DNA from: Sphingobacteriales bacterium | GTDB taxonomy: Bacteria > Bacteroidota > Bacteroidia > Chitinophagales > CAIOSU01 | NCBI GenBank assembly: GCA_027483645.1 | Contig: JAIXUD010000010.1 | Coordinates: 1-64,000 of the forward strand | DNA length: 64,000 bases | Direction: 5' to 3' | Shown here: positions 1 through 64,000 of the stretch, piece by piece | How the letters are laid out: every line of letters begins with the position of its first letter | Position numbering within the stretch: position 1 is the first letter of the stretch | Notes under the pieces: model-generated | The model's input: the letters and a program-made list of their open reading frames with translations, nothing else | Told to the model about the DNA's origin: nothing | The model's database searches: none | Position numbers and translations under genes: made by a program

Positions 1-25
1 GGGGTATCCAAAACAAAAGCAAAAA

Positions 26-97
<72 letters not shown>

Positions 98-156
98 CTG
101 AAAGGTATTAGAGTATTATAATTATAAAACCTGATTTTTTTAAAAGTATCTCAGTC

Positions 157-1344
157 ATGGCAAAAGAAAAATTCATTAAAAACAAACCGCACGTTAACGT
201 AGGTACTATTGGCCACGTTGACCACGGTAAAACCACATTGACCGCTGCTATTACCACCGTATTGGGTAAGAAAGGCTTGAGCGCTTTGCGTTCATATGAT
301 TCAATCGACGCTGCTCCAGAAGAAAAAGAGCGTGGTATCACTATCAACACTGCTCACGTAGAGTATGAGACTTTGACCCGCCACTATGCACACGTTGATT
401 GCCCAGGTCACGCCGATTACATCAAGAACATGGTTACCGGTGCCGCTCAAATGGACGGTGCTATCTTGGTAGTAGCTGCAACTGACGGCCCGATGCCACA
501 AACCCGCGAGCACATTCTTTTGGCTCGTCAGGTAGGTGTACCTCAGATCGTTGTATTCATGAACAAAGTTGACTTGGTTGACGACCCTGAGTTGTTAGAG
601 CTAGTTGAAATGGAAGTTCGTGAATTGTTGAGCTTCTACGAGTTTGACGGTGATAACATCAGCGTAATCCAAGGTTCTGCTTTGAAAGGTTTGAACGGCG
701 ATCCAGAAGGTGTTGCTGCTATCGAGAAATTGATGGATGCAGTTGACAACGATATCCCAGTTCCTGCCCGTGCTATCGAGAAGCCTTTCCTAATGCCTGT
801 AGAGGACGTGTTCTCTATCACTGGCCGTGGAACTGTTGCTACTGGTAAAATCGAGCGTGGTGTAATCCACACTGGCGATCCAGTTGAAATCATTGGCTTG
901 CAAGAGGAAAAAATCAAATCAACCGTAACTGGTGTTGAGATGTTCCGTAAGATCCTTGACATTGGAGAAGCTGGCGAAAACGTTGGTATCCTGTTGCGTG
1001 GTATCGAGAAAACCGATATCAAACGTGGTATGGTTATTTGCGCCCCTGGTAGCATCACCCCTCACACTGAGTTCAAATGCGAAGTTTACGTATTGAGCAA
1101 AGAAGAAGGTGGTCGTCACACGCCATTCTTTAACAAATACCGTCCACAGTTTTACCTGCGTACTACCGACGTAACTGGCGAAATCACTTTGCCTGAGAAC
1201 GTTGAGATGGTAATGCCAGGTGATAACATCACCTTGACCGTTCAACTTATCTACCCTGTAGCTTTGGAGAAAGGTTTGCGTTTCGCTATCCGTGAAGGTG
1301 GCCGTACCGTAGGTGCCGGACAGGTAACTGAAATTTTGAAGTAA
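157..1344 (+). CDS. tuf: Elongation factor Tu
   Basis: 395-aa ORF with GHVDHGKT P-loop and DCPGHADY motifs; full-length EF-Tu. Confidence 0.98.
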
Positions 1345-1500
1345 GCTTTTCAGTATCAAGTAGCAAGTATCAAGTAGCAAGACCTGTTGCTTTGCCTATT
1401 GATAGTTACCGCTTGATGTCGAAATAGTGAATACAAGTATAGAGTATCAAGTGTCAGGATGAATAATCTTGATACTTGATACTCACTACTTGATACTAAT
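1345..1500. repeat. Direct and inverted decamer repeats (agtatcaagt / cttgatact) flanking the tRNA-Trp promoter region
   Basis: agtatcaagtagcaag occurs twice in tandem, with further agtatcaagt and inverted cttgatact(t) copies before the tRNA. Confidence 0.6.
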
Positions 1501-1505
1501 AACAA

Positions 1506-1578
1506 ACGGGTGTAGCTCAATTGGTAGAGTGTCGGTCTCCAAAACCGCAGGTTGGGGGTTCGAGTCCCTCCTCCCGTG
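1506..1578 (+). tRNA. tRNA-Trp (anticodon CCA)
   Basis: Anticodon loop ctCCAaa, T-arm gggggttcgagtccctc, D-arm gctcaattggtagagt. Canonical tRNA-Trp-secE-nusG arrangement. Confidence 0.85.
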
Positions 1579-1594
1579 CTAGATAAAAGAAACG

Positions 1595-1792
1595 ATGAAC
1601 AAGCTTTCATTATACATTCAGGAAGCTTACAACGAGCTGCTGAACAAAGTAACTTGGCCTACCTGGAAAGAGCTTCAAGAAAGCGCTTTGGTGGTATTGG
1701 TTGCTACGGTTATCATCACGTTGGTTGTGCTTGCCATGGATCTCACCTCGAGGTTCGTATTCGGTGGTATCTACGATTTACTGATAGGTTAA
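1595..1792 (+). CDS. secE: Preprotein translocase subunit SecE
   Basis: 65-aa ORF with a single C-terminal TM helix (LVVLVATVIITLVVLAM), sitting between tRNA-Trp and nusG. Confidence 0.85.
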   Translation: MNKLSLYIQEAYNELLNKVTWPTWKELQESALVVLVATVIITLVVLAMDLTSRFVFGGIYDLLIG

Positions 1793-1819
1793 GCATAACA
1801 AAGCAAAAAAAGTACAAGC

Positions 1820-2368
1820 ATGACCGCAGAAAATAAATGGTATGCTTTGAGGGTAATCAGTGGGCAAGAGCGTAAGCTGAGAGACTATATTGAGAACGAC
1901 GTAAAGCGTTCGAAATGGGACTCGGTGATAAAGCAGATACTGGTACCAACAGAGAAGGTATATAAGATACAGAACGGAAAGAAAGTTATCAAAGAGCGTA
2001 ACTTCTTGCCGGGCTATATTCTTGTTGAAGCCATAGAAGGTGGTATGAGCGCCGAGATGATCAGCAGCATTGCTGGCGTTACGGGAGTTATCCATTTCCT
2101 AGGCAAAGAGCATCCAACACCGTTGCGTGCATCTGAAGTAAACAGGATACTGGGTACAGTTGATGAAATGGAAGACGCTGGCGAAACAGCCAACGAGCCG
2201 TTTATTGTTGACGAGATGGTTCGCATCATTGATGGACCTTTCAACGACTTCAAAGGTACCATTGAGGAAGTGAATGAAGAGAAGAAAAAGCTCAAGGTGA
2301 TAGTGAAGATCTTTGGTCGTCGCCAACCTGTTGAGTTGAGTTTTATGCAAGTTGAGAAATTATCATAA
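1820..2368 (+). CDS. nusG: Transcription termination/antitermination factor NusG
   Basis: 182 aa with an NGN domain and C-terminal KOW (KVIVKIFGRRQPVELSF); conserved synteny. Confidence 0.95.
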   Translation: MTAENKWYALRVISGQERKLRDYIENDVKRSKWDSVIKQILVPTEKVYKIQNGKKVIKERNFLPGYILVEAIEGGMSAEMISSIAGVTGVIHFLGKEHPTPLRASEVNRILGTVDEMEDAGETANEPFIVDEMVRIIDGPFNDFKGTIEEVNEEKKKLKVIVKIFGRRQPVELSFMQVEKLS

Positions 2369-2377
2369 TTATTAGCA

Positions 2378-2824
2378 ATGGCTAAGGAAATAGAAACCTA
2401 TATTAAGTTGCAAGTAAAAGGTGGACAGGCGAACCCTGCACCTCCAATTGGTCCGGCCCTGGGTTCAAAGGGTTTGAACATCATGGACTTCTGCAAACAA
2501 TTCAACGCCCGTACCCAGGAGAAAATGGGCCAGGTATGTCCAGTGGTTATCACTGTTTACAAAGACAAGTCTTTTGACTTTGTAATCAAAACCCCACCAG
2601 CCTACACCTTGCTCGTTGAAGCCTCTAAGGTAAAACTTGGTAGCGCCGAGCCTAACCGTATCAAGGTTGGCAGCGTATCTTGGGACGACGTGAAGAAGAT
2701 TGCCGAGATTAAGATGCCAGACATGAACTGTTTCACGCTTGAGAGCGCCATGAAAATGGTAGCAGGCTCAGCGCGTAGCATGGGCATGACCGTAAGGGGC
2801 ACTGCACCTTGGGAAAAGAACTGA
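2378..2824 (+). CDS. rplK: 50S ribosomal protein L11
   Basis: 148 aa containing PPIGPALG. Confidence 0.97.
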
Positions 2825-2851
2825 TACGTAATTAATTAAAACCCCATATAA

Positions 2852-3544
2852 GTGAAACTCACAAAACAACGTAAGGGAGTGCAGGGGAAAGTGGATAAAA
2901 CTAAGTTTTATTCGCTTACAGAGGCTTCGGCCTTGGTAAAAGATCTTACCAAGCTGAAATTTAACGCTTCTGTCGATCTGCACGTTAACCTTGGAGTGGA
3001 CCCCCGCAAAGCCGACCAGGCCGTACGCGGAACGGTGTCGCTTCCTGCCGGTACCGGCAAAGACAAAAAAGTATTGGTGCTATGCCCGCCTGAAAAGGAA
3101 GAAGAGGCAAAAGCTGCCGGTGCTGACTATGTTGGTCTGGACGAATATTCTGATAAGATCCTAGCCGGTTGGACCGATGTGGATGTAATCATCGCAACAC
3201 CTAGCGTGATGCCGAAGATTGCCCGCCTTGGCCGTATCCTGGGTCCACGTAACTTGATGCCAAACCCTAAGAGCGGCACTGTTACCAACGACGTAGGTGA
3301 AGCGGTAAAAGAAGTAAAGAAAGGTAAAATCGCGTTTAAGGTTGACAAGTTTGGAATTATCCACAGCTCAATCGGCCGCGTATCTTTCACCCCTGAGCAA
3401 ATTACGGAGAACGCCCGTGAGTTTTTGAACACACTATCTAAGATGAAGCCAGCTTCAGCCAAAGGCGTGTATTTTAAAAGCATAACCATGGCAAGCACCA
3501 TGAGCCCAGGTATCAAAATTGATGCAAAACAAATAACGGTTTGA
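2852..3544 (+). CDS. rplA: 50S ribosomal protein L1
   Basis: 230 aa, L1 family, correct synteny. Confidence 0.97.
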
Positions 3545-3551
3545 TCTAGTT

Positions 3552-4079
3552 ATGAAACGTGAAGAAAAACAACAGATCATAGACGAATTGACGGTTCTAT
3601 TCGGTACTGAGCAAAACTATTACCTTGCTGATGCCAGTGGATTGAGCGCTTCTCAAGAAAGTAGCTTACGTCGTCTATGTTTCAATAAAGGAATTCAGCT
3701 ACGGGTAGCTAAGAATACCTTCATCTCAAAAGCGCTTCAGGCACAGAAAGCCGACTTGTCAAGCGTTTACAACCATCTAAGTGGACCGACTGCCATCTTT
3801 ATTTCTGAAGATATGAAGGCCCCTGCTAAATTGATTTTGGACTTCCGCAAGAAAGGCGTGAAACCAGAGTTGAAGGCAGCCATCATTGGCGGTACTGACG
3901 TGTTCATTGGTGACAACCAATTGGAGACCCTTACCAAGCTCAAAACCAAAAACGAGCTTATCGGCGAGGTTATCGGGTTGTTGCAATCCCCTGCCAAAAA
4001 TGTTATTTCTGCCCTACAAGGCAGCGCTGGTAACAAAATTGCAGGCCTTGTTAAAACATTACAGAATCGTCCAGAGTAA
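3552..4079 (+). CDS. rplJ: 50S ribosomal protein L10
   Basis: 175 aa, synteny rplA-rplJ-rplL. Confidence 0.95.
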   Translation: MKREEKQQIIDELTVLFGTEQNYYLADASGLSASQESSLRRLCFNKGIQLRVAKNTFISKALQAQKADLSSVYNHLSGPTAIFISEDMKAPAKLILDFRKKGVKPELKAAIIGGTDVFIGDNQLETLTKLKTKNELIGEVIGLLQSPAKNVISALQGSAGNKIAGLVKTLQNRPE

Positions 4080-4142
4080 TCTGAACTTTTTAGAAGATAT
4101 TACCATTATTATTTACCATAACCCTTTTCAAAACTCAGTGAA

Positions 4143-4520
4143 ATGGCGGATTTGAATTCAATTGCCGAACAATTAGTAAACCTTACCGTTAAGGAAGTTA
4201 ACGAGCTTGCTGCCATCTTGAAAGATCAATACGGTATTGAGCCTGCTGCTGCTGCAGTTGTATCTGCTGGCCCTGCGGCTGGTGGTGCTGCTGAAGAAGT
4301 TGTAGCTAAAACATCTTTTGACGTAATTCTTAAAGCCGCTGGTGCCAACAAATTGGCCGTAGTTAAGCTTGTAAAAGAATTGACTGGTCTTGGCTTGAAA
4401 GAAGCTAAAGATTTGGTTGACGCTGCTCCGAAGCCTTTGAAAGAAGGAACTTCGAAAGACGACGCCGATGCATTGGTAGCTAAGCTTACCGAAGCTGGTG
4501 CCGAAGTAGAAGTTAAGTAA
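4143..4520 (+). CDS. rplL: 50S ribosomal protein L7/L12
   Basis: 125 aa with an Ala-rich hinge and the C-terminal L12 domain ([19 protein letters not shown]). Confidence 0.97.
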
Positions 4521-4528
4521 GGTCTGAT

Positions 4529-4543
4529 GCGCCCCTTGGGCGC
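4529..4543 (+). terminator. GC-rich hairpin after rplL (attenuator-like, no U-tract)
   Basis: gcgccc-ctt-gggcgc stem-loop; no T-run follows, so a partial terminator or processing site before rpoB is likely. Confidence 0.35.
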
Positions 4544-4616
4544 GTCCAACAAATCAATGGGTTTAGTGTGTCTACACTAAACCTATTCGTTGTATATCTA
4601 AAAGCATACCCTATTT

Positions 4617-7600
4617 ATGGCTCAATCGCAAAATGCTCAGGAACGGATTAACTTTGGCCGAATAACCAAACACTCCGATTACCCTGATTTGCTGGAGATC
4701 CAATTGAAATCGTTTAAGGACTTTTTCCAATTGGAAACTACAGCCGAAAACAGGAAGGAAGAAGGACTATATAATGTATTCCAAGAAAACTTCCCCATCA
4801 GCGACGCCCGGAACATTTTCGTTCTGGAGTTCTTAGACTACTTTATCGACCCTCCGCGCTACACCATGGAGGAATGTATTGATAGGGGGTTGACCTATGC
4901 ATTGCCGCTCAAAGCCAAATTGCGCCTGTCGTGTAACGATGAGGAGCACGTCGATTTTGAGACTATTGTACAAGACGTATTTCTTGGCAACATTCCATAC
5001 ATGACCCCTAAGGGTACGTTTATTGTAAACGGCGCTGAGAGGATTATTGTATCTCAATTGCACCGTTCACCTGGTGTGTTTTTTGGCCAAAGCTTTCACC
5101 CGAACGGAACCAAGATTTATTCCGCACGGGTAATCCCGTTTAAGGGAGCTTGGATGGAGTTTGCCACCGATATCAATAACGTGATGTATGCGTACATTGA
5201 CCGTAAGAAGAAATTCCCGGTTACCACGTTGCTGCGCGCTATCGGTTTCGATAATGATAAAGACATCCTGCAATTGTTTGGCCTAGCCGATGAGCTGAAG
5301 CTGAACAAGAAAAACGTAGCATCGTTGGTAGGCCGCAAGCTTGCCGCAAGGGTGTTGCGTAGCTGGGTTGAGGATTTTGTGGATGAGGATACCGGTGAGG
5401 TGGTTTCTATCGAGCGTAACGAAGTTATTCTTGAGCGCGATACCATCCTTAACGAGGACAACATCCGCCAGGTAATGGATATGGACATCGACACTGTTAT
5501 TCTTCAGAAAGAAGAGATGAGTGCAGATTACTCCATTATCTACAACACGTTGCAAAAAGATACTTCTAACTCTGAGTTGGAAGCCGTGCAACATATCTAC
5601 CGCCAATTACGTGGTAGCGATCCACCGGATGACGAGACCGCGCGTGGCATTATCGAGAAGTTGTTCTTCAGCGATAAACGTTACGATTTGGGCGAAGTTG
5701 GCCGCTACAAAATCAACAAGAAGCTATTGCTGAATACCTCTGATGAGACCAAGGTTCTAACGAAGCAGGATATCATCGAGATTGTTAAGTACCTAGTTCG
5801 CTTGATTAACAGCAAAGCCGAGGTGGATGATATTGACCACTTGAGCAACCGCCGTGTACGTACCGTTGGCGAGCAGTTGTTTGCCCAGTTCGGTGTTGGT
5901 TTGGCCCGTATGGCGCGTACCATCCGCGAACGTATGAACGTGCGTGATAATGAGGTGTTTACCCCAATCGATTTGATCAACGCGAGGACTTTGTCTTCAG
6001 TTATCAACTCGTTCTTCGGTACCAGCCAGTTGTCACAGTTCTTGGATCAAACCAATCCGCTATCGGAAATCACCCACAAGCGTCGTATATCGGCCCTAGG
6101 GCCAGGCGGTTTGAGCCGTGAGCGTGCAGGCTTCGAAGTAAGGGACGTACACTATAGCCACTACGGTCGCTTGTGTACCATCGAAACTCCGGAAGGCCCG
6201 AACATCGGTTTGATAAGCACCCTTTGCGTACACGCTAAAGTGAACCGCATGGGCTTTATCGAAACTCCTTACCGCCCGGTAACGAACGGTATTGTTGATG
6301 TTGATGGTAGCCGTTATTTGTCAGCGGAAGAGGAGGATACCAACGTTATCGCACAGGCAAACGCCATAATCGATAAAAAAGGTAACTTCCTAAGCGACCG
6401 TATTAAGAGCCGTCACCATGGTGACTTCCCTATATCTACCGCCACTGAGCTTCAGTTCATGGATATTTCCCCTAACCAAATTGTGGGTGTATCTGCTTCC
6501 TTGATTCCTTTCTTGGAGAATGATGATGCAAACAGGGCTTTGATGGGATCGAACATGCAACGCCAGGCAGTGCCGTTGTTGGTGCCACAAGCACCTATCG
6601 TGGGTACTGGTTTGGAGAAAGTTGTAGCTACCGACTCTCGCTTGCTACTGAACGCCGAGCGCGCTGGTGTGGTGGAGTATGTAGATGCCGATACCATTAT
6701 CGTGAAATATGACTCAACCCCTGAGGAGGATTTGTTGAGCTTTGTGAGCAGTACCAAAACGTACAACCTTACCAAGTTTAAGAAAACCAACCAAGGTACC
6801 TGTATCAACTTGAAACCTATTGTTCGTAAAGGACAGGCGGTTAAGTTTGGCCAGTTGCTTTGCGAAGGATATGCTACTGATAATGGCGAGTTGGCCCTTG
6901 GCCGTAACTTGAAAGTGGCGTTCATGCCATGGAAAGGTTACAACTTCGAGGATGCTATCGTACTTTCGGAGCGTGTGGTAAAAGAGGACATCTTTACTTC
7001 GGTGCATATTGAAGAGTATGAGCTGGAAGTGCGTGATACCAAGCTTGGCGAAGAGGAACTGACTCCAGATATCCCTAACGTAAGCGAAGACGCAACCAAA
7101 GACCTTGATGAGCACGGTATTATCCGTATCGGTGCCCACATTAAGGAAGGCGATATCCTTATCGGTAAAATTACCCCTAAGGGCGAAACCGACCCAACAC
7201 CTGAGGAGAAGCTTTTGAGAGCTATCTTCGGTGACAAGGCCGGCGACGTAAAAGACGCAAGCTTGAAAGCACCTCCGAGCACCAAAGGCGTAGTTATCGA
7301 CAAGAAACTATTTGCCCGTGCCAAGAAGGACAAAACAGCTAAAACCCGTGAAAAGGTACAGTTGGATAAGCTGGAAGGCGAGCACAAGAAAGCTAAAGAA
7401 GCGGTAATTGATACCCTTGTTGACAAACTTTCGAAAGTGCTTAAGGATAAATCTTCTGCAGGCGTGATAAACGTTTATAAAGAGGAAGTGGTGCCTAAAG
7501 GCGTGAAATACAGCCAAAAACTGTTGAAAGACCTTGATTACGATAACATCGACTTCAACAACTGGACGAAGGACGAAGATGTGAATAGCGACGTTAAAGC

Positions 7601-8423
7601 CGTGTTGCACAACTTTAAACTACGCTTGAGCGAAGAAGTAGGCCGTTACAAGCGCGAGAAATTCAACATCAGCATTGGCGATGAGCTACCTGCTGGCGTA
7701 TTGAAACTTGCGAAGGTTTATTTGGCTAAAAAACGTAAGCTGAAAGTAGGTGATAAATTGGCAGGTCGCCACGGTAACAAGGGTATTGTAGCCCGTATCG
7801 TTCGTGACGAGGATATGCCATTCCTAGAAGACGGCACCCCGGTGGATATCGTATTGAATCCACTTGGTGTACCTTCAAGGATGAACCTTGGACAGATTTA
7901 CGAGACCGTATTGGGCTGGGCCGGTCAAAAAATGGGTGTTAAATATGGCACTCCAATCTTTGACGGAGCAACGCTTGATCAGATTGAAGAAGAAGTACAA
8001 AAAGCTGGTCTTCCATCGTACGGACAAACATACCTGTACGACGGCGAAACAGGCGACCGTTTCCACCAGAAGGCTACTGTAGGTGTTATCTACATGCTGA
8101 AACTGGCACACATGGTGGACGACAAGATGCACGCACGTTCAATCGGACCATACTCACTTATCACTCAACAGCCGCTTGGCGGTAAGGCCCAATTCGGTGG
8201 CCAGCGTTTGGGTGAGATGGAAGTGTGGGCACTCGAGGCCTACGGTGCTGCGAACATCTTGCAGGAGTTGCTTACCATTAAGTCGGATGATATTGTGGGC
8301 CGTGCAAAAGCCTACGAAGCCATCGTTAAAGGTGACAACCTTCCTCGCCCGGGCATCCCAGAATCATTCAACGTGTTAGTACACGAGTTGCGTGGTTTGG
8401 GCTTGGAGCTCAGTTTTGAATAA
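4617..8423 (+). CDS. rpoB: DNA-directed RNA polymerase subunit beta
   Basis: 1268 aa with conserved beta-subunit motifs ([22 protein letters not shown]). Confidence 0.99.
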
Positions 8424-8455
8424 TATTAGGTTAACCTCATTTCAAAGGAGTTGAT

Positions 8456-11400
8456 ATGCCTTTAGTAAAGGATAAAAAAGCAACCAATACCTTTAACAAA
8501 ATCATCATAAGCCTAGCGTCTCCAGATAGTATTCTGGAGCGCTCTTATGGTGAAGTGTTGAAGCCTGAAACCATCAACTACCGTACTTATAAACCAGAGC
8601 GCGACGGCCTTTTTTGCGAACGCATTTTCGGCCCGGTGAAGGATTATGAGTGCTATTGCGGTAAGTACAAGCGTATCCGTTATAAGGGTATTGTGTGCGA
8701 CCGTTGCGGTGTTGAGGTAACAGAAAAGAAAGTACGCCGTGAGCGCATGGGCCACATCAAGTTGGTGGTGCCTGTGGTGCACATTTGGTACTTCAAATCA
8801 TTGCCAAACAAGATTGGTTATTTGCTCGGCATTTCATCCAAGAAGCTGGAAACTATTGTTTATTATGAGCGATATGTGGTAATTCAGCCGGGTGTTGCTG
8901 CCGCTTACGAAGACCAGAAAGGTACCCCAATAGAGTACTTGTCATTGCTTTCGGAAGAAGAATACTTGGATACCTTGGACAAATTGCCTCCAGGAAACCA
9001 AGTATTGGATGACAACGACCCAAACAAATTCATCGCTAAAATGGGCGCAGATGCTATCCGCGACCTATTGGCCCGTATCGAGCTTGACGAGTTGTCATAC
9101 AGCCTTCGTCACCAAGCTGCCAACGAGACCTCACAACAGCGTAAAGCTGAGGCCTTGAAGCGCTTGAGCGTAGTAGAAGCTTTCCGTGATGCCAATGGCC
9201 GCATAGAAAACAAGCCTGAGTGGATGGTAATTCAATACCTTCCAGTGATACCACCAGAGTTGCGCCCGTTGGTGCCGCTTGATGGTGGCCGTTTCGCCAG
9301 CTCGGATTTGAACGATCTTTACCGTCGGGTAATTATCCGTAACAACCGCTTGAAGCGCCTTATCGAGATTAAAGCGCCTGAAGTGATTTTGCGTAACGAG
9401 AAACGCATGTTGCAAGAAGCTGTTGACTCCTTGTTCGACAACAGCCGCAAATCCAATGCCGTGAAGGCTGAGGGTGGCCGCGCGCTGAAATCGTTGAGCG
9501 ACGTGTTGAAAGGTAAGCAAGGTCGTTTCCGTCAGAACTTGTTGGGTAAACGTGTCGATTACTCTGGCCGTTCGGTTATTGTGGTTGGCCCTACTTTGAA
9601 ATTGCACGAGTGCGGTCTTCCAAAAGACATGGCAGCCGAGCTTTTCAAGCCGTTTGTTATCCGTAAGTTGATTGAGCGCGGTATTGTTAAGACTGTAAAA
9701 TCTGCCAAAAAATTGGTTGACCGCAAGGAGCCAGTAATTTGGGAGATACTAGAAAATATCCTGAAAGGTCACCCAGTATTGTTGAACAGGGCACCAACGC
9801 TTCACAGGTTGTCAATGCAATCATTCCAGCCTAAGCTGATTGAGGGCAAGGCCATCCAGTTGCACCCATTGGTATGTTCTGGTTTCAACGCCGACTTTGA
9901 CGGTGACCAAATGGCAGTGCACGTTCCGTTGAGCAACGCTGCTATCTTGGAAGCCCAAATGTTAATGTTGTCTTCGCACAACATCTTGAACCCGCAGAAC
10001 GGTGATCCAGTTACCCTTCCTTCTCAGGACATGGTATTGGGCCTTTATTATATGACTAAAGGCCGCCGCACTACCGAAACTGAAAAGGTTCGTGGTGAAG
10101 GCAAAACGTTCTATTCCAACGAGGAAGTTATTATTGCCTACAATGAAGGCCGTATTGACATGCACGCTTGGATTAAAGTGCGCGTTACGATTAAGAGCGA
10201 AACCAGCACTAAACTTGAATCAAGGATTATAGAAACTACTGTAGGCCGTATACTCTTCAATGAAGTGGTACCACCTGAAGTAGGATATATGAACGTGTTG
10301 CTTACCAAAAAAGCATTGCGTGTTGTAATCTCTACTATCGTTCGTGAAACGGATGTACCTCGTACCGCTGCTTTCTTGGATGATATTAAGGACCTAGGTT
10401 TCCGTTGGGCATTCCGCGGTGGTCTATCGTTCAACCTTGCGGATTTGATTGTACCGAAAGAGAAAACTCCATTGCTGGATAAAGCCCAGTTGGAAGTGGA
10501 CGAAGTTTGGGACAACTACCAAATGGGTTTGATTACCAACAACGAGCGTTATAACCAAACGATTGACATCTGGACACGTGCGAACACCCGCTTGACGGAA
10601 GTAACACTACACCAGTTGGCTACCGACCGCCAAGGTTTTAACTCTGTGTTCATGATGCTTGACTCAGGCGCAAGGGGCTCGAAAGAGCAGATTCGCCAGT
10701 TGAGCGGTATGAGGGGTTTGATGGCCAAGCCGCGTAAATCGGGCAGCACCGGTTCAGAGATTATCGAGAACCCAATTCTATCGAACTTGAAAGAAGGTCT
10801 GTCGGTATTGGAGTACTTTATCTCTACCCACGGTGCCCGTAAAGGTTTGGCTGATACAGCTTTGAAAACCGCTGATGCGGGTTACCTAACCCGCCGTTTG
10901 GTGGACGTAGCCCAAGATGTGGTAATTACTGAAGAAGATTGCGGCACATTGCGTGGTATTGCTATCGCTGCGTTGAAAGACAACGAGGATATAGTAGAGC
11001 CATTGACTGACCGTATTTTTGGCCGCGTAAGCTTGCACGATGTACAGCACCCGCTTACCGGTGAGATATTGGTGAAAGCCGGTGAAGAAATTTCTGACTT
11101 GATTGCGCAGCAAATTGATGGTACTGCTATCGACGTTGTGGAGATTCGCTCGGTGCTAACCTGCGAAACCAAACAAGGTGTTTGTGTGAAGTGTTATGGT
11201 CGTCACTTGGCCAACAACCGTATGGCGCAAGCCGGTGATGCCGTGGGCATTATTGGTGCACAGTCAATCGGTGAGCCAGGTACACAGTTGACACTACGTA
11301 CCTTCCACGTGGGTGGTACCGCATCCAACATCGCTACAGAGTCTCAATTGGTTGCCAAGTTTGATGGCGTGATTGAGTTCGATAGCATCCGCTCTATTGA

Positions 11401-12769
11401 GTTCGTAGATGCACAAGGCGAGAAGAGCTTGAAAGTATTGGGCCGTACCGGTGAGATCAAAATCAACGACGAGTCTGGTAAAAACTTGAAAACCGATCAC
11501 GTATCCTATGGCTCTGAGCTATTGGTGAAAGACGGACAGAAGGTGAAGAAAGGTGACGCTCTTGCTTCTTGGGATCCTTACAACGCGGTAATCATTTCTG
11601 AGATTAGCGGTAAAGTAGAGTTTGATAACTTGATAGAAGGTGTTACTTACCGTGAGGAATCGGACGAACAGACCGGTCACCGCGAGAAAGTAATCATTGA
11701 GAGCCGTGATAAGCGTAAGATTCCGGGCTTGAACGTGAAAGGCAAAGCCGACGTGAAACAGTACAACACACCAGTAGGTGCGCACGTAGTGGTAAACGAT
11801 GGGGACGCTATTAAACCAGGTGAGGTATTGATTAAGATTCCTCGCGTATTGGGCAAGGTTCGAGATATTACCGGTGGTCTTCCACGTGTAACTGAGTTGT
11901 TTGAAGCCCGTAACCCATCTAACCCGGCAGTAGTGTCGGAGATTGACGGTGTGGTAGCGTTCGGCTCAATTAAACGTGGTAACCGTGAGATTTTGATCGA
12001 AAGCAAAGAAGGCCAAGTACGCAAGTACATGGTGCCGCTTACCAAGCACATTTTGGTTCAGGAGAACGACTTTATAAAAGCCGGTACTTCTCTATCAGAA
12101 GGCGCTATTACCCCAGGCGACATTCTTTCTATCAAAGGACCATTTGCCGTACAAGAGTATTTGGTGAACGAGATACAAGAGGTTTACCGCTTGCAAGGTG
12201 TGCGTATTAATGACAAGCACATTGAGACCATCGTACGCCAAATGATGCGTAAAGTAATGATTCTGGATGCCGGTGATACCCGTTTCCTTGAGAATGAACC
12301 AGTTGACAAATTTGAGTTCATTGAAGAGAACGACCGTATTTTCGACAAGAAGGTTATTACTGACCGCGGCGATAGCGAGAACCTGCGTGTAGGCCAAATT
12401 GTTACCGTTCGTCAGATTCGTGAAGAAAACTCTTTGCTGAAACGTAGCGATAAAAAAGCGGTTGAGTATCGTGATGCTGCGGCTGCCATTTCGGAGCCAA
12501 TGCTACAAGGTATTACTCGAGCCTCTTTGGGTACGCAAAGCTGGATTTCGGCTGCGTCGTTCCAAGAAACCACCAAAGTATTGAGCACTGCATCAATTGC
12601 AGCCCGCGAAGACTTGTTGTTGGGCTTGAAGGAGAACGTGATTATCGGTCACCAAATTCCTGCAGGTACTGGTATGCGCCGCTTTGCTGACGTTATCGTT
12701 GGCTCTCGCGAAGAGTACGACCGCTTAACTGAGTCTCGCAAGGCCCAGGAAGTAGCCATCGAAGATTAA
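8456..12769 (+). CDS. rpoC: DNA-directed RNA polymerase subunit beta'
   Basis: 1437 aa with the [12 protein letters not shown] catalytic motif and zinc-binding cysteines. Confidence 0.99.
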
Positions 12770-12810
12770 TATTGTTCCTTACTTGCCGAATGGCATGATA
12801 TCCTAAGAAA

Positions 12811-12838
12811 GGTAGCTGCGCAAGTGGCTACCTTTTTT
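12811..12838 (+). terminator. Rho-independent terminator after rpoC
   Basis: ggtagc-tgcgcaagtg-gctacc hairpin followed by tttttt. Confidence 0.7.
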
Positions 12839-12844
12839 AATTTT

Positions 12845-12957
12845 AGTTGCGAGTTGATAGTTACGAGTTACAAGTTGGCAGTAGTAATACGGGAGAATAA
12901 TTTCCTGTAGTATTATGCTTAAAAGAACTCGCAACCCGTAACTCGTAACTCGCAACT
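12845..12957. repeat. Palindromic element built from CGTAACT/CGCAACT heptad repeats (inverted arms)
   Basis: Left arm agttgcgagttgatagttacgagttacaag and right arm aactcgcaacccgtaactcgtaactcgcaact are reverse-complement related. The same heptad motif recurs at 15341, 20827 and 23551. Confidence 0.6.
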
Positions 12958-13011
12958 ACTTTTCCATTTTTTTCCCGTAAAATTGTATTCCATAAAATAA
13001 GAACTATAGCA

Positions 13012-13332
13012 ATGGCCGAAATTCAAGATCCAAACCAGAACCAACTCAATATTGAGTTGAGCGAAGAGATAGCAGAAGGTGTGTATTCCAACCTTGCCAT
13101 CATTACCCACAGTAACGCAGAGTTCGTAGTGGACTTTATACGCGTAATGCCGGGTGTACCGAAGGCGAAAGTAAAGTCGCGCATCATTCTTACCCCGCAG
13201 CACGCCAAGCGCCTGTTGCGCGCCATGAGCGACAACATTAAGAAATACGAGCAGGCGCACGGTACTATCGAAGAAGATGAGAGCTACCCTGGAATGCCAT
13301 TGAACTTTGGCACGCCAACAGCACAGGCTTAA
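13012..13332 (+). CDS. DUF3467 domain protein
   Basis: 106-aa ORF; family commonly found after rpoC in Bacteroidetes. Call rests on family memory, not a search. Confidence 0.6.
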   Translation: MAEIQDPNQNQLNIELSEEIAEGVYSNLAIITHSNAEFVVDFIRVMPGVPKAKVKSRIILTPQHAKRLLRAMSDNIKKYEQAHGTIEEDESYPGMPLNFGTPTAQA

Positions 13333-13360
13333 TCAGCCACCATTTTGCGCCAATAAAAAA

Positions 13361-13392
13361 GCCTTGGACCAGTATCTGTCCAAGGCTTTTTT
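13361..13392. terminator. Bidirectional rho-independent terminator
   Basis: aaaaaa-gccttggac-cagtatct-gtccaaggc-tttttt between convergent genes. Confidence 0.8.
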
Positions 13393-13414
13393 GTGTTAGG
13401 ATATTTTGTAAAGC

Positions 13415-15193
13415 TTATTGCTTTACAACCTTGTGCGTGCTTACGCCTTTGGCAGTAGCAACTTGTACAATGTAAAGGCCATTGTTCAGGCTGCTGATGT
13501 CCATTTTAATGGTAGTGTTAGCGTTTACGCCTTGCTCCATTACCAAGCGACCAGTAAAGTCGAATACTTTTACGCTCTCGGCTTGGGTATTGGCTTCTAG
13601 CACAATGTTCACCATGCTCGAAGTTGGGTTAGGGTAAACTGCAGTTACACCGCTGTATACATCTTCAATACCAACAGTGCTTATGATGTCGCTTTGTTGA
13701 CGAGGGCCGATTTGGTAAAAACGGTTGTAACGACCTTGGCTACCACCATCAAATTGACGGCCAGTGCCGATTACATTAAAGCGTGAAGGGAAGCTGTTGC
13801 TTACGCCAGCGGCACTATAGATTACCATTTCGAAAGTATCAACACCATTGGTAATGTCATAAGTTAAAGGGTCGCCGCTACCGCTTGGCTGACCTATAAC
13901 ACGCACACCATTTAACTGGATCAAGTCGCCTTCAGTATCTTCGTTAAGGTCGGTTACAATGCGTGGGGCAGGTACAGTTCCTGTTCCAAGTAAGGTAATG
14001 TCGGTCAGGTTGGTCATTTGGGCCAAACCATTAAAGTGGCTTACAGTACCAGTTACTTCGATAGAATCACCTTCTTGAACATTGCTATAACCTAAGTTTC
14101 CGCTTGGAGAGAATACACTCATGCCCGCAGTACCATCGTTAAAGGTAAAGTTTAGGCCACTTGGGCGTAAGTTAACTCCCAAAACGGTACCACGCACGAT
14201 AGCTACAATGCCTAATGAATCTGGCAAACCATTGGTGTTGCCGCCGCGTACTTGCGTAATAGTTAAAACAATTGCTGGTTTGATGGTAAGGGTAAATAAG
14301 CTATCGGCACCCAAATCAACACCGTTTGAAGGGTTGCGAAGTGCAAATACCAAAGTGGCTGGGTTAGTTAAAGAACCGGCAGTAACATTGATGGTAAGCG
14401 TATCCGTAACATCGCTATTGAAGGTTGCGGTTTGGGTAGTAAAGTTATCAACCAAAGCAGCATTGCCACTCTTCAACACCACGTCGGCAGTAAAGTTAGA
14501 GGCATTGATGCAAAGATTAAGATTTGCCACAATTTTAGTAGTGGTAGCGCTAATGTAAGTAGTACCGCTTGTGGTTGCAAATTGTACGGTGGTATCAGTA
14601 GCTGCAATGCAAGCGCTACAATGGTCGCCCAAATAAGTGGTAGTGTTTACTGGGAAAACGTTCCACTGGGTAGCGCCGGTAGTCCAGTTGGTAGTGCCTT
14701 CTTGTATAGTTGGCTTGCGTACTAAAGTATAATCCAAAGTAGAACCGCTGCCAACGGTATATCTTCCGTTCGCTGGCGGGGTAGTAGCATTGTAATCGCC
14801 CACTACATCAACAATTTCGCCAGCAACTACATCATACAATGCTACTGCATCATCGCCATTAAAGTTGATTACCGAATCGGTAGTGGCATCGGCGATGCCT
14901 TGTATGGTTTGGTTGGCACCAACATTGGCCACCACGTATACCGCTCCTGAAGCTAAGGTACCACTCAAGGGCATCGTATCTGGCGCGAAAGATTGACCGC
15001 TGTTGTTAAAGCCGCGCAAAATCAAACGATAGTTGCTCAGGTTTACAGCAGTTGCCGTAGGATTATAAATTTCGATTGCTTTATTGTTGCTGCTACCCTC
15101 CAAATACTCGGAGATAAATAGGTTGCTGCAATTCTGTGCCCATAAGCCCGAGGCAAGCATCAGCGAAAGCATGGTAAGCGTAAAATTTTTCAT
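13415..15193 (-). CDS. Secreted lamin-tail-domain protein with T9SS C-terminal sorting domain
   Basis: Signal peptide; N-terminal LTD-like segment (ISEYLEGSSNNKAIEIYNP...YRL); C-terminal Por/T9SS CTD (VYPNPTS...GLYIVQV...KVVKQ). Confidence 0.75.
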   Translation of the reverse strand: MKNFTLTMLSLMLASGLWAQNCSNLFISEYLEGSSNNKAIEIYNPTATAVNLSNYRLILRGFNNSGQSFAPDTMPLSGTLASGAVYVVANVGANQTIQGIADATTDSVINFNGDDAVALYDVVAGEIVDVVGDYNATTPPANGRYTVGSGSTLDYTLVRKPTIQEGTTNWTTGATQWNVFPVNTTTYLGDHCSACIAATDTTVQFATTSGTTYISATTTKIVANLNLCINASNFTADVVLKSGNAALVDNFTTQTATFNSDVTDTLTINVTAGSLTNPATLVFALRNPSNGVDLGADSLFTLTIKPAIVLTITQVRGGNTNGLPDSLGIVAIVRGTVLGVNLRPSGLNFTFNDGTAGMSVFSPSGNLGYSNVQEGDSIEVTGTVSHFNGLAQMTNLTDITLLGTGTVPAPRIVTDLNEDTEGDLIQLNGVRVIGQPSGSGDPLTYDITNGVDTFEMVIYSAAGVSNSFPSRFNVIGTGRQFDGGSQGRYNRFYQIGPRQQSDIISTVGIEDVYSGVTAVYPNPTSSMVNIVLEANTQAESVKVFDFTGRLVMEQGVNANTTIKMDISSLNNGLYIVQVATAKGVSTHKVVKQ

Positions 15194-15340
15194 CTGGTAA
15201 ATGGTCTATGTTAAGTAATTGTGCAAAGGTAAAGGATTTAACACCAAAATAATAAAGCGTGGTGTTAACGTATTGTTGTGGGTTGATTACTTGTTATTGG
15301 TTATTGGTTGATGTGTTTCTGAAGAATAGGATTCTAATAT

Positions 15341-15366
15341 CAACTGGCAACTCGTAACTCGCAATT
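15341..15366. repeat. CGTAACT/CGCAACT heptad repeat copy
   Basis: caactggcaactcgtaactcgcaatt, 175 bp upstream of the LTD gene start. Confidence 0.5.
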
Positions 15367-15372
15367 ATCATT

Positions 15373-16821
15373 CTACCTCGATACGGCAAACTTGCCACGG
15401 CCGTTTAGCTCATTGCCTTCTATCGAGAATATATAGTATCCAGGGGCCAAAAGTTCGGTTTGATAGGTAATGGTTTGCGCACCTGCCGATAAGTTTACCA
15501 CATCTTGCGAAACCAATTTGCCGCTAAGGTCATACACTGTAAAGGTTGAAGACTGAGCAACGGGTGCGGCAAATGAGATGTTTATCAAATCAGTTGTGGG
15601 TTGTGGGTATATGGCGAAATCAACTTGGCTGGTTGCTTCGGCAATGCCTACAAAGCCTGCACAATTGCCTGTAAGGGTCATGTTATTGAAATTGATGCAA
15701 TTCACCAGATTAGGGAAGTCGATAAATGGGTTGCGGTTACCTTGTTTGCTGAATACATATTCGTGCCTGGCTTTTTCGAAACCATCAGGCAAGTCGGCAA
15801 AGTGCCAGTCAAGTAGCACCTGCAACTCTTGATTGTCGGCATCACTTAGCAAGTTGTCCAAGCCCCAGTTTTCACCGTACTTGCCATTGTAGCACAGCAT
15901 CATATAAAATTTGGCTCGGGCGGCATCTCCCTTACGGGCATCGGTAATGTCGGCTACATCTTTATTACGGTAGTCATTCCCTTTGGTAAATTCCAAGTAA
16001 ACGTATTCGCCGGTTAGCGCAGTTCCAAAGGGGTGGTTGCTACGTTGAAAATTCACGTCGTTGTTAGATAGTTCCAGGGCATGTATATCGCAACCTTCGG
16101 GGGTAATCTCAAAATCAGCACGGCTGATGCCCGTGAAGTTTACCCAAGAAAAGGGCATGCGGTGCTCTCGGCTATAGTTATTGGCACCAAAACTAAATGT
16201 GCCTTGGTATAGCAGGTACTCGTTGCTGTATTGGCAGTTTACCACTTTCTGTCCATTAGTGGTGTCTCGGGCATGAAACTCTGCCACTAAGGTAGGCCCC
16301 ATATCGCCATAGGCTACCAACGTATGCGGGTTAATAAGCGTTTTCAAATCAACTAGCACATTGCTGCTATTAAAATCAATGCCATCGTAGTATCCATCTA
16401 TGTGGTTGTTGATGCTGCGCAGGGTACCTGTTAGCGGGTTGGCCTGCAAGTAATTGATGGTGCCCGCGTCGGTGCCGGTAATGTTGTAAGCATACACCGC
16501 AAAGTAGTAATCGGCCCCGGCGGCTACTTCTTTTATCCGAATTGCGGTAGAGCTGCTGGTAGAAAACACCTTGGCATTGCCCAAGCCTTGGCCCTTGGTA
16601 TAAACTACTCCATCAACTGGTGTGGCTACTATGGGCTGGGTGCTTCGCAGCACTAGGTATGCATCGGCGGCAGATGCATCAATTTTAATATCGAACACCC
16701 AAGCTTTGTCGTAAGCATCTTTGCGCAGGTTGGTAGGCTGGGCGGTTGGCTCTGATGCCAATTGTGCCATGGCATTCATGGATAATAAACCTACACATAC
16801 TGATAGTAAAATTCGGAACAT
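15373..16821 (-). CDS. Extracellular endonuclease I family nuclease with T9SS C-terminal domain
   Basis: Signal peptide; Endonuclease-I-like motifs (DWHFADLPDGFEKARHEYVFSKQGNRNPFIDFP); C-terminal T9SS CTD (FTVYDLSGKLV...GYYIFSI). Confidence 0.7.
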   Translation of the reverse strand: MFRILLSVCVGLLSMNAMAQLASEPTAQPTNLRKDAYDKAWVFDIKIDASAADAYLVLRSTQPIVATPVDGVVYTKGQGLGNAKVFSTSSSTAIRIKEVAAGADYYFAVYAYNITGTDAGTINYLQANPLTGTLRSINNHIDGYYDGIDFNSSNVLVDLKTLINPHTLVAYGDMGPTLVAEFHARDTTNGQKVVNCQYSNEYLLYQGTFSFGANNYSREHRMPFSWVNFTGISRADFEITPEGCDIHALELSNNDVNFQRSNHPFGTALTGEYVYLEFTKGNDYRNKDVADITDARKGDAARAKFYMMLCYNGKYGENWGLDNLLSDADNQELQVLLDWHFADLPDGFEKARHEYVFSKQGNRNPFIDFPNLVNCINFNNMTLTGNCAGFVGIAEATSQVDFAIYPQPTTDLINISFAAPVAQSSTFTVYDLSGKLVSQDVVNLSAGAQTITYQTELLAPGYYIFSIEGNELNGRGKFAVSR

Positions 16822-17032
16822 CGGCTATAATAATAGAAACAGAATACGCCAAAAATTAGACGGGAAAGTAAAGTTAAGAAAAGAAAAACAAATGCCTCCG
16901 GGATTTCTATGGTAGCATGTATGGTGTTTTTTGATAACGTTTTAGATGGTTTTCGTATAACTTGCCAGCGTTGTACGTTGCGCTTTGCCTTTTATTTCCT
17001 AAATTTCCACATTAAACCACAACATACTTTCA

Positions 17033-18145
17033 TTGAGAACTGCAAGCCTCGTATTACTACTACTTATTAATTTGGGCCTCGTCGCCCAAAATAGTAAGTT
17101 GCTGGAGCGTGGCATAGCGCACTTTGAGCAGGGTAGGAGGGGGCCTGCACTGGCGGCTTTCAACCAGCACTTGGTAGTTAACCCAGGCTCTACCGCTGCT
17201 TATTACAACAGGGCGCAGGTATATTTTGCTATGGATAGTTTTCAATTGGCATTGGCTGATTTGAAGTTTACCGAGCCCGACTTTGCTGCTAAAGCAAACT
17301 ATTGGCAACTTTTAGGAAGGGTTTTAATTAAACTTGAAAAGTATCAAGATGCCTTGGCTGCTTTGGATAAAGCGCTGGAATTGAATTTTTTGGATAGAGA
17401 TGCATTTCTCAACCGTGGTTATTGCTACTACAAACTCGGTTTTGTTGAGAAGGCAATAGCTGATTATGATGCCGCCCTAAAACTTGACCCATCCTTACCC
17501 GAAGGCTATTACAATCGTGCCTTGGCCTATCGCGTTCAAAAAAACGACTCTGCCGCACTTGCCGATTTGGATAAGGTGATTATTTTAAGCCCACCGTTTC
17601 TTAAAGCACGGTTGGAGCGTGGCAATATTTTATTTGAAATGGGCGCTTACGCCATGGCTATTGAGGATTACGATAGTTACATAAACGTGTATACCGATGA
17701 TGCCTTAGCACTAAACAACCGTGGCCTAGCGCATTCGCGCACCAATCAACACCTAGAGGCCATTGATGATTTTAGTGTAGCCATTGAAATAATGCCCGAC
17801 CGTGGCCGATTTTACTTCAACAGAGCTACTGAGCGGTTTTTTTTGAAGGAATTTGAAGCCGCCATTGCCGATTTCTCCAAGTCCATCGAACTATTGGAAG
17901 ATCCTAGCGAGGCTTATTATTTTAGGGGTAAGTTATACTATGAAAACAAAATGTATGATAAGGCTGTTGACGATTTGAAAATAGCCCATGAGCTAAAGCC
18001 TGACGACCGCCGTGCAACTGATTTATTGTTTTCGGCACGCATGGTGTTGTTCCTTTCGCGTTACTGGATATATTTGATAGCCATAGTGCTGTTGGCAATC
18101 AATGGCATTAGGCTTTATAGAAGGAATAAGACATTTGTGCGATAA
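17033..18145 (+). CDS. TPR-repeat protein with signal peptide and C-terminal TM helix
   Basis: Multiple 34-aa TPR units (AYYNRAQVYF, GYYNRALAYR, FYFNRATERF etc.) and a C-terminal hydrophobic helix. Confidence 0.75.
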   Translation: MRTASLVLLLLINLGLVAQNSKLLERGIAHFEQGRRGPALAAFNQHLVVNPGSTAAYYNRAQVYFAMDSFQLALADLKFTEPDFAAKANYWQLLGRVLIKLEKYQDALAALDKALELNFLDRDAFLNRGYCYYKLGFVEKAIADYDAALKLDPSLPEGYYNRALAYRVQKNDSAALADLDKVIILSPPFLKARLERGNILFEMGAYAMAIEDYDSYINVYTDDALALNNRGLAHSRTNQHLEAIDDFSVAIEIMPDRGRFYFNRATERFFLKEFEAAIADFSKSIELLEDPSEAYYFRGKLYYENKMYDKAVDDLKIAHELKPDDRRATDLLFSARMVLFLSRYWIYLIAIVLLAINGIRLYRRNKTFVR

Positions 18146-18157
18146 TAGTGCGAGTTT

Positions 18158-18251
18158 GTCTGAATCAGAATTTACAGAATTTCAAAATTGTAGAATTTGT
18201 TTCGACACTTGAATTCGGTAATTCTTAAATTCTGCAAATTCTGATTCAGAC
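18158..18251. mobile_element. MITE-like element with perfect 16-bp terminal inverted repeats
   Basis: gtctgaatcagaattt ... aaattctgattcagac flank an AT-rich 62-bp core. A partial copy (gaattcggcaattctgaaaattctgattcagac) is at 40799-40831. Confidence 0.55.
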
Positions 18252-18285
18252 TAATTAAACCATAATAACCAATAACTAATAACCA

Positions 18286-19905
18286 ATGAAACTAACCCAC
18301 AGCTACAAGCAAACTAAGGTAGATGGCCAATTTGATGTTATTGTTATCGGTTCTGGCATTGGTGGCCTAACTTCGGCGGCTTTGCTAGCAAAGGCAGGTA
18401 AGAAAGTATTAGTACTAGAGCGGCATTACACGCCTGGCGGATTCACCCACATGTTTAAGCGTAAGGATTACGAATGGGACGTGGGTATCCATTACTTGGG
18501 AGAGGTGCACCACCCTACTTCGGTGCTGGCCCAAGTGTTTGATTACCTAAGTGATGGCCATTTACAATGGGCCGACATGGGTGAGGTGTATGACAAAATT
18601 ATCTTTGGTGATGAAGTTTTTGATTTCCGTACTGGTGTTGGGGAGTTTAAGGCACAGCTAAAAAAATATTTTCCTGATAATGCCGACCATCAAGCCATTG
18701 ACGAATACGTGCAACTGGTATTTGAGGTGGCCAAGGCATCGGGTGGTTTTTTTGCAGAGCGCGCGGTACCCAAGGCGGTTAGCTTTCTTTTTGGCAGTTT
18801 TATGCGCCGTTCTCTTGATAAAATTGCCAGCCAAACTACCCGGCAAGTGCTAGAGGGCATTACTAAGAATGAGAGGCTAATTGGCGTGCTCACCGGTCAG
18901 TATGGTGATTATGGTTTGCCGCCTAGCCAAAGTAGCTTTGCCATACATGCTATGGTTGCTAAGCATTATTTCCGAGGCGGGGCATACCCTTTTGGCGGCT
19001 CCACCCGAATTTTCGATACCATTGCCCCGCTCATCATTAATGCAGGGGGCGCCATTTATACCAATGCTGAGGTAAAGGAGATACTTACCCAAGGCGGCAA
19101 GGTTACGGGCGTGCGCATGGCCAATGATGGCGTGATAAACGCACCTATGGTTATTAGCAGCGCTGGGGTGATGAATACTTACAACCACTTGCTTAACAAA
19201 GATTTGAGCGCCAAGTTAGGCCTGCCAGAACAAACGGCCCAGCTTACGCCAAGCTCGGGCCACTTGAGTTTGTATATAGGGCTTAAGCATACCGCGAAGG
19301 AGCTAGGCATACAAAAGCCCAACCTGTGGATATATCCGGATAATTATAACCACGACGAGAACATAGCCCGTTATGCGACCGATGAAAACGCGCCGCTGCC
19401 AGTGGTCTACATCTCTTTCCCAGGGGCGAAAGATCCTGATTTTACTAATCGGTTCCCCGGCCGCACTACCATCGAAATCATTACCGTGGCGCCATATGAG
19501 CGCTTCGCAAAATGGGATAACAGCCGCTGGAACCACCGTGGCGAAGATTATGAAGTCTATAAGGAAAAGCTCGCACAACGCTTGCTAGCGTACCTATACA
19601 AGTACGTACCCCAAACCCAAGGTAAGGTGGACTATTATGAGCTTAGCACGCCCCTCACTACCAAGCACTTTGTGGGCTATCAGCACGGCGAGATATACGG
19701 CATTGACCACACGCCGGACCGTTTCGCCAAAAAATTCCTCCGCCCGCAAACGCCTATTAAGGGGCTATACCTAACTGGGCAGGATATTGTAACTGCCGGT
19801 ATCGGCGGGGCATTGTTTGGTGGAGTAATCACCGCTTCGGCCATCCTTAAGAAGAACGTGATAAAAGGGATATTGGAGGATAGGGCGAAGGAAAGGAAAG
19901 GGTAA
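18286..19905 (+). CDS. FAD/NAD(P)-dependent oxidoreductase, phytoene desaturase (CrtI)-like
   Basis: N-terminal Rossmann fold DVIVIGSGIGGLTSAALLAKAGKKVLVLE; 539 aa typical of the CrtI/retinol-saturase family. Confidence 0.7.
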   Translation: MKLTHSYKQTKVDGQFDVIVIGSGIGGLTSAALLAKAGKKVLVLERHYTPGGFTHMFKRKDYEWDVGIHYLGEVHHPTSVLAQVFDYLSDGHLQWADMGEVYDKIIFGDEVFDFRTGVGEFKAQLKKYFPDNADHQAIDEYVQLVFEVAKASGGFFAERAVPKAVSFLFGSFMRRSLDKIASQTTRQVLEGITKNERLIGVLTGQYGDYGLPPSQSSFAIHAMVAKHYFRGGAYPFGGSTRIFDTIAPLIINAGGAIYTNAEVKEILTQGGKVTGVRMANDGVINAPMVISSAGVMNTYNHLLNKDLSAKLGLPEQTAQLTPSSGHLSLYIGLKHTAKELGIQKPNLWIYPDNYNHDENIARYATDENAPLPVVYISFPGAKDPDFTNRFPGRTTIEIITVAPYERFAKWDNSRWNHRGEDYEVYKEKLAQRLLAYLYKYVPQTQGKVDYYELSTPLTTKHFVGYQHGEIYGIDHTPDRFAKKFLRPQTPIKGLYLTGQDIVTAGIGGALFGGVITASAILKKNVIKGILEDRAKERKG

Positions 19906-20056
19906 TTTGAAGATTTGGGAATTTGAAAATTTGAAAATGGGTTTCCAATAATAATTCATGAACTTATCGGCAAAACGAATTGTCATATTGTTGTCATAAT
20001 ATCTTTAATCCGTTTTTCAATAGCTTAAAAATGATAAATTGCTGCAAATATAAGCC

Positions 20057-20539
20057 ATGCGAGTTATAGCCTATATTCTAACATTCTGTATAATAGCTTG
20101 GGGTTGCCAAAAGGATGTTGGTATCCAAGAAGAGGATGAAAAGCTAACCCAGAATCAAGCATGGAAACCTCTATATTGCCCTAGCTTATTGGGTACATAC
20201 CAAATGACAAGCTACTGTAGCTTTTTTGATATAACCAATGGTTTAATACAGCCTGATACCTTAACAGCCACGTTTAGTATCGATACTACTTTAGAAATGA
20301 ACCGAGATACGTTTGCTAAGGCGTCAGCTTCTTTTATTACTTTTTTTGACGAGGACAACTTCGACCCTGGTATATATCTTATGGTGGAGAACGGTACCTT
20401 GGTCTTACATTCAGAGCGAGTTAATGGTAGATTGATGACAGACTCCACTTGCGATGCCATCATCGATGGTGGTTACCAATTTGAGTACTTCGATGCTCTT
20501 TGGGATTGTGATAGCGTATGGGCAGTTAAAATTCTTTAA
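20057..20539 (+). CDS. Hypothetical lipoprotein
   Basis: Lipobox-like N-terminus (FCIIAWGCQ); no recognisable domain. Confidence 0.5.
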   Translation: MRVIAYILTFCIIAWGCQKDVGIQEEDEKLTQNQAWKPLYCPSLLGTYQMTSYCSFFDITNGLIQPDTLTATFSIDTTLEMNRDTFAKASASFITFFDEDNFDPGIYLMVENGTLVLHSERVNGRLMTDSTCDAIIDGGYQFEYFDALWDCDSVWAVKIL

Positions 20540-20567
20540 GTTTTGATGTCGCCCTGTATGTTTGAAG

Positions 20568-20812
20568 GCGGTCAGACGACTACGGTGGTGCGGGTAGTAA
20601 CCTAGCGTGTGGCAGAGCATTCTATTCGGAAAGGGCGTCCGACCGCTAAGATGAGGACCCTAGGCAACCGCCGCCATTATCTTACTTCAGTATTATAATT
20701 AGCATCATCCTTATCGCATAGACCGCTCGATAACAAGCGGTCGGACGGCTCTACGAATGAAAACCTCTCGATTCTAAAACTTATACCCGCACCACCGTAG
20801 CCGTCTGACCGC
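20568..20812. repeat. 245-bp imperfect palindrome (MITE-like or structured RNA) with nested inverted repeats
   Basis: Outer arms gcggtcagacgactacggtggtgcgggta / tacccgcaccaccgtagccgtctgaccgc match at 28 of 29 positions, and the single mismatch would be a G-U pair in RNA. Inner arms are gcgtccgaccgct / agcggtcggacggc. Confidence 0.6.
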
Positions 20813-20826
20813 ATCCCCTGCTTAAA

Positions 20827-20858
20827 AACTCGTAACCCGTAACTCGTAACCCGTAACC
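20827..20858. repeat. CGTAACC heptad tandem repeat copy
   Basis: aactcgtaacccgtaactcgtaacccgtaacc, about 85 bp upstream of the CocE/NonD gene. Confidence 0.5.
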
Positions 20859-20944
20859 ACCCCTCCAACTATTAAATCTCCTGCTCCATGCAACGGCTGG
20901 CGTAGCTGTGCGGTCATAACAACAACTAACCCCAACCCGCGTTA

Positions 20945-22831
20945 ATGAGATATTTGCTATTGCTGGTGCTTTGCGCCGCTACTGTTACCGTTTCGGCACA
21001 AAAGAAGAACAAAGATTACGTGGCTACCGATTGCTTGGCGCCCATCCCCGTACCGTACAACTACCAAGCAAACCAGTTGTATGATAAAATTGAAAGCAGC
21101 TCCTTTTACCTCACCATGCGCGATAGCGTGCAATTGGCCGTAAACCTATACCTGCCCAAGGGCCTGCCCGCTGGTGCCAAAGTGCCCACCATACTATACC
21201 AAACCCGCTACTGGCGCGGCGGTAGTTTCCGCTGGCCGTTCAATATGTTCCTCAGCAACTTCAGTACTGAGTATGGCAAACTGATCAAGGAAGTCATTAA
21301 GTCGGGCTATGCGGTAATGGCTGTTGATGTTCGCGGTTCGGGCGCATCCACCGGCAACAGCCCCTACCCATGGACGGCCGACGAAATAAAAGACGGTGCC
21401 GAGCTGGTGGATTGGGCCATCAAACAGCCTTGGAGTAATGGCCGCGTGGGCGCTGCGGGCGTATCTTACAGCGGCACTACTGCGGAGTTTTTGGCAGCCA
21501 ACATGCACCCTGCGGTAAAGTGCGTGGTGCCCATGTTCTCGCTGTTTGATGTATATGGCGATATCTCCTTCCCCAACGGGGTTCATTTTGATTATTTCAC
21601 CAAGAACTGGGGCGCGGCCAACGAGGCATTGGACAACAACCGATTGCCCGAAAAAGACAAAAAAGCGCGATTGGTGGTTCGTGGCGTAGAGCCAGTAAAA
21701 GGCGAGAAAGCCATGGTAAAAACCGCCGTGGAAGCACACCAAGAAAACCTAAGCGTATATGAAGGGGCGAAGACGATAGTTTACCGTGACGATCGCTCCA
21801 CCAACAAAGCCAACGTGAAGGCGGAGGTGTTTAGCCCATACTACTATAAAGACCAAATTGATAGCAGCGGCACGGTGGTGTACAGCATTAGCGGCTGGTA
21901 CGATGGCGACTACCAGCGCGCCTGTACCAAGCGTTTTTTAACCTACAACAACCCGAACAACAAACTGATACTCGGCCCTTGGGAACATGGCGGCAAGTAC
22001 AATTGCAGCCCCAGCAACTATGGTTTATCAGGTTTTGATAAGCTCAACGAATTGATGAAGTTTTTCGACCACTACTTGAAGGATGTGCCTACTGGTATTG
22101 AGAAGGAACCGCGGGTGCACTACTTTACCATGGTGCAGGAACAATGGAAAGCGAGCGATGTATGGCCACCGGCCGGTACCGTGCCCACCCCCATCTATTT
22201 TGCCCCTGACCATAAAATAGGCCCTACTGCCAACAACGCTACTGGCGAGGTGTATTATGAATACCAAGTAGATACGCTGGCGGGCACCGGCCCCGATGCC
22301 CGTTGGAACTCCGTTTTCGGAGAGCTTTACACGCCCAACGCATATAGCGATTTTAAGCAGCGGTTGGATAATATGCTAGTTATTAAAGGCGATGCCCTGC
22401 CCTCTGATATGGAGATTACTGGTCACCCCATTGCCAACCTATATATAAGCAGCAGCGATGAAGACGGGGCGGTGTTTGTGTATCTGCTGGAAGAACTGCC
22501 CGACGGCAGCATACGCTATATAACCGAAGGGAACATGCGCTTGATACACCGTAAGCTGTCCAACGATGCAAAGCGCCCCTATGTGGATTGTGTGCCGTAC
22601 CACAGTTTCTTGAAAGAAGATGCCGCGCCCATGGTGCCCAACAAACCAGAGAAAGTAGTGCTTGATTTGTTACCGGTATCATATTTGGTAAAGCAAGGTC
22701 ACAAATTAGTGGTTGCTGTAAGCTGTGTAGACAGAGACCACTTTGAAATTCTAGACAAGCCCGAAGATAAAATAAGAATATACTATACCGGACAAATGCC
22801 CTCGGGAGTGGTGCTGCCGGTTGTGAAGTAA
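20945..22831 (+). CDS. CocE/NonD family hydrolase (S15 X-Pro dipeptidyl-peptidase-like)
   Basis: Signal peptide; AVDVRGSGASTGNS nucleophile region; 628 aa. Confidence 0.75.
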   Translation: MRYLLLLVLCAATVTVSAQKKNKDYVATDCLAPIPVPYNYQANQLYDKIESSSFYLTMRDSVQLAVNLYLPKGLPAGAKVPTILYQTRYWRGGSFRWPFNMFLSNFSTEYGKLIKEVIKSGYAVMAVDVRGSGASTGNSPYPWTADEIKDGAELVDWAIKQPWSNGRVGAAGVSYSGTTAEFLAANMHPAVKCVVPMFSLFDVYGDISFPNGVHFDYFTKNWGAANEALDNNRLPEKDKKARLVVRGVEPVKGEKAMVKTAVEAHQENLSVYEGAKTIVYRDDRSTNKANVKAEVFSPYYYKDQIDSSGTVVYSISGWYDGDYQRACTKRFLTYNNPNNKLILGPWEHGGKYNCSPSNYGLSGFDKLNELMKFFDHYLKDVPTGIEKEPRVHYFTMVQEQWKASDVWPPAGTVPTPIYFAPDHKIGPTANNATGEVYYEYQVDTLAGTGPDARWNSVFGELYTPNAYSDFKQRLDNMLVIKGDALPSDMEITGHPIANLYISSSDEDGAVFVYLLEELPDGSIRYITEGNMRLIHRKLSNDAKRPYVDCVPYHSFLKEDAAPMVPNKPEKVVLDLLPVSYLVKQGHKLVVAVSCVDRDHFEILDKPEDKIRIYYTGQMPSGVVLPVVK

Positions 22832-22945
22832 AGGATTGCAGATCAAGCTGTGCTAGCACACTCCCGATGGGTTTTAACAATTGTGTGGAATGTTGTTAGG
22901 CTGTTTTACGTTATAATGGCTATATTCAAATTTTATTTTCGGGCC

Positions 22946-23179
22946 ATGACAACATTAACCGTTAAAGTAACAGACCCTAAGTTTGCAGAAATGCTGGAAA
23001 AGATGCTGCGCTCCATGGAGTTTGTGGATGCTGTGGAGGTTTCTGAAGACAATTATCAACTTACCGATGGTGAGATGATGATGTTGAAAGAACGTAGGGA
23101 AGAATATCGTAAAAACCCTAGCCAAACCCGCAGTTGGGACGAAGTTCAAAAAGAACTGAAGCAGCGATATGAGTTATAG
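22946..23179 (+). CDS. Type II antitoxin (putative addiction-module component, TIGR02574-like)
   Basis: C-terminal LTDGEMMMLKERREEYRKNPSQTRSWDEVQKELKQRY motif typical of this antitoxin family. Overlaps the toxin gene by 11 nt. Start chosen at the internal ATG. Confidence 0.6.
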   Translation: MTTLTVKVTDPKFAEMLEKMLRSMEFVDAVEVSEDNYQLTDGEMMMLKERREEYRKNPSQTRSWDEVQKELKQRYEL

Positions 23180-23465
23180 TATAAGGACCATTAGCAAGGC
23201 TGAGCAAGATATCGCCTCTGCTATTGAATGGTATCTGGAAATTAGCAAAGACTTGGCTATTCGCTTTAATCAAGAATTAGATGAGATCTTTTCTAAGCTA
23301 TTGGCTTTTCCAGAGGCTTACCCTATTGTATTCTTAGATATGCGAATGTATTTGATGAAGACTTATCCTTACAAAATTTTGTATGTGATAGATGGATCGG
23401 AAATAATTATCCATGCCGTTGTTCACTACAAGATGCACCCGAATAGTTGGCAAAGAAATAGATAA
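23169..23465 (+). CDS. Type II toxin, ParE/RelE superfamily
   Basis: 98 aa, small basic protein, with YRILY-like and IIIHAVVH segments. Gene overlap with the upstream antitoxin. Confidence 0.6.
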   Translation: MSYSIRTISKAEQDIASAIEWYLEISKDLAIRFNQELDEIFSKLLAFPEAYPIVFLDMRMYLMKTYPYKILYVIDGSEIIIHAVVHYKMHPNSWQRNR

Positions 23466-23550
23466 CAACCATCCATACTTATTTGCTCGTTTTTTGAACT
23501 ACCACGCTCCCTTTGCGTTTATGTGTAAGTACATTCAAATTCGGGCATTA

Positions 23551-23583
23551 CAACTCGTAACCCGCAACCCGTAACTCGCAACC
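23551..23583. repeat. CGTAACC/CGCAACC heptad repeat copy
   Basis: caactcgtaacccgcaacccgtaactcgcaacc immediately upstream of the ATPase gene. Confidence 0.5.
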
Positions 23584-23588
23584 ATCAC

Positions 23589-25055
23589 ATGACCCAACCC
23601 CAAAACCTCGGCCAATTAAAAGCCTCCGGATATACCCCTAAAAGCATCAAACAAGAAATACGCGATAACCTGGTGGCGCGCATGAAGGCCAGCAAGCCCA
23701 TGTTTGCCGGCATTTTGGGTTACGACCAAACCGTGATACCTGATGTGCAGCGCGCCATCCTCTCTCGCCACAACATGATATTGCTGGGCCTGCGCGGGCA
23801 AGCGAAAACGCGCATAGCCCGCCTAATGGTGGACCTTTTGGACGAGTGGGTGCCCGTACTGGAAGGTAGCGAACTGAACGAAGACCCACTGCTGCCCATC
23901 ACCAAGCAGAGCTATGATAAAATAGCCGAACTAGGCGACAAAACCCCCATCACCTGGCTGCACCGCAACGATAGGTATGCCGAAAAACTGGCCACACCCG
24001 ATGTATCGGTAGCGGATTTGATTGGCGATGTGGACCCAATTAAGGCGGCCAACCTGCGCTTGAGCTATGCCGACGAAAGGGTGATACACTTCGGCTTGGT
24101 ACCGCGCAGCAACCGTTGCATCTTTGTTATCAACGAGTTGCCCGATTTGCAAGCACGTATACAAGTATCGCTGTTCAATATTTTGCAAGAGGGCGATGTA
24201 CAGATACGCGGTTTCAAACTGCGCCTGCCGCTGGATATCCAGTTTGTATTTACCGCCAACCCCGAGGATTACACCAATCGTGGTTCGATTGTAACGCCGC
24301 TAAAAGACCGTATTCAAAGCCAGATATTGACCCACTACCCTAAGGATATTGAAATATCAAAGTCCATTACCTTGCAAGAAGCCGCCATTACCAAAGAGCA
24401 GAAGGCAACGGTAGGGTATAGCGATTTGGCTCTGACCATGAACGAACAGATTGCCGTTGAAGCTCGTGGCAGTGAGTTTGTGGATGCGAAGAGTGGCGTA
24501 AGCGCCCGCTTGACTATCTCTGCTTTCGAAAACCTGTTTAGTGCTGCCGAGCGCCGCGCCATCATTAATGGGGAGGATAAAACCTTCATCCGCATGGGCG
24601 ACTTCTGGGGTATCATCCCCGCCATTACGGGTAAGATAGAGTTGGTTTATGAAGGTGAGCAAGAGGGCCCATACATAGTAGCACAAAACCTTTTGGGCAA
24701 ATCCATCCGTACGCTGTTTGCCCAGCTCTTCCCGAATCCGGAGAAGTTGCGCAAAAAGAAGGATGCCAACCCATACCAAGAAATCATTGATTGGTTCAAC
24801 ATTAATTCGCTCGACATCCTCAACGAGGTAAAGGACAAGGACTACGCCCACCGCCTATTGGCCGTGGACGGTTTGGACGACCTCGTTAAAAAATATCACC
24901 CAGCGCTAAAAGGCCCCGAGAAGCTATTTTACATGGAGTTTGTGCTGCACGGCCTAGCCGAATATAGCCTCCTCAACAAGCACCAACTAGAAACCGGCGT
25001 GCGGTTTAAAGATTTGCTAGGGGCAATGTTTGATATGAGCGGGGGTGAAAACTAG
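23589..25055 (+). CDS. AAA+ ATPase, Mg-chelatase ChlI-like / sigma-54-interaction-domain-like
   Basis: 488 aa; degenerate Walker A (LGLRGQAKT) and Walker B (CIFVINELPD). The family assignment is by resemblance only. Confidence 0.45.
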   Translation: MTQPQNLGQLKASGYTPKSIKQEIRDNLVARMKASKPMFAGILGYDQTVIPDVQRAILSRHNMILLGLRGQAKTRIARLMVDLLDEWVPVLEGSELNEDPLLPITKQSYDKIAELGDKTPITWLHRNDRYAEKLATPDVSVADLIGDVDPIKAANLRLSYADERVIHFGLVPRSNRCIFVINELPDLQARIQVSLFNILQEGDVQIRGFKLRLPLDIQFVFTANPEDYTNRGSIVTPLKDRIQSQILTHYPKDIEISKSITLQEAAITKEQKATVGYSDLALTMNEQIAVEARGSEFVDAKSGVSARLTISAFENLFSAAERRAIINGEDKTFIRMGDFWGIIPAITGKIELVYEGEQEGPYIVAQNLLGKSIRTLFAQLFPNPEKLRKKKDANPYQEIIDWFNINSLDILNEVKDKDYAHRLLAVDGLDDLVKKYHPALKGPEKLFYMEFVLHGLAEYSLLNKHQLETGVRFKDLLGAMFDMSGGEN

Positions 25056-25066
25056 ACACAAGATTT

Positions 25067-25117
25067 GAGACACAAGACACAACACTTTTTTTGCAGCTAT
25101 CTTGTGTCTTGTGTCTC
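25067..25117. terminator. Bidirectional hairpin between convergent genes (GACACAAGACAC repeat family)
   Basis: gagacacaagacacaa ... ttgtgtcttgtgtctc form a perfect 16-bp stem; the right arm overlaps the WYL-gene stop codon. Confidence 0.6.
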
Positions 25118-26123
25118 AACCCTGATACTGCTCCAGCGCCTTCATTAGCCGGTATTTAATAGACCGCGCCAAACGCGAAGGCTTCAACACCTTTACATTA
25201 TCACCAAAGCCCAGTATCTCGCGCTCGAGCTCAAAGTTGTGTTTTACCTGGATGCAGATGGTAGTGCCTGCTTCGGTTTTCGCTACAATTTCTTGGGTGG
25301 GGTGTATCGGTTTGGTGAGTACGTAGGGTGCATGGGCTGGATCAACAAGCAGGTGTACTTCCAGCACGTCGCTGCGGCTATCAGTTACCCCAATTAAATG
25401 CTTAAAATAGGTTTGCGTATCGAATAGCTCGTTCTCCATATAAGGCACAGAAGCTTTTTCTATCCCCTGTATACGGTCAAGCGCTAGGTTGAGCAGTTGA
25501 TTTCGGTGGTTGGGTGTGCCCAAAAGAAACCAGCGGTTGCGATACTGTTTTAATAGGTATGGGTGGAAAACAATATCGCCCGCCTGCCGCGCCTTGAAAC
25601 TTTGGTAAGTAATAGTAAGCGGTTGTTTATCGATAATAGCATGATACAGCACATCCAAGTGCTCCAACCCACGCAGGTCTTCGTTCTTTTCAAAATCGAT
25701 AACCGGTGTAGTGTGCGATTTGGAGGTATAAATCTGGTCTTCCAGCTTGCTCACCATCTCACTTACTCCGTTAAAGTGCGAAAAGCCTTTAAACTGTTTC
25801 AGTATATCCACCACACCATTCAGCATACCCAGGTCTTGGTCGGTAAGCGGTATGTTGCTTATGCTGTAATCGGGGTCTTCGTAAGTGTAATACTTCTTGT
25901 CGACTACAATAATAGGCGCTTTGTAGCCCAGCTTTTCGCTGCGCATCATCTGTATATCCATCTGCACGCTGCGGCGGCTGATGCCTTTATCAATTCCTTC
26001 GTACTCGTACAAGGTATCGCTACAGGCATCTATCAAATCCTCCAAAGTCCACTTACGGTAACGGTTTTGCAGGCATTTATCAATGGTTCGGTATCGGATG
26101 AGCGCATTCCTATTTACAGGCAT
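25116..26123 (-). CDS. WYL-domain transcriptional regulator (wHTH + WYL)
   Basis: N-terminus MPVNRNALIRYRTIDKCLQNRYRKWTLEDLIDACSD is the characteristic HTH of WYL regulators; about 335 aa. Start placed at the internal Met because the 40-aa upstream extension is non-conserved. Confidence 0.7.
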   Translation of the reverse strand: MPVNRNALIRYRTIDKCLQNRYRKWTLEDLIDACSDTLYEYEGIDKGISRRSVQMDIQMMRSEKLGYKAPIIVVDKKYYTYEDPDYSISNIPLTDQDLGMLNGVVDILKQFKGFSHFNGVSEMVSKLEDQIYTSKSHTTPVIDFEKNEDLRGLEHLDVLYHAIIDKQPLTITYQSFKARQAGDIVFHPYLLKQYRNRWFLLGTPNHRNQLLNLALDRIQGIEKASVPYMENELFDTQTYFKHLIGVTDSRSDVLEVHLLVDPAHAPYVLTKPIHPTQEIVAKTEAGTTICIQVKHNFELEREILGFGDNVKVLKPSRLARSIKYRLMKALEQYQG

Positions 26124-26159
26124 TTCAAACTTTTTTTGAAAAATAGTAAAAATATTTTT

Positions 26160-26198
26160 CACTGCGCAAAAAGACTGCGCACTAGCATGTAAACTTTG
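26160..26198 (+). promoter_or_regulatory. Operator-promoter motif copy 1 (ACTGCGCA-N6-CTGCGCA-N11-ACTTTG)
   Basis: cACTGCGCAaaaagaCTGCGCActagcatgtaaACTTTG; same architecture as copies 2 and 3. ACTTTG fits the Bacteroidetes -7 TAnnTTTG element. Confidence 0.6.
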
Positions 26199-26226
26199 CA
26201 TCGTTAATAAGAAAAAACACATCGTT

Positions 26227-26373
26227 ATGTCATCATTTATCAAACATCAGTTGGACGGTAATAAGAAGCAGCAAGGTAACTTGGGTATAGCCTATATAGG
26301 CAGCCTCGGCATGCCGGGACTGCGCCCCGACCAAAGCAGTGAGACAAAACGAGATTGTAGCCGGAAGGTATAG
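26227..26373 (+). CDS. Small ORF (48 aa) or sRNA driven by motif copy 1
   Basis: ATG 29 nt after TTTG with an A-rich leader; ORF MSSFIKHQLDGNKKQQGNLGIAYIGSLGMPGLRPDQSSETKRDCSRKV; followed by a strong terminator. Coding status is uncertain. Confidence 0.3.
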   Translation: MSSFIKHQLDGNKKQQGNLGIAYIGSLGMPGLRPDQSSETKRDCSRKV

Positions 26374-26400
26374 CATCATAATTACACCGTAGTTATATGT

Positions 26401-26434
26401 AAGCCCTGGCCATCTCGCCGGGGCTTTTCTTTTG
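26401..26434 (+). terminator. Rho-independent terminator (plus strand)
   Basis: aagccctggc-catctc-gccggggctt 10-bp stem, then ttcttttg. Confidence 0.75.
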
Positions 26435-26479
26435 CATGAGATTTTGCAATCTCAAGTCCCACACAAGTTTTATTCAACC

Positions 26480-26589
26480 GTATTCGTAGCTCAAGTGTTA
26501 GAGCCACCCACTTTTAATGGGTGAGTTATAGGTTCGAACGGCGAAGCCCTCACTGAGCTTTTTGCGAAGTAGTCCTATCGGGTACACCA
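26480..26589 (+). ncRNA. tRNA-like gene (Lys-like, anticodon TTT) with a 34-nt insertion in the T-loop and an encoded CCA
   Basis: Acceptor gtattcg/cgggtac (two G-U pairs), D-arm gctc-aagtgtta-gagc, anticodon arm accca-cttttaa-tgggt, T-stem atagg...cctat. The T-loop reads ttcgaac and is followed by the insert ggcgaagccctcactgagctttttgcgaagtagt. The 3' end is ACCA. Confidence 0.55.
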
Positions 26590-26674
26590 ATATGGGCATT
26601 GCCTTAGGGTGGGCTATGCCCAAGCTACCCGCCATCGGCTTTAGCGTGCCGATGGCGGTGGCACCAAGAATTAA

Positions 26675-26746
26675 CTGGAGGGATAACGGTGGTTGTTTAC
26701 TCGCTTTGGAAGCGAGTGGTCGCAGGTTCAAATCCTGCCCTCCAGA
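26675..26746 (+). tRNA. tRNA-Pro (anticodon TGG)
   Basis: C1-G72 acceptor ctggagg/cctccag, anticodon arm ctcgc-tttggaa-gcgag, T-arm gcagg-ttcaaat-cctgc. Confidence 0.75.
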
Positions 26747-26924
26747 CAAAAACTCCTAACCAACAAGTTGAGGAGGAAAGAGCTTGCTTGTGGCACCACT
26801 GGCGCTAGTGGTTGGTGGTGTGCAAACGGGAGTGGTTGAAGCCCACGGTTCCGACACTAAGCAGGAACAACGTTCGAAAAAGCCCATTTGACGGCCAACG
26901 GGCAAGCTCTTTCAAAGCATAACA

Positions 26925-26996
26925 GGAACCGTAGTTCAGCGGTAGAATCCCCGACTGTCTATCGGGTGGTCACGGGTTCGAATCCCGTCGGTTCCG
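26925..26996 (+). tRNA. tRNA-Asp (anticodon GTC)
   Basis: ggaaccg/cggttcc acceptor, anticodon arm cccga-ctgtcta-tcggg, T-arm acggg-ttcgaat-cccgt. Confidence 0.85.
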
Positions 26997-27000
26997 CTTT

Positions 27001-27096
27001 AGGCCTGTAGCCCAACGGCAGAGGCACCAGATTTAGGATCTGGACAGTGTGGGTTCGAACGGCGAAGCCCTCGTGCCAACACTCCCACCAGGCCCA
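27001..27096 (+). ncRNA. tRNA-like gene (anticodon TAG, class-I shape) with a 23-nt T-loop insertion
   Basis: Acceptor aggcctg/caggccc, anticodon arm ccaga-tttagga-tctgg, 5-nt variable loop, T-stem gtggg...cccac. The T-loop ttcgaac is followed by the insert ggcgaagccctcgtgccaacact, sharing its first 12 nt with the 26480 element. Confidence 0.55.
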
Positions 27097-27104
27097 CAAA
27101 TTAT

Positions 27105-27177
27105 TGGATGGTAGTTCAATTGGAAAGAGCATCGGGCTACGAACCCGAAGATGCAGGTTCGACTCCTGCCCATCCAA
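27105..27177 (+). tRNA. tRNA-Arg (anticodon ACG)
   Basis: Acceptor tggatgg/ccatcca, D-arm gttc-aattggaaa-gagc, anticodon arm tcggg-ctacgaa-cccga, T-arm gcagg-ttcgact-cctgc. Confidence 0.8.
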
Positions 27178-27188
27178 CTAACAAAAAG

Positions 27189-27403
27189 GGCGTCATTGCG
27201 AAGGCCTACTAGGTCTTGCAGTTCGAGCTAAACTTTAATGGCCTGAAGCAATCCCCCGACGAGGGGAGTGAATCGCATAGACCACTAAAGTGATGGTATT
27301 ATGTACTTGGTTCTGCGGTAAGCACAAACTATGCTCCGTAGCAGGGGATTGCTTCGTCGTTCAATTGCGCGAAAGGCGCAAATTGACTCCTCGCAATGAC
27401 GGC
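27189..27403 (+). ncRNA. Unclassified highly structured RNA candidate (about 215 nt) embedded in the tRNA array
   Basis: Closing helix gcgtcattgcgaagg / cctcgcaatgacggc. Nested helices gaagcaatcccc / ggggattgcttc and gcatag / ctatgc. Hairpins tcccccgacgagggga and ttgcgc-gaaag-gcgcaa. Confidence 0.45.
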
Positions 27404-27427
27404 TAGGGATTGGAGGTGATGTTAAAT

Positions 27428-27499
27428 TGTCTGGTGGTCTAATGGTTAGGATACTTCGTTTTGGAAGAAGTGGTGGTGGTTCGAATCCATCCCGGACAA
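27428..27499 (+). tRNA. tRNA-Gln (anticodon TTG)
   Basis: U1-A72 acceptor tgtctgg/ccggaca, anticodon loop ttTTGga, T-arm ggtgg-ttcgaat-ccatc, 4-nt variable loop. Confidence 0.7.
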
Positions 27500-27539
27500 C
27501 AAAAAATGAAAAAGTTGAAAATAAATTTTACTGCGCAAC

Positions 27540-27577
27540 AACGCTGCGCACCAGCGTTTCAACTTTGACATATTGTT
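27540..27577 (+). promoter_or_regulatory. Operator-promoter motif copy 2
   Basis: tACTGCGCAacaacgCTGCGCAccagcgtttcaACTTTG; spacing identical to copies 1 and 3. Confidence 0.6.
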
Positions 27578-27590
27578 ATTTGAAATCAAT

Positions 27591-27790
27591 ACTCCTCTAG
27601 CTTAAAAGGAAGAGCTGTGGTAAAAGTTACGGAACCATGTAGTGCCGGGATGATGCCTATAGAATCTCGCATTTTATAGGCTAGAATTTGCAGATGCACC
27701 GAAACACCGCTCTATAGAAGTGTAGTAGGGAAGCGCATTTATAGCCCGGCTGCCCTCGCGGGAGTCTCGGTTCGAGTCCGGGGAGGAGTG
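27591..27790 (+). ncRNA. 200-nt tRNA-like RNA with acceptor stem and canonical T-arm but about 150 nt replacing the anticodon region
   Basis: 5' actcctc pairs with 3' gaggagt. T-arm ctcgg-ttcgagt-ccggg sits directly before the 3' acceptor strand, and an agct...agct D-like stem follows the 5' strand. Internal helices include gcctata/tataggc and gccggg/cccggc. Begins about 15 nt after motif copy 2. Confidence 0.45.
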
Positions 27791-27796
27791 CGATTA

Positions 27797-27867
27797 GCAC
27801 CAGTAGCTTAATGGCAAAGCCCCTGTTTACCAAACAGGCAACGCAGGTTCGATTCCTGCTTGGTGCT
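27797..27867 (+). tRNA. tRNA with atypical anticodon ACC (Gly-like), 4-nt variable loop
   Basis: Acceptor gcaccag/ttggtgc, D-arm gctt-aatggca-aagc, anticodon arm cctgt-ttACCaa-acagg, T-arm gcagg-ttcgatt-cctgc. An A34 anticodon is unusual in bacteria outside Arg. Confidence 0.55.
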
Positions 27868-28005
27868 CAGTTAATGGTCGATTTGTGTAAGACCTGATCA
27901 GGGTTTCAAAATGGCCCGGTAGTGTTGCCACGCCCTGCGTTGCAATATGCTGCTTATCATTTTGGCATTAACTACCATGCTGTTTTTTGAAACAGTTTTG
28001 GAAGC

Positions 28006-28082
28006 GTGGGTTCGAATCCCACCATGCGTACACGCATGTGGCTCAGTGGTTAGAGCATGTTTTGGGCTCATAATCCAAACAT
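28006..28082 (+). ncRNA. Permuted-looking Met-like tRNA element: 3' half (T-arm + acceptor 3' strand) immediately upstream of the 5' half (acceptor 5' strand, D-arm, CAT anticodon arm)
   Basis: The 3' half gtggg-ttcgaat-cccac-catgcgt-a is followed 1 nt later by the 5' half acgcatg-tg-gctc-agtggtta-gagc. The anticodon stem is extended (atgttt/aaacat plus ggg/tcc) with loop CTCATAA, the Met/initiator-type loop. The two acceptor strands are exact complements. Confidence 0.4.
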
Positions 28083-28470
28083 TTCCCAAAAGTTGATCAC
28101 TTGTAAAAATGATCGCAGGAAAGTAGCGGCGGTGTCCTGGCCTTGCCATTATGGTTCGCCATAAAACCCAGGCAGTTGGACAGCGACCTGAAAAAGGAGG
28201 ATACCGTTGCAACAAGTTCGTTGGCTTTGCCCGGTAAAGGGATTTCTATAAATCGAGTATCAAAAGGGCCTCGAATTAACGAAACACCCACTGTGCAAAC
28301 CCGGCAAACACGTTCAGCTCAATCCGGCTTCCATTGTTGGAAGATGGGGCATCGGCGCTGCTTTCTATTTTTTTTGAAACGTATTTGAAAACCCGAAACG
28401 TGTAAGTCCCTCTCCCCTTGGGAGAGGCTAGGTGAGGGTTGAATTATAACAAGCATTAAAACACACAATT

Positions 28471-29574
28471 ATGTTCAACACAAGAATCAACGAAGGAACA
28501 GTAGGTATCGTTACCAAGTACGGCAACTATAACAGGATAGTATCGGCAGGTACTTTCTGGGCAATGTTCAATGAGCAGGTGGAAACCTACAACGTGGATA
28601 CGCTGTATGGCGCTTTCCCTAAGCTCGACATTATGCTGAAAGACGAGCGTTTCCGCGCCATGGTAGAAGTACTGGAAGTAAAGGATAACGAGATTGCCTT
28701 GCAGTTTGTAAACGGCAACTTTGTGAGCATACTGAAGCCAGGTCGGTACTTCTACTTTAAAGGCTACGCCAACATCAAGTTTGTGGTGGTAAACCTGGGC
28801 AAGGTAGAGATTACCGAAGGCATCGATATGGCGGTACTGTTAAGGTCGGAGGTGGCGCACTATATCCGCGCCTTCTCGGTGCTGCCTTACGAGGAAGGCC
28901 TGCTGTTTGTGGATGGTAAATTCCAAAGGAAGCTGACCAAGGGTACCTACTACTTCTGGAAGAACCCCATCACCATTGAGGTGTTGAAGGCGGATATGAG
29001 GCAGTTGCAAATGGAAATCTCCGGTCAGGAAATCTTGACCATGGATAAAGCCGCACTGCGTGTAAACTTCTATGCCCAATACCGAGTGGTGGATACCGAA
29101 GTGGCCTTGCTGAACAACAAAGACTTCGAGAAGCAATTGTACATACTGGTGCAGTTGGCCTTGAGGGAATTTGTGGGCACCAAAACCCTGGATGAGTTGC
29201 TGGAAAACAAAGACTCCGTGGGCCAGTTTGTAGCCGATGCGCTGAAAGGCAAAGCGGCCAAGCTGGGCGTAGAGATTGTGAACAGCGGCATCAGGGACGT
29301 GATACTGCCAGGTGAAGTGAAGGAGATTATGAACCAAGTATTGGTGGCCCAAAAACAGGCCCAGGCCAACACCATTACCCGTAGGGAGGAGACAGCTTCT
29401 ACTAGGAGCTTGTTGAACACCGCCAAACTGATGGAGGACAACGAAATGTTGTTCAAACTGAAGGAGATGGAGTACGTGGAGAAAATCGCTGCGAAAATAG
29501 GTGAGATTACCGTATCGGGCAATGGCCAGGTGTTGGACCAGTTGAGGGACATTTTTTCGGCGAAATCAAAATAA
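28471..29574 (+). CDS. SPFH/Band-7 (stomatin-prohibitin-like) domain protein
   Basis: 367 aa with an SPFH-like core and a C-terminal coiled region; the family call is from overall resemblance. Confidence 0.6.
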   Translation: MFNTRINEGTVGIVTKYGNYNRIVSAGTFWAMFNEQVETYNVDTLYGAFPKLDIMLKDERFRAMVEVLEVKDNEIALQFVNGNFVSILKPGRYFYFKGYANIKFVVVNLGKVEITEGIDMAVLLRSEVAHYIRAFSVLPYEEGLLFVDGKFQRKLTKGTYYFWKNPITIEVLKADMRQLQMEISGQEILTMDKAALRVNFYAQYRVVDTEVALLNNKDFEKQLYILVQLALREFVGTKTLDELLENKDSVGQFVADALKGKAAKLGVEIVNSGIRDVILPGEVKEIMNQVLVAQKQAQANTITRREETASTRSLLNTAKLMEDNEMLFKLKEMEYVEKIAAKIGEITVSGNGQVLDQLRDIFSAKSK

Positions 29575-29589
29575 TTAAACAAAAGTTTG

Positions 29590-29627
29590 CACTGCGCAAC
29601 AACACTGCGCAGTGCATCTTTTACTTT
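29590..29627 (+). promoter_or_regulatory. Operator-promoter motif copy 3 (immediately upstream of rtcB)
   Basis: cACTGCGCAacaacaCTGCGCAgtgcatcttttACTTTG; the rtcB ATG is 23 nt downstream of TTTG. Confidence 0.65.
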
Positions 29628-29643
29628 GTATTGTCAATGATAA

Positions 29644-31032
<1,389 letters not shown>

Positions 31033-31048
31033 TTAGACGCAAGACGCC

Positions 31049-31297
31049 AGACACAAGACACAAGACTGCATTTAGCTCGCTGCAAAATTGCCAGACTGCA
31101 AGAGATCTTCCCGTCCGTGGCTCGCCTTCGTGAAAAACTTCGGTTCGCAAAGCAATCGCTCGCGCCCTTCGACAGGCTCAGGGTGACAGCTCGTTTCCAC
31201 AAAACATCTGCTTCCGGTGGCGCCGGGGCGGTAGCTTTTTGCGAGTGATGCTCGTTTTGTTATTTCTTTTTTGAAACAGTCTTATGTCTTGTGTCTC
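31049..31297. repeat. About 250-bp element flanked by 18-bp inverted repeats of the GACACAAGACAC family (MITE-like)
   Basis: agacacaagacacaagac ... gtcttatgtcttgtgtctc. Related copies are at 25067-25117 and 51661-51680. Confidence 0.5.
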
Positions 31298-31551
31298 TAA
31301 AATATTTTAACCAACTGAAAATCAATAAGTTGCTATTCTCTTGGAAATAAATCGCAACCCGGTGTAACTTTTTGAAACCGTAGGCGTACAAGAAGATAAT
31401 TAAACCCACGGTTATGAAAAAGATGATACGATTTGGAGCGGCGGTTTGTATAATAGCTTGTTTCACCAGCTTTACCCCTTCACAAGATGATGTTCAAACT
31501 CAAGTGAAAACTACTGTAGAGCCTATTGCTTGTCTAAAATAATATTGTAGC

Positions 31552-33054
31552 CTATATCCCGAAAAGGAAATGGCCAAATAATAGCATAGTGCCTGTTATG
31601 ATGATGGCGCCTGCCAAGTCCAGTAAAAAACCTGCACGAGCCATTTCCCTAGTTGTTATCATTTCCGAACCGAATACGATGGTGTTGGGTGCGGTAGCAA
31701 CAGGAAGCATAAAGCCCAGTGATGCGGCGAATGTAGCAGGCAACATTAAATAAAGTGGGTTGATGCCCGACCCAACGGCGATTGCCGCCAAAATAGGCAG
31801 TACCAGAGTAACCGTAGCCACATTGCTGGCAAACTCACTCAACACGGTTACCAATACACAAATCAAAAGTATCATTGCCCACATAGGCAGCGCAGTAAGA
31901 AAAGTGATTTCGCCTGCAATCCATTCGGCCAAGCCCGATACCCCGAACCCTTCAGCCAAGGCAAACCCGCCACCGAACAATAGGATTACACTTAGCGGCA
32001 TTTTTTGCACCGTTTTCCAATCCATCAATGTGGATTTTTTGTCGTTTCTGGAAGGGATAATAAACAGCAAGCTGGCCATGGCAATGGCTACCGTGCCATC
32101 TAGAAAGTATCCTTTGTTATCGCCAAACAAACTGGCCCAGCCAGGAAAGTTGAAGTTCCCGAAATCGGCTTCGGCACGGGTAAACCACAGTAGTGCCGTA
32201 ATGCCAAAAACTAAGCTCACCATCTTTTCCTCATAAGTCATCTTGCCCAGAGAGGCATACTCCGTTTTAAAAATGTGCAAAGTTGCTTCGGGGTTTTCCA
32301 GTTTGGGTATTTTATGCTGCCAGCGTAAAATAAAATAGCAAGCAAAGAGCATCAAAAGTGAGGTAGGCACCCCATACATAAACCACTGCAAAAACGTAAC
32401 CTGTGGCTGATCGGGGAAAATGGCTTGATGCTGAGATACGAATATCATGTTGGTGGGCGTGCCTATCATGGTTGCCATACCGCCAATACTAGCCGCGTAG
32501 GCAATACCCAGTAAAAACGACTTAGCCACCGGCATCGCCCTATCGCCCAGCAAATCCTTCATTTTGGCAATCACCGCGAGGGTTGTGGGCACCATCATCA
32601 TCGTGGTAGCCGTGTTACTAATCCACATAGAAATGAAGTAGGTTGCCGCCATCATGCCCAGCAGCACCAGCTTTAAATCGGTACCGATAAAGAGGATGGT
32701 TTTGAGGGCGATGCGCCGGTGGAGGTCCCATTTTTCCATAGCGAAGGCCAAAATAAACCCGCCTATAAAGAGCATCAGCACATCGTTCATGTAAAGCGGG
32801 GCAACCGCTTTGGCACCCATGATGCCTAGTATCGGGAACAAAAACACAGGCAAGAAAGAAGTAACCGCCAGCGGCACGGCCTCGGTAATCCACCACACGG
32901 CCATCCAAATAGTAACCAACATCATTGCCGAAACCAAAGGTTCGGGCTGAACAACGCTCATGGCAGCATACGCGGCGCCACCCAACAAGGGCCCCGATAA
33001 AATCTTTATCCAACGGTTCATTGGGGCTAAAGATAAAAATATTTTGTTGCGCAC
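31552..33054 (-). CDS. DASS/SLC13 family anion (di/tricarboxylate or sulfate) symporter
   Basis: 500 aa, polytopic, with duplicated hairpin-loop regions typical of ArsB/NhaD-superfamily DASS transporters. Confidence 0.65.
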   Translation of the reverse strand: MRNKIFLSLAPMNRWIKILSGPLLGGAAYAAMSVVQPEPLVSAMMLVTIWMAVWWITEAVPLAVTSFLPVFLFPILGIMGAKAVAPLYMNDVLMLFIGGFILAFAMEKWDLHRRIALKTILFIGTDLKLVLLGMMAATYFISMWISNTATTMMMVPTTLAVIAKMKDLLGDRAMPVAKSFLLGIAYAASIGGMATMIGTPTNMIFVSQHQAIFPDQPQVTFLQWFMYGVPTSLLMLFACYFILRWQHKIPKLENPEATLHIFKTEYASLGKMTYEEKMVSLVFGITALLWFTRAEADFGNFNFPGWASLFGDNKGYFLDGTVAIAMASLLFIIPSRNDKKSTLMDWKTVQKMPLSVILLFGGGFALAEGFGVSGLAEWIAGEITFLTALPMWAMILLICVLVTVLSEFASNVATVTLVLPILAAIAVGSGINPLYLMLPATFAASLGFMLPVATAPNTIVFGSEMITTREMARAGFLLDLAGAIIITGTMLLFGHFLFGI

Positions 33055-33176
33055 TTCGGCTACGCTTCGTTTTGCAATAGTTGCTTCGATTTTCGTAATT
33101 AACCATTTACCAAGTAATCGATGAAAACAATATCATCACTACCTATTCGTCCTTTGAAAAGTATAACTTTGCACTT

Positions 33177-34064
33177 ATGCCAGCATCAGCCACTTTAAAG
33201 AAATCCGTAACCGTACAACCCGCGCCCGCCCAGTTCAATGTAGCCGCTATTGGCGAGGGCAGTTGCACGCTCACCTCCTATACCCGTCGGGATTTCTATA
33301 AAATAACCTTGGTGATAAAAGGCACCAGTTGCCTACAATATGCCAGTAGGGATATTGAGGTTGATAAATCGGCATTGGTGTTTAGCAACCCCATGGTGCC
33401 CTACTCGTGGGATAGTACTGGCGAACAGCCCACGGGGTACTTTTGTGTGTTTACGGAAGAGTTTTTACAAGCGGGCAACCGCATAGCAGGCCTGCAAGAC
33501 AATGCTCTGTTCAGGGCGGATGGCAACCCCGTTTACCTGCTGGATGATGCCCAGGTGGAATACCTGAGCAGCATTTTCGCCCGTATGCGCGCCGAGCTAG
33601 ATAGCGACTATATACACAAGCAGGAACTGTTGCGAAGCCACGTGCACCTAGTAATACACGAGGCGCTAAAGATGCAGCCCGCCATTGCCAACAACACCCC
33701 GCCCAATGCCGCGGCGCGCATTACCAAGATATTCCTCACGTTGCTAGAAAGGCAGTTTCCTGTGGACTCGCCGCAGCACCCGCTACTGCTAAAAAAGGCC
33801 AGCGACTATGCCCAGCGCCTTTCCGTACATGTAAACCATTTAAACGCCGCCGTGCACGAAGTAACGGGCAAATCGACTACTGCGCACATCAACGAGCGCA
33901 TTGTTGCCGAGGCTAAATCGTTGCTAATCCATACTGATTGGAGCGCAGCTGAGATAGCCTTTAGCCTTGGTTTTGAGTATGCCTCTTACTTCAACAACTT
34001 CTTCAAAAAACATACAGGCAATACGCCTCTGCAAGCACGAAACGGTAAATTGGCCGATATTTGA
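33177..34064 (+). CDS. AraC-family transcriptional regulator
   Basis: C-terminal double HTH (…AAEIAFSLGFEYASYFNNFFKKHTGNTP) and an N-terminal cupin-like sensing domain. Confidence 0.8.
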   Translation: MPASATLKKSVTVQPAPAQFNVAAIGEGSCTLTSYTRRDFYKITLVIKGTSCLQYASRDIEVDKSALVFSNPMVPYSWDSTGEQPTGYFCVFTEEFLQAGNRIAGLQDNALFRADGNPVYLLDDAQVEYLSSIFARMRAELDSDYIHKQELLRSHVHLVIHEALKMQPAIANNTPPNAAARITKIFLTLLERQFPVDSPQHPLLLKKASDYAQRLSVHVNHLNAAVHEVTGKSTTAHINERIVAEAKSLLIHTDWSAAEIAFSLGFEYASYFNNFFKKHTGNTPLQARNGKLADI

Positions 34065-34152
34065 ATTGTGTAACAATCGCTTTGATTTGTACAATCGGTT
34101 GGCGGATATTAAGGCTACCTTTGTTTCATACAAAAAACAAGGAGAGCCCAAC

Positions 34153-34857
34153 ATGGATATCAAAAACGCAAAAGTTTTAATTACGGGCGGTAGCTCGGGT
34201 ATCGGTTACGAAACCGCCAAGCTATTGCGCTCGCAAGGTGCGCAAGTGGTAATATGCGGCCGCAACGAAGCCACCATACAAAAGGCAGCAAAAGAACTGG
34301 ATGTGCATGGCATACAAGCCGATGTTGCCAGCGATGCGGACGTGGAGAAGCTGTTTGCTTTTGCCATCGAAACATTGGATGGGCTGGATGTGCTAGTCAA
34401 CAATGCGGGTATTGGCTACTTTGGTAGCTTGGTAAATACCGGCACAGAAGATTTTACCCGCATTTGGGAAGTGAACGTGAGGGGAGCCTTCTTGTGTGGC
34501 AAGGCTGCGGCCAAGCATTTTATCGCCCAAAACAAGGGTAACATCATCAATATTGCTTCCACCGCAGGCTCTAGGGGTTTTGCCAATGGCTCGGCTTACG
34601 TGGCCAGCAAGTTTGCGCTAACGGGCCTTACCGAATGCTGGCGTGCAGAATTGCGCAAGCACAACATACGGGTAATGCAGGTAAACCCCAGTGAAGTAAT
34701 TACCGATTTCGGCAACAAGCTGGGCCAAGAACAAACCAAACTTGAGAGTAAACTAAAGCCTACCGAAATAGCGCATGTGATTGCGGCAATGCTTACCATG
34801 AATGAGGTGGGCTTTATACCCGAAGCCACCGTATGGGCTACCAATCCATTATCTTAA
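34153..34857 (+). CDS. Short-chain dehydrogenase/reductase (SDR)
   Basis: TGGSSGIG cofactor motif and NNAG; catalytic Y-x3-K (YVASK). Start at the internal ATG, not the longer ORF. Confidence 0.85.
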   Translation: MDIKNAKVLITGGSSGIGYETAKLLRSQGAQVVICGRNEATIQKAAKELDVHGIQADVASDADVEKLFAFAIETLDGLDVLVNNAGIGYFGSLVNTGTEDFTRIWEVNVRGAFLCGKAAAKHFIAQNKGNIINIASTAGSRGFANGSAYVASKFALTGLTECWRAELRKHNIRVMQVNPSEVITDFGNKLGQEQTKLESKLKPTEIAHVIAAMLTMNEVGFIPEATVWATNPLS

Positions 34858-34878
34858 TCCGCTAAAATAAACTTTACC

Positions 34879-35889
34879 ATGAGTACTACAAATAGAACAA
34901 AACTGGGCAGCCAAGGGCTGGAAGTACCCCTGCAAGGCCTTGGCTGCATGGGCATGACCACGATTGCTGGCGGTAATGTATACGGCCAAGCCGATGAACA
35001 GGAATCCATAGCCACCATACACCGCGCTCTAGAGTTGGGCATCAACTTTTTAGACACCGCCGACCTATACGGCCCGCTGCTGAATGAACGCCTGATTGCG
35101 AAAGCCATTAAGGGCAACCGCGAGAAGTACACCATCGCCACTAAGTTTGGCTTTGAGGTGGATGATAACGAGCAGCTTACTTGGGCCATCAACGGCAACC
35201 CGGAGTATGTTCGCAAAGCCGTGGAGCGCTCCCTAAAAAATCTCGGCACCGATTATATTGACCTTTATTATCTGCATAGGCAAGACCCTAACGTGCCAAT
35301 TGAAGATACGGTAGGGGCAATGGCCGATATGGTGAAAGAAGGCAAAGTGAAGTACATCGGATTATCAGAAGTGTCGCCAGAAACGATACGTAAGGCACAT
35401 GCTATACATCCGCTTACCGCCGTGCAAACAGAGTACTCGCTCTTCGAGCGTGAGCCTGAAGCCAATGGGGTAATAGAGGTATTGAAGGAGCTGGGCATTG
35501 GCTTTATCGCTTACTCGCCGCTGGGCAGGGGCTTTATTACCGGCGAACTGAAAAGCCCGGATGATTTCGCCGAAAATGATTTCCGCCGAGGCATTCCGCG
35601 CTTTCAAGGCGAGAACTTTTACAAGAACCTTGACTTGCTGAAACAGATACAAACCTTGGCAGCAAAAAAAGGCATCTCTGCTGGCCAATTAGCCTTGGCT
35701 TGGGTGATAGCCCAAGGCGCTGTGCCCATCCCTGGTACCAAGCGTGTGAGCCGCATTGAGGAAAACGCCGCAGCAAGCAACGTGGTATTTACCGCCGAAG
35801 AAAAAGCATCTTTGGAGTCCATCATACCCGTTGGCATTACCGCCGGCAACCGCTACGATGAGTGGGGTATGGGTTTAGTGAATCAGTAA
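34879..35889 (+). CDS. Aldo/keto reductase
   Basis: 336 aa; AKR motifs (LGCMGM, IDLYYLHRQD, IGLSEV). Confidence 0.85.
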   Translation: MSTTNRTKLGSQGLEVPLQGLGCMGMTTIAGGNVYGQADEQESIATIHRALELGINFLDTADLYGPLLNERLIAKAIKGNREKYTIATKFGFEVDDNEQLTWAINGNPEYVRKAVERSLKNLGTDYIDLYYLHRQDPNVPIEDTVGAMADMVKEGKVKYIGLSEVSPETIRKAHAIHPLTAVQTEYSLFEREPEANGVIEVLKELGIGFIAYSPLGRGFITGELKSPDDFAENDFRRGIPRFQGENFYKNLDLLKQIQTLAAKKGISAGQLALAWVIAQGAVPIPGTKRVSRIEENAAASNVVFTAEEKASLESIIPVGITAGNRYDEWGMGLVNQ

Positions 35890-35917
35890 GCGGTTTGTTG
35901 ATAATATTTTTTGGAAA

Positions 35918-35950
35918 GAAGGACGGCTGTGAGGTCGTCCTTTTTTTATG
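35918..35950 (+). terminator. Rho-independent terminator
   Basis: aaggacg-gctgtgag-gtcgtcc followed by ttttttt. Confidence 0.75.
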
Positions 35951-35999
35951 TTTACAGAAGCAGGATTTATGAGATAATTTTAGCCATACGAAGGTGCTA

Positions 36000-36821
36000 T
36001 TAGAACAGTAGCCCTTGAGAAATATGTTTTGGATGGAAAGTTCCTATTATTACAAAAGGATTAAGTGCTTTCCGTCTATGAAACTCAAGAGTAGTACCTA
36101 AGTAAAAATGTAAATCCTTTGTTTTGGCAAAATCCTCGAAATATTTCTTCCTTACCATTTCACATGCTTTTGCCTCATTTCCATTTGCACGGTAAAAACA
36201 ACTCCAAAACAGTTGACCAACTTCCCAATCTTCAATCATCAAAGTACTTCTGGTATTTGTTTCATCTTCGAAAGTAAACGAAAATTTATAAGGCAGTTTT
36301 CTTACAATTTCTAACCGATTATTGTCTTGTACATTTTCAAACAGGTTGATTTGCTTTAGTGATTCGAGTTTGTCTGCAGACCAATCTCTTTCAACTTCTT
36401 CCCAACTAAAATCTATAATTTTTGTAGGCTTAAAGACAGCTAACGAGGTCGTGATATTTGTATCAAGGGATTCGGCAATAAGCGCTTTCAAATTTCGATG
36501 GATTGTTTTCAACACTATTTTCCTTCGATCATGCCAAGCGTCTCCATCAGCAGCAATATCACTTAAAACTTTGATTTTTGCCTCATGAGAAGCTGGGCGG
36601 AAACTTTCGGGTCGAAAATCTTTTTCATTTTTAACCAAATCAATTTCTATCCATTGGTATTTCTTGTACTGCTCATGATAAGGGCGTTTTCTAAACTGAA
36701 TAGGGTAAATTCTAATCCAGCTTCCATCCTCTCGAAACCCAGCAGTACAAACTAATTCTGAATGTTTTTTTGAAATAGTAGGATAGGTTTTTACCGTAAT
36801 TAAAACCTTAGTTAGCGTCAT
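36000..36821 (-). CDS. Hypothetical protein, translationally coupled partner of the Panacea-DUF488 gene (candidate toxin/effector)
   Basis: 273 aa, no recognisable domain. Shares one nucleotide (36821) with the upstream gene. AT-rich relative to flanks. Confidence 0.5.
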   Translation of the reverse strand: MTLTKVLITVKTYPTISKKHSELVCTAGFREDGSWIRIYPIQFRKRPYHEQYKKYQWIEIDLVKNEKDFRPESFRPASHEAKIKVLSDIAADGDAWHDRRKIVLKTIHRNLKALIAESLDTNITTSLAVFKPTKIIDFSWEEVERDWSADKLESLKQINLFENVQDNNRLEIVRKLPYKFSFTFEDETNTRSTLMIEDWEVGQLFWSCFYRANGNEAKACEMVRKKYFEDFAKTKDLHFYLGTTLEFHRRKALNPFVIIGTFHPKHISQGLLF

Positions 36822-37723
36822 TAAATATGCTTTATCTCATAATTAAACCCAGGTAGGTTTCCTATTGATTCAGCTAAAGGTTTGCGATGACATTGGCAAA
36901 TATTCGCTTCAAAACAAGTTATTGCTACCCTATTGTACTTATGTAGCAAGTTTAATATTTTTTCTTGGAATTCTGTTGTGTTTTTTAAACTTTCATTTTT
37001 ATACCCTTCAAAAAGAGTATCATAGTCTTGTTGGGTACTTAATGTCTGCCTTTCATCAGAATTAATTCCAAGCTCTGGTATATGAATAAACTTAATTCCT
37101 ACACCTTCACAAGCGTTCAACAATTGTGATTTGCTAAACCCATATTTCATGCTGAATGAGTTTTTCCTAACATCACAAAGCACCTTTACGTCATTTCGTA
37201 TTAGCTTATTTAAATAAGATTCCAATGAAAGGCCCTCATATCCAATAGTAAAAAGGACTTTTTCATTCGATGTTGGTCGGAGGGAATTAACTTTCGCTAT
37301 TTCTTCTACATTCAATACTTGACTAAGTATTGTACTATTGATTGCGTAGTATGGATAGCGTTTATAGGTTAATTTTACTAAGTCGGTACCTGTTTTTGCT
37401 TTGTAATAAATTTTAATATCCGACAAGTGTTTTTGATCTTCCTTCTTTAATCCCCTTATATAGTCCAATGGGTCAGTTTTTACCCAACCTTGTTCAGTTT
37501 CCTGAACTTGTCCATATTTAGTCATCGTACCCAAATCGGCGTTAGCTTGAAAAGAATAACATCCGAATTTATATGGCACAAAATGGTATGAAGGCTCCTT
37601 CTGACCATTTGATAAAAGGAAAAGCAGCTTTTGCAATTGTACCTTTTCAAGCTTGTTGTCAAATGCTTGTAAAAGGGCTAAAAGTACTTTTCTTCTGTAA
37701 AACATTATGTAAAGATACTTCAT
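36821..37723 (-). CDS. Panacea (DUF4065)-like N-terminal domain fused to C-terminal DUF488 domain
   Basis: N-terminus LEKVQLQKLLFLLS...FVPYKFGCYS resembles the DUF4065/Panacea core (L-KLQKLLY...W-YGPV). C-terminus has DUF488 hallmarks TIGYEG and C-x5-CHR (ITCFEANICQCHRKP). Confidence 0.55.
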   Translation of the reverse strand: MKYLYIMFYRRKVLLALLQAFDNKLEKVQLQKLLFLLSNGQKEPSYHFVPYKFGCYSFQANADLGTMTKYGQVQETEQGWVKTDPLDYIRGLKKEDQKHLSDIKIYYKAKTGTDLVKLTYKRYPYYAINSTILSQVLNVEEIAKVNSLRPTSNEKVLFTIGYEGLSLESYLNKLIRNDVKVLCDVRKNSFSMKYGFSKSQLLNACEGVGIKFIHIPELGINSDERQTLSTQQDYDTLFEGYKNESLKNTTEFQEKILNLLHKYNRVAITCFEANICQCHRKPLAESIGNLPGFNYEIKHI

Positions 37724-37850
37724 GAATCCATGAAAGTCTAAATCAATATCCCCAATATGTTAACATGGTTGTACCAAAGGCTGGTCAAATGTCATTTTAT
37801 TCAGTAGAGGTTGATTCAGTTTTTCCAGTAACCAACCAACCAATAACTAA

Positions 37851-38013
37851 TCACCCCTTCTTAGGGCATTTCTTGCACGACTCGTTGCCTTTCTTTTTGT
37901 ACTTCTGGCAGCACTCTTTTTTGACCACACAGCAACAGCTCGCACATGGCGATAACCTGCTTCGGCTCTAGGAGCTCTTCTATAACTTGCTGACGAACTA
38001 AGATTTGTTTCAT
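37851..38013 (-). pseudogene. Cys/Lys-rich small-peptide gene, copy 1, frameshifted in an A-run relative to copy 2
   Basis: Frame 0 gives MKQILVRQQVIEELLEPKQVIAMCELLLCG; a +1 shift in the A6 run is needed to read the conserved tail KKECCQKYKKKGNESCKKCPKKG. About 80% nt identity to 40959-41120, with substitutions mostly at third codon positions. Confidence 0.45.
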
Positions 38014-38207
38014 GTATCAAGATTGGTGGGCTTACAAAAACGCAAAAATAGGAGTTAGGTCGGATTGTTTGATACAGTGAATGCCCTGTCTTTAATACTT
38101 TGCCCACTTTATATTAGCAGCGAATAGGTACTCTTGCTAATGCCGCTTGCTTATATCGCCTTTTCTGAAATTTTTCATACATTTACGCCCCTCAACTATT
38201 TACTACT

Positions 38208-39839
38208 ATGGCTGATCTGTTTAGAAAGAAATCCATCGAGCACCTGATGAAGGAAGCCGAGCCTGGCGAACATACGCTTAAGCGCACGCTTGGGCCTTGG
38301 GCGCTAATTGCCATCGGTATTGGTGCCATCATTGGTGCAGGCTTGTTTGTACAAACGGCCAATGCCGCTGCCAGCCATGCCGGCCCTGCGGTTACCATTG
38401 CCTTTGTACTGGCCGGTTTGGGCTGTGCGTTTGCTGGCCTTTGCTATGCAGAGTTTGCCTCTATCATCCCTATTGCCGGTAGTGCCTACACGTACAGCTA
38501 TGCCACTATGGGCGAGTTTGTGGCTTGGATTATCGGGTGGGATTTGGTGCTGGAGTATGCCATTGGCGCTGCTACTGTAAGTATTGCATGGAGCGAGTAC
38601 CTAAATAAGCTGCTAAGCTATTTCGGCGTTGAAATACCCTATGCCTGGTGCCACTCGCCATTTGAGCACGTCAATGCTGTACTGGGGCCAAACATTGCCC
38701 AGTTCCCCGCTGAACTGGCTTCAACCGCTAAGGAAGGTATGTTATTGTTGCGCGATGACCAACTAGCTGCCTTGCCTGCCAATCTACAAGGCTTGGTAGA
38801 AACCTCGCAAGGCATGATAAATTTGCCTGCCCTGTTTATCCTTTTAGCACTCACGCTATTGCTTATTCGTGGCATGCAAGAGTCGGCTTTTGTAAACGGA
38901 TTGATAGTAGTTGCCAAGGTATCGGTAGTTATTTTATTTATCGTATTGGGTTGGTCATACATCAACCCGGTTAACCATGCCGAGTACATCCCTGCTGCTA
39001 CTACCTTCACCACTACCGATGGGGTTGCACATGCCTTTGGGGGGTTCTGGGGTATTATTGGTGCCGCAGGTGTTGTATTCTTTGCTTTTATCGGTTTCGA
39101 TGCCGTATCTACCACAGCTCAAGAAGCTAAAAACCCAGGCCGCGATATGCCAATCGGTATCCTAGGTTCTTTGGCTGTTTGTACCGTTTTGTATATCCTT
39201 TTTGCCCACGTACTTACTGGCGTAGCAAGTGTTGAAGATTTCCGTACTAATGGTAAGGAAGCCTCGGTGGCTTTTGCAATACAGCACTACATGCCGGGCT
39301 ACGATTGGTTAGCTAAGGGCGTAACGGTGGCCATTTTGGCCGGTTTCTCTTCGGTAATATTGGTAATGTTGATGGGCCAGTCGCGCGTGTTCTACTCCAT
39401 GAGCCGCGATGGTTTGGTACCAAAAGTGTTCTCTGATATCCACCCTAAATTCAAAACCCCGCACAAATCCAATTGGATATTCTTGGTATTCGTAGGTGCT
39501 TTTGCGGCTTTTGTACCTGGTAGTATTGTGGGCGAAATGACCAGTATTGGTACCTTATTTGCCTTTATGCTGGTATGTGCCGGAGTATGGATTTTGCGCG
39601 TGAAACATCCTAACCTACCTCGCAAATTCAAAACCCCGCTGGTGCCATTGGTGCCCATCTTGGGTATTTTGGCTTGTGGCGTAATGATTTACGGCCTTGG
39701 CTGGACTAACTGGATGCGACTACTTGTATGGCTCGCCATTGGAGTGGTTATCTATTTTATATACGGTATACGCAAGAGCAAGCTGGGTAAAGGAAATGAG
39801 GCTTCGGTCGATAAACTGGACCTGCCCACGCCTGAGTAA
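38208..39839 (+). CDS. Amino acid permease (APC superfamily)
   Basis: 543 aa, 12 or more TM helices, APC-type N-terminus (…WALIAIGIGAIIGAGLFV). Confidence 0.85.
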   Translation: MADLFRKKSIEHLMKEAEPGEHTLKRTLGPWALIAIGIGAIIGAGLFVQTANAAASHAGPAVTIAFVLAGLGCAFAGLCYAEFASIIPIAGSAYTYSYATMGEFVAWIIGWDLVLEYAIGAATVSIAWSEYLNKLLSYFGVEIPYAWCHSPFEHVNAVLGPNIAQFPAELASTAKEGMLLLRDDQLAALPANLQGLVETSQGMINLPALFILLALTLLLIRGMQESAFVNGLIVVAKVSVVILFIVLGWSYINPVNHAEYIPAATTFTTTDGVAHAFGGFWGIIGAAGVVFFAFIGFDAVSTTAQEAKNPGRDMPIGILGSLAVCTVLYILFAHVLTGVASVEDFRTNGKEASVAFAIQHYMPGYDWLAKGVTVAILAGFSSVILVMLMGQSRVFYSMSRDGLVPKVFSDIHPKFKTPHKSNWIFLVFVGAFAAFVPGSIVGEMTSIGTLFAFMLVCAGVWILRVKHPNLPRKFKTPLVPLVPILGILACGVMIYGLGWTNWMRLLVWLAIGVVIYFIYGIRKSKLGKGNEASVDKLDLPTPE

Positions 39840-39860
39840 TAGCCAGTTAAATTGAACATA

Positions 39861-39900
39861 AAAAATCCCGCCTAGCAATGCGCTTGGCGGGATTTTTTAT
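39861..39900. terminator. Bidirectional rho-independent terminator
   Basis: aaaaa-atcccgcc-tagcaatgcgctt-ggcgggat-tttttat. Confidence 0.8.
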
Positions 39901-39924
39901 ATTAAAAGATATGGCATCTTAACG

Positions 39925-40701
39925 TTATCCCATACCCTTTGCATCAATTATAGCAAAGCTCTTTTCGCCTATTGATAGAAAATATCCATTCGGTAAGCCT
40001 ACCAACCCTGGTGCATAATGGCTAAACATGGTTACGGTATCTGTAGTCCTATTCCAACAAAAGAAATCTGTTTTGTGATGGTAGCTGGCGTGAAAGAAGA
40101 TTTGATTGGCGTTACTTGAAATTGCAGAGGCACCAACAAAGGCTTCAGGAGTATCGGTGCCAGTAACTTCAAAAGTATCCAAATTTAATTCATACAAAAT
40201 GAAATCGGTATAGGTATATAACAGCACACGGTTTGTACCATGCTTGCACATGCAATAGCAGTCCAAAACATAAGGTTGTTTGTAAGTATCGTTTAATCCG
40301 AATAGTAGCTTCCCGTCCAAGTCAAAAACCGCCACTCCACTATTGTTAGGGCCAGTCATCCCCATTACGCCTTCATCAAAATAGCTTACTACAATTTTGT
40401 TGCGATGCACCAAAACATCTTGCACACCGTCGCCGACAAGGAAAGAGTACAATAATTGCCCTTCCAAGTTAAAAACATGCGCATTCTCTGGTCCCTTTGT
40501 ACGGGCGGCAATCACTAAGATACGGTGGTCTTCTAATCTTCTAATAATCGGAAATGTGATAGCAAATGGTAACTTAACATGACCGTAATTGCTAAATACA
40601 TTTAGCTCATTCGTCAAGGCTAAATAGTTACCTGCAATATCGGAATCAACATCCAATAATGTTTCGATACCAATATCGAGATCAAAAACAGTAACTTCCA
40701 T
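39925..40701 (-). CDS. Hypothetical protein
   Basis: 258 aa, repetitive beta-rich composition, no recognisable motif. Confidence 0.45.
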   Translation of the reverse strand: MEVTVFDLDIGIETLLDVDSDIAGNYLALTNELNVFSNYGHVKLPFAITFPIIRRLEDHRILVIAARTKGPENAHVFNLEGQLLYSFLVGDGVQDVLVHRNKIVVSYFDEGVMGMTGPNNSGVAVFDLDGKLLFGLNDTYKQPYVLDCYCMCKHGTNRVLLYTYTDFILYELNLDTFEVTGTDTPEAFVGASAISSNANQIFFHASYHHKTDFFCWNRTTDTVTMFSHYAPGLVGLPNGYFLSIGEKSFAIIDAKGMG

Positions 40702-40798
40702 ATCAAATCCAAAATAATTAGGCTGATTGTAATGACGTGTAAATTTGCCAAAAACTAGTTAAATAACAAGTATTACCAAGATAGAGGTAGGGGTAAAT

Positions 40799-40831
40799 GA
40801 ATTCGGCAATTCTGAAAATTCTGATTCAGAC
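40799..40831. repeat. Partial copy of the 18158-18251 MITE-like element
   Basis: gaattcggcaattctgaaaattctgattcagac matches the right half of the 18-kb element. Confidence 0.5.
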
Positions 40832-40958
40832 ATAATCGTAACAGCATCACTATATCGCCCGAAGGTCCCTCGTGAAAAACTCGGGATGACAAAACGTGTT
40901 AAGCCTTATTAATAACCAACCGTGGACCATCGACTGTGGGCCGTCAACCAATAACAAT

Positions 40959-41120
40959 CTATCCCTTTTTCGGGCATTTCTTGCAAGGCTCTTTGCCTTT
41001 CTTCTTGTACTTCTGGCAGCATTCCTTTTTGGCGCACTGCAACAACTCGCACATGGAGATGCCTTGCTTCGGCTCTGGGAGGCCTTCTATAATCTGCTGT
41101 CGTACTAAGGTTTGGTTCAT
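40959..41120 (-). CDS. Cys/Lys-rich small peptide (53 aa), copy 2 (intact)
   Basis: MNQTLVRQQIIEGLPEPKQGISMCELLQCAKKECCQKYKKKGKEPCKKCPKKG. Paralogous to 37851-38013, with conservation biased to codon positions 1 and 2. Confidence 0.5.
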   Translation of the reverse strand: MNQTLVRQQIIEGLPEPKQGISMCELLQCAKKECCQKYKKKGKEPCKKCPKKG

Positions 41121-41451
41121 GTGGAAAGAATGATGATAACTCTTCGCAAAACTATACCTTGTTTAGACGCAATCCAAATAACTTTACACTCCATTTTGGC
41201 TTTCACCTGTTTAGGTGAGGGTTTGGAAAGCACAAGAAATCGATGGCATTTTTTTGCACACAATGAACATTCATTTTGTGGGGAACTAATGGGTTCATTT
41301 CTTGTAATCGGTAAAGATGAAGTGTAACTTGAAATCACATTTCGGGTCTATACCAAGGAATGATTCATCCAATATTTACGTTGAAAATAAGCTAGCCATG
41401 TTGAAAGATGCCGACACCTTGGTGGTAACCGCCGCCGAAACCACCAGTACT

Positions 41452-44016
41452 ATGAAGACTACGAAAGGCGTAAAAACCTACACCTACGAGGAAGCCCTTG
41501 CTGAAAGTATTATTTACTTCAGGGGCGATGAGCTAGCTGCCAATGTTTGGATCAACAAATACGCTATAAAGGACTCGTTCGGCAATATCTACGAAAAGAG
41601 CCCTGACGATATGCATCGCCGTATGGCCAGCGAAATTGCCCGCATGGAAGCCCGCTACCCAAATCCGATTACAGAGGAGGAAGTGTATGCCGTGCTGAAA
41701 GATTTTAAGTATATAGTACCGCAAGGCGGCCCTATGACCGGTATTGGCAACAACTTCCAAGTGGCATCGCTGAGCAACTGCTTTGTTATCGGCAATTATG
41801 ATAATGCGGATAGCTATGGCAACATAATGAAAACCGATGAGGAGCAGGTGCAACTGATGAAGCGCCGCGGTGGGGTAGGGCACGACCTGAGCCACATACG
41901 CCCTACTGGCAGCCCGGTAATGAATAGCGCCTTAACCAGCACCGGTGTAGTGCCGTTTATGGAGCGTTTTAGTAACAGTACCCGCGAGGTGGCACAAGAT
42001 GGCCGCCGTGGTGCGTTGATGCTATCTATATCTGTAAAGCACCCCGATGCTGAGAAGTTCATCGATGCGAAATTGGACGGTACTAAAGTTACCGGTGCCA
42101 ACGTATCGGTAAAACTTGATGATGAGTTTATGCGTGCCGTAAAAGCCGGTAGTGCTTATACCCAGCAGTTCCCGGTGGTGGGCAATAACCCACGCATCAA
42201 AACGGAGATTAACGCCAAAGCGCTTTGGGATAAGATAATTTACAACGCATGGAAGTCGGCAGAGCCAGGCATTTTGTTCTGGGATACAGTTATTCGTGAG
42301 TCGATACCGGATTGCTACGCCGATTTGGGCTTTAAAACGGTGAGCACCAACCCTTGTGGTGAAATTCCGCTTTGCCCATACGATAGCTGCCGCCTGTTGG
42401 CCATCAACCTATATAACTACGTAACCAATCCGTTTACTCCAGAGGCGAAGTTCGACTTTGAACTGTTCAAGCAACATGCACGCTTGGGCCAGCGCATCAT
42501 GGATGATATTGTTGATTTGGAGCTAGAGAAGGTAGATGCCATCATCAAGAAGATAGAGCTGGACCCTGAGCCTTTCGAACTGAAACGTACCGAGCACGAG
42601 CTTTGGCAGAAGATACGCCGCAAGTGTATCGAAGGCCGCCGCACCGGTGTGGGCATTACTGCCGAAGGCGATATGATGGCCGCTTTGGGCATCCGCTACG
42701 GTTCTGAGGAATCGATTGTTTTTGCAGGGGAGGTTCAAAAGACCTTGGCTCTAGAGGCTTACCGCGCCAGCGTGGAGATGGCCCGCGAGCGTGGCAAATT
42801 CCCGATTTTCGATGCCGAGCGCGAGAAGAAAAATCCGTTTGTAAACCGTATTAAAGAAGCCGACCCAGCCCTATATAAAGATATGGTGAAGTACGGCCGC
42901 CGCAACATAGCGTTGTTGACCATTGCACCAACCGGCACCACCAGCCTAATGACGCAAACTACCAGTGGCGTGGAGCCTGCCTTTATGGTAAGCTACAAGC
43001 GCCGCCGCAAGGTAAACCCTAACGACCAGCAGAGCCGTGTAGACTTTGTAGATGGCGTAGGCGATAGCTGGGAAGAATACCACGTGTTCCACCACAAGTT
43101 TACCACTTGGTTGGAGACACAAGGCTACAGCCCTGAAGAGGTTGCCACTTGGGATACCGAAAAGCTGAACAGCATTATCGCTACATCGCCGTACCATGGC
43201 GCTACGGCCAATGATGTGGATTGGGTAATGAAAGTGAAACTGCAAGGTGCTATTCAGAAATGGGTTGACCACTCGATAAGCGTAACGGTAAACATACCGA
43301 ATGAAACTACCGAGGATATGGTGAGCCAAATATACATGACCGGCTGGGAGAGCGGTTGCAAAGGTATCACCGTATATCGCGATGGTAGCCGCAGTGGTGT
43401 ATTGCTGGCCGACGACAAAAAAGAGAAGAAGGAAGCGGTAGCCGAAAAAGGCCACAACGAGTTTGTAGAAACCGAAGCCCCAGTGCGCCCGCACAAATTG
43501 GAAGCCGATTTGATCCGCTTTAACAACAACAACGAGAAGTGGGTTGCCGTGGTAGGTTTGTATAAAGGCCGCCCTTATGAAATCTTTACCGGCCGTGCGG
43601 AGGATTCTTTCCTTACGCCAAGCTATGTAAACCAAGGGTGGGTTTTGCGCAACATTGACGAAGACGGCAAAACCCGTTATGACTTCCAGTTTCAAGACCG
43701 CGATGGCTACAAAGTAACCATTGAAGGTCTAAGCCGCTCGTTTACCAAAGAATACTGGAACTATGCCAAGTTGATAAGCGGCGTATTGCGCCACGGCATG
43801 CCGATACAATTTGCGGTGGACATTATCGAAAACCTGCACTTTGATGGCAGCGACCTAAACACGTGGAAAGCTGGTGTGGCCCGTGCGTTGAAGAAATTTA
43901 TACCCGATGGCACCCTGCCAGCCGAACGCCAGTGCAGCAACTGCGGCGACAACTCGTTGGTATACGAAGAAGGTTGCTTGAATTGCAAAAGCTGTGGGCA
44001 TAGCAAGTGCGGCTAG
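41452..44016 (+). CDS. nrdJ: Class II (adenosylcobalamin-dependent) ribonucleotide reductase
   Basis: Conserved RNR catalytic core (NPCGEIPL, thiyl-radical Cys region) and a C-terminal zinc ribbon CSNCGD...CLNCKSCGH. Start chosen at the internal ATG; 41317 and 41398 are alternatives. Confidence 0.85.
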   Translation: MKTTKGVKTYTYEEALAESIIYFRGDELAANVWINKYAIKDSFGNIYEKSPDDMHRRMASEIARMEARYPNPITEEEVYAVLKDFKYIVPQGGPMTGIGNNFQVASLSNCFVIGNYDNADSYGNIMKTDEEQVQLMKRRGGVGHDLSHIRPTGSPVMNSALTSTGVVPFMERFSNSTREVAQDGRRGALMLSISVKHPDAEKFIDAKLDGTKVTGANVSVKLDDEFMRAVKAGSAYTQQFPVVGNNPRIKTEINAKALWDKIIYNAWKSAEPGILFWDTVIRESIPDCYADLGFKTVSTNPCGEIPLCPYDSCRLLAINLYNYVTNPFTPEAKFDFELFKQHARLGQRIMDDIVDLELEKVDAIIKKIELDPEPFELKRTEHELWQKIRRKCIEGRRTGVGITAEGDMMAALGIRYGSEESIVFAGEVQKTLALEAYRASVEMARERGKFPIFDAEREKKNPFVNRIKEADPALYKDMVKYGRRNIALLTIAPTGTTSLMTQTTSGVEPAFMVSYKRRRKVNPNDQQSRVDFVDGVGDSWEEYHVFHHKFTTWLETQGYSPEEVATWDTEKLNSIIATSPYHGATANDVDWVMKVKLQGAIQKWVDHSISVTVNIPNETTEDMVSQIYMTGWESGCKGITVYRDGSRSGVLLADDKKEKKEAVAEKGHNEFVETEAPVRPHKLEADLIRFNNNNEKWVAVVGLYKGRPYEIFTGRAEDSFLTPSYVNQGWVLRNIDEDGKTRYDFQFQDRDGYKVTIEGLSRSFTKEYWNYAKLISGVLRHGMPIQFAVDIIENLHFDGSDLNTWKAGVARALKKFIPDGTLPAERQCSNCGDNSLVYEEGCLNCKSCGHSKCG

Positions 44017-44137
44017 ATTTGCACTTCGACGGAGTTTATCCTGAGCGATAGCCGAAGGGCTCAGTGTGACATCTATGCGTCAGATTAAAGGGATTTATTG
44101 GATTAAAATTTGAGTTTTGAAATTTGCAAAGCCTTCC

Positions 44138-44176
44138 CCGCCAGGAGGGCTTTGTTTGTTTTAGCCTGACGATAGT
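44138..44176 (+). terminator. Rho-independent terminator after nrdJ
   Basis: aagccttcccc-gccagg-agggcttt hairpin followed by gtttgtttt. Confidence 0.55.
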
Positions 44177-44286
44177 AGTCGGAAGATTCGTAATGGTTTT
44201 ACAACAAAACGAAAATAATTCAATCCAACAAATCCATAAATCTCACGAACAATCTCACGCGCAGCGTAATCCGAATTCAGATAATC

Positions 44287-45681
44287 TTATTCAGCTAAAG
44301 GCGCATCATTCAGGGTAACCATGGTAGGCTCTGGCTCTTCGAAATCATCTTCCCACCAGGCGATTACGTAGGTAGCTAGGCAGTTGCCGATAACGTTTAC
44401 TGAAGTGCGGGCCATATCCATCAACTCATCGATAGCCAGTATCAAGAAGATAGGCTCAATGGGCAGGCCAAACTGCACGGCTGTGCCCAGCAAGATGATT
44501 AGCGACGCCCGTGGGACTCCTGCAACGCCCTTACTAGTAAGCATCAGGGTAAATACGATTAATAGCTGTTGACCGATGCTGAGGTCGATACCAGCAACGT
44601 TGGCCACAAATATGGTGGCAAGGCTAAGGTATAGCGTAGTACCATCCAAGTTGAAACTATAGCCCATGGGCATTACAAAGGCCACTATGCGCTTGGGCAC
44701 CTTCATGCTCACCATGGCTTCCATTGCCTTGGGCAGGGCCGCTTCGCTACTGGTGGTGGCGAAAGCGATGGAAACCGGCTCGGCCATTACTTTGATGAAT
44801 TGAATGATAGGCATTCGTACCACCAAAGCAACAATGAGCAATAGACCTAAAAATACCAGCAAAGCACCATACAACGTAAACAGGAGTTTGAATAGCGGCT
44901 GCAGCACACCTATACCCATATGCCCGACCGTTACGGCCATAGCCGCGCCAATGGCAAACGGTGCAAAGTACATCACCACATTTGTAAACTTAAACATGGT
45001 TTCCGAAAGGCTCTCGGCGAAGTTGAGCAATGGCTGGCGCTTCTGCGTTTCCTTTACCAGCGCCAGGCCAATACCAAAAAGCACACTAAATATCACTATC
45101 TGCAATACCTGCCCCTCGGCAATCGATTTGGCAATGTTCTCAGGGAAGGAATGCAGTATAATCTGCTCCCAGGTTTGGGGCTCGGCTGCGGGTAGTTCTT
45201 CTTGTGCCAAGCCAGCTACGCTAAGCCCTTTGCCTGCTCCCGTAAAGTTGATGGCTGCAAGCCCAATAAACAAGGCAATGGTGGTAACCACCTCAAAGTA
45301 CAACAACGATTTCCAAGCCATACGCCCTACCTGCTTTAGGTTGCTGTGGCCAGCAATGCCCACTACCAGCGTACCGAAAATGAGCGGGGCAATAATGGTT
45401 TTGATAAGCTTGAGGAAGATTTTGCTGATAACCTTAAGGTTCTGTGAAAACGCTGGGAAATCATGACCTACTTCGGCACCAAGTACCATGCTCAACAATA
45501 TCCAAGTTGTGAGGCTTTTGCGTCGGAAAGCAAACACAATCAATACTACTATTGACAACCAACGCAGCACCGTAAGTGCGCTGGCAGAAATGGCTACCTC
45601 GCCAGTCTCATTCAAAAAAGTAAGTAAGCTGGTAATGGCTAATGCCCCAAGCCCGGCTATCACCAGATATGAATTTTTCAT
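44287..45681 (-). CDS. Dicarboxylate/amino acid:cation symporter (DAACS, GltP-like)
   Basis: 464 aa with DAACS-like hairpin regions; the family call is from overall resemblance. Confidence 0.8.
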   Translation of the reverse strand: MKNSYLVIAGLGALAITSLLTFLNETGEVAISASALTVLRWLSIVVLIVFAFRRKSLTTWILLSMVLGAEVGHDFPAFSQNLKVISKIFLKLIKTIIAPLIFGTLVVGIAGHSNLKQVGRMAWKSLLYFEVVTTIALFIGLAAINFTGAGKGLSVAGLAQEELPAAEPQTWEQIILHSFPENIAKSIAEGQVLQIVIFSVLFGIGLALVKETQKRQPLLNFAESLSETMFKFTNVVMYFAPFAIGAAMAVTVGHMGIGVLQPLFKLLFTLYGALLVFLGLLLIVALVVRMPIIQFIKVMAEPVSIAFATTSSEAALPKAMEAMVSMKVPKRIVAFVMPMGYSFNLDGTTLYLSLATIFVANVAGIDLSIGQQLLIVFTLMLTSKGVAGVPRASLIILLGTAVQFGLPIEPIFLILAIDELMDMARTSVNVIGNCLATYVIAWWEDDFEEPEPTMVTLNDAPLAE

Positions 45682-45746
45682 AGGCTGTAAAAATGGGAAA
45701 TTTTTTCTGGACCACAGACCACGGACAACAGACGACGGTGAAAAAG

Positions 45747-46628
45747 TTAACTCGCTTTTGGATTATCCTTAAATCTTCTATGCCCCCACCATACTATACC
45801 GCCTACCGTGGCATACATTATCAAGCTATATACGGCTGCTGGAAATGCATATCCGTTTTCGCCCAGCCCACCGTCACCCAAGGTGCTAGCAACCGCCATG
45901 GCCAAAGTTGTATTGATGATACCCGTTTCAACAGCAATGGTTACCGCTTGTTTCTCATTTATTTTGAACAACAGCGGTATGCCATACCCGATACCTAAGG
46001 CAATGACGTTCATTAGCAGGCACAACGGACCCGCTTTGGCAATAAGGGCACCCAGGTGCTCCTGGTTTTGAATGACTATGCCAATGATGATAACGATAAG
46101 CAGCACCGCCGAAACAATGCGAACGGGCTTGTCGGCTTTGGCCGCTATTGCTGGTTGGTACCTTTTAACAAGCATACCAAGCGAAACAGGGAAAATAGTA
46201 ATGGCAATAATCATTAAGATGGTTTTGCCAACCGGCAATTGTGCTACGGTTGCATTTACGCCTAGGTTCTTAAGGGCCAGCTCAGTAAACAACGGTATGG
46301 TAAGCACCGTTATAAAACTTGCTACAGCGGTAAGGGTAACCGAAAGCGCCACATCGCCCCGGCACAAGCCGGTGATAATATTGCTGGTTGCGCCGCCTGG
46401 GCACGCCGCAAGCAATATAAACCCTACGGCCAGCTCAATGGGCTGGTTGGGCCAAACCAACAGGATGCCAAACATAATGAAGGGCAATACCAGCACTTTC
46501 AATGATAGGCCAACAGCTACAGCCTTGGGATACAGCAGCACCCTGCGGAAATCATTCCATACCAAATCGAGGCCCATACCTATCATAATAATGAATAGTG
46601 CCCCAGCCAAAAACAATTCTGCGGTCAT
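45747..46628 (-). CDS. Bile acid:sodium symporter (BASS) family transporter
   Basis: 293 aa, about 9 TM helices, BASS-like motifs. Confidence 0.7.
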   Translation of the reverse strand: MTAELFLAGALFIIMIGMGLDLVWNDFRRVLLYPKAVAVGLSLKVLVLPFIMFGILLVWPNQPIELAVGFILLAACPGGATSNIITGLCRGDVALSVTLTAVASFITVLTIPLFTELALKNLGVNATVAQLPVGKTILMIIAITIFPVSLGMLVKRYQPAIAAKADKPVRIVSAVLLIVIIIGIVIQNQEHLGALIAKAGPLCLLMNVIALGIGYGIPLLFKINEKQAVTIAVETGIINTTLAMAVASTLGDGGLGENGYAFPAAVYSLIMYATVGGIVWWGHRRFKDNPKAS

Positions 46629-46852
46629 AGTGCGAGTGGTGTATAAGGCTAATATATGGATTTTGGGGCAGTGATAGTTTTGTACTGCTATATTCCAGTA
46701 AAATTGATTCGGTTCATGCTCATAGCTCTACAACTATTATCTAACCTAAGTCAATTAATTTTTCGGTTGTTGTTGTCCAATCCTAATTTATTTCTAATTT
46801 TAGAAGCAACACAACACCGCTACTTTAAATTAACCAACCTAACCTGCTAACT

Positions 46853-49789
46853 ATGAGGAACCTGCTAGCCCTCTGCCTGTTACTTTTGCCTATCCTTATG
46901 TTTGCCCAAGAACGAACCGTGCAGGGCACGGTGAAGGGTGGCGATAACCGCGAAACCCTGCCACAGGTAACTGTGGTGATAAAGGGCACTACCACCGGCA
47001 CCGTTACCGACTTGGATGGAAACTATACCCTAACCGTGCCCGAAGGTGTAGATGTTATTGTTTTTAGCTACCTAGGCTATGAAGAGCAAGAGGTAAACCT
47101 AAGCTCTTACACCGGCAACCCAATTACCATTAACATTTCGCTGAAGACGGTAAACGTTGGCCTAAATACGGTGGTGGTGAGCGCATCCAAAAACCCCGAG
47201 AAGGTATTGGATGCCCCTGCATCGGTAACCGTTATCGGTATGGATAGGATCCAGTCTCAAGCACCACTTACGGTGGCTGACAATTTGAAGACTACGCCAG
47301 GGGTTGATATATTAACCACTGGCTTGATTTCAAACAACGTAAACGTTCGTGGTTTCAACAACATCTTTTCTGGTGCCGTGCTCACGATTGTTGACTATCG
47401 CTTTGCTGCTGTGCCTTCGCTCAGGGTAAATGCGTTACAGCTTATACCAAATAATACCTTCGATATGGAGCGTATTGAGGTGGTGCGTGGCCCCGGTTCG
47501 GCATTATACGGGCCTAATGCAGCCAATGGCGTACTTGCCATATTTACACGCTCGCCGCTAGATATGCCTACCCGGTATGAAACCACAGTGGCCATGTCGG
47601 TAGGTTTAGCTGGTGGCAACCCATTGTTTAAGCCTGAGTTTCGGCATGCGGGAAAAAGTAAGAACAACAAATTCGGTTATAAGATATCGGGCTCATACTT
47701 ACAGGGCACCGATTTTAAATATTACGACCCCCGTGAGCCGCAAATTGGTGACTCTATTTTATTTGGCAACGTGAGCTACGGCCGCCCCTTTGTAGAAGAT
47801 ACCACCATCCCTCGTACAACCTTCGATAGGGATTTTAACTTGCAGAATTACTCAACCGATGTTAGATTGGATTACCGCTTGAACAAGAACACCGAGTTTA
47901 TTGTAAACGGAGGTTTTGCTACTCTTAATAACTTAGAGCTTACCGGCTTAGGTGCTGGCCAGTGCAGAAACTGGCGCTATTACTACGCTCAGGCGCGTTT
48001 CCGTTACAAGCAATTGTTTGTGCAGTACTTTGTGAATGTGAGTGATGCGGGAGATACCTACCTAATACCGCAAGTAGGCGCCGATGCCTCGCCTCCACAT
48101 CAGTTTCAGTTGCTGGTGGACAAAAGTAAGCAGCATGTAGCACAGGTGCAGCATGTATGGAAGCCCATTAGCCAGTTGAACTTTATTTACGGTATTGATG
48201 CAATTTTTACCCTTCCTGAAACCGAAGGTACTATTAACGGCCGATTTGAGGGGGATGACAACATTTTTCAAGGGGGCGTATACTTGCAAGGCGAGTACCA
48301 AGCGCATGAGAAGCTGAAGTTTGTGGCGGCATTGCGTGGCGATTACCATGACCGCATAAACAATGTGTTCTTTTCGCCAAAGGCGGCTGTCGTGTTTAAG
48401 CCAAACCCAAGAAACAACATCCGCTTTACCTACAACCGTGCCTTTAGCTCACCCAGCACCCTCAACCTGTTTTTGGATCTTTCAAACGGCCTAATACCTA
48501 ACGGCATCAACATACGTGGTATTGGTAATACCGATGGCTACAGTTATAGGTATAGTGATATAGATGGGCGAGCACAGTTTAGGAGCTCATTTAACTTTAC
48601 TAATGGCGTAAACACTGCTGGTTGGCAAGATGTAGGCGACCGATCTAACAACTACCGCTACTTTGATGAGATAACTACTGTAATTGCAGATGGCTTGGCC
48701 TCCTCAAGAGGGCTGCCTATGCAAACGGTTACTGATTTGGTTACCGCACTTACTGCTGGTATTGCCGGCCCAACTGGTACCATCCAAAATGTTGGCCACA
48801 CCACAGTTGATTATGTAAAACTTGCCAGTGGCGCTACCATTGCCGAAAGCGCTTACGATATAAGTGGCTTCTCAGACCGAAAGGGCATTGATAACCAAAT
48901 TACCCAAACTTATGAGATAGGTTATAAAGGTATATTGGGCGATAAATTCTTTTTAACTGCCGATGCATACATTACCCAAGTAAAAGATTATGTGAGCCCA
49001 CTTACCTTGGCCTCTGCGAGCGTATTGTTTAATCCTACCGATTTATTCGGCGTACTGGGCGGGCCTGCACCTGGTGGGCAGTTGTATGACAATATTGAGA
49101 ATACGGGCGCTAAAGGTTTATTGGTGGCTTTGTTAGATAACGACCCTTCTTTTCAAGATGCCTCAGGCGCTATACCATCTATTAGTGGTGAAGTGTGGGA
49201 CGAGATTGCCGTGATACTGATGGGCGCAAGCCGCCAAATACCCATTGGCAGTGTAACCCCTGATGACGAGTTTGTGGGCAGCGATGTGATATTGACTTAC
49301 GCAAACCTTGGAGATTTCACAGTAGGCGGTTTCGATTTGTCGGGTACATACATGCCGATACCGAACCTTTCAATCACCGCCAACTATTCTTTTGTAAATA
49401 GGGACCGTATACCGCTGGCCGGTGCGCAAGAGGGCTACGTAGGCTTGAACGCCCCTAAGCACAAAACTGCCGTATCTGTAGAGTACGCACATGCTAAAAG
49501 CCGCCTTACTACCCGTGCTACTTGGCGCTGGCAAGATGGGTTCCCGGCCAACTCTGCAGTATATGTAGGAGATGTAAAAGCTGCCAACTTGGTTGACCTG
49601 AACGTAAACTATAAAGTACATGGCTTGGAAGGCCTCACCCTAACGGTGGACGTGAACAATATATTCAACTACCAGTTCCAACGTTTCCCGGGTACGCCGA
49701 AAATTGGTACCATCTTGATTGGTAAAGTAGCGTATACCTTTACCGAGAATACTTTCAAGAAGAAAACATCTACAGGAAGCGAGTTTTAA
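46853..49789 (+). CDS. TonB-dependent receptor (SusC/RagA-like, with carboxypeptidase-regulatory-like N-domain)
   Basis: Signal peptide; N-terminal VTVVIKGTTTGTVTDLDGNYTL domain; plug; 22-strand barrel; C-terminal aromatic residue. Confidence 0.85.
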   Translation: MRNLLALCLLLLPILMFAQERTVQGTVKGGDNRETLPQVTVVIKGTTTGTVTDLDGNYTLTVPEGVDVIVFSYLGYEEQEVNLSSYTGNPITINISLKTVNVGLNTVVVSASKNPEKVLDAPASVTVIGMDRIQSQAPLTVADNLKTTPGVDILTTGLISNNVNVRGFNNIFSGAVLTIVDYRFAAVPSLRVNALQLIPNNTFDMERIEVVRGPGSALYGPNAANGVLAIFTRSPLDMPTRYETTVAMSVGLAGGNPLFKPEFRHAGKSKNNKFGYKISGSYLQGTDFKYYDPREPQIGDSILFGNVSYGRPFVEDTTIPRTTFDRDFNLQNYSTDVRLDYRLNKNTEFIVNGGFATLNNLELTGLGAGQCRNWRYYYAQARFRYKQLFVQYFVNVSDAGDTYLIPQVGADASPPHQFQLLVDKSKQHVAQVQHVWKPISQLNFIYGIDAIFTLPETEGTINGRFEGDDNIFQGGVYLQGEYQAHEKLKFVAALRGDYHDRINNVFFSPKAAVVFKPNPRNNIRFTYNRAFSSPSTLNLFLDLSNGLIPNGINIRGIGNTDGYSYRYSDIDGRAQFRSSFNFTNGVNTAGWQDVGDRSNNYRYFDEITTVIADGLASSRGLPMQTVTDLVTALTAGIAGPTGTIQNVGHTTVDYVKLASGATIAESAYDISGFSDRKGIDNQITQTYEIGYKGILGDKFFLTADAYITQVKDYVSPLTLASASVLFNPTDLFGVLGGPAPGGQLYDNIENTGAKGLLVALLDNDPSFQDASGAIPSISGEVWDEIAVILMGASRQIPIGSVTPDDEFVGSDVILTYANLGDFTVGGFDLSGTYMPIPNLSITANYSFVNRDRIPLAGAQEGYVGLNAPKHKTAVSVEYAHAKSRLTTRATWRWQDGFPANSAVYVGDVKAANLVDLNVNYKVHGLEGLTLTVDVNNIFNYQFQRFPGTPKIGTILIGKVAYTFTENTFKKKTSTGSEF

Positions 49790-49850
49790 GAATTTTTCTA
49801 GTAGATAAGATACAACGGCGGCTAGGGTTTCCTAGCCGCCGTTTTTATAT

Positions 49851-50897
49851 TTACGAAATACCTACAGTGCCCAACATCACATCCATATGTTGCTCTAGTG
49901 TCATTCCCTTTTGCAGTAAAATGTCTTCGGGTATGGAGAATGGATGGCTTAGTGCCTTTTCGATGGCTTTAGCCCATAGCTCGGGCTGCAAATGGGGCAC
50001 AACCAAACCCAGTAGGGTGTTGAGTATTTCCTTAGCGCCAGTTTTATCGCTTACCAGCACTGGGCAGCCACAAGCCAAAGCCTCGGCCACCGCTTGGCCG
50101 AAGGGTTCGTATACTGCCGGGTGCACCAGCAGGTCGGCGGCCCAATAAAGCTTCTTCATATTGGTATGGAAGCCCAGCGATACCACGTTATCTGGTAAGT
50201 TGTGTTGCGGGGTGCCCGCAATAGCTAGTTGTATAGGTTGGCGCTGCAGTTGTTGCATCACCTGTAGCATTAGCGGCAAGCCCTTGCGGTTGTGGCTGGT
50301 GCTTACCAGTAGCAAGGTTTTTTTATCGGGGTCGAGGCCCAATTCACGCTTTAGTGTGCTTTTACTTTGTATGGCATTGGGGTTAAAGTCAAAAGGGTTG
50401 ATAGGGGGGTAAAGCGTGTGTACCTTATTACCATCGATATTATACAAGTCTATCACTTCCTGCCTTACCATTTCGGAGCAGGCAAAAATGTGCGGTGTGC
50501 TGTAGAATGCCTTTTGGTCAAGCTTATTGGTCATCCAATCAATTGGGCTATTTAAACGCTTGTTGAGGGTTTGCAAATAACCTTTGTGTGTATTGGGCGC
50601 GATCAATACTTTTTGACTACTAGTGCGGGCTAAGGAGAGCGAGAAATCGAACTTAGTGGTTTGCATCAACTCTTCAACCTTGTTGGCAAACACCCACGGC
50701 CGTAAAGGCTTTGGGGTGGAGCTTACGTCAATTTTCATAATGTCCACCTCCTTAGGTATCTCAATACCCAAAGCAATTTTGGAGGTAATTACCATCACCT
50801 TATCCCCTCGCTTAATGAAGTAGCGCATGTAGTTGTACAGGCGTGTTTCCAAGCCACCCTTTAGGCCAAGGTTCATGTGTATGAGTGCTACCCTCAT
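49851..50897 (-). CDS. Glycosyltransferase family 4 (GT-B)
   Basis: C-terminal E-x7-E region (VYEPFGQAVAEALACGCPVLVSD). Start at the internal Met, overlapping the upstream gene's stop as ATGA. Confidence 0.75.
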   Translation of the reverse strand: MRVALIHMNLGLKGGLETRLYNYMRYFIKRGDKVMVITSKIALGIEIPKEVDIMKIDVSSTPKPLRPWVFANKVEELMQTTKFDFSLSLARTSSQKVLIAPNTHKGYLQTLNKRLNSPIDWMTNKLDQKAFYSTPHIFACSEMVRQEVIDLYNIDGNKVHTLYPPINPFDFNPNAIQSKSTLKRELGLDPDKKTLLLVSTSHNRKGLPLMLQVMQQLQRQPIQLAIAGTPQHNLPDNVVSLGFHTNMKKLYWAADLLVHPAVYEPFGQAVAEALACGCPVLVSDKTGAKEILNTLLGLVVPHLQPELWAKAIEKALSHPFSIPEDILLQKGMTLEQHMDVMLGTVGIS

Positions 50898-51634
50898 GCT
50901 GGTATAAAGTGTATGTCGGTATCCTGTAAGGTTTGCAGGCCTTTGTATCGTAATATTAAGCGTGCCGCGGTGGCCACATCTTTTTCGCAATAGATGCGGA
51001 TACGGTCCAGGTTATCTTCTTGCCAGAATACCCTTGCCACATCGCTGCCGTCAATATCATCCTTCGGGGTAGGAATATCAAAAATGGCTGCCAGTAGCTT
51101 TAACGAGGTATAGCTCTTGTAGTCGCCAAACTTCCAGTGTTGCAGTGTATCAAAGTTTTTTACTTCCCACGGCTTGCGGCCAGCTAGGTCTAGGATGCCG
51201 GGCAATTCAATACCATGCACCAACATACGGCGGCAGCAGTACGGTATATCAAACTCGCAGATGTTGTGGCCCGCGAAGTAATGCGTACCCACTTGGTTGA
51301 AATGCTTATTGAGCATGTCGGAAAACGATTGGAGCAAGGCTTTCTCGTCCCTATCGGCAAATGAGCGAATACGCAGGCTGTGCCGACCCGTGTCAGGATC
51401 CTTCTTAAAGTACCCTGCCGATATGCAGATAACCTTACCAAACTCCCCGAAGATACCCGCCCAAGTTGCATAGCTTTCGGCTACGGTTACTTGATTTTGT
51501 AGGTAGCCCATTTTAGTTGCTTTGTGCTCCCAAAGCTCCTGCATGGCAGGGGAGAGGTCTTCAAAGTGTTTTACGCCCGGTGCGGTTTCAATATCGAATA
51601 CCAAGGCATGGTCAAGTATTACATGGTCTAGCAT
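50894..51634 (-). CDS. DnaQ-like 3'-5' exonuclease (DEDD family)
   Basis: LVFDIETAPG Exo I motif and downstream YCEKDV Exo III-like segment; 246 aa. Confidence 0.7.
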   Translation of the reverse strand: MLDHVILDHALVFDIETAPGVKHFEDLSPAMQELWEHKATKMGYLQNQVTVAESYATWAGIFGEFGKVICISAGYFKKDPDTGRHSLRIRSFADRDEKALLQSFSDMLNKHFNQVGTHYFAGHNICEFDIPYCCRRMLVHGIELPGILDLAGRKPWEVKNFDTLQHWKFGDYKSYTSLKLLAAIFDIPTPKDDIDGSDVARVFWQEDNLDRIRIYCEKDVATAARLILRYKGLQTLQDTDIHFIPA

Positions 51635-51765
51635 AGTGGCGGTAAAATTACATAAAACCTAGACACAAGACACGAGGCAGGAGATTCAAAACGCCCCATG
51701 CCTTTATTTGCACAATGGTTGATTTAATCCATTTGAATAAGGGAATAAAGTAACCAATCAAATCC

Positions 51766-51990
51766 TCAATCCAGCGAACAACTAAACACTTCAGCGCCTG
51801 GGTCTATTTGGTTCAGTTCATCTTCTCGTTGGCTGCAAAGGTCGCGGGCAATATCCTCGCTGGCGTATTGGGTATCGCTTTCCACAATCTGCCCGGCTAT
51901 GTTTCGGCACTCGCAGCGGTGTTCCACTACCTTATTGCAACCCACCATACCTAGGGTTACTATTGCTATTGCTATTATGATAATTCTCAT
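51766..51990 (-). CDS. Small hypothetical lipoprotein
   Basis: MRIIIIAIAIVTLGMVGC lipobox, followed by a Cys-rich segment (HRCECRN…CSQ…CS). Confidence 0.4.
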   Translation of the reverse strand: MRIIIIAIAIVTLGMVGCNKVVEHRCECRNIAGQIVESDTQYASEDIARDLCSQREDELNQIDPGAEVFSCSLD

Positions 51991-52107
51991 GGCATCAGGT
52001 TTTATATAGCGGGGCAAAGTATGTGCCATCACTTTAATCGGTACAAAGGCATTACTTATTATCTTTCTGCTTATTATTGCCTTCTCGAATATTTTAACAA
52101 TAAACCT

Positions 52108-53721
52108 ATGCCCATTTCTAAGAAGTGGTACTTATTAGCTTTTTTGCTGGTAGCGTATTTTTTGGTAGCGCTTTACCCCATTTTGCTCAGCGGTTTTTAT
52201 TCTGATGATATCCTGTTTATGCAGGGTACTAGGGGTAAAATTATATATGATAACACCAGTTTGTGCGAGTTGGTGGTGGAGGATACTAATGCGTGGATGG
52301 CCAATGCACGGTTTGCCCCGCTATTTTATCTAGAAATGCGATCCGTATTTTATTTCATTAGTGATGTGTTAAGCTACAAAGCTTACATCTTGGTTTTAAA
52401 CTTGGTGGCTGTTTTTTCTTTTGCTTATTTTCTATACACACTCAATAAAGACAGAAAATTCTTAATAATAGCACTCTTGGTGCTACCAGCGTTCTTTCAG
52501 TTTAGGGTAATGAGCCATGATGCATACACCACTTTCGGCGGATTGTATCAAGGTATTGCCATACTCAATTTCCTGGCTTTATCCCTATTTGTTTTGTACC
52601 TCCAAAAAGAAAGAGGCTATTATCTATTTGCCTCAATGGGCATGTTACTAGCGGCGTTTTGTTTCTCAGAAATGACGCTGATTTTTATACCGGTCTATTT
52701 GGTTGTGGCACTTTGGTTAAACAAGTCGACCGAAACCAAGTTGCTATACCTATCCAAAAAACTGGCTTCGGTAGCTTTAATTACCGGAATCTACCTTGCA
52801 TTAGTCATAGGCTTAAGGGCAAGTCAACCACCTGATTTTTACCAATACCCTGGCTTACGCACCTCTTTTAATGGCTCAAAAATGATGCGACTCTTCCATG
52901 GGCAGCTTATTTCGGCTATACCTATGAGCTACATTAATTATGAGAAGAATTTTTTAAAGGTTGAGCCAAAAATTATTTTCGGCCAAATATGGCTATACCT
53001 ACCCATAGGCTTGGCTATATTGCTCATGATAGTGTTTTTGCTAGTTTTCCAACAATATTGGGGAATACCAAAACTTGATGGACTTACACATAGCAAATGG
53101 TTGATTATTATTGGGCTACTGCTCTTGTTGTTACCCGGTGCACTTATAATGCCATCGGATAAGTATCAAAGAATGGTATTGCCTGGTAACGGATACCTAC
53201 CGGTATACCTTCAAAATTTCGGCGGTGCCATGCTTTTTTCATTATTGATGCACTGGCTGTTAGGTGCTGCTAGTAGGTTGAAAAATTACCTAGGTATTGG
53301 TATGGTTGTGCTGTTTTTGCTGATTGTGCCGCTCACTTTTGCCAACAATGTACGCTTGGTGACCAAGCAGAATTTCACAGCCCATAATCCTAGCTTAGCG
53401 TTGGAGAAGGCCCTTACCGATGGTTTGTTAAAAGCGGTACAGCGAAGGAATGTAATATGGCTGGCCAACAATCACCATTGGGGTGGTACCGACTACTATA
53501 AGTATTTATTTACCGAAAAGGCAAATAAGCGGGTTACGGTGGTAAACTCTTTACAACCAGCTGATTTCGACCCTGCTAACCAGCCTGTGTTTTACTTGTC
53601 TTTTCCTGCTGGCAACCCGAATATAGTAAGCTTGAAACGAGTTATTGCTATTGATGAAGATGGTTTGCCCCAAGTAGATGATAGCGAGCGGGATAGGGTT
53701 TTTAGCTATGATTTGGAGTGA
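52108..53721 (+). CDS. Polytopic membrane protein, putative glycosyltransferase (ArnT/PMT/YfhO-like)
   Basis: More than 10 TM helices, with the largest inter-helix loops near the N- and C-termini. No strict motif identified. Confidence 0.45.
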   Translation: MPISKKWYLLAFLLVAYFLVALYPILLSGFYSDDILFMQGTRGKIIYDNTSLCELVVEDTNAWMANARFAPLFYLEMRSVFYFISDVLSYKAYILVLNLVAVFSFAYFLYTLNKDRKFLIIALLVLPAFFQFRVMSHDAYTTFGGLYQGIAILNFLALSLFVLYLQKERGYYLFASMGMLLAAFCFSEMTLIFIPVYLVVALWLNKSTETKLLYLSKKLASVALITGIYLALVIGLRASQPPDFYQYPGLRTSFNGSKMMRLFHGQLISAIPMSYINYEKNFLKVEPKIIFGQIWLYLPIGLAILLMIVFLLVFQQYWGIPKLDGLTHSKWLIIIGLLLLLLPGALIMPSDKYQRMVLPGNGYLPVYLQNFGGAMLFSLLMHWLLGAASRLKNYLGIGMVVLFLLIVPLTFANNVRLVTKQNFTAHNPSLALEKALTDGLLKAVQRRNVIWLANNHHWGGTDYYKYLFTEKANKRVTVVNSLQPADFDPANQPVFYLSFPAGNPNIVSLKRVIAIDEDGLPQVDDSERDRVFSYDLE

Positions 53722-53813
53722 ATTGACTAACAATATTCGCCATTGCGCCGTAATGGTCAAGCTACTATCACCCCTATCTGCGAAGTACAATTTGGTATAA
53801 TGCTGGCTATGGA

Positions 53814-54989
53814 TTACTCCTTTTTAGTATCGACTAACTTGGTAACGCCATCCACAATATCCACCATAAATGCGGTGCCTTTGCGACCCGTGTAGCGCTG
53901 GTAGTATTGCTCAATATAGGCTATGAAAGATTCTATGGCGTCTTTCTTAACCAAGGCAAAGGCGCAACCGCCAAACCCTGCGCCCGACATTTTTGCGCCG
54001 ATGCAACCAGGGTGTTGCTGTGCCCCTTCTACCATAGTATCCAGTTCGTGCCCGCTTACCTCGTAGTCGTTCTTCAAAGAGCGGTGAGAGTCGAATAATA
54101 GGTAGCCAAACGTATCTAAATCCGACCTACGGAGTGCCGCCGCAGCTTCTTGCACTCGGCGTTGTTCGCTAGCCGCGTGGTGTGCCCTGCGGCGCAGTAT
54201 TGGGTCTTTTATGTATTTGGTTATATCCCTTGGGTCGGCCTGTACCAAGTGCTGTATACCCGTTTTCGGTTGAAGCAACGCCAGTGCGGCGCGGCATTCG
54301 GCTACACGCTCATTGTACTTGCTTTCGTGCAGTGCCCGTTGCTTGTTGGTGTTGAGTACTACTATGCGGTATTCGCCCAGCCTTACAGGTACATGGGCAT
54401 ATTCCAGGGTTTCGCAGTTAAGCAGTATAGCGTTGCCTTTTTTGCCGTGGGCAATGGCAAACTGGTCCATAATGCCGCTTTGTACACCGATGAAATCGTT
54501 CTCCGCTTTTTGGCCCATTTGGGCAAGTTCGGTTCGGTCCATCGGTTTGCCAGCCATCTCGGCAAACATATAGCCCGTAAGCACCTCCACACAGGCTGAA
54601 GACGATAGGCCCGCCGCTACGGGAAGATTACTTTGATACATCACCTCTGCACCGGGCAGCTCATAGCCTTTTTGTAGCAACTCGTTCAATACGGCCATTG
54701 GGTAATTGGCCCAGCCACGGCTTTTTTCGAATTGGATGGGATTGGTAAGGTTGCTCACCAGATCATGGTCATCCAATTGCGACCGCATCCATACTATCTT
54801 GTTATCCTCTTTGCGCACTGCTGCATATATGCCGCGCGAAATGGCTGCGGGCATTACCCAGCCGCCATTGTAATCTATATGCTCACCAATAAGACAGATG
54901 CGGCCAGGTGCAAAATAGAACTCTACCGGGTGGGGGTCTTCCCGTCCGTACAGTTGGTAAAAGCTTTTGCGCAGGCTCTTTATCTCCAT
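53814..54989 (-). CDS. galK: Galactokinase
   Basis: Galactokinase signature RICLIGEHIDYNGG and GHMP kinase motif (PVAAGLSSSA). Confidence 0.9.
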   Translation of the reverse strand: MEIKSLRKSFYQLYGREDPHPVEFYFAPGRICLIGEHIDYNGGWVMPAAISRGIYAAVRKEDNKIVWMRSQLDDHDLVSNLTNPIQFEKSRGWANYPMAVLNELLQKGYELPGAEVMYQSNLPVAAGLSSSACVEVLTGYMFAEMAGKPMDRTELAQMGQKAENDFIGVQSGIMDQFAIAHGKKGNAILLNCETLEYAHVPVRLGEYRIVVLNTNKQRALHESKYNERVAECRAALALLQPKTGIQHLVQADPRDITKYIKDPILRRRAHHAASEQRRVQEAAAALRRSDLDTFGYLLFDSHRSLKNDYEVSGHELDTMVEGAQQHPGCIGAKMSGAGFGGCAFALVKKDAIESFIAYIEQYYQRYTGRKGTAFMVDIVDGVTKLVDTKKE

Positions 54990-54990
54990 A

Positions 54991-55998
54991 TTAGCCTTGT
55001 GTAGTTTGGTAACGATTGAGAGCCTCCCTTAATTGCGGGGCTGTATCTTCTACGAGCAAAGTATTGGCTGCAGCCCAAGCACCTGTTTCTGAAGATGCCA
55101 ACCATTTGATGCGGTCGGCCGCACGTAGGGGTGTATAAAACTCAATGTGGAAAGGGTAATATTTAGCGGCATCAGCATATTCGGCATTGTTCACAGGTTG
55201 CTGATACAGGCACATCATATACGGGAAAGGCTTGTTGAAGAGTGTATCCATAGCACCAATTACCTGCCTTAATATATCTGCCAAACTAGTGCGCTCTTGT
55301 TCGTTCATATCGCTTATGCTACTCTTGCCCTGCCTGTTTACGATATAAACCCCGTAAGGATAATCATTGAACCATGGTATAAACGCTGCAAAATGCTCGT
55401 TGTGGGTTATCATTCTACGGCCATCCTGCATTTCGGTTGCCACCATATCCAACAAAAGTGAGTTGCCTGTTGACTGATAGTGGTTTAAACAATTATCAAG
55501 CTCCGTTTTTACCTTCAGGGGTATGAATGGGTAGGCATATATCTGCCCGTGTGGGTGGTGTATGGTTACGCCAACTTCCTCGCCGCGGCTCTCAAAAGGG
55601 AATATATACTGCACGGCCCTATCCTTACTCAACTCCTCGAAGCGTGTAGCCCATGCATTTACCAACTTCAATACATGCTCTAACGGTAATTGTGCCAAGC
55701 CCTTATTATGATCAGGCGAATACAGTACTACATCGCAATGGCCAGCTGCTTGGGCAGTATGATAAAATGCCGTAGGGCCAGGTGCTGGCTGCGGATGATT
55801 AGGTGATAATGCAGGAAAGTCATTAGCATAAAGCAAAACCTCGTAATCATCCGGTACTTGGCCAGAACCTGGGCAAAAAGGGCACCCTTGCTTAGGCAAA
55901 TGCGGGCGATGCTGGCGGTTGGGCGCCACCATGTTATATGTGCCAAGTAACGGATTCCAACGCAGGTGCGACATGCTATTTCCTTTGAGGGGACGCAA
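54991..55998 (-). CDS. galT: Galactose-1-phosphate uridylyltransferase
   Basis: HIT-like HPHGQIYAY active-site motif, Cys/His zinc site (CPFCPG); adjacent to galK. Confidence 0.85.
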   Translation of the reverse strand: MRPLKGNSMSHLRWNPLLGTYNMVAPNRQHRPHLPKQGCPFCPGSGQVPDDYEVLLYANDFPALSPNHPQPAPGPTAFYHTAQAAGHCDVVLYSPDHNKGLAQLPLEHVLKLVNAWATRFEELSKDRAVQYIFPFESRGEEVGVTIHHPHGQIYAYPFIPLKVKTELDNCLNHYQSTGNSLLLDMVATEMQDGRRMITHNEHFAAFIPWFNDYPYGVYIVNRQGKSSISDMNEQERTSLADILRQVIGAMDTLFNKPFPYMMCLYQQPVNNAEYADAAKYYPFHIEFYTPLRAADRIKWLASSETGAWAAANTLLVEDTAPQLREALNRYQTTQG

Positions 55999-56270
55999 AG
56001 GTAAATATAATATAGTTTCTAGTTTCGAGATACGGCAACAAGTTTCATGCTTTTATGAAACTTTCTTTTTACCTCACCTTACCGTAGCAATTCATTCACA
56101 AAAAAGCACGGATGATACCGTGCTCTCAAAATGCTTTGTAAATCAACGCAGGTCATGCTTTGATAACAATCTCATCGGTATTGTTGGTTAAGCCCAATGG
56201 CTTTTTCTGAGCATACCTTCCGAGGTAACGAGCAGATGATGGAGGATTGACCAAAGATGTTGCAGAAATG

Positions 56271-58934
56271 TTACTGTTTCAAAAATTTCAGTGCGCTCGT
56301 TTCTCCGTCAATTTTCACTTTTACAAAGTATAGCCCATTAGCCAATGCAGCTATATTTATTCGTTGGTTGTTTTCGTAATTGTCAATCGATAGTACCACC
56401 TTGCCTGTAACATCATTTATGGTTATCGCTGCGGTATTACTATGGTCAAACTTTACAATAATCTCGTTATTAGATGGGTTTGGATACAAGATTATTGAGT
56501 TACCTGAGGCTTTAGTCTCTTTAGCTGCCGTAGAGCTATCAATAGTACTCGTTACCACATTTGTTAGGTACAGTGCTTCATAATCAAGCAATACCAGCGC
56601 ACTGGCCGCTATCTGTGTACCGAGTGATCGGCTAGATTTTGTTTTTATTTGGTATTTGATGACAGCTACGCTTCCTACAGTTGGTTCGGCATTGCTGGTT
56701 AGCTGCATATTTTCAAAATGGAAAATCAAATTATTTCCATCGATTGAAGAAATTTCCACCGGATGCGAAGAGCTAAGGATGGATAGACTAGGGAGGTAGA
56801 GGTTGGTATCAATAGATACTTGAACCTTTCCATCGGTAATGGTTTCCCCTGTCTCGTTCCAAACCCTAATTGTATATTCCAATACAGAATCATTGATGCC
56901 TATTTTACCATCAGTAGTAAACCCATTAGGCTGCACATCAATGAATGCATTAGCAAAGGAGCTATCCAAATCGGTTTTTGGTGTGCCCCAATCAAAGATG
57001 TAATTGTGGTCCGTTGCTGCGTTGTCTGGTAGGTAGGCATCGCTTGCAATGTTAAATTGGGCAGCGTTCTCAATACGGTATATATCAATTGGCAGCAAGG
57101 TAATAGCGGGTTGGGTTACAATTTCTATGGAGAGGTTTTCGCTTGGTTGAAAATTGCTAATGTTCCAAGTTAAGTTGTTGCCGGTTTGCTGGGTTGGTGC
57201 TAGGCTGGTAGACACAATTTGGAGGTTTGTATCTAGTTGTAACGTAATAGTACCCGATATAACATTGGAGCCTACATTGCGGTAAGTTAATGTATTGTTG
57301 TGGATGTTACCCCAAATTGCCGTGCTACTGGAAAGATATATGGCTCCGTCGGTTACATTAGGGGTTATGTAACTTCCTAAAGAGGTGAAGGTTGGTTGTG
57401 TGCTGGAGATAACCGATACTGCAACAGGTTCGTTACAACTGGCGTTCCAATGCCTTGGCAATATTTGTTGCAGGCTGTAAGTACCAATGGGTTTTGAAAA
57501 CGCGAATTCACCAGCACTATTGGTCACGTTATAAACTCGGCTGGGTAGGCACTCCACCACGCGATTGGCTAGTGGAGGTTCACTATTATTTTGGCAATTG
57601 TTATTAATGTCGTTAAAAACCGTTCCGGTCACAGTTGGACCACAATTGTTGGCGCAGTATTTTTTGGTGAAGTTGAAGCTATGAAAACCATTGTGGTGAG
57701 TAGTATTTGTGCTTATGTAGATGTTGTCAACGGAATCTAAGTTACTCCAAAAACTATAAGAATAATTACTGTCTAAAAGCTCCGATGGACCATAAGTCCA
57801 TAATCCGGTCTTACTAATTTGCGCGATGGAATAAGATAATGAATTGTATGCTGAGTTTGGATTTGTAGTATGATATGCTATTGCAAAGTCTTCAGTAGAA
57901 GTGGTATAAGCGTCAATAATATCATTGTAAGTGTCGGCAATGGGTAAATAATTTTTGCTTTCAATTACCATTCCTGAGGGCGAAACATGCGTAAAGTGAA
58001 TCCCTAATAAATCAGTTCCTGTAGAATCAATTTCCACTTTACCAATTAAATAGGTATGATTTGAACTATCGCTATAAATAAGTTCAGGAATAATTTCATT
58101 CCCTTCGATAGCTACTTCCCATTCTATCACAGAAGTATTTATTCCTTGATATCTTTTTAGGCTATAGAATGATATGAAATCTCCATTTATAAGTGAATCA
58201 AAAGGATACAAATAGTACAGGTTTTCTTCGTTATCAACTTTGTAAACCGCATCGTAATCGCCTAATGTTGAAGCTATTAGTTGATATTGCCCATTTGTAT
58301 CTATGCGATATGTATTTATAGTATCATACCCATAGTGGAAAGCATTCAGCAGGATAGTATTATCTGACAACTTGATGAACGAAGGATCAATATCTAAATC
58401 CTCTTTTATCACGGTTTGCCACTGAATATTACCACTGATATCTATCTTCGTAATTTGATATCCGGTATCAATACCCCAAACGCTATGTATAGGAATTATA
58501 TGTTGGTTGTAGAAAAATGTTTCTAGTTCGTAGGCTCTTGTTTGGGTTATGATATTTGTGTTTTGGATGCTTGTTTGGTTTCCTGTCGCTAAGTCAATTG
58601 AATAAATTATATTGAAAAAATTATCATAATATATTAGTGTATTGCTAGATTCTAAATACTTAAAACTTGCATCTTGACCATGTATGTGGTGATACAATAT
58701 AGGACTTAAATAAATAGTCGCGCCCTCTACGTCATATATTTCTATCATGTATTCACTGTTGCCAAAATATGCATAAACAACAGTTGCACCATTTGGTAGA
58801 TAACTTATTATCTCGGCGAAAGCATAAGTGTTCGGGTTATACCTCCCCATATTCCTGGCCCACTCCTCAGTATACTGAGCATTGATGTTGAAGGATAACG
58901 TAAGAAGCAGAAGTAGGGATAATAGGTGGTTCAT
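56271..58934 (-). CDS. Large secreted repeat protein with T9SS C-terminal sorting domain
   Basis: Signal peptide; beta-propeller-like repeats; C-terminal CTD (ILYPNPSNNEIIVKF...GLYFVKVKIDGETSALKFLKQ). Confidence 0.7.
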   Translation of the reverse strand: MNHLLSLLLLLTLSFNINAQYTEEWARNMGRYNPNTYAFAEIISYLPNGATVVYAYFGNSEYMIEIYDVEGATIYLSPILYHHIHGQDASFKYLESSNTLIYYDNFFNIIYSIDLATGNQTSIQNTNIITQTRAYELETFFYNQHIIPIHSVWGIDTGYQITKIDISGNIQWQTVIKEDLDIDPSFIKLSDNTILLNAFHYGYDTINTYRIDTNGQYQLIASTLGDYDAVYKVDNEENLYYLYPFDSLINGDFISFYSLKRYQGINTSVIEWEVAIEGNEIIPELIYSDSSNHTYLIGKVEIDSTGTDLLGIHFTHVSPSGMVIESKNYLPIADTYNDIIDAYTTSTEDFAIAYHTTNPNSAYNSLSYSIAQISKTGLWTYGPSELLDSNYSYSFWSNLDSVDNIYISTNTTHHNGFHSFNFTKKYCANNCGPTVTGTVFNDINNNCQNNSEPPLANRVVECLPSRVYNVTNSAGEFAFSKPIGTYSLQQILPRHWNASCNEPVAVSVISSTQPTFTSLGSYITPNVTDGAIYLSSSTAIWGNIHNNTLTYRNVGSNVISGTITLQLDTNLQIVSTSLAPTQQTGNNLTWNISNFQPSENLSIEIVTQPAITLLPIDIYRIENAAQFNIASDAYLPDNAATDHNYIFDWGTPKTDLDSSFANAFIDVQPNGFTTDGKIGINDSVLEYTIRVWNETGETITDGKVQVSIDTNLYLPSLSILSSSHPVEISSIDGNNLIFHFENMQLTSNAEPTVGSVAVIKYQIKTKSSRSLGTQIAASALVLLDYEALYLTNVVTSTIDSSTAAKETKASGNSIILYPNPSNNEIIVKFDHSNTAAITINDVTGKVVLSIDNYENNQRINIAALANGLYFVKVKIDGETSALKFLKQ

Positions 58935-59129
58935 GGTGGCTCTTTTACACAATAACGTATAATTTAATTGTCTACCAAAATATATTTGGTAAGTGTGTAA
59001 ATGTTAGAGCAATTTATTAATATAAAAGTTGCATAGGGCGACTTTAGTTTTTTAAAGCCATTAACTCCTTCTCCTAACCCACCATCGACACTTTTTGAAG
59101 CAATCCATGGACTGTGGACCATCGACCAA

Positions 59130-60038
59130 CTAATTCCTCCAACCCAACAAAAACTCCTTTACTCCCAATCGTTTTTTGCCTTCCAGTTGTAGTTCTTCTG
59201 CAAGTATGTAGCCATCGGGTGTTGCAAAGCGTAAGTATTGCTTGCCATCGGTATCTGCAAAGCCGGGCGCTTTGCCGTGTGAGGTGAGCTCTTTCTTGGC
59301 GCTATATATTTTCAAGGTTTTGCCGTCTAGCTCCGTCCAAGCGGCGGGGTAGGGGCTCAAGCCGCGGATGTGGTTGTACACCTCATCAACAGGCTTATTC
59401 CAATCAATCTTGCAATCTTCGCGGAAAATTTTTGGGGCATGGGGGTAGTTTCCGCCCATCTCTTGTGGCGTGCCTTTGGCAGTGCCAGCTTGTATCTCTT
59501 TTACCGTATTCAGCATAGTTTCGGCACCCAGCGCCATCATACGGTCATGTACTTCACCCGCATTTTCATCGGGGCCTATGGGCATTTTGGTTTGCTGAAT
59601 GATGCTGCCCGTGTCTATTTCATGTTGTAGGAAAAAGGTAGTTACACCTGTTTCGGTTTCCCCATTTATTACTGCCCAGTTGATGGGCGCCGCACCACGG
59701 TAAGCCGGCAACAACGAGCCATGCAAATTGATAGTGCCCATCGGTGGCAAGTTCCACACCACTTCTGGCAACATACGGAAGGCCACCACCACCTGTAAGT
59801 CCGGCTTTAGGGCGGTAAGCTCTTCTATAAAGCCGGGGGCTTTTAGCTTTTCGGGTTGCAATACCCGCAAGCCATGCTCCAAGGCATATTTCTTTACGGC
59901 ACTTTGCTGTAGCTGGTTGCCCCGGCCTGCGGGCTTATCCACGGCAGTTACCACGGCCACCACCTCAAAGCCATTCTTCACCAAAATATCCAAAGAGGTC
60001 ACCGCAAATTCGGGCGTGCCCATAAACACAATGCGCAT
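59130..60038 (-). CDS. fmt: Methionyl-tRNA formyltransferase
   Basis: MRIVFMGTPEFAV N-terminus and formyltransferase core; 302 aa. Confidence 0.92.
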   Translation of the reverse strand: MRIVFMGTPEFAVTSLDILVKNGFEVVAVVTAVDKPAGRGNQLQQSAVKKYALEHGLRVLQPEKLKAPGFIEELTALKPDLQVVVAFRMLPEVVWNLPPMGTINLHGSLLPAYRGAAPINWAVINGETETGVTTFFLQHEIDTGSIIQQTKMPIGPDENAGEVHDRMMALGAETMLNTVKEIQAGTAKGTPQEMGGNYPHAPKIFREDCKIDWNKPVDEVYNHIRGLSPYPAAWTELDGKTLKIYSAKKELTSHGKAPGFADTDGKQYLRFATPDGYILAEELQLEGKKRLGVKEFLLGWRN

Positions 60039-60041
60039 AGG

Positions 60042-61235
60042 TTAATTTGTAAAGTCAGGGTAAAGCAGGTATTTCTTCCGCATCAGCATGTACTTATCCT
60101 TATCGGCCTGCCATTGCATGCTTATTTCTTGCGAGGTATATCCGTTAATAATCATCTCGCGTAGCATGGTAGTACCTGCCAGCTTTTCAAAGAAAGGTGT
60201 GAAGAAGGTATCCCCTTTGCCTTGCTCTTTAAAGTATTGGTAAGCCTGGGTAACCCATTGAAAATCGAGCGTGCGGTTCCTTAAGAAATGTTCTAGTCCA
60301 AATTCTTGCAGCTCAAAGCCACGGCTGGGCTGGTTTTTATATGGTGGTTCTTTCGCACCTGGCATGCTTGTGGGGGTAAACTCATAGTCTCCAATCAAAA
60401 ACTCAGGGTGGCCATAAAGCTGAAAGGGCCTATCTGTGCCGCGGCCTACGCTCATAATAGTACCTTCAAAAAAGCAAACCGATGGGTACAAGTATACTGC
60501 TTGCATATTCGGCAAGTTCGGTGAGGGCTTTATGGGCAGATCGTAAGTCATATCGTGGTTGTAGCTTGCGCAGGGTATTACGGTTAGCTTGCACTGCACA
60601 CTATCCTTTAGCCATAGCTCGCCATTAATCATTTTTGCCAGTTCGCCCACGGTAAGTCCGTGCACCACTGGTATGGGGTGCATACCGATGAAGCTCTTGA
60701 AGGTGGAATCCATAATAGGGCCATCCACATAAAAACCGTTGGGGTTCGGTCTATCCAAAATAATCACTGGGATGCCCGCCTCGGCGCAGGCCTCCATTAC
60801 ATAGTGCATGGTGCTTATGTAGGTAAAAAAGCGCACGCCCACATCCTGTATGTCAAATATTACCACATCCAAGCCTTTCAGGTGTTCGGGTGTGGGTTTT
60901 TTGGTGGCTCCGTATAGGGATATAACAGGCAGGCCAGTAAGGGGGTCCGTTTCACTATTTATCTCTTGCCCGGCATCGGCCGTGCCACGGAAGCCATGCT
61001 CCGGGGCGAACACCTTGGTTACTTTCACTCGCTTTGCCAGCAGGGTATCCACCAGGTGCGCTTGTTTAGGGCCCACTACCGAGGTATGGTTCACCACCAA
61101 GCCTACTGATTTGCCCATAATACCGGGCACATATTCCATCATGCGTTCGGCGCCTACCAGCAGTGGTTTGGTGGCTTGCGAAAATACCGAGGTGGCAAAG
61201 AATAATAATACTGCAATGACGCTTACAATTTTCAT
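60042..61235 (-). CDS. DUF1343 family protein (NamZ/YbbC-like exo-beta-N-acetylmuramidase)
   Basis: 397 aa with signal peptide; DUF1343 hallmarks (…GIPVIILDRPNP…). Confidence 0.7.
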   Translation of the reverse strand: MKIVSVIAVLLFFATSVFSQATKPLLVGAERMMEYVPGIMGKSVGLVVNHTSVVGPKQAHLVDTLLAKRVKVTKVFAPEHGFRGTADAGQEINSETDPLTGLPVISLYGATKKPTPEHLKGLDVVIFDIQDVGVRFFTYISTMHYVMEACAEAGIPVIILDRPNPNGFYVDGPIMDSTFKSFIGMHPIPVVHGLTVGELAKMINGELWLKDSVQCKLTVIPCASYNHDMTYDLPIKPSPNLPNMQAVYLYPSVCFFEGTIMSVGRGTDRPFQLYGHPEFLIGDYEFTPTSMPGAKEPPYKNQPSRGFELQEFGLEHFLRNRTLDFQWVTQAYQYFKEQGKGDTFFTPFFEKLAGTTMLREMIINGYTSQEISMQWQADKDKYMLMRKKYLLYPDFTN

Positions 61236-61316
61236 ATTTTTGATGCGTTCGTGAGCTTGAAGGCTAGCCTATAAAGTTAGCCATTTCATTTTAACCGCCC
61301 GAACCCTTCCTAGGAT

Positions 61317-62627
61317 TTGAGACTCGAGCATTTTTTAACCCGGCGATTAGCCTTCAGCAAAAAGCGTACCTTTTCGCGCTTTATCATCGTTATTGCCACC
61401 GCCGCCGTGGCCCTGAGCATGACGGTGATGATAGTGGCCGTATCGCTAGTGAACGGTTTCCAAAAGGAAGTGAGTAATAAAGTTTACGGTTTTTGGGGTC
61501 ACATCGTCATCAGTAACTACGGTTTTGGGCAGCGCTTTGAAGAAACACAGCCTATTAACTTGAATACCCTGGAGTTGAAGGAGATTAAGGTGCTTGATAA
61601 CGTGCGCCACATGCAAGCCACGGCTTACAAACCGGGCATCATAAAAGCTAATGACAATATTGAAGGCGCAGTGCTAAAGGGTATTGGTGCCGACTTTGAT
61701 TGGGCATATTTCAAAAAGCATTTGGTAGCGGGCGATACCTTGCTCTTAGGTGACAGCCTACCGCAGCGCGATTTGCTGATTTCGCAGATTACGGCCAAGC
61801 GGCTGGGGCTACAGGTGGAGGATAACCTTGAGATTCACTTTATGCGGCAAGTGCCCTTGGTGCGAAAGTTTAAGGTACGAGGCATTTATAATACGGGGCT
61901 TGAGGAGTTTGATGATAAGTTCGCGCTAGTGGATATAAGGCATATACAGCAATTGAATGGCTGGAATGCCGACCAGGTGGGTGCGTTGGAGGTTTTTGTA
62001 AACGATTATGAAAGTAACGACCTGCTTAAAAAGATAAGTGAGTTGTCCGATTCTATGTTTGGAAAATCACCATTTACCCCTGAATATGTAGACCCACTAT
62101 TTGCCACCAACGAGCTAATAATGTATGATTTGCTAGGCAGCAATACCGTGTTGATGTCGCAAACCTTGAAAGAGATTGAGCCCAACATATTCGATTGGCT
62201 GGCCTTGCAAAACCTCAATAAGTACATCATCCTCACCCTTATGGGGGTGGTGGCCTTAATCAATATGGTTACCTGTATACTGATATTAATACTGGAGCGC
62301 ACCAACATGATTGGTATTTTGAAGGCTCTTGGTGCTACCAACTCGGTTATCAGCCGCATGTTTTTGGTGAACGGGGCTTTTATTTTAGGTACTGGTTTGT
62401 TAATAGGCAACATATTGGGCATTGGGCTTTGCCTCGCGCAGGATCATTTTCACTTTATCACCCTGCCGCCAGAGAGCTACTACGTGCAGTATGCCCCAGT
62501 GGATATCAATTACATTACCATACTCATCATTAATGTGCTGGTATTTGCGTTTTGCGAGGTGCTGCTCTTTATCCCATCGCTGTTGGTAAGCCGTATTTCT
62601 CCCATCAAAGCCATCCGTTTCAGCTAA
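61317..62627 (+). CDS. FtsX-like ABC transporter permease (LolC/E family)
   Basis: N-terminal TM helix, large periplasmic domain, C-terminal FtsX 3-TM module. Confidence 0.8.
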   Translation: MRLEHFLTRRLAFSKKRTFSRFIIVIATAAVALSMTVMIVAVSLVNGFQKEVSNKVYGFWGHIVISNYGFGQRFEETQPINLNTLELKEIKVLDNVRHMQATAYKPGIIKANDNIEGAVLKGIGADFDWAYFKKHLVAGDTLLLGDSLPQRDLLISQITAKRLGLQVEDNLEIHFMRQVPLVRKFKVRGIYNTGLEEFDDKFALVDIRHIQQLNGWNADQVGALEVFVNDYESNDLLKKISELSDSMFGKSPFTPEYVDPLFATNELIMYDLLGSNTVLMSQTLKEIEPNIFDWLALQNLNKYIILTLMGVVALINMVTCILILILERTNMIGILKALGATNSVISRMFLVNGAFILGTGLLIGNILGIGLCLAQDHFHFITLPPESYYVQYAPVDINYITILIINVLVFAFCEVLLFIPSLLVSRISPIKAIRFS

Positions 62628-62631
62628 GCCT

Positions 62632-63567
62632 ATGTGGTTATCCTACCTTAAAATATCCCGACCGCTCAATTTGCTGATGATGTTGGCCACCATGGTGTTA
62701 GCGCGCATATTGGTGGTGCAGCCAGTTTTTGACCTACACCGCCAAGTCATCCATACCGATTGGCTTCAATTTGCTTTGATGGTGCTAGCGACTGTTATGA
62801 TTGCTGCGGCAGGTTACTGGCTCAACGATTTTAATGACGTGGAGGCTGACAGCATCAACCGCCCCAACACCAACCCTGTAGGCAAGCAACTAGACGGCCA
62901 GAAGGTAATGAAAGGCGCACTAGTGCTCACCTTAGCTGGGGTATTGCTCGGCAATGGTGTTGCAATTTGGCTGGGCGCTTATCGGCTGGGCTTTTTATAC
63001 ACGCTACCCGCTATTTTGCTGTGGTTTTACAACATCAAGTTCAAGCATTGGCCATTGGTTGGCAACGTGGTTATCTCGATGTTGATTGGCTTGGTACCTA
63101 TGCTGCCCGGCATACACGAGCTGGCTACCCTCAACCAAACCGATGTGCTGGATGCTGCATTGTTCAACTACATCTTTATCGGCAGCTTGGGCTATGGCAT
63201 TTTGGCTTTCGGCATCAACTTGATACGGGAGGTGGTAAAAGACATACAGGATATGCAGGGCGACGACCATATTGGTAGCCGCACGCTACCATTGTTTGTA
63301 GGCGAGCGGCAGGCTAAGTTTATAAGTATTTTATTGATGCTGGGGCTAATAAGGGCTGTGCTGTATGCCCAGCAAATGTACCTAGAGGAGCAAGATATGG
63401 TGCTGCCCATCTATCTGGCAGCGGCAGTGCAATTGCCTTTATTGGTTACCATAGCAATGCTAATGTTTGCCAATAGCCAAAAACAATACGCCAGGGTAAG
63501 CCTGGTGCTTAAGTTGATAGCAGCGCTTGGTGTAGGTTCTATGTTATTATATAATATACCGCTATGA
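62632..63567 (+). CDS. UbiA-family prenyltransferase
   Basis: NDFNDVEADSINRPNTNPV (first Asp-rich motif) and a second D-rich motif; 8-9 TM helices. Confidence 0.8.
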   Translation: MWLSYLKISRPLNLLMMLATMVLARILVVQPVFDLHRQVIHTDWLQFALMVLATVMIAAAGYWLNDFNDVEADSINRPNTNPVGKQLDGQKVMKGALVLTLAGVLLGNGVAIWLGAYRLGFLYTLPAILLWFYNIKFKHWPLVGNVVISMLIGLVPMLPGIHELATLNQTDVLDAALFNYIFIGSLGYGILAFGINLIREVVKDIQDMQGDDHIGSRTLPLFVGERQAKFISILLMLGLIRAVLYAQQMYLEEQDMVLPIYLAAAVQLPLLVTIAMLMFANSQKQYARVSLVLKLIAALGVGSMLLYNIPL

Positions 63568-64000
63568 AGTATTTGATGCCCGAAGTGAAGCTGGTGCTTG
63601 GCTCTAAGTCGCCACGCAGGAAGTATATATTGGAGCAGGCCGGTTTTCGGTTTGAAGTGTTGACCAAAGAAGTGGAGGAGGTGTACCCGCCCGAAACCCC
63701 ATTGCGCGATGTACCAATCTACCTAGCCAAATTGAAGGCAGAAGCCATAGCCAATGAGGCACCTGCGGATGCAGTAGTGATTACCAGCGATACTATCGTA
63801 TTGCTCGATGGGGTAATCTACGGTAAGCCGGTTGACCGCGCCGATGCGGTGCGGATATTGCAAACACTATCGGGCAACATGCACGAGGTAATTACAGGCG
63901 TTTGTTTGGCTAAAGGTAACCGCACTCAAGCTTTCAGTGAAACCACGAAGGTCTATTTTGATGAACTTACTGATGAGGAGATTGATTGGTACGTGGATAA
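63564..64000 (+). CDS. maf: Maf-like nucleoside triphosphate pyrophosphatase (truncated by window end)
   Basis: LVLGSKSPRRKYIL N-terminal Maf signature; ATGA overlap with the upstream gene. Confidence 0.85.
   Translation, partial: MKYLMPEVKLVLGSKSPRRKYILEQAGFRFEVLTKEVEEVYPPETPLRDVPIYLAKLKAEAIANEAPADAVVITSDTIVLLDGVIYGKPVDRADAVRILQTLSGNMHEVITGVCLAKGNRTQAFSETTKVYFDELTDEEIDWYVD

Follow-up and report, generated by a model that had tools for sequence, protein, structure and literature searches.

An RtT-like cassette in the T-loops of two tRNA genes of a Bacteroidota tRNA array beside slipin and RtcB genes

The tRNA array and its two interrupted members

The locus lies in a 64-kb window (the whole stretch of DNA analysed) and consists of a WYL regulator, a tRNA array, a slipin gene and an RtcB gene, in an order shared with relatives. 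The divergent WYL/WCX-domain regulator (25116..26126, minus strand; Pfam WYL and WCX) was found at the same position in the related loci L003, L005, L079, L081 and L082, and no record of the exact window protein was found elsewhere. The other features are on the plus strand. Slipin (SPFH/Band 7) spans 28471..29574 (Pfam Band_7 2e-32; homologues named slipin), and the RtcB RNA ligase spans 29650..31032 (Pfam RtcB 3.2e-34). Five ordinary array members were assigned by ARAGORN and Rfam: tRNA-Pro(UGG) at 26675-26747, tRNA-Asp(GUC) at 26925-26997, tRNA-Arg(ACG) at 27105-27178, tRNA-Gln(UUG) at 27428-27500 and tRNA-Gly(ACC) at 27797-27868. No plus-strand terminator was found inside the array.

Two further members, elements 1 and 2, have interrupted T-loops and are the sole array copies of their tRNA types. 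Element 1 (26480..26589, plus strand; MFE fold a cloverleaf) is a tRNA-Lys(UUU) gene that encodes an ACCA 3′ end, as does its uninterrupted orthologue. Element 2 (27001..27096, plus strand) is a Leu-type, class-I tRNA with the anticodon UAG and an A1·C72 opposition. ARAGORN called neither element on the genomic sequence, and Rfam recovered neither at its gathering score (29 bits for tRNA, RF00005), giving partial sub-threshold matches at 26480-26549 (19.5 bits) and 27008-27072 (22.9 bits). After in silico deletion of the inserts, ARAGORN called tRNA-Lys(ttt) on element 1 (34 nt removed 3′ of TTCGA) and tRNA-Leu(tag) on element 2 (21-25 nt removed, 23 nt included). The MFE fold of both insert-deleted elements was a cloverleaf with a 7-nt anticodon loop and all four stems. 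The check with tRNA finders proposed in the initial annotation thus gave a split outcome, the intact elements being missed and the insert-deleted ones called. These calls, together with the ordinary tRNA calls on the orthologues, bear out its description of two complete cloverleaf tRNAs, and the insert lengths (34 and 23 nt), the encoded ACCA and the common T-loop position were likewise correct.

Alignment with uninterrupted orthologues gave the native T-loops as TTCGA|GT (element 1) and TTCGA|CT (element 2), which places the insertion after A58; because of an A/A ambiguity, the junction can be written 58|59 or 57|58. Insert 1 is ACGGCGAAGCCCTCACTGAGCTTTTTGCGAAGTA (26538-26571) and insert 2 is ACGGCGAAGCCCTCGTGCCAACA (27059-27081). 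The T-loop had been read as TTCGAAC followed by the insert; the placement in the T-loop was right, but the boundaries move by 2 nt, so that the insert begins after TTCGA. The inserts do start with an exactly shared stretch, of 14 nt and not 12 (21 nt including GGTTCGA), and the 8-bp palindrome GTTCGAAC exists but is generated by the insert itself. A shared 17-mer occurred twice in the window against 0.17 expected, in a scan allowing up to 3 mismatches. The Logan contig L083 (7607 nt, 3 samples) was 100% identical over the whole array; since this contig is independent, the inserts are not an artefact of one assembly. The contig with the closest slipin variant (L078) stops short of both elements.

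At the homologous positions, the arrays of L004 and L005 have Lys(ttt) and Leu(tag) genes without any interruption; cassette 1 is absent from the orthologues in L004, L005 and L003, and cassette 2 from those in L004 and L005. Because relatives with 87% and 74% slipin identity lack inserts at these positions, the inserts were gained recently in the window lineage. Without its insert, element 1 is identical to the L004 tRNA-Lys at 73/76 positions, and all three differences fall in the D-loop, where AAUUGGAA became AAGUGUUA (26493..26500, plus strand) and the universal G18G19 was lost. The orthologue D-loop is AAUUGGNA, and UUGG is kept in four homologues of element 1. The G18G19 pair, which contacts T-loop positions 55 and 56, is thus missing from element 1, and GG is present in element 2. 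The neighbouring genes and spacers are 82-93% identical, against only 3/76 changes in element 1. Element 2 without its insert matches the L004 orthologue at 67/72 positions; the differences include a compensatory T-stem change (U-A versus C-G) and G57, which is A57 in orthologues.

A search of six related arrays yielded no further tRNA with an interrupted T-loop. An ARAGORN candidate from L079 was rejected: it is an Ala-like gene with a broken, unpaired acceptor stem and no insert. In L004, a degenerate Gly-like gene has its anticodon region replaced. Since related arrays hold such visibly degenerate tRNA-like genes, they evidently tolerate defective members.

The last member of the array is a YrlA-like (Y RNA-like) tRNA mimic with approximate bounds of 27890..28150 (plus strand), for which Rfam YrlA gave a partial match at 28005-28056 (33.7 bits; gathering score 69). 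Its order is T-arm, closed hairpin and D-arm, and the mimic is conserved in L004 and L079. A weaker YrlA match at 26944-27060 (22.2 bits) combined the T-arm of tRNA-Asp with the D-arm of element 2, the genuine region being 28005-28056. Elements 1 and 2 themselves do not have the permuted order of T-arm, closed stem and D-arm with a Ro-binding stem, and were rejected as YrlA (RF02553).

The cassette family and its relation to RtT repeats

The inserts follow a common plan, formed by AC, a GGC-GAA-GCC mini-hairpin, CUC, a second hairpin (P3) and a final A. P3 starts with two Watson-Crick pairs followed by a sheared G·A. In cassette 1 (34 nt, plus strand), AC precedes the mini-hairpin (26540-26548), the CUC linker is at 26549-26551, and P3 (ACUGAGC-UUUUU-GCGAAGU, 26552-26570) obeys the family pattern of Watson-Crick pairs and tandem G·A before the final A. 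Cassette 2 (23 nt, plus strand) has the same AC, mini-hairpin (27061-27069) and CUC, then a minimal P3 (GU-GCCA-AC, 27073-27080) and the final A; the minimal type also occurs in L039, L009, L019 and L050. Both cassettes retain every family-conserved feature. A covariance model (R1) built without the window sequences matched both over their full length, cassette 1 with 40.3 bits (E 1.7e-7) and cassette 2 with 43.6 bits (E 3.1e-8).

The initial annotation had suggested a search of other genomes for the shared sequence directly 3′ of the T-loop motif. The search succeeded: across Bacteroidota, about 60 distinct 3′ fragments linked to tRNAs carry the cassette, each at this T-loop position. The 20-mer GTTCGAACGGCGAAGCCCTC was found at 38 genome loci and 32 metagenome loci, the named ones nearly all Bacteroidota, and had 0 matches in viral contigs; with phage BLAST returning ordinary tRNA matches only, a phage origin was rejected. 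Every family member reads TTCGA, cassette, AT-CC..., and then the 3′ end of the adjacent tRNA, usually repeated exactly over 17 nt. The tRNAs found upstream, on the same strand and within 700 nt, at 39 family loci were Ser (29), Cys (5), Pro (3) and Arg (2). All copies are on the sense strand of a tRNA. Among the copies found, only elements 1 and 2 are full-length tRNA hosts, and they hold the only copies in the 64-kb window, where no donor copy was present.

The first P3 pair was A-U in 28 copies and G-C in 3, the second U-A in 16 and C-G in 15, with no unpaired cells. The covariation score was 0.314, compared to 0.124 in shuffles (0/500 reached 0.314) and at most 0.107 in slid controls. Since the pair covariation exceeds both types of control, it indicates that P3 is a real hairpin. 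The 51 parsed copies contained 39 distinct P3 stems. The cassette is conserved at its ends and highly variable inside, with P3 loops of 2-74 nt. Protein genes were sought in long P3 loops and none was present; the loops are A/U-rich hairpins closing within ~100 nt.

No RtcB, slipin or WYL homologue was encoded at the other cassette loci (0/71). Seven copies without a closing P3 or a tRNA-type tail were examined for ORFs up to 2.5 kb away, and none encoded a transposase, integrase or reverse transcriptase. When 310 proteins encoded near the cassette at 66 loci were clustered all against all, no transposase, integrase, TnpB or reverse transcriptase appeared either, and no protein family recurred beyond tRNA-Ser synteny. 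Rfam searches of the window region and of a typical family member, at the gathering score and at E up to 10, returned only tRNA, sub-threshold RtT and YrlA, with no match to self-cleaving ribozyme families at E up to 10.

RtT repeats have been known in E. coli for decades and consist of tRNA 3′ fragments with an interrupted T-loop; the insert thus has a catalogued relative. Membership of the RtT family had been overlooked in the initial annotation. The Rfam RtT model (RF00391) aligned over its full length to five leader-bearing Bacteroidota copies with 23-29 bits (gathering score 45), compared to 134-137 bits for E. coli controls; in 26300-28100 it gave no match at E up to 10, and elements 1 and 2 were not recovered. 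By sequence and layout, we conclude that the cassette family are distant relatives of E. coli RtT/RttR. E. coli RtT reads ..AAGGTTCGA, an insert ending in GAGTA, and then ATCCTTCCCCCACCACCA (Tyr fragment). The annotated 171-nt E. coli RttR sRNA spans the insert and ends at CCA, and so offers a precedent for retention of the insert in a stable RNA. Where RtT-like copies carry a leader, it shows co-variation with the tRNA 3′ strand extending over as many as 13 bp, an argument for selection on cassette-bearing RNAs. The leader (GAGAAC or UCGAAC) may pair with GUUCGA or form a second T-loop; the data fit both.

Proposed retention at the tRNA elbow and competing explanations

In both elements the cassette follows A58 of the T-loop, as in RtT-type repeats. 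The explanation that we prefer, and to which we would give about an even chance, is that accessory tRNAs of the array gained an RtT-type cassette at this site and retain it in the RNA as an extra elbow arm. Elements 1 and 2 would be accessory genes of an operon-like array between the WYL regulator and slipin-RtcB. Short-homology recombination or gene conversion, with GGTTCGA as the left and TCC as the right homology, may have copied the cassette from RtT-type repeats, or it may have entered by some site-specific process; the lack of a donor copy in the window speaks against copying. Because the two cassettes belong to different P3 subtypes, they probably arrived separately. In general, the T-loop motif tolerates strand excursions at the 58|59 site. 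A cassette that is not removed could leave the T-loop as a two-hairpin arm after the U54-A58 pair, and the product would be a tRNA with intact acceptor and anticodon arms and a remodelled elbow. Expressed together with the rest of the array, these RNAs would act as stress-linked accessory tRNAs or tRNA mimics and not as housekeeping decoders.

Retention is favoured by the confinement of the element 1 changes to the D-loop G18G19 region, by the compensatory change that preserves the T-stem of element 2, by the absence of RtcB from the neighbourhood of other cassette loci, and by the lack of a plus-strand terminator inside the array. Against it stand the occurrence of the cassette elsewhere only in truncated, possibly non-functional tRNA copies, the tolerance of related arrays for defective members, and the predicted folding of element 2. 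Its MFE fold (-37.4 kcal/mol) pairs the cassette with the 5′ half of the T-arm, and the cloverleaf with cassette (-26.1) is predicted to be 11 kcal/mol worse.

A serious rival, possible though clearly less probable than retention, is inactivation of two dispensable genes. The cassette would spread selfishly or accidentally and survive in dispensable T-loops, so that two accessory genes are disabled but not yet decayed, without any RNA function. The recent gain, the truncated state of all other copies (which lie beside an intact tRNA), the defective Ala-like and Gly-like members in L079 and L004, and the disruption of the T-arm in the alternative fold of element 2 all fit this explanation. It accounts less well for element 1, which has only three D-loop substitutions while its neighbours diverged by 7-18%, and for the compensatory T-stem change in element 2. 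Neither the preservation of all family-conserved features in both cassettes nor the leader co-variation in RtT-like copies would be expected from it.

We also considered a broader form of the retention model, which we put forward tentatively and regard as doubtful. The RtT cassette may be a T-loop-specific, horizontally spreading RNA module that enters complete tRNAs, and elbow-remodelled tRNAs may be made on purpose in RtcB/slipin stress operons, e.g., as nuclease-resistant spares or as decoys for tRNA-targeting toxins. If so, the RtT repeats found in E. coli and in many other bacteria would represent this device built on tRNA 3′ fragments.

Of the three readings offered in the initial annotation (a T-loop-targeting insertion element, a tRNA-like decoy and an RtcB processing substrate), the first fits best, as the same site is used in Ser, Cys, Pro and Arg tRNA copies or fragments in Bacteroidota, and by a related insert in a Tyr fragment in E. 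coli. The evidence is neutral on the decoy. To a DNA element in the strict sense we assign a low probability. The cassette would then be a folded ssDNA or duplex site of a trans-acting transposase or recombinase targeting TTCGA, i.e., miniature and non-autonomous, with its RNA irrelevant. Conserved ends around a variable interior and insertion always immediately 3′ of TTCGA in five tRNA species agree with such an element; G57 in element 2, against A57 in orthologues, is consistent with a TTCGA target requirement, and GCGAAGC is an exceptionally stable DNA mini-hairpin. However, no transposase, integrase, TnpB or reverse transcriptase was found near any cassette locus, no protein family recurs there beyond local synteny, and no terminal inverted repeats span both ends. 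The two window copies are both in tRNA genes, unlike REP or MITE families, all copies are in the sense orientation of a tRNA, and RtT of E. coli is expressed as RNA.

RtcB-dependent splicing is unlikely, and we give it very little credence. The cassette would be a T-loop intron, excised and followed by joining of the exons by the adjacent RtcB, to yield a normal tRNA-Lys and a UAG tRNA. The RtcB gene lies ~2.6-3.1 kb downstream, possibly in the same transcription unit, and in silico removal of the cassettes restores canonical cloverleaves. Nevertheless, no bulge-helix-bulge was seen by inspection: the junctions are 5 nt and 2 nt from the T-stem, without 3-nt bulges around a 4-bp helix. No splicing endonuclease or other nuclease gene was evident in the locus, and no self-cleaving ribozyme matched. 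The family is unlinked to RtcB at all 71 other loci, the insert is kept in E. coli RttR, and element 1 lacks the G18G19 that a spliced canonical tRNA would need. The proposed processing link to RtcB thus finds no backing.

Chance resemblance, an assembly artefact or decayed tRNAs with random fill-in (the last an outcome that the initial annotation named as fatal to its own proposal) has only the silence of standard tRNA finders in its favour, and is already refuted by the 21-nt exact stretch common to both inserts, the presence of the 17-mer twice against 0.17 expected, the conserved cassette in about 60 other distinct sequences, the identical independent assembly and covariance-model E-values of ~1e-7 to 1e-8.

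Comparison with known systems

Our literature search on RtT, T-loop insertions or introns, and RtcB/WYL/slipin arrays found no description of the cassette and no described bacterial tRNA with a structured T-loop insertion; to our knowledge, none is known. Elements 1 and 2 mean that full-length bacterial tRNA genes can carry such an insertion. The role of the cassette at the tRNA elbow and the precise placement of this 23-36 nt module are now testable. If functional, the elements would represent a novel type of tRNA with an engineered elbow, set in an RNA-repair context; as dead genes, they would testify to an insertion process specific to T-loops.

Archaeal non-canonical tRNA introns (bulge-helix-bulge, EndA, RtcB; some in the T-loop region) also present a short T-loop intervening sequence, here too with a nearby RtcB gene. 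Elements 1 and 2 differ in being bacterial, in lacking a bulge-helix-bulge and an EndA gene in the locus, and in carrying a cassette that is unlinked to RtcB. The D-loop change of element 1 also argues that its insert is kept. Bacterial group I introns likewise interrupt tRNA genes, but they are self-splicing ribozymes of hundreds of nt in the anticodon loop, whereas the cassette measures 23-34 nt in the window, lies in the T-loop and has no catalytic core.

YrlA mimics of rsr-yrlBA-rtcBA type operons are non-canonical tRNA-like RNAs beside RtcB, as here, and a YrlA-like RNA ends the same array. YrlA is permuted (T-arm, closed stem, D-arm) and has a normal 7-nt T-loop, whereas elements 1 and 2 are ordinary cloverleaves with an expanded T-loop. 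The array itself has a parallel in stress-induced accessory tRNA arrays such as the Anabaena trn operon, where TrcR regulates the operon jointly with rtcB and a slipin gene (PMC8421152, PMC10272220). Both systems tie extra tRNAs, some of them non-functional, to RtcB, slipin and a dedicated regulator (PMC8421152, PMC10272220). The window differs in the physical linkage of its components and in having a WYL protein as regulator. The parts of these accounts that were consulted report no T-loop inserts in the cyanobacterial arrays (PMC8421152, PMC10272220).

RtT/RttR (tyrT-tyrV operon of E. coli) is the known system that most directly resembles the inserts themselves. Like elements 1 and 2, it has a structured insert after TTCGA (A58), beyond which the T-loop is completed and the 3′ strands of the T-stem and of the acceptor follow. 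In both, CUC precedes a hairpin with Watson-Crick pairs and tandem G·A; that of E. coli RtT is closed by C-G and tandem G·A and ends in ...GAGUA, and E. coli RtT has no GGC-GAA-GCC mini-hairpin. The Bacteroidota RtT-like copies are closer still, sharing the identical 20-mer GUUCGAACGGCGAAGCCCUC with the window. RtT-type elements are, however, 3′ fragments that lack the acceptor 5′ strand and usually the D and anticodon arms, whereas elements 1 and 2 are complete. Pairing of a 5′ leader (GGAUGAGAAC) with the T-stem/acceptor 3′ strand characterizes many RtT-type elements; where the leader motif GGAUGAGAA(C/G) would stand, elements 1 and 2 have a normal tRNA 5′ half, and a regex scan of the window gave no convincing match to the motif. 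Nor are elements 1 and 2 placed like RtT-type elements, which immediately follow an intact tRNA of their own kind and often form tandems. The comparison clarifies the anatomy of RtT/RttR: a conserved cassette, placed after A58, splits the T-loop of a tRNA 3′ fragment. Relatives are widespread in Bacteroidota, and the cassette-bearing tRNAs of the window extend this known but unexplained RNA family.

Two tRNA genes interrupted in the T-loop

Both interrupted genes, a tRNA-Lys(UUU) (element 1, 26480–26589, plus strand) and a class-I Leu-type UAG tRNA (element 2, 27001–27096, plus strand), sit within a 2-kb non-coding array. The standard finders (ARAGORN, Rfam) called neither, the Rfam tRNA model giving only partial, sub-threshold matches. 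The initial annotation had described two tRNA-like genes with T-loop inserts, and orthologue alignments (A1 and A2 for elements 1 and 2) confirmed them; after in-silico deletion of 34 and 23 nt, respectively, ARAGORN called both. Ordinary tRNA-Lys(ttt) and tRNA-Leu(tag) occupy the homologous array positions in the related contigs L004 and L005. The junctions are TTCGA/34 nt/GT in element 1 (A1; cassette at 26538–26571) and TTCGA/23 nt/CT in element 2 (A2; cassette at 27059–27081), and the insertion point is after A58 in both, with a one-base A/A ambiguity. The common T-loop site proposed initially was therefore upheld, with boundaries shifted by 2 nt, and the identical start of the inserts, reported as 12 nt, extends to 14 nt (ACGGCGAAGCCCTC), or 21 nt when the preceding GGTTCGA is counted. 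At minimum free energy, element 1 was predicted to form a cloverleaf whose T-loop is enlarged. Over 7.6 kb, the window was identical to a Logan contig derived from independent read sets.

The cassette family

The 20-mer GTTCRAACGGCGAAGCCCTC, scanned against one genome per species, matched 38 genome loci, nearly all in Bacteroidota, several with two or three cassette copies. The Bacteroidota hosts were Bacteroidales, Salinivirgaceae, Cryomorphaceae, Flavobacteriales, Sphingobacteriales and Chitinophaga. A further 32 loci came from a metagenome scan with the same 20-mer; there was no match in viral contigs. Four loci (L016, L049, L051 and L072) lacked the surrounding context and are probably chance matches. 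All others had the fixed order ..GG-UUCGA, AC, a GGC-GAA-GCC mini-hairpin, CUC, a second hairpin (P3) and A, followed by AU-CC... and then tRNA T-stem and acceptor 3′ strands. The upstream tRNA, where within reach, lay on the same strand 59–559 nt away (mostly <110 nt) and was of the Ser (29), Cys (5), Pro (3) or Arg (2) type; its last 17 nt were usually duplicated exactly 3′ of the cassette. Removal of the cassette left a complete tRNA in just two of the 83 matches, the window elements. Leaderless copies ranged from a short fragment (variable arm onward, in locus L039) to a near-whole tRNA; in loci L019 and L050, a tRNA-Arg copy downstream of an intact tRNA-Arg was missing only ~ 19 nt from the 5′ terminus. 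Where Bacteroidota copies carried a leader, it co-varied with the T-stem/acceptor 3′ strand (16 distinct versions, pairing ≤ 13 bp). We also observed a small GIY-YIG-like ORF in L039 (1–460), which stops ~ 40 nt 5′ of the tRNA 3′ fragment that carries the cassette and consists of variable arm, interrupted T-arm and acceptor 3′ strand.

Judged from its copies, P3 is a genuine hairpin. The 51 parsed copies contained 39 distinct stems, with loops of 2 to 74 nt; pair 1 was A-U or G-C, pair 2 was C-G or U-A, and a tandem sheared G.A/A.G followed in most copies. When 31 copies from outside the window were aligned with MAFFT, both sides of pairs 1–2 switched with zero unpaired cells, and neither any of the 500 shuffles nor any slid control reached the covariation score. 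In its minimal form, P3 consists of two base pairs that close a loop of GNA or GNNA (AUGUAAUA in L009, L019 and L050; GUGAAACA in L039). Since the P3 of element 2 (GU-GCCA-AC) is of this type, it is a naturally minimal version, not a product of decay; in element 1, P3 is full (ACU-GA-GC/GC-GA-AGU). A covariance model built from non-window sequences only matched both elements at full length, with 43.6 bits for element 2 and 40.3 bits for element 1 (E of 3e-8 and 2e-7, search space 144 kb), and had no further match in the window or related arrays.

Fate and origin of the cassettes

We give an even chance to the cassette being retained in the RNA as an extra arm. Without its insert, element 1 was identical to the L004 tRNA-Lys at 73 of 76 positions, whereas neighbouring tRNAs and spacers were only 82–93% identical to L004. 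All three differences were within the 8-nt D-loop (AAUUGGAA to AAGUGUUA), with loss of G18G19; four element 1 homologues kept UUGG. By our own calculation, the chance of three random changes in 76 sites all falling in that D-loop is ~ 0.001, a pattern unlike random gene decay, which argues for retention. The T-stem of element 2 shows compensatory change, with U-A in place of the C-G of L004 and L005. Element 2 also has G57, which is A57 in both relatives, suggesting that TTCGA arrived with the cassette or was needed for its insertion. In the T-loop motif, the chain can exit after position 5 (A58) with the U54-A58 pair and G53-C61 unbroken, and an arm at this site would point outwards from the tRNA elbow. 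E. coli RttR, the tRNA-linked repeat RNA (RtT, RF00391) of the tyrT-tyrV operon, is a precedent for a stable RNA keeping its insert. The derived D-loop AGUG of element 1 (26493–26500) is complementary to CACU of its own cassette (CUCACUGA, 26549–26556), and AGUGU of element 2 (variable loop and T-stem) to ACACU at the cassette end; both complementarities could be chance.

Plain inactivation of both genes is less probable, although the cassette occurs elsewhere only in truncated copies and related arrays contain visibly defective tRNA-like genes. Moreover, in the minimum-free-energy fold of element 2 the cassette is paired with the T-arm's 5′ half, and this fold is 11 kcal/mol better than the cloverleaf plus cassette; the D-loop confinement in element 1 (p ~ 0.001) speaks against random decay. 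We hold a purely DNA-level element to be improbable; neither a transposase, integrase, TnpB or reverse transcriptase nor a recurrent neighbouring protein was found at the cassette loci. Splicing of the cassette out of the tRNA is most improbable of all, as the bulge-helix-bulge motif is absent, no known ribozyme family matched, RtcB, slipin and WYL were found at none of the 71 other cassette loci, and element 1 lacks the G18G19 that a tRNA spliced to canonical form should keep. The initial interpretation holds in part: the cassette is conserved and specific to the T-loop, but nothing was found to support RtcB-dependent processing.

The P3 subtypes of the two cassettes differ (ACNGA...GARGU vs GUG...AAC) and relatives lack both cassettes, so two separate acquisitions in the window lineage would be the simplest history. 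The conservative explanation would be gene conversion through short homology, with RtT-like donors located elsewhere in the genome; a dedicated mechanism aimed at TTCGA is possible.

The array and its relation to known systems

The array is flanked by a divergent WYL/WCX regulator gene (25116–26126, minus strand) and, on the other side, by slipin (28471–29574) and RtcB ligase (29650–31032) genes. From named slipin homologues and the cassette-bearing genomes, we judge the window to be Bacteroidota chromosome. ARAGORN and Rfam called five array tRNAs: Pro (26675), Asp (26925), Arg-ACG (27105), Gln (27428) and Gly-ACC (27797). Because the sole plus-strand terminator-like site of 26100–28600 (26401–26426) is immediately 5′ of element 1, the array may continue into slipin-RtcB as a single transcript. 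That strong terminator ends a ~ 170-nt region (26260–26430) whose counterpart in the related contig L079 (2300–2480) has a short ORF and then a terminator; this ORF and terminator could serve the array as leader or attenuator. Between element 1 and tRNA-Pro, the spacer (26591–26662) contains a pair of very stable hairpins (-48.8 kcal/mol, z = -5.5) and is 82% conserved in L004, with substitutions preserving pairing. The array tRNAs (26675–27868; L004:734–807) are unusual, including Gly with anticodon ACC, a class-I tRNA that has a short variable loop, mismatched A1.C72 and the Leu anticodon UAG, and a Pro tRNA whose D-arm is poor. Taken across arrays, the set of anticodons (Lys, Gln, Asp, Asn, His, Arg) may resemble that targeted by known anticodon nucleases. 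A ParE-type toxin gene (23169–23465; putative antitoxin upstream, region 22850–23465) lies 3 kb from the array, flanked by peptidase S15 and AAA_5 ATPase genes.

The array is closed by a YrlA-like (Y RNA-like) tRNA mimic (27890–28150, core 28005–28085), ordered T-arm GUGGGUUCGAAUCCCAC, closed hairpin, D-arm and CAU anticodon-like arm; Rfam matched it partially at 28005–28056 (33.7 bits vs a gathering score of 69). Relatives (L004:1360–1530; L079:3520–3720) have two permuted YrlA-like modules in tandem and a conserved GAUCACUUGUAAAAAUGAUC. The order WYL, tRNA array with YrlA-like RNA, slipin recurs in the related loci L003, L005, L079, L081 and L082, with RtcB downstream in all except L081; the L004 contig has neither WYL nor RtcB. 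Slipin identity to the window was 87% for L004, 74% for L005 and highest for L003 (88%), where a PRTase-CE protein, a 104-aa ORF and an RVT_1 reverse transcriptase lie between slipin and RtcB (L003:4770–8662). In L082 (6345–8161), two RlaP nucleotidyltransferase genes follow RtcB. L004:1165–1260 is a Gly-like tRNA with a longer sequence in place of the anticodon region, and L079:2500–2576 an Ala(UGC)-like tRNA with unpaired acceptor strands. The window layout parallels the Anabaena regulon, in which translational stress jointly lifts the repression of rtcB, a slipin gene and an otherwise silent tRNA array (PMC8421152, PMC10272220).

The window elements are outside RtT by Rfam score and architecture. 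The Rfam RtT model aligned end to end with five Bacteroidota copies at 23–29 bits (gathering score 45; E. coli controls 134–137 bits). In the E. coli tyrV-rttR region, each 178-bp repeat opens with a leader (GGGGAAGGAUGAGAAGC), after which come a tRNA-Tyr copy that starts at the variable arm and extends to ..AAGGUUCGA, an insert (start CUCGAGCGC, end GCGCUGAGUA) and AUCCUUCCCCCACCACCA, the remaining tRNA-Tyr T-loop and 3′ end. From this order of parts, RtT, too, is a tRNA 3′ fragment interrupted after A58; unlike the Bacteroidota cassette, it has no GGC-GAA-GCC mini-hairpin. The annotated RttR sRNA (171 nt) includes the insert and has its 3′ end at CCA. The E. coli leader GGAUGAGAAGC is 10/11 identical to ACGGAUGAGAAGGUU, the anticodon-stem 3′ strand and variable loop of a Sphingobacteriales tRNA-Arg(ACG) (L019:3990–4215; L050:885–1040; L045:1290–1310) whose truncated downstream copies carry the cassette; RtT leaders may descend from a tRNA 3′ half, or the likeness may be chance. 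Partial alignments of the Rfam model for the Xanthomonas sRNA sX4 (RF02223) cover tRNA-Ser together with the RtT-like leader behind it (L017:2642–2813; L057:2075–2249; L053:243–424), so sX4 may be a proteobacterial counterpart of these tRNA-linked elements. The window elements themselves have an RtT-type cassette within a full-length tRNA and so represent a new form of the known, functionally unexplained RtT family.

Follow-up and report, generated by a model that had tools for sequence, protein, structure and literature searches.

The structured element of about 215 nt found within a tRNA array (positions 27189–27403 of the window, the 64-kb stretch of DNA analyzed) is, most likely, not a new RNA gene but a repeat element transcribed along with the tRNAs. 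It is a putative composite head-to-head dimer of Ssn-type repeat units. We consider it probable that it represents a copy of a composite palindromic DNA repeat of the CGTC-REP/SRM kind and that its fold as RNA follows incidentally from the palindrome. Repeats of this kind are known; the variant lies outside the published motif and Rfam.

The window is a part of a Bacteroidota chromosome and starts with tRNA-Thr, an ORF, and tRNA-Trp, followed by long ORFs. The ORF between these two tRNA genes presumably occupies the usual place of tuf, and the following long ORFs that of secE to rpoBC. The tRNA array (about 26480–28400) is bounded on one side by a divergently oriented WYL/WCX regulator gene (25116–26243, minus strand) and on the other by a Band-7/SPFH gene with rtcB after it (28471–31032). 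The encoded RtcB is 69%–72% identical to proteins of Flavobacteriales and Saprospiraceae, and same-strand tRNA arrays were present near rtcB in many of 80 genomes with a related rtcB. As described in the initial annotation, the element lies between tRNA-Arg(ACG) (27105–27178) and tRNA-Gln(UUG) (27428–27500) of the same-strand array, while the spacers between other tRNAs of this array and of related arrays consist of a few bases only. No terminator-like site adjoins the element. Given this and the same-strand array, the element is probably co-transcribed with the tRNAs, and its release by tRNA-processing enzymes, as candidate, is plausible.

The element was confirmed to be strongly folded, with pairing far beyond chance (z = -5.5). 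The minimum free energy (MFE) of the plus strand was -85.6 kcal/mol, compared to -62.3 ± 4.3 kcal/mol for 200 dinucleotide shuffles, none of which was as stable (0/200, z = -5.47). The reverse strand was equal in this respect (-81.7 kcal/mol, z = -5.56). G-U pairs were scarce, comprising 6 of 72 pairs on the plus strand and 5 of 74 on the opposite strand. Such a strand-equal fold with few G-U pairs does not indicate the transcribed strand and is what a DNA palindrome gives.

The terminal helix reported initially corresponds to the outer helix P1, a perfect 11-bp pairing of 27191–27201 (CGTCATTGCGA) with 27391–27401 (TCGCAATGACG; inverted repeat I9, 11/11 complementary) that is lengthened by flanking pairs. 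The nested long-range helix was likewise found: the inner helix P3 is formed by 27245–27256 (GAAGCAATCCCC) and 27344–27355 (GGGGATTGCTTC), two strands complementary at 12 of 12 positions (inverted repeat I6) and separated by 87 nt. Both P1 and P3 consist exclusively of Watson-Crick pairs. The MFE fold also contains two variable side hairpins, P2 at 27202–27244 and P4 at about 27361–27387, the latter being the hairpin with the GAAAG loop noticed earlier. The 87-nt inner domain (27257–27343) is a divergent member of a group designated type A. All these coordinates refer to the plus strand. Rfam 15 covariance models (among them RNase P, 6S, SRP, tmRNA, ribozymes, and YrlA) gave no match over 27189–27403, whether the gathering score or E ≤ 10 was applied; no RNase P, 6S, SRP, or tmRNA pattern had been recognized by eye in the initial annotation either. 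Interpretations as a group I intron, ribozyme, tmRNA, Y RNA, or interrupted tRNA were dropped, since flanking tRNA halves, a T-loop, and model matches were all absent.

P1 and P3 delimit two repeat units, or half-sites. The left unit (27191–27257, plus strand) comprises a CGTC tag (27191–27194), ATTGCGAAGG, a variable hairpin, CCTGAAGCAAT, and a CCCC tail, in the same order as in the units located beside GIY-YIG genes at the metagenomic loci L102, L145, and L089. The right unit (27344–27401, minus strand) is inverted and placed head-to-head with the left one; its minus-strand reading is CGTCATTGCGAGGAG, a hairpin, and ACGACGAAGCAATCCCC. Both half-sites fold with five unpaired nucleotides including CGTC, an ATTGC/GCAAT stem, and a CCCC tail. 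Folded alone, the left unit shows the tag, this stem, a distal hairpin, and the tail; the basal stem of a single unit is 5 bp long and is followed by internal loops and a distal hairpin of 25–40 nt. As isolated ssDNA, neither the left unit (z = 0.16) nor the right one (z = -1.5, not significant) was more stable than shuffles. The general scheme of a unit can thus be proposed as CGTC-ATTGCGAGG-[variable hairpin]-GAAGCAAT-CCCC, two such units being inverted and set head to head around the 87-nt inner segment. The CGTC tag, the stem opening with A-T and T-A pairs, and the C-rich tail together constitute the signature of the CGTC-tagged REP superfamily.

The same arrangement was widespread in metagenomes. 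Contigs were scanned with the pattern GAAGCAATCCCC-N(75-105)-GGGGATTGCTTC, i.e., with both 12-mers of P3 alone, and 116 matches were obtained in 106 loci, while by our own estimate the chance expectation for 24 specified bases is well under one match. The element itself fits this pattern by construction, its P3 being the search pattern. The outer-helix sequence CGTCATTGCGAGG/CCTCGCAATGACG is common to these loci and the element, and the unsearched outer strands CGTCATTGCGAG(G) and (C)CTCGCAATGACG were found both in the element and in the flanks of the metagenomic matches. The exact 8-mers CATTGCGA and TCGCAATG were both present beside 51 of 87 matches, with tandem simple hairpins left out. The four-arm layout was repeated in the metagenomic matches, and the sequence of the side hairpins varied from copy to copy, P2 being different in every family member. 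A profile built with nhmmer from 23 metagenomic type A elements matched the window only at 27243–27401, with E = 2.2e-13 on the plus strand versus 8.2e-08 on the other strand; this score is partly circular, because the loci had been selected by the 12-mers, and the shared P1 is the independent evidence. The element therefore belongs to this family.

Members of the family occur in contigs with a G+C content from 31% to 71%, and some hosts carry several copies per genome (JAESFZ01 contigs). Tandem copies with a period of about 200–215 nt were found in L089 (three), L104 (two), and L184 (three). The units were also found single and nested as well as in tandem, and a simple form of about 80 nt consists of two units around a small loop. 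The latter was located between convergent genes in Methylosinus trichosporium and Methylocystis plasmids, and blastn searches with the family consensus gave matches on Methylocystaceae plasmids. A degenerate copy is present just upstream of rtcB in Winogradskyella. Only one tRNA gene was found in 616 kb of family loci, so the repeat family is not linked to tRNA arrays. Blastn searches (word 11) of the element against phage and plasmid collections gave no match, viral contigs scanned with the P3 pattern contained none, Rfam searches of the repeat in 20 family loci found nothing, and a full-text search of the literature for the motif strings yielded unrelated primers only.

The inner domain of the element, aligned globally with other inner domains, was weakly similar to them (z ≤ 3.3). 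The type A alignment contained no G-U pair in P3, and RNAalifold applied to 20 type A inner domains on both strands found no consensus structure outside P3. Conserved blocks of type A inner domains are GTCAAG/GTAAAG, GTTATCC, GCATTTCATAGGGA, and GTGCATTTCATWGGGA; they are carried, among others, by L088, L112, L125, L165, L178, L181, and L187. The opposite strand of many type A inner domains contains a 6-codon frame ATG AAA TGC ACN NNN GGA TAA.

In the loci examined, the only recurrent neighbor of the repeat was a gene encoding a GIY-YIG protein. Such single-domain genes, 95–99 aa in size, were flanked by repeats in 8 of the 106 loci (0.62 Mb), namely L102, L145, L089, L184, L086, L138, L106, and L120, whereas 1.17 Mb of Bacteroidota control loci contained none. 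One to three type A composites were located directly upstream of the GIY-YIG gene in a single orientation in all four of L089, L184, L086, and L138, and this orientation is that of the element on the plus strand. In L086 and L138, a further composite begins just after the gene. Since repeats flank GIY-YIG genes, the family has an SRM-ssn-SRM architecture. The flanking proteins matched Pfam PF01541 only, and searches of NCBIfam and PDB sequences gave nothing specific to the Ssn clade (cd10448). No GIY-YIG ORF is present in the 64-kb window, and neither a GIY-YIG gene nor a second copy of the repeat was found in the window and about 50 kb of the flanks in relatives. Over the 64-kb window and these flanks the element looks low-copy in this lineage, and this is what speaks most strongly against regarding it purely as a selfish repeat.

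The closest described counterparts are the targets of Ssn nucleases, a family of single-domain GIY-YIG enzymes of about 94 aa (Chenal et al. 2025, Nat Commun, PMC11893778). These enzymes bind a hairpin and cut just upstream of it, acting on ssDNA only and on one strand only; the NTS of Neisseria (CGTCATTCCCGCGMAVGCGGGAATCYRG) and related SRM hairpins flank ssn genes (PMC11893778). Like NTS/SRM, the units of the new family have an unpaired CGTC, an ATT... strand closing with ...AAT, and a CC tail, CGTCATT-CCCGCG..GCGGG-AATCC in NTS/SRM corresponding to CGTCATT-GCGAGG..CGAAGC-AATCC in the family. Like SRM, the family flanks small single-domain GIY-YIG genes on both sides, is multi-copy, and crosses phyla. 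However, the family unit is the longer one; its basal stem measures 5 bp, and a variable hairpin is inserted. Two such units around an inner domain of 75–105 nt give a four-arm element, about 200 nt in size, which is found in tandem arrays as well. Moreover, unlike the SRM-ssn loci, the window has no ssn gene within its 64 kb around the element. The published SRM motif, HGTCWYN(0-2)YYVSBRHN(0-5)WNVSBRGN(0-2)RNCYNB, matched NTS used as a positive control and had no match in the element, the window, or three consensus units of the family.

CGTC-tagged REPs have stems of 8–9 bp and loops of 4–5 nt (Di Nocera, De Gregorio, Rocco 2013, BMC Genomics, PMC3733652). They include dRS3 of Neisseria and RPE-4/6 of Rickettsia, mostly form head-to-head dimers, and are extragenic and transposase-free, being found in Bacteroidetes among other phyla (PMC3733652). 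The element shares with them the CGTC tag, the A-T and T-A pairs opening the stem, the short C-rich tail, and the head-to-head dimer, and its family is likewise extragenic and has no dedicated transposase. On the contrary, its units lack the compact hairpin with a stem of 8–9 bp and a loop of 4–5 nt. As to copy number, many family copies are carried by other genomes, whereas the 64-kb window contains one. Neither PMC11893778 nor PMC3733652 describes composites that enclose an inner domain or tandem arrays of such composites. Similarity to REPINs/BIMEs consists in two inverted units giving one long hairpin as the repeated unit, in clustering, and in the flanking of a single small nuclease-type gene. 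However, REPINs/BIMEs are tagged with GTAG and associated with a RAYT (HUH/Y1) transposase, while the family of the element has a CGTC tag and a GIY-YIG gene; in addition, REPINs are species-specific, while the unit sequence of the family is common across phyla.

By analogy with these systems, the hairpin-forming repeats could be recognized as ssDNA by nucleases of the Ssn family, which are small and have GIY-YIG as their single domain. The conserved strands would then be kept by the protein reading them, the candidate being a nuclease of the Ssn type that acts on ssDNA in the course of replication, repair, or DNA uptake, and the element would have spread or would persist as DNA. Within the tRNA array, it would be transcribed together with the tRNAs, and cleavage by RNase P at tRNA-Gln plus 3' processing at tRNA-Arg would set it free as a fragment about 250 nt long.

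Comparison with orthologous arrays shows which parts of the element are maintained. Five related loci were found via the RtcB and WYL proteins: L081 (RtcB 79% identical) and L191–L194 (WYL 92%–84% identical). The interval from the WYL gene through the array to the Band-7 gene is complete in L081 and L192; L191, L193, and L194 end inside the array, and L191 stops before the slot upstream of tRNA-Gln. The arrays are colinear with that of the window and differ in tRNA content. The slot is polymorphic: it is occupied by an orthologue of the element in L193 and L194, by an unrelated 77-nt hairpin spacer in L192, and by an 85-nt degenerate tRNA-like sequence in L081, the element being missing in two of the four informative arrays.

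In the three-way alignment of the window, L193, and L194, P1 was 100% paired, with 11 of 12 pairs unvarying, and the P3 core GCAATC/GATTGC was invariant. The AA/UU pairs of P3 were lost in L193 and L194 and not compensated, the 3' strand having decayed to ..ATTGCCAC. P2 was swapped for a different hairpin in L193, where three of five pairs were changed on both sides. P4 was swapped for other hairpins in the orthologues, with four of nine pairs changed on both sides; its place is held by the unrelated hairpins GGGGCAA...TTGCCCC (L193) and GGCCAA...TTGGCC (L194). The inner domain is homologous to that of the L193 copy, and its pairings were not kept, only 55%–73% of the cells in its helices being paired in the orthologue alignment. 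The conservation of pairing in relatives, which the initial annotation had named as the test of the structured-RNA interpretation, was therefore partial: P1 and the P3 core were preserved, by sequence invariance and not by covariation, while P2 and P4 were swapped and the helices of the inner domain were mostly broken. P1 and GAAGCAATCC are 100% identical in the three diverged lineages, while the adjoining spacers are unalignable, which indicates a constraint on sequence at this locus. Such invariance would be more in line with protein recognition, or with conversion by other copies, than with selection acting on an RNA fold; the constraint on P1 and GAAGCAATCC could equally reflect a role at the RNA level.

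There is also an alternative to the repeat by-product interpretation. The type A four-arm composite of about 200 nt may be a functional structured nucleic acid, either a cis-regulatory RNA or an ssDNA scaffold for the adjacent ssn gene, with the solo copy kept in the RtcB-linked array for an RNA role. That P1 and GAAGCAATCC do not vary between the three diverged lineages, beside spacers that cannot be aligned, is compatible with this possibility, which we nevertheless regard as unlikely.

It is quite unlikely that the element is a dedicated structured noncoding RNA of the RtcB-linked array, which RNase P and RNase Z would release from the tRNA transcript as a stable RNA, e.g., a substrate, decoy, or scaffold for the RNA-repair system encoded downstream. 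Such an RNA would be consistent with the location on the strand of the array next to no terminator-like site, with the presence of other non-tRNA structured RNAs in the locus (a YrlA-like module and a tRNA-like RNA with a 128-nt insertion), and with the retention of the element at one slot in three lineages with an invariant P1. The phage T4 species 1 and 2 RNAs are stable non-tRNA RNAs encoded in a tRNA cluster. They resemble this model in being co-transcribed with tRNAs and freed by tRNA-processing enzymes, but have no sequence or family kinship with the element, whose conserved parts belong to a DNA repeat family unrelated to tRNA clusters. Indeed, these parts are repeat motifs of more than 100 loci without tRNAs or rtcB. 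No sequence homologue of the element was found by nhmmer in the 80 genomic rtcB loci (0/80), and it is missing from L081 and L192. The broken inner-domain pairings in the orthologues, the uncompensated decay of P3, and the absence of strand asymmetry also argue against this model. Thus, what stands of the original structured-RNA reading is the pairing far beyond chance, the plausible co-transcription and release, and the unclassified status of the element as an RNA, with no Rfam match either at its own position or in the 20 family loci. The further claim of a dedicated RNA of the array is unsupported because P1 and P3 belong to an interspersed palindromic family of more than 100 metagenomic loci that is almost tRNA-free and linked to GIY-YIG genes.

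A copy of the repeat could also have been co-opted in cis as an RNA processing or insulating element between the tRNAs, for example, to be cleaved by RNase III or RNase E or to stop 3' exonucleases. REP-type hairpins can act as RNA elements downstream of genes (PMC3733652), and the slot before tRNA-Gln always carries a hairpin-forming insert, i.e., an element of this family in three arrays, another hairpin in L192, and the degenerate tRNA-like sequence in L081. However, other inter-tRNA spacers are only a few bases long, so such an element is not generally needed, and the invariance of P1, as opposed to covariation, suggests sequence-specific recognition. We therefore consider cis co-option rather improbable as well.

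A classical MITE, derived by deletion from an insertion sequence with a transposase gene and mobilized via 13-bp terminal inverted repeats, would share with the element the terminal inverted repeats, a size near 200 bp, the interspersed multi-copy distribution elsewhere, and the presence/absence polymorphism. Such an origin is very unlikely, since no transposase gene was linked to the repeat in the loci examined, where the GIY-YIG gene is the only recurrent neighbor, and no direct repeat corresponding to a target-site duplication is visible around the element. Moreover, the units occur single, nested, and in tandem, like REP/BIME clusters, and CGTC-REPs are reported to be transposase-free (PMC3733652). 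Finally, chance complementarity in an ordinary spacer is refuted by the z-score of -5.5, by the absence of equally stable sequences among 200 shuffles, and by motifs common to 106 loci.

With the palindromic repeat as the preferred interpretation, the most striking fold of the array is assigned to a DNA palindrome family, and a false lead is removed; the element should therefore not be counted as a new RNA class. The CGTCATTGCGAG...GAAGCAATCC variant itself extends the Ssn/SRM system, being widespread in genomes with 31%–71% G+C and surrounding GIY-YIG genes with composites about 200 nt in size and with tandem arrays. Since it escapes the published SRM motif, SRM censuses may undercount such repeats. 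The variant also offers more candidate nuclease/target pairs for ssDNA tools. Other unusual RNAs of the WYL-array-Band7-RtcB locus merit attention above this element.

One of them, at 27591–27791 (plus strand), is a tRNA-like RNA with a 128-nt insertion at position 37/38, identified as tRNA(AAA) by ARAGORN with introns allowed. It is conserved beside rtcB in three Flavobacteriia genomes (L022, 12044–12249; L046, 4789–4983; L028, 4353–4613), with an invariant core TAGAATTTGCAGAAGCACCGAAA ... AGTAGGGAAGCGCATTT. Compensatory changes were observed in the acceptor stem, in an internal helix (GCCGGG/CCCGGC versus GATTGG/CCAATC), and in the extra-arm hairpin. It had no Rfam match and was absent from L081 and L192–L194. 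With these features, it has the look of a structured RNA family that is linked to RtcB and has not been described before.

The conserved non-coding stretch 27869–28470 contains a "permuted" tRNA-like module at 28005–28056 (plus strand), composed of a T-arm, an acceptor hairpin with a 4-nt loop, and a D-arm. It aligned with positions 30–81 of the 114-position Rfam model YrlA (Y RNA-like) with 33.7 bits (E = 1.5e-05), which is below the gathering score of 69. Two YrlA-like modules are present in tandem in L081 (8362–8470). The location of such a module by rtcB recalls the Salmonella operon rsr-yrlBA-rtcBA, and no Ro60/Rsr gene was found near the module in the window. Another non-tRNA structured element, about 138 nt in size, lies between tRNA-Pro and tRNA-Asp (26776–26913, plus strand) and has a perfect 12-bp closing helix (I4). 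It is conserved in L081, L192, L193, and L194 in blocks that are 77%–90% identical and had no match in Rfam.

Two tRNA-like genes of the array, at 26483–26590 (anticodon TTT) and 27001–27095 (anticodon TAG), carry T-loop insertions of about 23 or 35 nt. The insertions start with CGGCGAAGCCCTC directly after GGTTCGAA (GGTTCA in L193) and contain a GCGAAGC mini-hairpin. Their hosts are the Lys-like and Leu(TAG)-like tRNAs in the window, an orthologue with a CAT anticodon in L193, the second Pro-like tRNA in L192, and tRNA-Pro(TGG) in L194; the counterparts of these tRNAs in L081 are intact. The pattern resembles that of a small insertion, mobile or intron-like, with the T-loop as its target, beside an RNA ligase gene.

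In many rtcB loci of the 80 Bacteroidota genomes (L001–L080), as many as 17 tRNA genes form an array on the same strand as rtcB. Unusual tRNAs are among them, such as short (74–75 nt) tRNA-Leu(TAG), tRNA-Tyr(ATA), tRNA-Asp(ATC), tRNA-Gly(ACC), and suppressor-like calls, and gaps of 100–1,000 nt in these arrays could hide further structured RNAs. Upstream of the array in the window, the region 26260–26430 (plus strand) has a terminator-like hairpin with a T-run at 26401–26426 and a counterpart at the same place in L081; this may point to a small transcript of its own in the interval from the WYL gene to the array. On the far side of the WYL gene (22850–25055), a ParE-toxin/antitoxin pair and a 488-aa AAA_5 (MoxR/McrB-like) ATPase are encoded, and these genes may be a part of one conflict or repair island together with the array locus.

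Follow-up and report, generated by a model that had tools for sequence, protein, structure and literature searches.

Long tRNA gene arrays and RtcB islands are widespread and mobile and are induced by translational stress; in Anabaena, tRNA arrays are coregulated with rtcB under such stress (PMC8421152). The non-tRNA RNAs of these islands have become known piecemeal, as tmRNA, YrlA and GOLLD, and the family described here is a fourth. YrlA is a circularly permuted RNA of ∼100 to 130 nt (V stem-loop, T, closed acceptor hairpin, D) whose ends form the Ro-binding stem, and its gene lies within 4 kb of rsr on the same strand. YrlA and bacterial Y RNAs carry the motif GNCGAAN0-1G near their 5' end, the Ro-contact motifs being GNCGAA and GGUCCGA, and two or more Y RNAs are usual in bacteria (PMC4201824).

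The stretch of DNA that we analyzed, referred to as the window, comprises 64,000 nt from a Sphingobacteriales bacterium. A tRNA-shaped RNA gene of 200 nt occupies positions 27591 to 27790 on its plus strand. Its elements, as read from the sequence, and the repeat that precedes it are as follows.

27509-27567, plus strand: operator/promoter copy 2, a 59-nt direct repeat with two ACTGCGCA boxes and the 3' end ACTTTG.
27591-27597, plus strand: acceptor stem, 5' strand ACUCCUC, pairing with 27783-27789 (compensatory changes in 7 of 7 pairs; 99.4% of cells paired).
27600-27615, plus strand: D arm, GCUU / AAAAGGAA / GAGC, with G18 and G19 present (99.5% paired; A14, A15 and GG near-invariant).
27617-27638, plus strand: anticodon-like arm, with the 4-bp stem GUGG/CCAU (27617-27620 / 27635-27638) and a 14-nt loop (96.6% paired).
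27621-27626, plus strand: 5' strand of the proposed pseudoknot, UAAAAG, the first six loop bases (complement of 27736-27741).
27644-27649, plus strand: helix V1, 5' strand GCCGGG, the start of the inserted domain (partner 27745-27750; 4 of 6 pairs compensatory; 98.5% of cells paired).
27655-27681, plus strand: hairpin V2, variable in sequence (10 of 10 pairs with compensatory changes).
27682-27698, plus strand: conserved junction strand UAGAAUUUGCAGAUGCA, near-invariant in the alignment.
27687-27689, plus strand: U97-U99, candidate third strand of a triple helix.
27699-27729, plus strand: CC-GAAA ... AGUA-GG module around the variable hairpin V3 (27705-27723); CC/GG and flanks are invariant, and the V3 stem covaries.
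27730-27741, plus strand: conserved strand GAAGCG, then the proposed pseudoknot 3' strand CAUUUA (27736-27741), from the alignment and the pairing variants.
27745-27750, plus strand: helix V1, 3' strand CCCGGC, from covariation.
27753-27762, plus strand: hairpin V4, CCC-UCGC-GGG, at the position of an ordinary long variable arm (3 of 3 pairs compensatory).
27766-27782, plus strand: T arm, CUCGG / UUCGAGU / CCGGG, directly 5' of the acceptor 3' strand (100% of cells paired; 4 of 5 pairs compensatory).
27783-27790, plus strand: acceptor 3' strand GAGGAGU (27783-27789) and discriminator G27790.

The acceptor stem, the D arm with its G18 G19 and the 5-bp T stem with a UUCRA loop follow each other at canonical tRNA spacing, and all three helices covary, in agreement with a first-pass annotation of this DNA that had recognized a 7-bp acceptor helix and a canonical T arm where a tRNA would have them. 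The invariant U27765 (U175), just before the T arm, is likely the Levitt partner of A15. The same annotation had described a core of ∼150 nt in place of the anticodon and variable region; an insertion does exist, but it measures ∼120 nt and, given that a normal D arm and a short anticodon-like arm are present, it sits in the variable region, with the anticodon-like arm retained. CCA is not encoded after G27790, and the next tRNA gene begins 7 nt on, at 27797. From the tRNA-like ends alone we infer that the product is a discrete RNA of ∼200 nt.

BLAST retrieved relatives of this gene from RtcB loci of Flavobacteriaceae, and a motif scan of metagenomes yielded at least 120 loci. At least 115 copies were extracted from genomes of Flavobacteriaceae, from metagenomes and, in a few cases, from viral contigs; they define a family of ∼180- to 230-nt RNAs in which 70 sequences are distinct at ≤92% identity. 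One carrier among the Flavobacteriaceae is Subsaxibacter sp. CAU 1640 (L046). Members retain a complete tRNA body (7-bp acceptor stem, D arm with GG, T arm with a UUCGA loop and probably the 15:48 Levitt pair), lack a decoding loop and hold the ∼120-nt insert between the anticodon-like arm and the T arm. A profile of 43 relatives, made without the window sequence, matches positions 27593 to 27787 (E = 5e-46), and a covariance model scores the window copy at 191 bits and ordinary tRNAs at no more than 25 bits. In the metagenome set, GCACCGAAA and AGUAGGGAAGCGC are invariant because the search pattern required them, so that only the seven BLAST-found members are unbiased with respect to them. 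The CC-GAAA ... AGUA-GG module resembles a bulged-G (loop-E) motif with two closing G-C pairs, an assignment that is our reading of the AGUA/GAA consensus; its bases were partly fixed by the metagenome search pattern, yet the module is intact in all BLAST-only members. Among viral contigs, a flavobacterium-specific motif found no matches and a broader motif found five, while BLAST with representatives of all three subgroups gave no match among GenBank phages and PLSDB plasmids. No Rfam 15 family covers the element at the gathering threshold or at E values up to 10, a snoU30 match (18.8 bits, E = 4) being noise, and we found no published description of the family in the literature searched.

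A single-sequence fold of the element (minimum free energy, −64 kcal/mol; z = −1.29) is not significant, and we therefore did not use fold energy as evidence but let homology and covariation decide. Across 44 relatives, 96.7% of cells are paired, compared to 74.1% in shuffles and 34 to 46% with slid partners, and compensatory changes occur in 36 of the 48 pairs. Cells with double changes number 521 versus 163, and none of 500 shuffles reached the observed value. The pattern is kept across subgroups, with 92.8% versus 67.8% paired and 812 versus 236 double changes. The first-pass annotation had named helices without covariation in relatives as the outcome that would count against its proposal; covariation among the 44 relatives is strong and, together with the homology, supports the proposed discrete structured RNA that partially mimics a tRNA. 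The family is conserved, widespread and structurally distinct, and in bacteria and a number of phages it travels with arrays of tRNA genes and with the RNA-repair genes of RtcB.

The anticodon-like loop, 14 nt long in the window, ranges from ∼12 to ∼75 nt among relatives and is variable in sequence. Features needed for decoding are missing, the stem having 4 instead of 5 bp and there being no conserved 7-nt loop with U33 and an anticodon. ARAGORN made no call at 27591 to 27790, and the search with the Rfam tRNA model (RF00005) that had been proposed for this element returned no match there at E values up to 10. The first six loop bases are complementary to a conserved strand of the insert, and we infer that the two pair to form a pseudoknot. 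Pairing variants in relatives (UAAGUG/CACUUA, UGAGUG/CACUCA, UAAAAC/GUUUUA, UAAACG/CGUUUA, GAAAAG/CUUUUC and UAAAGG/CUUUUA) include matched changes at all six positions. When pairing was scored per sequence, a mean of 5.11 of 6 pairs formed, against 4.74 ± 0.05 with shuffled partners, and none of 1,000 shuffles reached the observed value. The central pairs are invariant A-U pairs, with an A.A mismatch in most members of group A. In a fixed register of the model-fitted alignment, only 75.8% of this helix is paired, a count that suffers from gap placement and from subgroup C being shifted in register by 1 nt, so that we judged the per-sequence analysis more informative. The loop thus appears to be tied into the extra folded domain, in which case the RNA could not decode. 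Furthermore, UUU (27687 to 27689) changes to UUC or CUC exactly where A-U pairs of the pseudoknot change to G-C, suggesting that this U-tract may add to the pseudoknot a triple helix like that of an ENE, a U-rich element that stabilizes RNA; this covariation comes from two related soil lineages (L149, and L081 with L101).

The first-pass annotation had placed the gene directly downstream of an operator-promoter copy, and this repeat was confirmed, the gene lying 24 nt downstream of it. It belongs to a direct-repeat family of three copies, D1 (26140 to 26198, 27509 to 27567 and 29570 to 29628), the last of which lies just upstream of rtcB; sequence similar to D1 also lies just upstream of rtcB in two related loci (L013 and L021). 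Judging from this arrangement, operator copy 2 is probably where the adjacent WYL-WCX regulator binds, with the transcription unit starting there and this RNA as its first gene. The window encodes WYL-WCX, SPFH and RtcB proteins, and the rtcB gene neighbors that of the RNA, 1.9 kb downstream. The RNA gene sits among tRNA genes with spacers of 5 to 10 nt. Every element-bearing metagenome locus among the matches listed has at least one tRNA call (median, 4), and co-occurrence among the metagenome loci listed amounts to 20 for RtcB, 20 for SPFH, 17 for WYL-WCX and 6 for RlaP, no co-occurring protein being common to all contexts of the element. The same cluster and related loci also hold other tRNA-like genes with insertions.

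We consider it somewhat more probable than the opposite that the RNA mimics a tRNA without decoding and belongs to the stress-induced islands of tRNA arrays and RtcB, acting as follows. The RNA would be transcribed with the stress-inducible RtcB regulon, and its ends would be cut by RNase P and RNase Z as in a tRNA, after which CCA would be added. Loop bases 1 to 6 would pair with the insert strand while the U-tract of the opposite strand lies in the groove, giving U.A-U and C+.G-C triples in an ENE-like clamp. With this clamp, the anticodon stem would become a longer, rigid helix whose "anticodon" end displays the loop-E hairpin together with the purine-rich, invariant junction. The least certain step is the mechanism itself, in which the RNA would work much as YrlA or the tRNA-like domain of tmRNA does: its tRNA half would allow it to be processed, keep it stable and dock it to machinery that binds tRNAs, and the locked extra domain would form the functional surface. 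Its target would be some component of translation or RNA repair that is broadly conserved, bound while tRNAs or ribosomes suffer damage and RtcB repairs them. Such a partner, once identified, could reveal a function of RtcB-linked arrays beyond the supply of spare tRNAs.

Several other identities have to be weighed against a non-decoding mimic. The first-pass annotation had compared the RNA to YrlA, a label that does not hold: Rfam YrlA (RF02553) has no match in 27591 to 27790 at E values up to 10, and the tRNA order is unpermuted. A separate YrlA-like element lies ∼200 nt downstream, at 28005 to 28056 (partial Rfam match, 33.7 bits), and one also follows this RNA in L022, L046, L099, L115, L164 and L176. 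Together with the unpermuted order and the lack of a nearby Ro60 gene, this separate element argues that the RNA is not a YrlA Y RNA itself. It could still be a second Ro60/Rsr-bound Y RNA that partners the downstream YrlA-like RNA, with the conserved CACCGAAA as the Ro-binding strand; the recurrent YrlA-like neighbor would suit this, as would the usual presence of multiple Y RNAs in a bacterium and a loose likeness of CACCGAAA to the GNCGAA and GGUCCGA contact motifs (PMC4201824). This match is imperfect, however, since the GNCGAAN0-1G motif is approached only by the internal CACCGAAA at positions 107 to 114, not near the 5' end and without the G of motif position 1 and the trailing G. True Ro60, as judged by tblastn and Pfam, closes the same tRNA array in L122 and L188, where it consists of TROVE plus vWA_Ro60, but these loci are of identical type and represent 2 of the ∼120 metagenome loci listed, compared to 0 of 80 genome loci, and the YrlA-like match beside their rsr is a different RNA from this element. 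An initial figure of 17 Ro60 loci came from single-linkage open reading frame clustering, in which the cluster was inflated by chaining; tblastn and Pfam leave the two. The window has no Ro60/Rsr gene, as the annotation had reported, with no TROVE domain in the open reading frames scanned and a negative tblastn search with Rsr protein. Considering also the unpermuted architecture with its open acceptor stem, we find the Y RNA explanation very unlikely. Slightly less so, though still improbable, is that the RNA is aminoacylated and rescues ribosomes as a minimal or tag-less tmRNA relative, entering stalled ribosomes via its acceptor and T half. The alanine identity set used by tmRNA is found in soil subgroup B, with G3:U70 and an encoded ACCA made up of A73 and CCA (GGGGAAG...CUUCUCCACCA, and GGGGCUG...CAGCUCCACCA in L081); permuted two-piece tmRNA genes of rumen and phage-like arrays hold the element within their spacer; and the L122 copy gives a weak partial match to the Rfam tmRNA model (16.6 bits). 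Against this, the window copy, with U3:A70, G73 and no CCA, lacks the alanine identity set, and its subgroup carries either U3:A70 or C3:G70, with 1:72 and 2:71 pairs that vary and a discriminator that is A in 35, G in 8 and U in 2 sequences, a free variation that argues against a specific aminoacyl-tRNA synthetase. The full D stem and anticodon-like arm are also unlike tmRNA. The search with tmRNA models that the annotation had proposed was negative, with no ARAGORN or Rfam call (RF00023 / RF04321) in the window and none by ARAGORN at the element. There is no conserved reading frame among relatives, in accord with the reported lack of a tmRNA-like tag, V3 varies out of frame in length and stops shift; lacking a conserved tag, the RNA is not a tmRNA. 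A candidate tag peptide (GCA GAA/GAN GCA CCG AAA ...) was rejected, as its downstream frame, length and stop are not conserved, the V3 length is not a multiple of 3 and the conserved AGUAGGGAAGCGC is read in different frames. A wider reading, doubtful but a little less improbable, would make the family an unrecognized class of translation-apparatus RNA and a standard accessory of horizontally transferred tRNA arrays beside tmRNA, YrlA and GOLLD; it would be CCA-tailed and, at least in the G3:U70 subgroup, alanine-charged, with an intramolecular "codon-anticodon-like" triplex clamp replacing the anticodon end, and would act directly, as a tag-less cofactor of rescue or repair, on ribosomes that are damaged or stalled or on the substrates of RtcB.

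The islands themselves, with their RNA-repair and conflict genes and their occurrence on some phage contigs, would also fit a decoy or sponge for an RNase toxin or anticodon nuclease, or a feedback on the WYL-domain repressor of the same operator. The RNA has its own operator copy, WYL domains are sensors of nucleic acids or ligands (PMC4012209), and array-encoded tRNAs have been suggested to act as sponges (PMC8421152). Such nucleases usually target the anticodon loop, which would be masked here, however; many contexts lack WYL genes, including the phage-like arrays; and the loop-E strands are arranged opposite to those of the sarcin-ricin loop, so that the RNA is no simple mimic of it. We rate this reading as improbable to the same degree as ribosome rescue. 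The reading that we can hardly credit at all is an interrupted tRNA gene, carrying an intron or a mobile insertion, whose exons RtcB would seal into a normal decoding tRNA. Although RtcB is the tRNA splicing ligase of archaea and eukaryotes, its gene lies 1.9 kb downstream and the cluster and related loci contain other insertion-bearing tRNA-like genes, removal of the insert would leave a variable loop of 12 to 75 nt instead of a 7-nt anticodon loop with U33, and the covariation of the loop with the "insert" indicates that both parts function together. Nor is there any Rfam intron or ribozyme match, the hammerhead, twister, pistol, hatchet, HDV-like and group I intron models having been searched at E values up to 10, and the ∼120-nt insert is, to our knowledge, shorter than known group I introns. 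Hammerhead-like and hairpin-like motifs picked out by eye are not conserved among relatives, and a resemblance of AGUAGGGAA and GGAAGC to 5S rRNA or SRP RNA, likewise seen by eye, has no Rfam support.

Taken as a non-decoding tRNA mimic, the RNA can be set beside the described systems that it most resembles. With class II tRNAs it shares the cloverleaf, an additional hairpin directly ahead of the T arm (V4), gene-flanking signals of the tRNA type and array spacing; it differs in a loop that is neither 7 nt long nor conserved as an anticodon and in a further three-way domain between the anticodon-like arm and V4, and it is missed by tRNA finders. Like YrlA, it would be one of the stable noncoding RNAs with a D arm, a T arm and an acceptor stem that do not decode, its genes lie in RtcB and RNA-repair neighborhoods, often with tRNA genes, and it is modular, joining a tRNA-like module to a second functional module. 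Unlike YrlA, however, it runs from acceptor 5' strand through D arm, anticodon-like arm, insert and T arm to acceptor 3' strand and leaves the acceptor ends open, its second module, a ∼120-nt variable-region domain, would be locked to the anticodon-like loop, and it is ∼200 nt long, usually with no rsr nearby. The likeness to tmRNA lies in a tRNA-like acceptor and T half around a large, apparently pseudoknotted insert, in the occurrence in phage-type tRNA arrays and in the one subgroup with G3:U70, A73 and CCA, whereas the RNA has no conserved tag frame, resume codon or stop, is half the size, possesses a genuine D stem as well as an anticodon-like arm and, in the window's subgroup, has no alanine set. 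GOLLD (RF02032) is likewise an ornate noncoding RNA of horizontally moving tRNA arrays and prophages, and sub-threshold GOLLD matches (119 to 135 bits) precede the element by 16 nt in L028 and L046 and follow it at a distance of 395 nt in L176. The two adjoin without overlap or detectable similarity, and the window (no match in 26400 to 28600 at E values up to 10) and most other loci are without GOLLD. Finally, the proposed clamp presumably resembles the U.A-U triple helices of ENEs and H-type triplex pseudoknots (the PAN and MALAT1 ENEs, telomerase RNA, and the SAM-II and preQ1-II riboswitches), which we take to share an A-rich strand clamped by two U-rich strands, one on either side of an internal loop between two G-C-rich stems; here the 5' U-tract is the candidate for the Hoogsteen side, and Watson-Crick pairing would be made by the 3' U-tract. 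The differences are that only 3 to 4 triple layers are suggested, by covariation in two lineages, and that the A-rich strand comes from the molecule itself, as a hairpin loop within a tRNA scaffold. Among tRNA mimics, a complete tRNA body with its anticodon loop held in the proposed ENE-like clamp would be an unusual design.

The tRNA-shaped RNA, at 27591-27790 on the forward strand of the window, is a conserved non-decoding RNA gene that resides within tRNA arrays and RtcB islands, and its window copy stands directly behind a regulon operator. The first 12.8 kb of the window carry tuf, tRNA-Trp, secE-nusG-rplKAJL and rpoBC, which marks the DNA as bacterial chromosome, and several window proteins have T9SS sorting domains, which point to Bacteroidota.

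Features of the window
23589-25055, AAA_5 ATPase gene, near the WYL-WCX regulator
25116-26243, WYL-WCX regulator gene, divergently transcribed, on one flank of the RNA cluster
26140-26198, 59-nt element copy 1, heading the RNA cluster
26250-28470, non-coding RNA cluster of 2.2 kb that holds the tRNA-shaped RNA
26480-26590 and 27001-27097 (+), two tRNA-like genes
27186-27418 (+), 233-nt intergenic stretch from tRNA-Arg to tRNA-Gln
27509-27567, 59-nt element copy 2
27591-27790 (+), tRNA-shaped RNA
27797-27868 (+), tRNA-Gly with the unusual anticodon ACC, 7 nt 3' of the tRNA-shaped RNA
27981-28085 (+), YrlA-like element
28471-29574, SPFH/Band-7 gene, on the other flank of the RNA cluster
29570-29628, 59-nt element copy 3, preceding rtcB
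29650-31032, rtcB, next after the SPFH/Band-7 gene
52021-53721 (+), ORF of 566 aa, within a stretch of lower GC content (0.41), without Pfam match (E up to 1e-4)

Every copy of the 59-nt element contains two ACTGCGCA boxes and ends in ACTTTG, an operator/promoter-like arrangement, and copy 2 ends 24 nt 5' of the tRNA-shaped RNA, directly upstream of it as the first-pass annotation had described. A similar sequence lies directly 5' of rtcB in two relative loci (L013 and L021); a generic sigma-70 scan was uninformative (3 sites versus 2.8 expected). From this arrangement we infer that the RNA cluster, including the tRNA-shaped RNA, and rtcB may form a common small regulon under the WYL-WCX protein. 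ARAGORN called five ordinary tRNAs in the cluster, where Pro-UGG, Asp-GUC, Arg-ACG and Gln-UUG genes are array-type extra copies.

Relatives were collected from the neighborhoods of RtcB homologues (68-72% identity) in 80 Bacteroidota genomes, mostly Flavobacteriaceae. A BLAST search of these 80 loci, with the 200-nt RNA as query, found full-length homologues in L022, L025, L028, L046 and L047, plus one copy in L032 that is cut by the contig end and one in L062 that is decayed. In about half of the 80 loci, rtcB adjoins a long tRNA array (as many as 20 genes), and the full-length copies lie on the same strand as the array; such “L-arrays” share their regulation with rtcB when translation is under stress in Anabaena (PMC8421152). 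Scanning metagenome contigs with two conserved core motifs added at least 120 loci, and motif matches place the same family in five viral contigs. Among the matches listed, together with the genome and viral loci, 115 elements (95 unique sequences) have paired acceptor ends, and 70 representatives at 92% identity or less fall into three subgroups.

Subgroups of the tRNA-shaped RNA family
Subgroup A (the window's type), 45 representatives, Flavobacteriaceae genomes and metagenomes, about 195-205 nt, V4 hairpin present, CCA not encoded
Subgroup B, 13 representatives, soil, high GC, 213-227 nt, most with G3:U70, A73 and encoded CCA
Subgroup C, 12 representatives, rumen and phage-like arrays, about 180 nt, V4 hairpin absent

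The nearest relative of the window copy is 77% identical to it. A profile of 43 subgroup-A relatives, built with the window sequence left out, matched 27593-27787 at E = 5e-46, and covariance-model scores were 191 bits for the window, 67-91 for subgroup C, 46-58 for subgroup B and 25 or less for ordinary tRNAs, which together support membership of the window RNA in this family.

The acceptor stem (ACUCCUC/GAGGAGU) and the T arm in tRNA position (CUCGG-UUCGAGU-CCGGG) read as first annotated. The expanded core proposed at the same time stands as an insertion, but not as a replacement of the anticodon region: the RNA keeps a D arm of regular form and an anticodon-like stem, which is short, so that the real expansion is ∼120 nt in the variable region. 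The folding energy of the window RNA alone is unremarkable (z = -1.29). RNAalifold on 44 subgroup-A sequences predicts nine helices (acceptor, D, anticodon-like, V1, V2, a CC/GG helix of two pairs, V3, V4 and T, where V1 to V4 lie in the expanded variable region), and 36 of the 48 predicted pairs show compensatory changes. In this alignment 96.7% of cells are paired, versus 74.1% with shuffled and 34-46% with slid partners, and 521 cells carry double changes versus 163 after shuffling (0/500 shuffles reach the observed number). Across subgroups, 64 sequences gave 92.8% paired cells (67.8% shuffled, 32-48% slid) and 812 double-change cells versus 236 (0/500 shuffles), in an alignment that was fitted to the model and thus leans toward structure. 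The covariation among relatives that the first-pass annotation had called for is therefore present.

Within subgroup A, every acceptor pair varies freely, 35 representatives have A as discriminator, 8 have G and 2 have U, and the following base is always C with CCA not encoded, the same pattern as in neighboring array tRNAs. Subgroup A has an invariant A15 and an invariant U preceding the T stem, and some subgroup-C members have G15 with C there, which we read as a preserved 15:48 Levitt pair. Likewise, the invariant CCGAAA ... AGUAGG around hairpin V3 carries an AGUA/GAA signature and in our reading is a candidate loop-E (bulged-G) motif.

Among relatives, the anticodon-like loop is 12 to about 75 nt long and nearly always starts with UAAAAG. 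The first six bases of the loop are complementary to the hexamer after the conserved AGUAGGGAAGCG; in the window, UAAAAG at 27621-27626 (+) faces CAUUUA at 27736-27741 (+). Matched variants are UAAAUG with CAUUUA, UAAAGG with CUUUUA, GAAAAG with CAUUUC or CUUUUC, CAAAAG with CAUUUG, UAAAAC with GUUUUA (subgroup C), UAAACG with CGUUUA, UAAGUG with CACUUA (L149) and UGAGUG with CACUCA (L081 and L101). Mean pairing is 5.11 of 6, versus 4.74 ± 0.05 after random exchange of partners between sequences (0/1,000 shuffles as high), with the middle pairs being invariant A-U and most subgroup-A members having one A.A mismatch; in fixed register, 75.8% of the helix is paired. A pseudoknot between the anticodon-like loop and the inserted domain is likely. 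The U-tract across the same internal loop (27687-27689 in the window) is UUU almost everywhere, UUC in L149 and CUC in L081 and L101, changing where the purine strand goes from A to G, in parallel orientation. These changes fit U.A-U and C+.G-C major-groove triples, by which the inserted domain would clamp the loop in ENE-like fashion; based on two related lineages, such a triple helix is suggestive only.

Among the metagenome matches listed, recurrent neighbors are RtcB and SPFH proteins (at least 20 loci each), WYL-WCX regulators (at least 17) and RlaP nucleotidyltransferases (at least 6), and no element-bearing contig is without a tRNA call (median, 4). The tRNA-shaped RNA is followed, 150-400 nt further 3', by a YrlA-like element in the window, L022, L046, L099, L115, L164 and L176; by a strict detector, such units occur downstream in 25/91 and upstream in 8/93 cases among the matches listed. 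The window unit (partial Rfam match at 28005-28056, 33.7 bits) runs V hairpin, T arm, closed 6-bp acceptor hairpin, D arm and complete anticodon arm with the 7-nt loop CUCAUAA (anticodon CAU), and those of L022, L164 and L176 have closed 6- or 7-bp acceptor stems and a UUU anticodon loop. These units resemble circularly permuted tRNA genes that neighbor a gene for an RNA ligase. In L097, L160, L174, L194 and L199, a subgroup-C copy sits inside a permuted two-piece tmRNA gene, in the spacer between acceptor and coding pieces, where it would serve as a processing punctuation mark. One such gene, L199:7998-8352, matches RF04321 at 52 bits, and ARAGORN reports tags such as GNDFVFAMAA in genes of this kind.

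The two tRNA-like genes of the window (anticodon loops CUUUUAA and UUUAGGA) both carry the 21-nt GGTTCGAACGGCGAAGCCCTC (26531-26551 and 27052-27072), which begins in the T loop and is thus a repeated insertion after UUCGAA; it was not found elsewhere in the collected loci. The stretch at 27186-27418 has a multibranched fold with an 11-bp closing helix (MFE -88.2 kcal/mol, z = -4.33, 0/200 shuffles as good), with no Rfam match and no homologue in the collected loci. Further tRNA-like genes 5' of rtcB in Flavobacteriaceae (L057:7754-7894, L034:9675-9831, L056:6780-6892) combine normal acceptor, D and T arms with an insertion of 40-80 nt that lies within or behind the anticodon arm, and belong to other families.

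As to identity, the YrlA-like Y RNA first proposed did not hold: neither Rfam 15 (E up to 10), with its Y RNA, tmRNA and tRNA models, nor ARAGORN matched 27591-27790, the topology is unpermuted, and GNCGAAN0-1G is missing near the 5' end. As to a Ro-bound Y RNA, no rsr gene was found in the window, in line with the first annotation, and among the matches listed true Ro60 occurs only in L122 and L188, the YrlA-like match beside rsr in L122 (5372-5480) being separate from the family member (2145-2358). A decoding tRNA or an intron-containing tRNA is rejected by a loop that is variable and covaries with the insert. For a tag-less tmRNA analogue speaks the alanine identity set that subgroup B shares with tmRNA (acceptor ends in L081 are GGGGCUG...CAGCUCCACCA), which makes aminoacylation of subgroup B possible; against tmRNA itself stand the D stem and anticodon-like arm and the lack of a conserved tag in the family, in line with the absence of a tag noted at first.

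GOLLD, which resides in tRNA arrays and prophages (PMC12286853, PMC6582537), matches just short of the Rfam gathering threshold (119-135 bits, E = 1e-30 to 1e-35) next to the tRNA-shaped RNA in Flavobacteriaceae and marine tRNA arrays (L028:6860-7337, L046:7293-7773, L176:4576-5050), ending exactly 16 nt 5' of it in L028 and L046. These matches adjoin it and never overlap, so it is not part of GOLLD. Besides the Ro-bound Y RNA, the tag-less tmRNA analogue and a spliced tRNA, a decoy or regulator is a further rival. Since the subgroup-A acceptor stem varies, we favor a role in scaffolding or docking rather than charging by a specific synthetase. The RNA would be produced through the tRNA-processing pathway (RNase P, RNase Z and CCA addition), its anticodon end would become a rigid, clamped helix displaying the invariant junction and loop-E hairpin, and this tRNA mimic would use its extra domain to bind a putative partner that is broadly conserved and belongs to translation or RNA repair.

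We found no description of the family in Rfam 15, in GenBank phage and PLSDB plasmid collections or in the literature consulted, which dealt with RNA repair, Y RNAs, GOLLD and tRNA arrays; an earlier description elsewhere is possible. The tRNA-shaped RNA joins a known kind, the non-coding tRNA mimics encoded in islands of RNA-repair genes and tRNA arrays.

Follow-up and report, generated by a model that had tools for sequence, protein, structure and literature searches.

The window, a stretch of 64,000 nucleotides at the start of a contig from a Sphingobacteriales bacterium, contains an RtcB island in which an array of tRNAs and tRNA-like genes, a tRNA-like element, a gene for an SPFH/Band-7 protein and a gene for an RtcB-family RNA ligase follow one another on the same strand, and a regulator with WYL and WCX domains is transcribed divergently from them (Table 1). 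The RtcB gene, which the earlier note on this DNA had placed about 1.6 kb downstream of the element, is confirmed by Pfam at a distance of 1.57 kb and has 536 relatives in the genome collection. Among 80 related loci, the WYL regulator lies beside RtcB in 63 and comparable tRNA arrays are present in 41, and the neighbours in these loci include RlaP, a PrfH-like release factor and WYL, which are known parts of repair systems. No hydrophobic N-terminal segment is visible by eye in the SPFH protein, and a search of viral contigs for SPFH relatives finds none. Other members of the tRNA array carry insertions, and an ordinary-looking tRNA(UGG)-like gene lies near the element. Por_Secre_tail domains occur among the open reading frames of the window and, together with the RtcB relatives, point to Bacteroidota as the host group.

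Table 1. Features of the RtcB island in the window, in order along the forward strand
Feature	Coordinates	Strand	Basis
Regulator with WYL and WCX domains, divergently transcribed	25116-26243	-	Pfam
tRNA and tRNA-like gene array, immediately upstream of the element	26472-27868	+	ARAGORN, Rfam
Hairpin CTGTTT-tttg-AAACAG	27980-27995	+	Alignment with orthologues
Predicted closing stem, 5' strand TTTTGG (27996-28001), and linker AAGC	27996-28005	+	Minimum-energy and centroid folds
T arm GTGGG/TTCGAAT/CCCAC	28006-28022	+	Sequence; Rfam YrlA match; leave-one-out covariance model
Acceptor-like hairpin CATGCGT-AC-ACGCATG	28023-28038	+	Sequence and predicted fold
T8 G9	28039-28040	+	Sequence; YrlA match; covariance model
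D arm GCTC/AGTGGTTA/GAGC, including A14, G15, G18, G19 and A21	28041-28056	+	Sequence; YrlA match; covariance model
Anticodon-like arm, stem of about 8 bp with one bulge, 7-nt loop CTCATAA (28067-28073)	28057-28081	+	Folds
Predicted closing stem, 3' strand CCAAAA	28086-28091	+	Minimum-energy and centroid folds
Hairpin GATCA-CTTGTAAAAA-TGATC	28095-28114	+	Stem covaries, loop sequence conserved
Conserved structured domain of about 250 nt	28118-28366	+	RNAalifold; shared motifs
SPFH/Band-7 ('slipin') protein, 367 aa	28471-29574	+	Pfam Band_7, E 2e-32
RtcB-family RNA ligase, 460 aa	29650-31032	+	Pfam RtcB, E 3e-34

The element (28006-28081, plus strand) is permuted with respect to a tRNA: the T arm comes first and is followed by a closed acceptor-like hairpin, the D arm and finally the anticodon-like arm. 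The T arm, the acceptor strands, the D arm, the CTCATAA loop and the permuted order reported in the earlier note are all present in the sequence, and the tRNA-like features of the element lie far beyond what chance would produce. The acceptor strands CATGCGT (28023-28029) and ACGCATG (28032-28038) are separated by A and C at 28030-28031, and the only other CATGCGT between 26 and 31 kb is at 29898, inside the RtcB open reading frame, in agreement with the earlier statement that the strands have no other partner. Since a loop of 2 nt is too short to close a stem of 7 bp, the acceptor-like hairpin effectively has 5-6 bp with a loop of 4-6 nt. The anticodon-like stem spans 28058-28081, whereas the anticodon stem of a canonical tRNA has 5 bp. 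C28005 in the linker occupies the position of tRNA nucleotide 48. The element is predicted to fold into a circularly permuted cloverleaf with the T arm stacked on the closed acceptor-like hairpin, and in this predicted fold the chain enters and exits the cloverleaf through the variable-loop position.

The TTTTGG and CCAAAA flanks can pair, and the predicted stem would close the element at the variable-loop position. This closing stem was considered as a conserved helix; it is clear in the window, yet the flank pairing is weakly conserved in the closest orthologues and shows no covariation in the alignment with three of them (L083-L085), which weakens the idea. Farther upstream, the hairpin at 27980-27995 may be read, from the sequence alignment, as the remnant (CTGT/ACAG) of the closing stem of a lost first tRNA-like module. 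The orthologue alignment places a first module in L084, L085 and most relatives and its loss in the window and L083, and closing stems of first modules are visible in relatives.

ARAGORN and the Rfam tRNA model (RF00005) call no tRNA at 28006-28081, where the sequence lacks an uninterrupted cloverleaf with its 5' and 3' ends paired, and over the whole 64-kb window ARAGORN and Rfam at gathering thresholds report ordinary tRNAs only. A covariance model built from other genomes, without the window sequence, has its top match in the window at 27992-28092 (56.3 bits, E 5.8e-13), and all 21 of its pairs are standard there. The only Rfam family matching the element is YrlA, which aligns at 28005-28056 with model positions 30-81 (33.7 bits, E 5.9e-5). 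The same model gives 31.9-48.2 bits on the first modules of relatives, mostly over its full length; its Rfam gathering threshold is 69 bits, so that the window and the relatives score below it, and no YrlA match at this threshold is found in the 11 loci scanned. ARAGORN and Rfam find neither tmRNA features nor a significant tmRNA match at the element. With the window element alone as query, nhmmer gives only weak matches in the related loci, and the modules of related loci were located by a structural regular expression. The Rfam tRNA model returns chimeric tRNA calls that span modules in relatives. Annotation calls for caution, as tRNA finders overlook the modules or miscall chimeric tRNAs over them.

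The module is continuous with a hairpin and a structured domain that are also conserved, and modules may themselves be chained two or three in tandem. The GATCA hairpin lies upstream of SPFH in 25 of 28 loci (23 of 25 by pattern match, and in L083-L085 by alignment) and was recognized by eye in divergent form in two more; it is followed by ACCA in most relatives inspected and by GCAGG in the window. A stem of about 20 bp, formed by 28118-28138 and 28346-28366, encloses the domain of about 250 nt, and a T-rich tract lies on the 3' side of this domain. RNAalifold of four close orthologues gives 94 pairs in the region of this domain, 24 of them with compensatory changes. Its motifs GCAGTTGGACAGCGACCTGAAAA (from 28172) and CTTCCATTGTTGGAAGATGG (from 28328) lie about 157 nt apart in 18 loci. 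The domain is also found in two other clades; sequence HMMs of it fail to cross between clades, and homology across clades is drawn from the shared motifs, the constant spacing and the covarying outer stem. No Rfam family matches the domain, and simple scans for promoters and terminators give counts no higher than in shuffled sequence.

The RNA is a fixed companion of the gene for the soluble-looking SPFH/Band-7 protein in an RtcB island with a WYL regulator and a tRNA array. The SPFH-bearing loci number 28, namely the window, 24 loci among the 80 RtcB loci, and L083-L085, which are closer orthologues reached through SPFH homologues; these homologues number roughly 7,800. One to three modules lie directly upstream of the SPFH gene in all 28. 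Covariance-model matches reach at least 63 bits in the window and in each of the 24 SPFH-bearing loci that belong to the 80, and the modules of L083-L085 score 51-58 bits. The module is absent from all 56 related RtcB loci in which no SPFH gene was found, and the weaker model matches in these 56 loci are junctions of neighbouring tRNAs. In agreement with a tie to SPFH, the RNA of Aquimarina stays beside SPFH though RtcB is 4-5 kb away.

Comparison of 27 modules shows that the predicted helices are maintained by paired changes. Counted on an alignment fitted to the model structure, and hence leaning towards that structure, 95.7% of cells are paired against 32-41% when the partners are slid, the covariation score is 0.605 against 0.07-0.09, and double (compensatory) changes occur in 19 of 21 base pairs. 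Compensatory changes affect all seven pairs of the acceptor-like helix, and the T stem covaries, as in GCGAG/CTCGT of L083. The T loop nucleotides T54 T55 C56 R57 A58 are invariant in the 27 modules and U8 is present in every one of them, and U33 and R37 are each found in 30 of 30 modules. The triplet at the anticodon position takes 12 different forms in these 30 modules and differs even among the closest orthologues, being CAU in the window, GAA in L083 and L084 and AAC in L085, the SPFH proteins of which are 88%, 87% and 74% identical to that of the window, respectively. The invariance of U8, T54 T55 C56 A58, U33 and R37 as opposed to the drifting triplet indicates that the shape of a tRNA is kept and decoding is not. 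The tRNA-Met or initiator identity proposed in the earlier note is not upheld by these triplets.

Among 52 modules, the acceptor hairpin has 5-7 bp with mostly 4-nt loops. In the closest orthologues it reads CATGC, a loop of 6-7 nt and GCATG, and the discriminator A noted earlier in the window is not conserved as such. NCCA follows the 3' acceptor strand in few of the 52 modules (2 by script, 3-4 by eye); ACCA directly 3' of this strand, followed by a longer loop, is found in L010, L049, L080 and L046. The encoded ACCA resembles a true tRNA 3' end and hints at processing by RNase P and CCA addition in some lineages. As a general rule, such processing was considered and is weakened by the census of acceptor loops. 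The short A/U-rich flanks of the junction lack conservation among the closest orthologues, and no bulge-helix-bulge is seen in the predicted junction fold of the window, where these flanks pair as a simple helix of 6-9 bp. The acceptor is normally a closed hairpin, the anticodon stem is too long and NCCA is rare, which speaks against the earlier idea of two halves that must be joined into a decoding tRNA.

These observations bear on several explanations of the element. A true circularly permuted tRNA gene would yield a charged tRNA-Met (or tRNA-Ile2) used in translation, after RNase P and 3' trimming had cut the acceptor loop, CCA had been added and the ends in the variable region had been either kept together by the closing stem or sealed by RtcB. 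Such a gene would be consistent with the full set of tRNA tertiary-interaction nucleotides, the CAU loop, the A after the 3' strand, the presence of RtcB in the same locus and the ACCA with a spacer between the acceptor strands in a few relatives, and RNase P cleaves the YrlA RNA of Mycobacterium smegmatis in vivo, where this RNA also acquires CCA (PMC4201824). However, the unconserved triplet, the long anticodon stem of the window, the 5-bp acceptor of the orthologues and the tetraloops without CCA of most modules, the unconserved flanks without a visible bulge-helix-bulge, and the chaining of modules and their fusion to the 250-nt domain make it very improbable. What stands of the permuted tRNA gene described in the earlier note is its topology, which is real, conserved and linked to RtcB; the decoding tRNA-Met is not supported. 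If RNase P were instead to nick the acceptor loop and CCA were added, a two-piece tRNA-like RNA would result, made of two fragments paired with each other, with a free and possibly chargeable CCA end, and bound by SPFH. The M. smegmatis precedent applies here as well, CATGCGT-A-C/ACGCATG would give a 7-bp stem with an A-C tail completed by the addition of CA, and ACCA is encoded in several relatives. On the other hand, complementarity in the closest orthologues is limited to 5 pairs and their loops are without the A-C logic, most modules have 4-nt loops on stems of 5-7 bp, and the YrlA RNA of Salmonella Typhimurium, with a 6-bp stem, is not cleaved (PMC4201824), so that this explanation of the window element is doubtful; it is a possibility that in some lineages modules are opened by RNase P, given CCA and become chargeable two-piece tRNAs. 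A pseudogene left by rearrangement of the tRNA array, through tandem duplication and subsequent deletions, would suit an element that ends a dynamic array, lacks the first module in the window and has array neighbours with insertions. Its occupation of the same position in 28 of 28 SPFH loci from several Bacteroidota families, the compensatory changes in every helix and the invariant tertiary nucleotides leave this origin scarcely credible, and the permuted order, being conserved in orthologous loci, refutes the rearranged pseudogene that the earlier note had offered as its alternative.

The place of the RNA relative to SPFH raises the possibility that it acts in cis, as the leader or a sensor of the SPFH(-RtcB) transcript, either bound by a protein or cut by tRNA-damaging nucleases. 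In the loci with an aligned region, the RNA sits on the same strand at a constant place roughly 100-250 nt upstream of the SPFH start, the 250-nt domain ends in a long stem and then a T-rich tract in the clade of the window, and damaged tRNAs are known to regulate RNA-repair operons (PMC7790460, PMC10159003). However, a canonical GC-rich terminator lies between the RNA and SPFH in two relatives (L075 and L042), which favours a separate RNA product, and the spacer to SPFH varies and accepts insertions, one of about 150 nt in L084. The long-range stem with its T tract lacks the compactness of an intrinsic terminator, the island already has a dedicated WYL regulator, and RNAs of the YrlA type are stable and trans-acting (PMC4201824). 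A leader is therefore unlikely, although it keeps some weight. It is also conceivable, though again unlikely and a little more so, that the RNA is a sacrificial tRNA bait in a repair island, the generic anticodon loops of which draw anticodon nucleases. The cleaved modules would stay folded through the closed acceptor end and an SPFH cage, and their 2',3'-cyclic-phosphate ends would either be sealed again by RtcB or act as the switching ligand of the WYL regulator, which in turn would turn on the tRNA array, SPFH and RtcB.

The reading that we favour, with moderate confidence, is that the element forms the head, a tRNA mimic, of an approximately 390-nt non-coding RNA (about 27980-28366) that is a partner of SPFH in trans and not a decoding tRNA. 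Every functional step of this model is one that we infer. The RNA would act in trans as a putative ribonucleoprotein (RNP) partner of an SPFH oligomer, as a Y RNA does with Ro60. Burroughs and Aravind reportedly proposed in 2016 that a predicted RNA, b7a-tRNA, is the SPFH counterpart of a Y RNA with Ro60. The RNA of the window may present a tRNA-shaped surface and a generic anticodon loop to tRNA-acting enzymes, and it could thereby be a tether or cofactor for the repair of cleaved tRNAs by RtcB, a decoy or competitive inhibitor of anticodon nucleases, or both. Neither ligation of two halves nor decoding would be needed.

tRNA-shaped Y RNAs beside RtcB are already known, and the window and its 27 relatives give the prediction of an SPFH/Band-7 tRNA-like RNA a testable anatomy, namely between one and three permuted cloverleaves whose anticodons drift, a hairpin of specific sequence, a conserved 250-nt domain unmatched in Rfam and a strict tie to an SPFH protein without an obvious membrane anchor. 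If the RNA binds SPFH, it would be part of a second RNP, independent of Ro, in which a tRNA mimic serves RNA repair or toxin defence in bacteria, and it would offer a compact system for probing what tRNA mimics do for RtcB.

In the two-piece tmRNA encoded by the permuted ssrA genes of some bacteria, the 3' portion of the acceptor is encoded before the 5' portion. This RNA is cut in two, receives alanine and contains the reading frame of a tag. It is a bacterial precedent for the permuted order of a tRNA-like gene, and the element is without tmRNA features. Permuted tRNA genes of Cyanidioschyzon merolae, some green algae and Thermofilum give rise to ordinary decoding tRNAs with fixed anticodons, the maturation of which involves a bulge-helix-bulge junction, a circularized intermediate and cuts by RNase P and tRNase Z (PMC3978253, PMC3218864). 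The element resembles them in having the 3' half directly upstream of the 5' half and in a likely origin from tandem tRNA copies, but its anticodon drifts, its acceptor loop is usually a tetraloop, no bulge-helix-bulge is seen and the host is a bacterium.

The closest structural likeness is to the YrlA Y RNAs, which lie adjacent to RtcB and have a tRNA-like domain made of a T arm, a closed acceptor hairpin and a D arm (Chen et al. 2014, PMC4201824; Wang et al. 2018, 10.1101/312249). This order defines that domain, and the remark in the earlier note that permuted tRNAs are not known in bacteria has to be withdrawn accordingly. YrlA (RF02553) and the element share the T arm, an acceptor-like hairpin that is closed and varies in length, the D arm and the nucleotides of tRNA tertiary interactions, and both lie beside RtcB in tRNA-rich surroundings on the same strand as the protein partner. 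The element differs in that its anticodon-like arm is closed and bears a canonical 7-nt loop (YrlA 'lacks the anticodon loop'; 10.1101/312249), in chains of up to three tandem modules, in the fused hairpin and 250-nt domain, and in having SPFH/Band-7 as the partner gene. Ro60/Rsr (TROVE), which belongs within about 4 kb on the same strand in the case of YrlA, is found in none of the 30 window open reading frames scanned, and TROVE is absent from 10 scanned neighbour families, all of which belong to the 13 that are most widespread in the 80 loci. For the Ro-binding motif GNCGAAN0-1G, no GNCGAANG is present between 24080 and 31165, and GNCGAAG occurs only in two other array members, at 26540 and 27061. 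The Ro-binding-like GGCGAAG was considered as a candidate; it is confined to insertions in these two array tRNAs and absent from the element. The design of the element is thus that of the YrlA tRNA-like domain with a closed anticodon-like arm added and without the Ro60-binding module.

YrlA sometimes adjoins Band-7 (10.1101/312249), and the system of Burroughs and Aravind (2016), as described in 10.1101/312249, combines Band-7 and RtcB with the predicted b7a-tRNA, which in the words of that text 'strongly resembles an authentic tRNA' and as of 2018 was a prediction without experimental validation. Set against this one-sentence description, the RNA here differs in being permuted, multi-module and about 400-520 nt long (about 390 nt in the window), and b7a-tRNA may correspond to the permuted RNA, to a chimeric reading across modules or to the tRNA(UGG)-like gene. 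The likeness lies in a tRNA-like non-coding RNA beside an RtcB-linked Band-7/SPFH gene, here in 28 of 28 SPFH loci, and to the extent of that description the setting of the element matches the SPFH/Band-7 and RtcB system with its predicted tRNA-like RNA (Burroughs and Aravind 2016, via 10.1101/312249).

When window 27940-28135 was read directly, all the sequence features were found (see the table) on which the earlier note had based its reading of 28006-28082 as a circularly permuted tRNA-Met element. Since CATGCGT recurs between 26 and 31 kb only within the RtcB open reading frame, the two acceptor-type strands can pair only with each other, as that note had claimed. RNA folding predicts a multi-branch junction, with a closing helix (TTTTGG, 27996-28001, and CCAAAA, 28086-28091) surrounding all four arms and an anticodon-like arm of about 8 bp plus a bulge, compared with the canonical 5 bp. 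ARAGORN and the Rfam tRNA model detect seven ordinary tRNAs across the window, five between 26675 and 27868, and call no tRNA at the position of the element. A permissive Rfam scan of 26200-28600 gave a match at 28005-28056 to YrlA, a bacterial Y RNA with a tRNA-like domain (33.7 bits, E 5.9e-5, threshold 69), and this match spans model positions 30-81, which are exactly the T arm, the closed acceptor hairpin and the D arm of YrlA. A later covariance model, trained on related loci alone without the window sequence, has its top match in the 64-kb window at 27992-28092 (56.3 bits, E 5.8e-13) with 21 of 21 pairs standard, and its runner-up matches are boundaries between adjoining array tRNAs.

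Features of the element and of the surrounding locus (window coordinates)
Feature	Position	Strand	Remark
WYL/WCX regulator	25116-26243	-	divergent; first in locus order
tRNA and tRNA-like gene array	26472-27868	same as element	after WYL/WCX regulator in locus order
T arm GTGGG-TTCGAAT-CCCAC	28006-28022	+	sequence reading
3' acceptor-type strand CATGCGT	28023-28029	+	sequence reading
A C between acceptor-type strands	28030-28031	+	sequence reading
Complementary strand ACGCATG	28032-28038	+	sequence reading
Standard D arm GCTC-AGTGGTTA-GAGC	28041-28056	+	sequence reading; preceded by T8 G9
Hairpin 7-nt loop CTCATAA	28067-28073	+	sequence reading
Hairpin GATCA-CTTGTAAAAA-TGATC	28095-28114		directly 3' of element; stem covaries, loop sequence conserved
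Structured domain, ~250 nt	28118-28366		closed by ~20-bp stem, 28118-28138 with 28346-28366
SPFH/Band-7 protein	28471-29574		after element in locus order
RtcB	29650-31032		after SPFH/Band-7 in locus order

A species-level genome collection contains 536 RtcB relatives, and the loci of the best 80 of the 536 (about 70% identity, all Bacteroidota) were retrieved. A divergent WYL gene is present in 63 of the 80 loci and an SPFH gene in 24; genes for a TPR protein, for RlaP nucleotidyltransferases and for a PrfH-like release factor also recur nearby, and there is no TROVE protein among the recurrent neighbours in the 80 loci. Both RlaP and PrfH belong to the known components of RtcB repair systems. 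Modules were searched with a structural pattern and then with a covariance model, R1. The linkage between the RNA and SPFH is strict: the window and every one of the 24 SPFH-bearing loci have permuted modules immediately upstream of SPFH, two in tandem in most SPFH-bearing loci and three in some. Matches to R1 of at least 63 bits are confined to these loci and the window, and the 56 loci with no detected SPFH gene give only matches of at most 60 bits, which are boundaries of adjacent tRNAs. In Aquimarina, the RNA still adjoins SPFH while RtcB is 4-5 kb off.

In an alignment of 27 modules, which was fitted to the model and so favours the modelled structure, standard pairs occupy 95.7% of cells compared with 32-41% after sliding the partners by 1-3 columns, both sides have changed in 19 of 21 pairs, and the covariation score is 0.605 compared with 0.07-0.09 in the slid versions. 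None of 500 shuffles matched the observed values. The acceptor hairpins are nearly wholly different between loci yet complementary (CATGCGT/ACGCATG, CAAGATC/GGTCTTG, CGAGACC/GGTTTCG, CTAGATT/AATCTAG and others). Judged from these alignments, the permuted cloverleaf is a selected structure, and selection on it rules out the rearranged pseudogene that the earlier note had offered as its alternative, against which the compensatory changes and the complementarity kept across loci both speak. The search for SPFH homologues returned more than 7,800 at E below 1e-40, and three contigs reached through them (L083, L084 and L085, with SPFH 88%, 87% and 74% identical), whose sequences were left out of covariance model building, all carry a permuted module directly upstream of SPFH; the orthologue comparison that had been proposed thus finds the permuted order kept. 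Their acceptor hairpin is recognisably the same as that of the window (CATGC...GCATG) but has 5 pairs and a 6-7 nt loop, and the T stem shows a compensatory change (GCGAG/CTCGT) among them. The 'anticodon' is GAA in L083 and L084 and AAC in L085, whereas it is CAU in the window, and the triplet takes 12 different values in 30 modules. In the same 30 modules, U33 and a purine at 37 are present in all and a pyrimidine at 32 in 29, and T54, T55, C56, A58 and U8 are invariant across modules. By these comparisons, selection acts on tRNA shape, not on decoding identity. They also show that the first module has been lost from the window and from L083 and kept in L084, L085 and the majority of relatives; of its closing stem, the hairpin CTGTTT-tttg-AAACAG at 27980-27995 appears to be the leftover.

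In total, the RNA measures about 390 nt in the window; with two or three modules it reaches about 450-520 nt. A simple pattern recovers the GATCA/TGATC-type hairpin ahead of SPFH in 23 of the first 25 loci, L083-L085 have it too, two more loci have divergent forms recognised by eye, and ACCA directly follows the hairpin on its 3' side in most inspected relatives. RNAalifold on four close orthologues predicts 94 pairs in the 250-nt domain, 24 of them with compensatory changes, and the domains of close orthologues are separated by indels of 1-2 nt, arguing against a coding region. The domain, for which the permissive scan of 26200-28600 gave no Rfam match, occurs also in two other clades with the same outer stem and many compensatory changes; the motifs GCAGT...ACCTTGAAA and TTTCCGT...GAAAGATGG are found in all clades, and their spacing is constant at about 157 nt in 18 loci. 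A canonical GC-rich terminator lies between the RNA and SPFH in two relatives (L075 and L042), suggesting a separate RNA product.

A cis-acting leader of SPFH is possible, in agreement with the constant position upstream of the gene, but both these terminators and the variability of the spacer speak against it. A true permuted tRNA-Met gene is contradicted by the drift of the triplet between orthologues, the long anticodon stem, the short and closed acceptor hairpins of orthologues, and the fusion of multiple modules to a large domain; of the original proposal, the permuted order stands and the Met identity falls. Nicking by RNase P followed by CCA addition, as in the YrlA of M. smegmatis, could occur in the few lineages with ACCA encoded inside a longer loop. 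As a general property it is opposed by the acceptor-like hairpins of 52 modules, which have 5-7 bp and mostly a 4-nt loop, with NCCA after the 3' acceptor strand in few of them (two by script, three or four by eye). The element is therefore most likely the tRNA-mimic head of an SPFH-associated non-coding RNA in an RtcB repair island, a reading drawn from its YrlA-like topology, the Band-7/RtcB context in the literature and the matches to the YrlA model. The RNA might bind the SPFH oligomer in the way that Ro60 is bound by Y RNA and, acting as cofactor, tether or decoy, might expose a surface resembling tRNA to RtcB or anticodon nucleases.

The window belongs to a Bacteroidota chromosome: it encodes T9SS sorting domains, and its relatives are Bacteroidota, chiefly Flavobacteriales. 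No TROVE/Ro60 domain is present in 30 scanned window ORFs, and no hydrophobic N-terminal segment was seen by eye in the SPFH/Band-7 protein. Upstream of the WYL gene (22850-25055) are genes for an AAA_5 (MoxR/dynein-like) ATPase (23589-25055), with no counterpart in the 80 related loci, and a ParE-family toxin (23169-23465), and also a small ORF. Several relatives (e.g. L001, L032, L045, L047, L078 and L079) have a second and distant paralogue of RtcB (27-29% identity) within a few kb. Flavo-1 RNA (RF01705) scores above threshold between SPFH and RtcB, mostly on the opposite strand, in L040 (5773-5844, -), L042, L063, L079, L023 and L024, and is absent from the 75-nt spacer of the window. In L083, SPFH and RtcB are separated by three inserted genes (4770-7158), one for a PRTase-CE protein, one small ORF and one for a reverse transcriptase (RVT_1), which look like a retron-like or defence-like set.

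Arrays of up to 16 tRNA genes lie beside RtcB in 41 of the 80 related loci. Their 'Leu(UAG)' tRNAs are only 74-76 nt, without a long variable arm, odd anticodons (Tyr-AUA, Asp-AUC) occur, and the arrays resemble a reserve or decoy tRNA set linked to repair genes. Their commonest member, which occurs also without SPFH, is tRNA(UGG)-like; this conserved gene (window 26675-26747, and 23 or more related loci) has an unusual D stem, carries A37 in place of G37, and may correspond to the Band-7-associated tRNA of earlier work. Two array tRNAs missed by ARAGORN, a Lys(UUU)-like one (26472-26590) and a short one with a UAG anticodon (27003-27098), have T-loop insertions of about 34 and 23 nt at the same position (after GGTTCG), both starting with AACGGCGAAGCCCTC, and their orthologues in L084 and L085 lack the insertion. 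The insert includes GGCGAAG, which fits the Ro-binding consensus GNCGAAG; none of the 80 related loci has this motif with the insert. The insertions may be introns, footprints or of another kind. Another conserved RNA, of about 195 nt (window 27593-27788; L022 11045-11243; L046 3791-3976), has tRNA-like ends and gave no Rfam match in the permissive scan of 26200-28600. It combines an acceptor stem of 7 bp and both D and T arms with a 5-bp stem whose loop is enlarged, and at the variable-region position it has a structured insertion of about 105 nt bearing the near-invariant blocks TAGAATTTGCAGA.GCACCGAAA and AGTAGGGAAGCGCATTT; three sequences give 16 compensatory pairs. Between tRNA-Arg and tRNA-Gln, a strongly folding element of about 215 nt (27186-27405, z -4.3) ends in a near-perfect inverted pair, CGTCATTGCGAAG / CCTCGCAATGACG; none of the 80 related loci contains it, and the corresponding interval in L084 and L085 is too short to hold it. 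It could be a miniature mobile element or other structured RNA. Shortly before the permuted element stands a well-scoring tRNA with anticodon ACC ('Gly'; window 27797-27868, L083 2804-2875, L085 3304-3375), conserved among close relatives; A34 is unusual in bacteria.

In YrlA, the tRNA-like domain, made up of T arm, closed acceptor-like stem of varying length and D arm, adopts a genuine L-shape (PMC4201824; 10.1101/312249). Salmonella has YrlA, Ro60 and RtcB in one operon. A decoy or competitive-inhibitor role has been proposed for YrlA (PMC7790460). Bacterial tRNA-mimic Y-like RNAs beside RtcB are a class already known, and, as far as Burroughs and Aravind (2016) is cited in 10.1101/312249, the association of SPFH/Band-7 with a tRNA-like RNA is already predicted: RtcB adjoins a Band-7 protein and a predicted 'band 7-associated tRNA' in other bacteria, and YrlA is occasionally adjacent to Band-7. 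The tRNA-like part of the element has the same topology as YrlA, and the first modules of relatives match the YrlA model with 32-48 bits, mostly over its full length. On three of four criteria for YrlA membership the element differs, scoring below the threshold and having neither a Ro60 neighbour nor a Ro-binding motif. Compared with YrlA and the band 7-associated tRNA as described, part of which difference Burroughs and Aravind (2016) may already cover, four features set the element apart: a full permuted cloverleaf with a canonical anticodon loop, modules in tandem, the conserved hairpin and the 250-nt domain.
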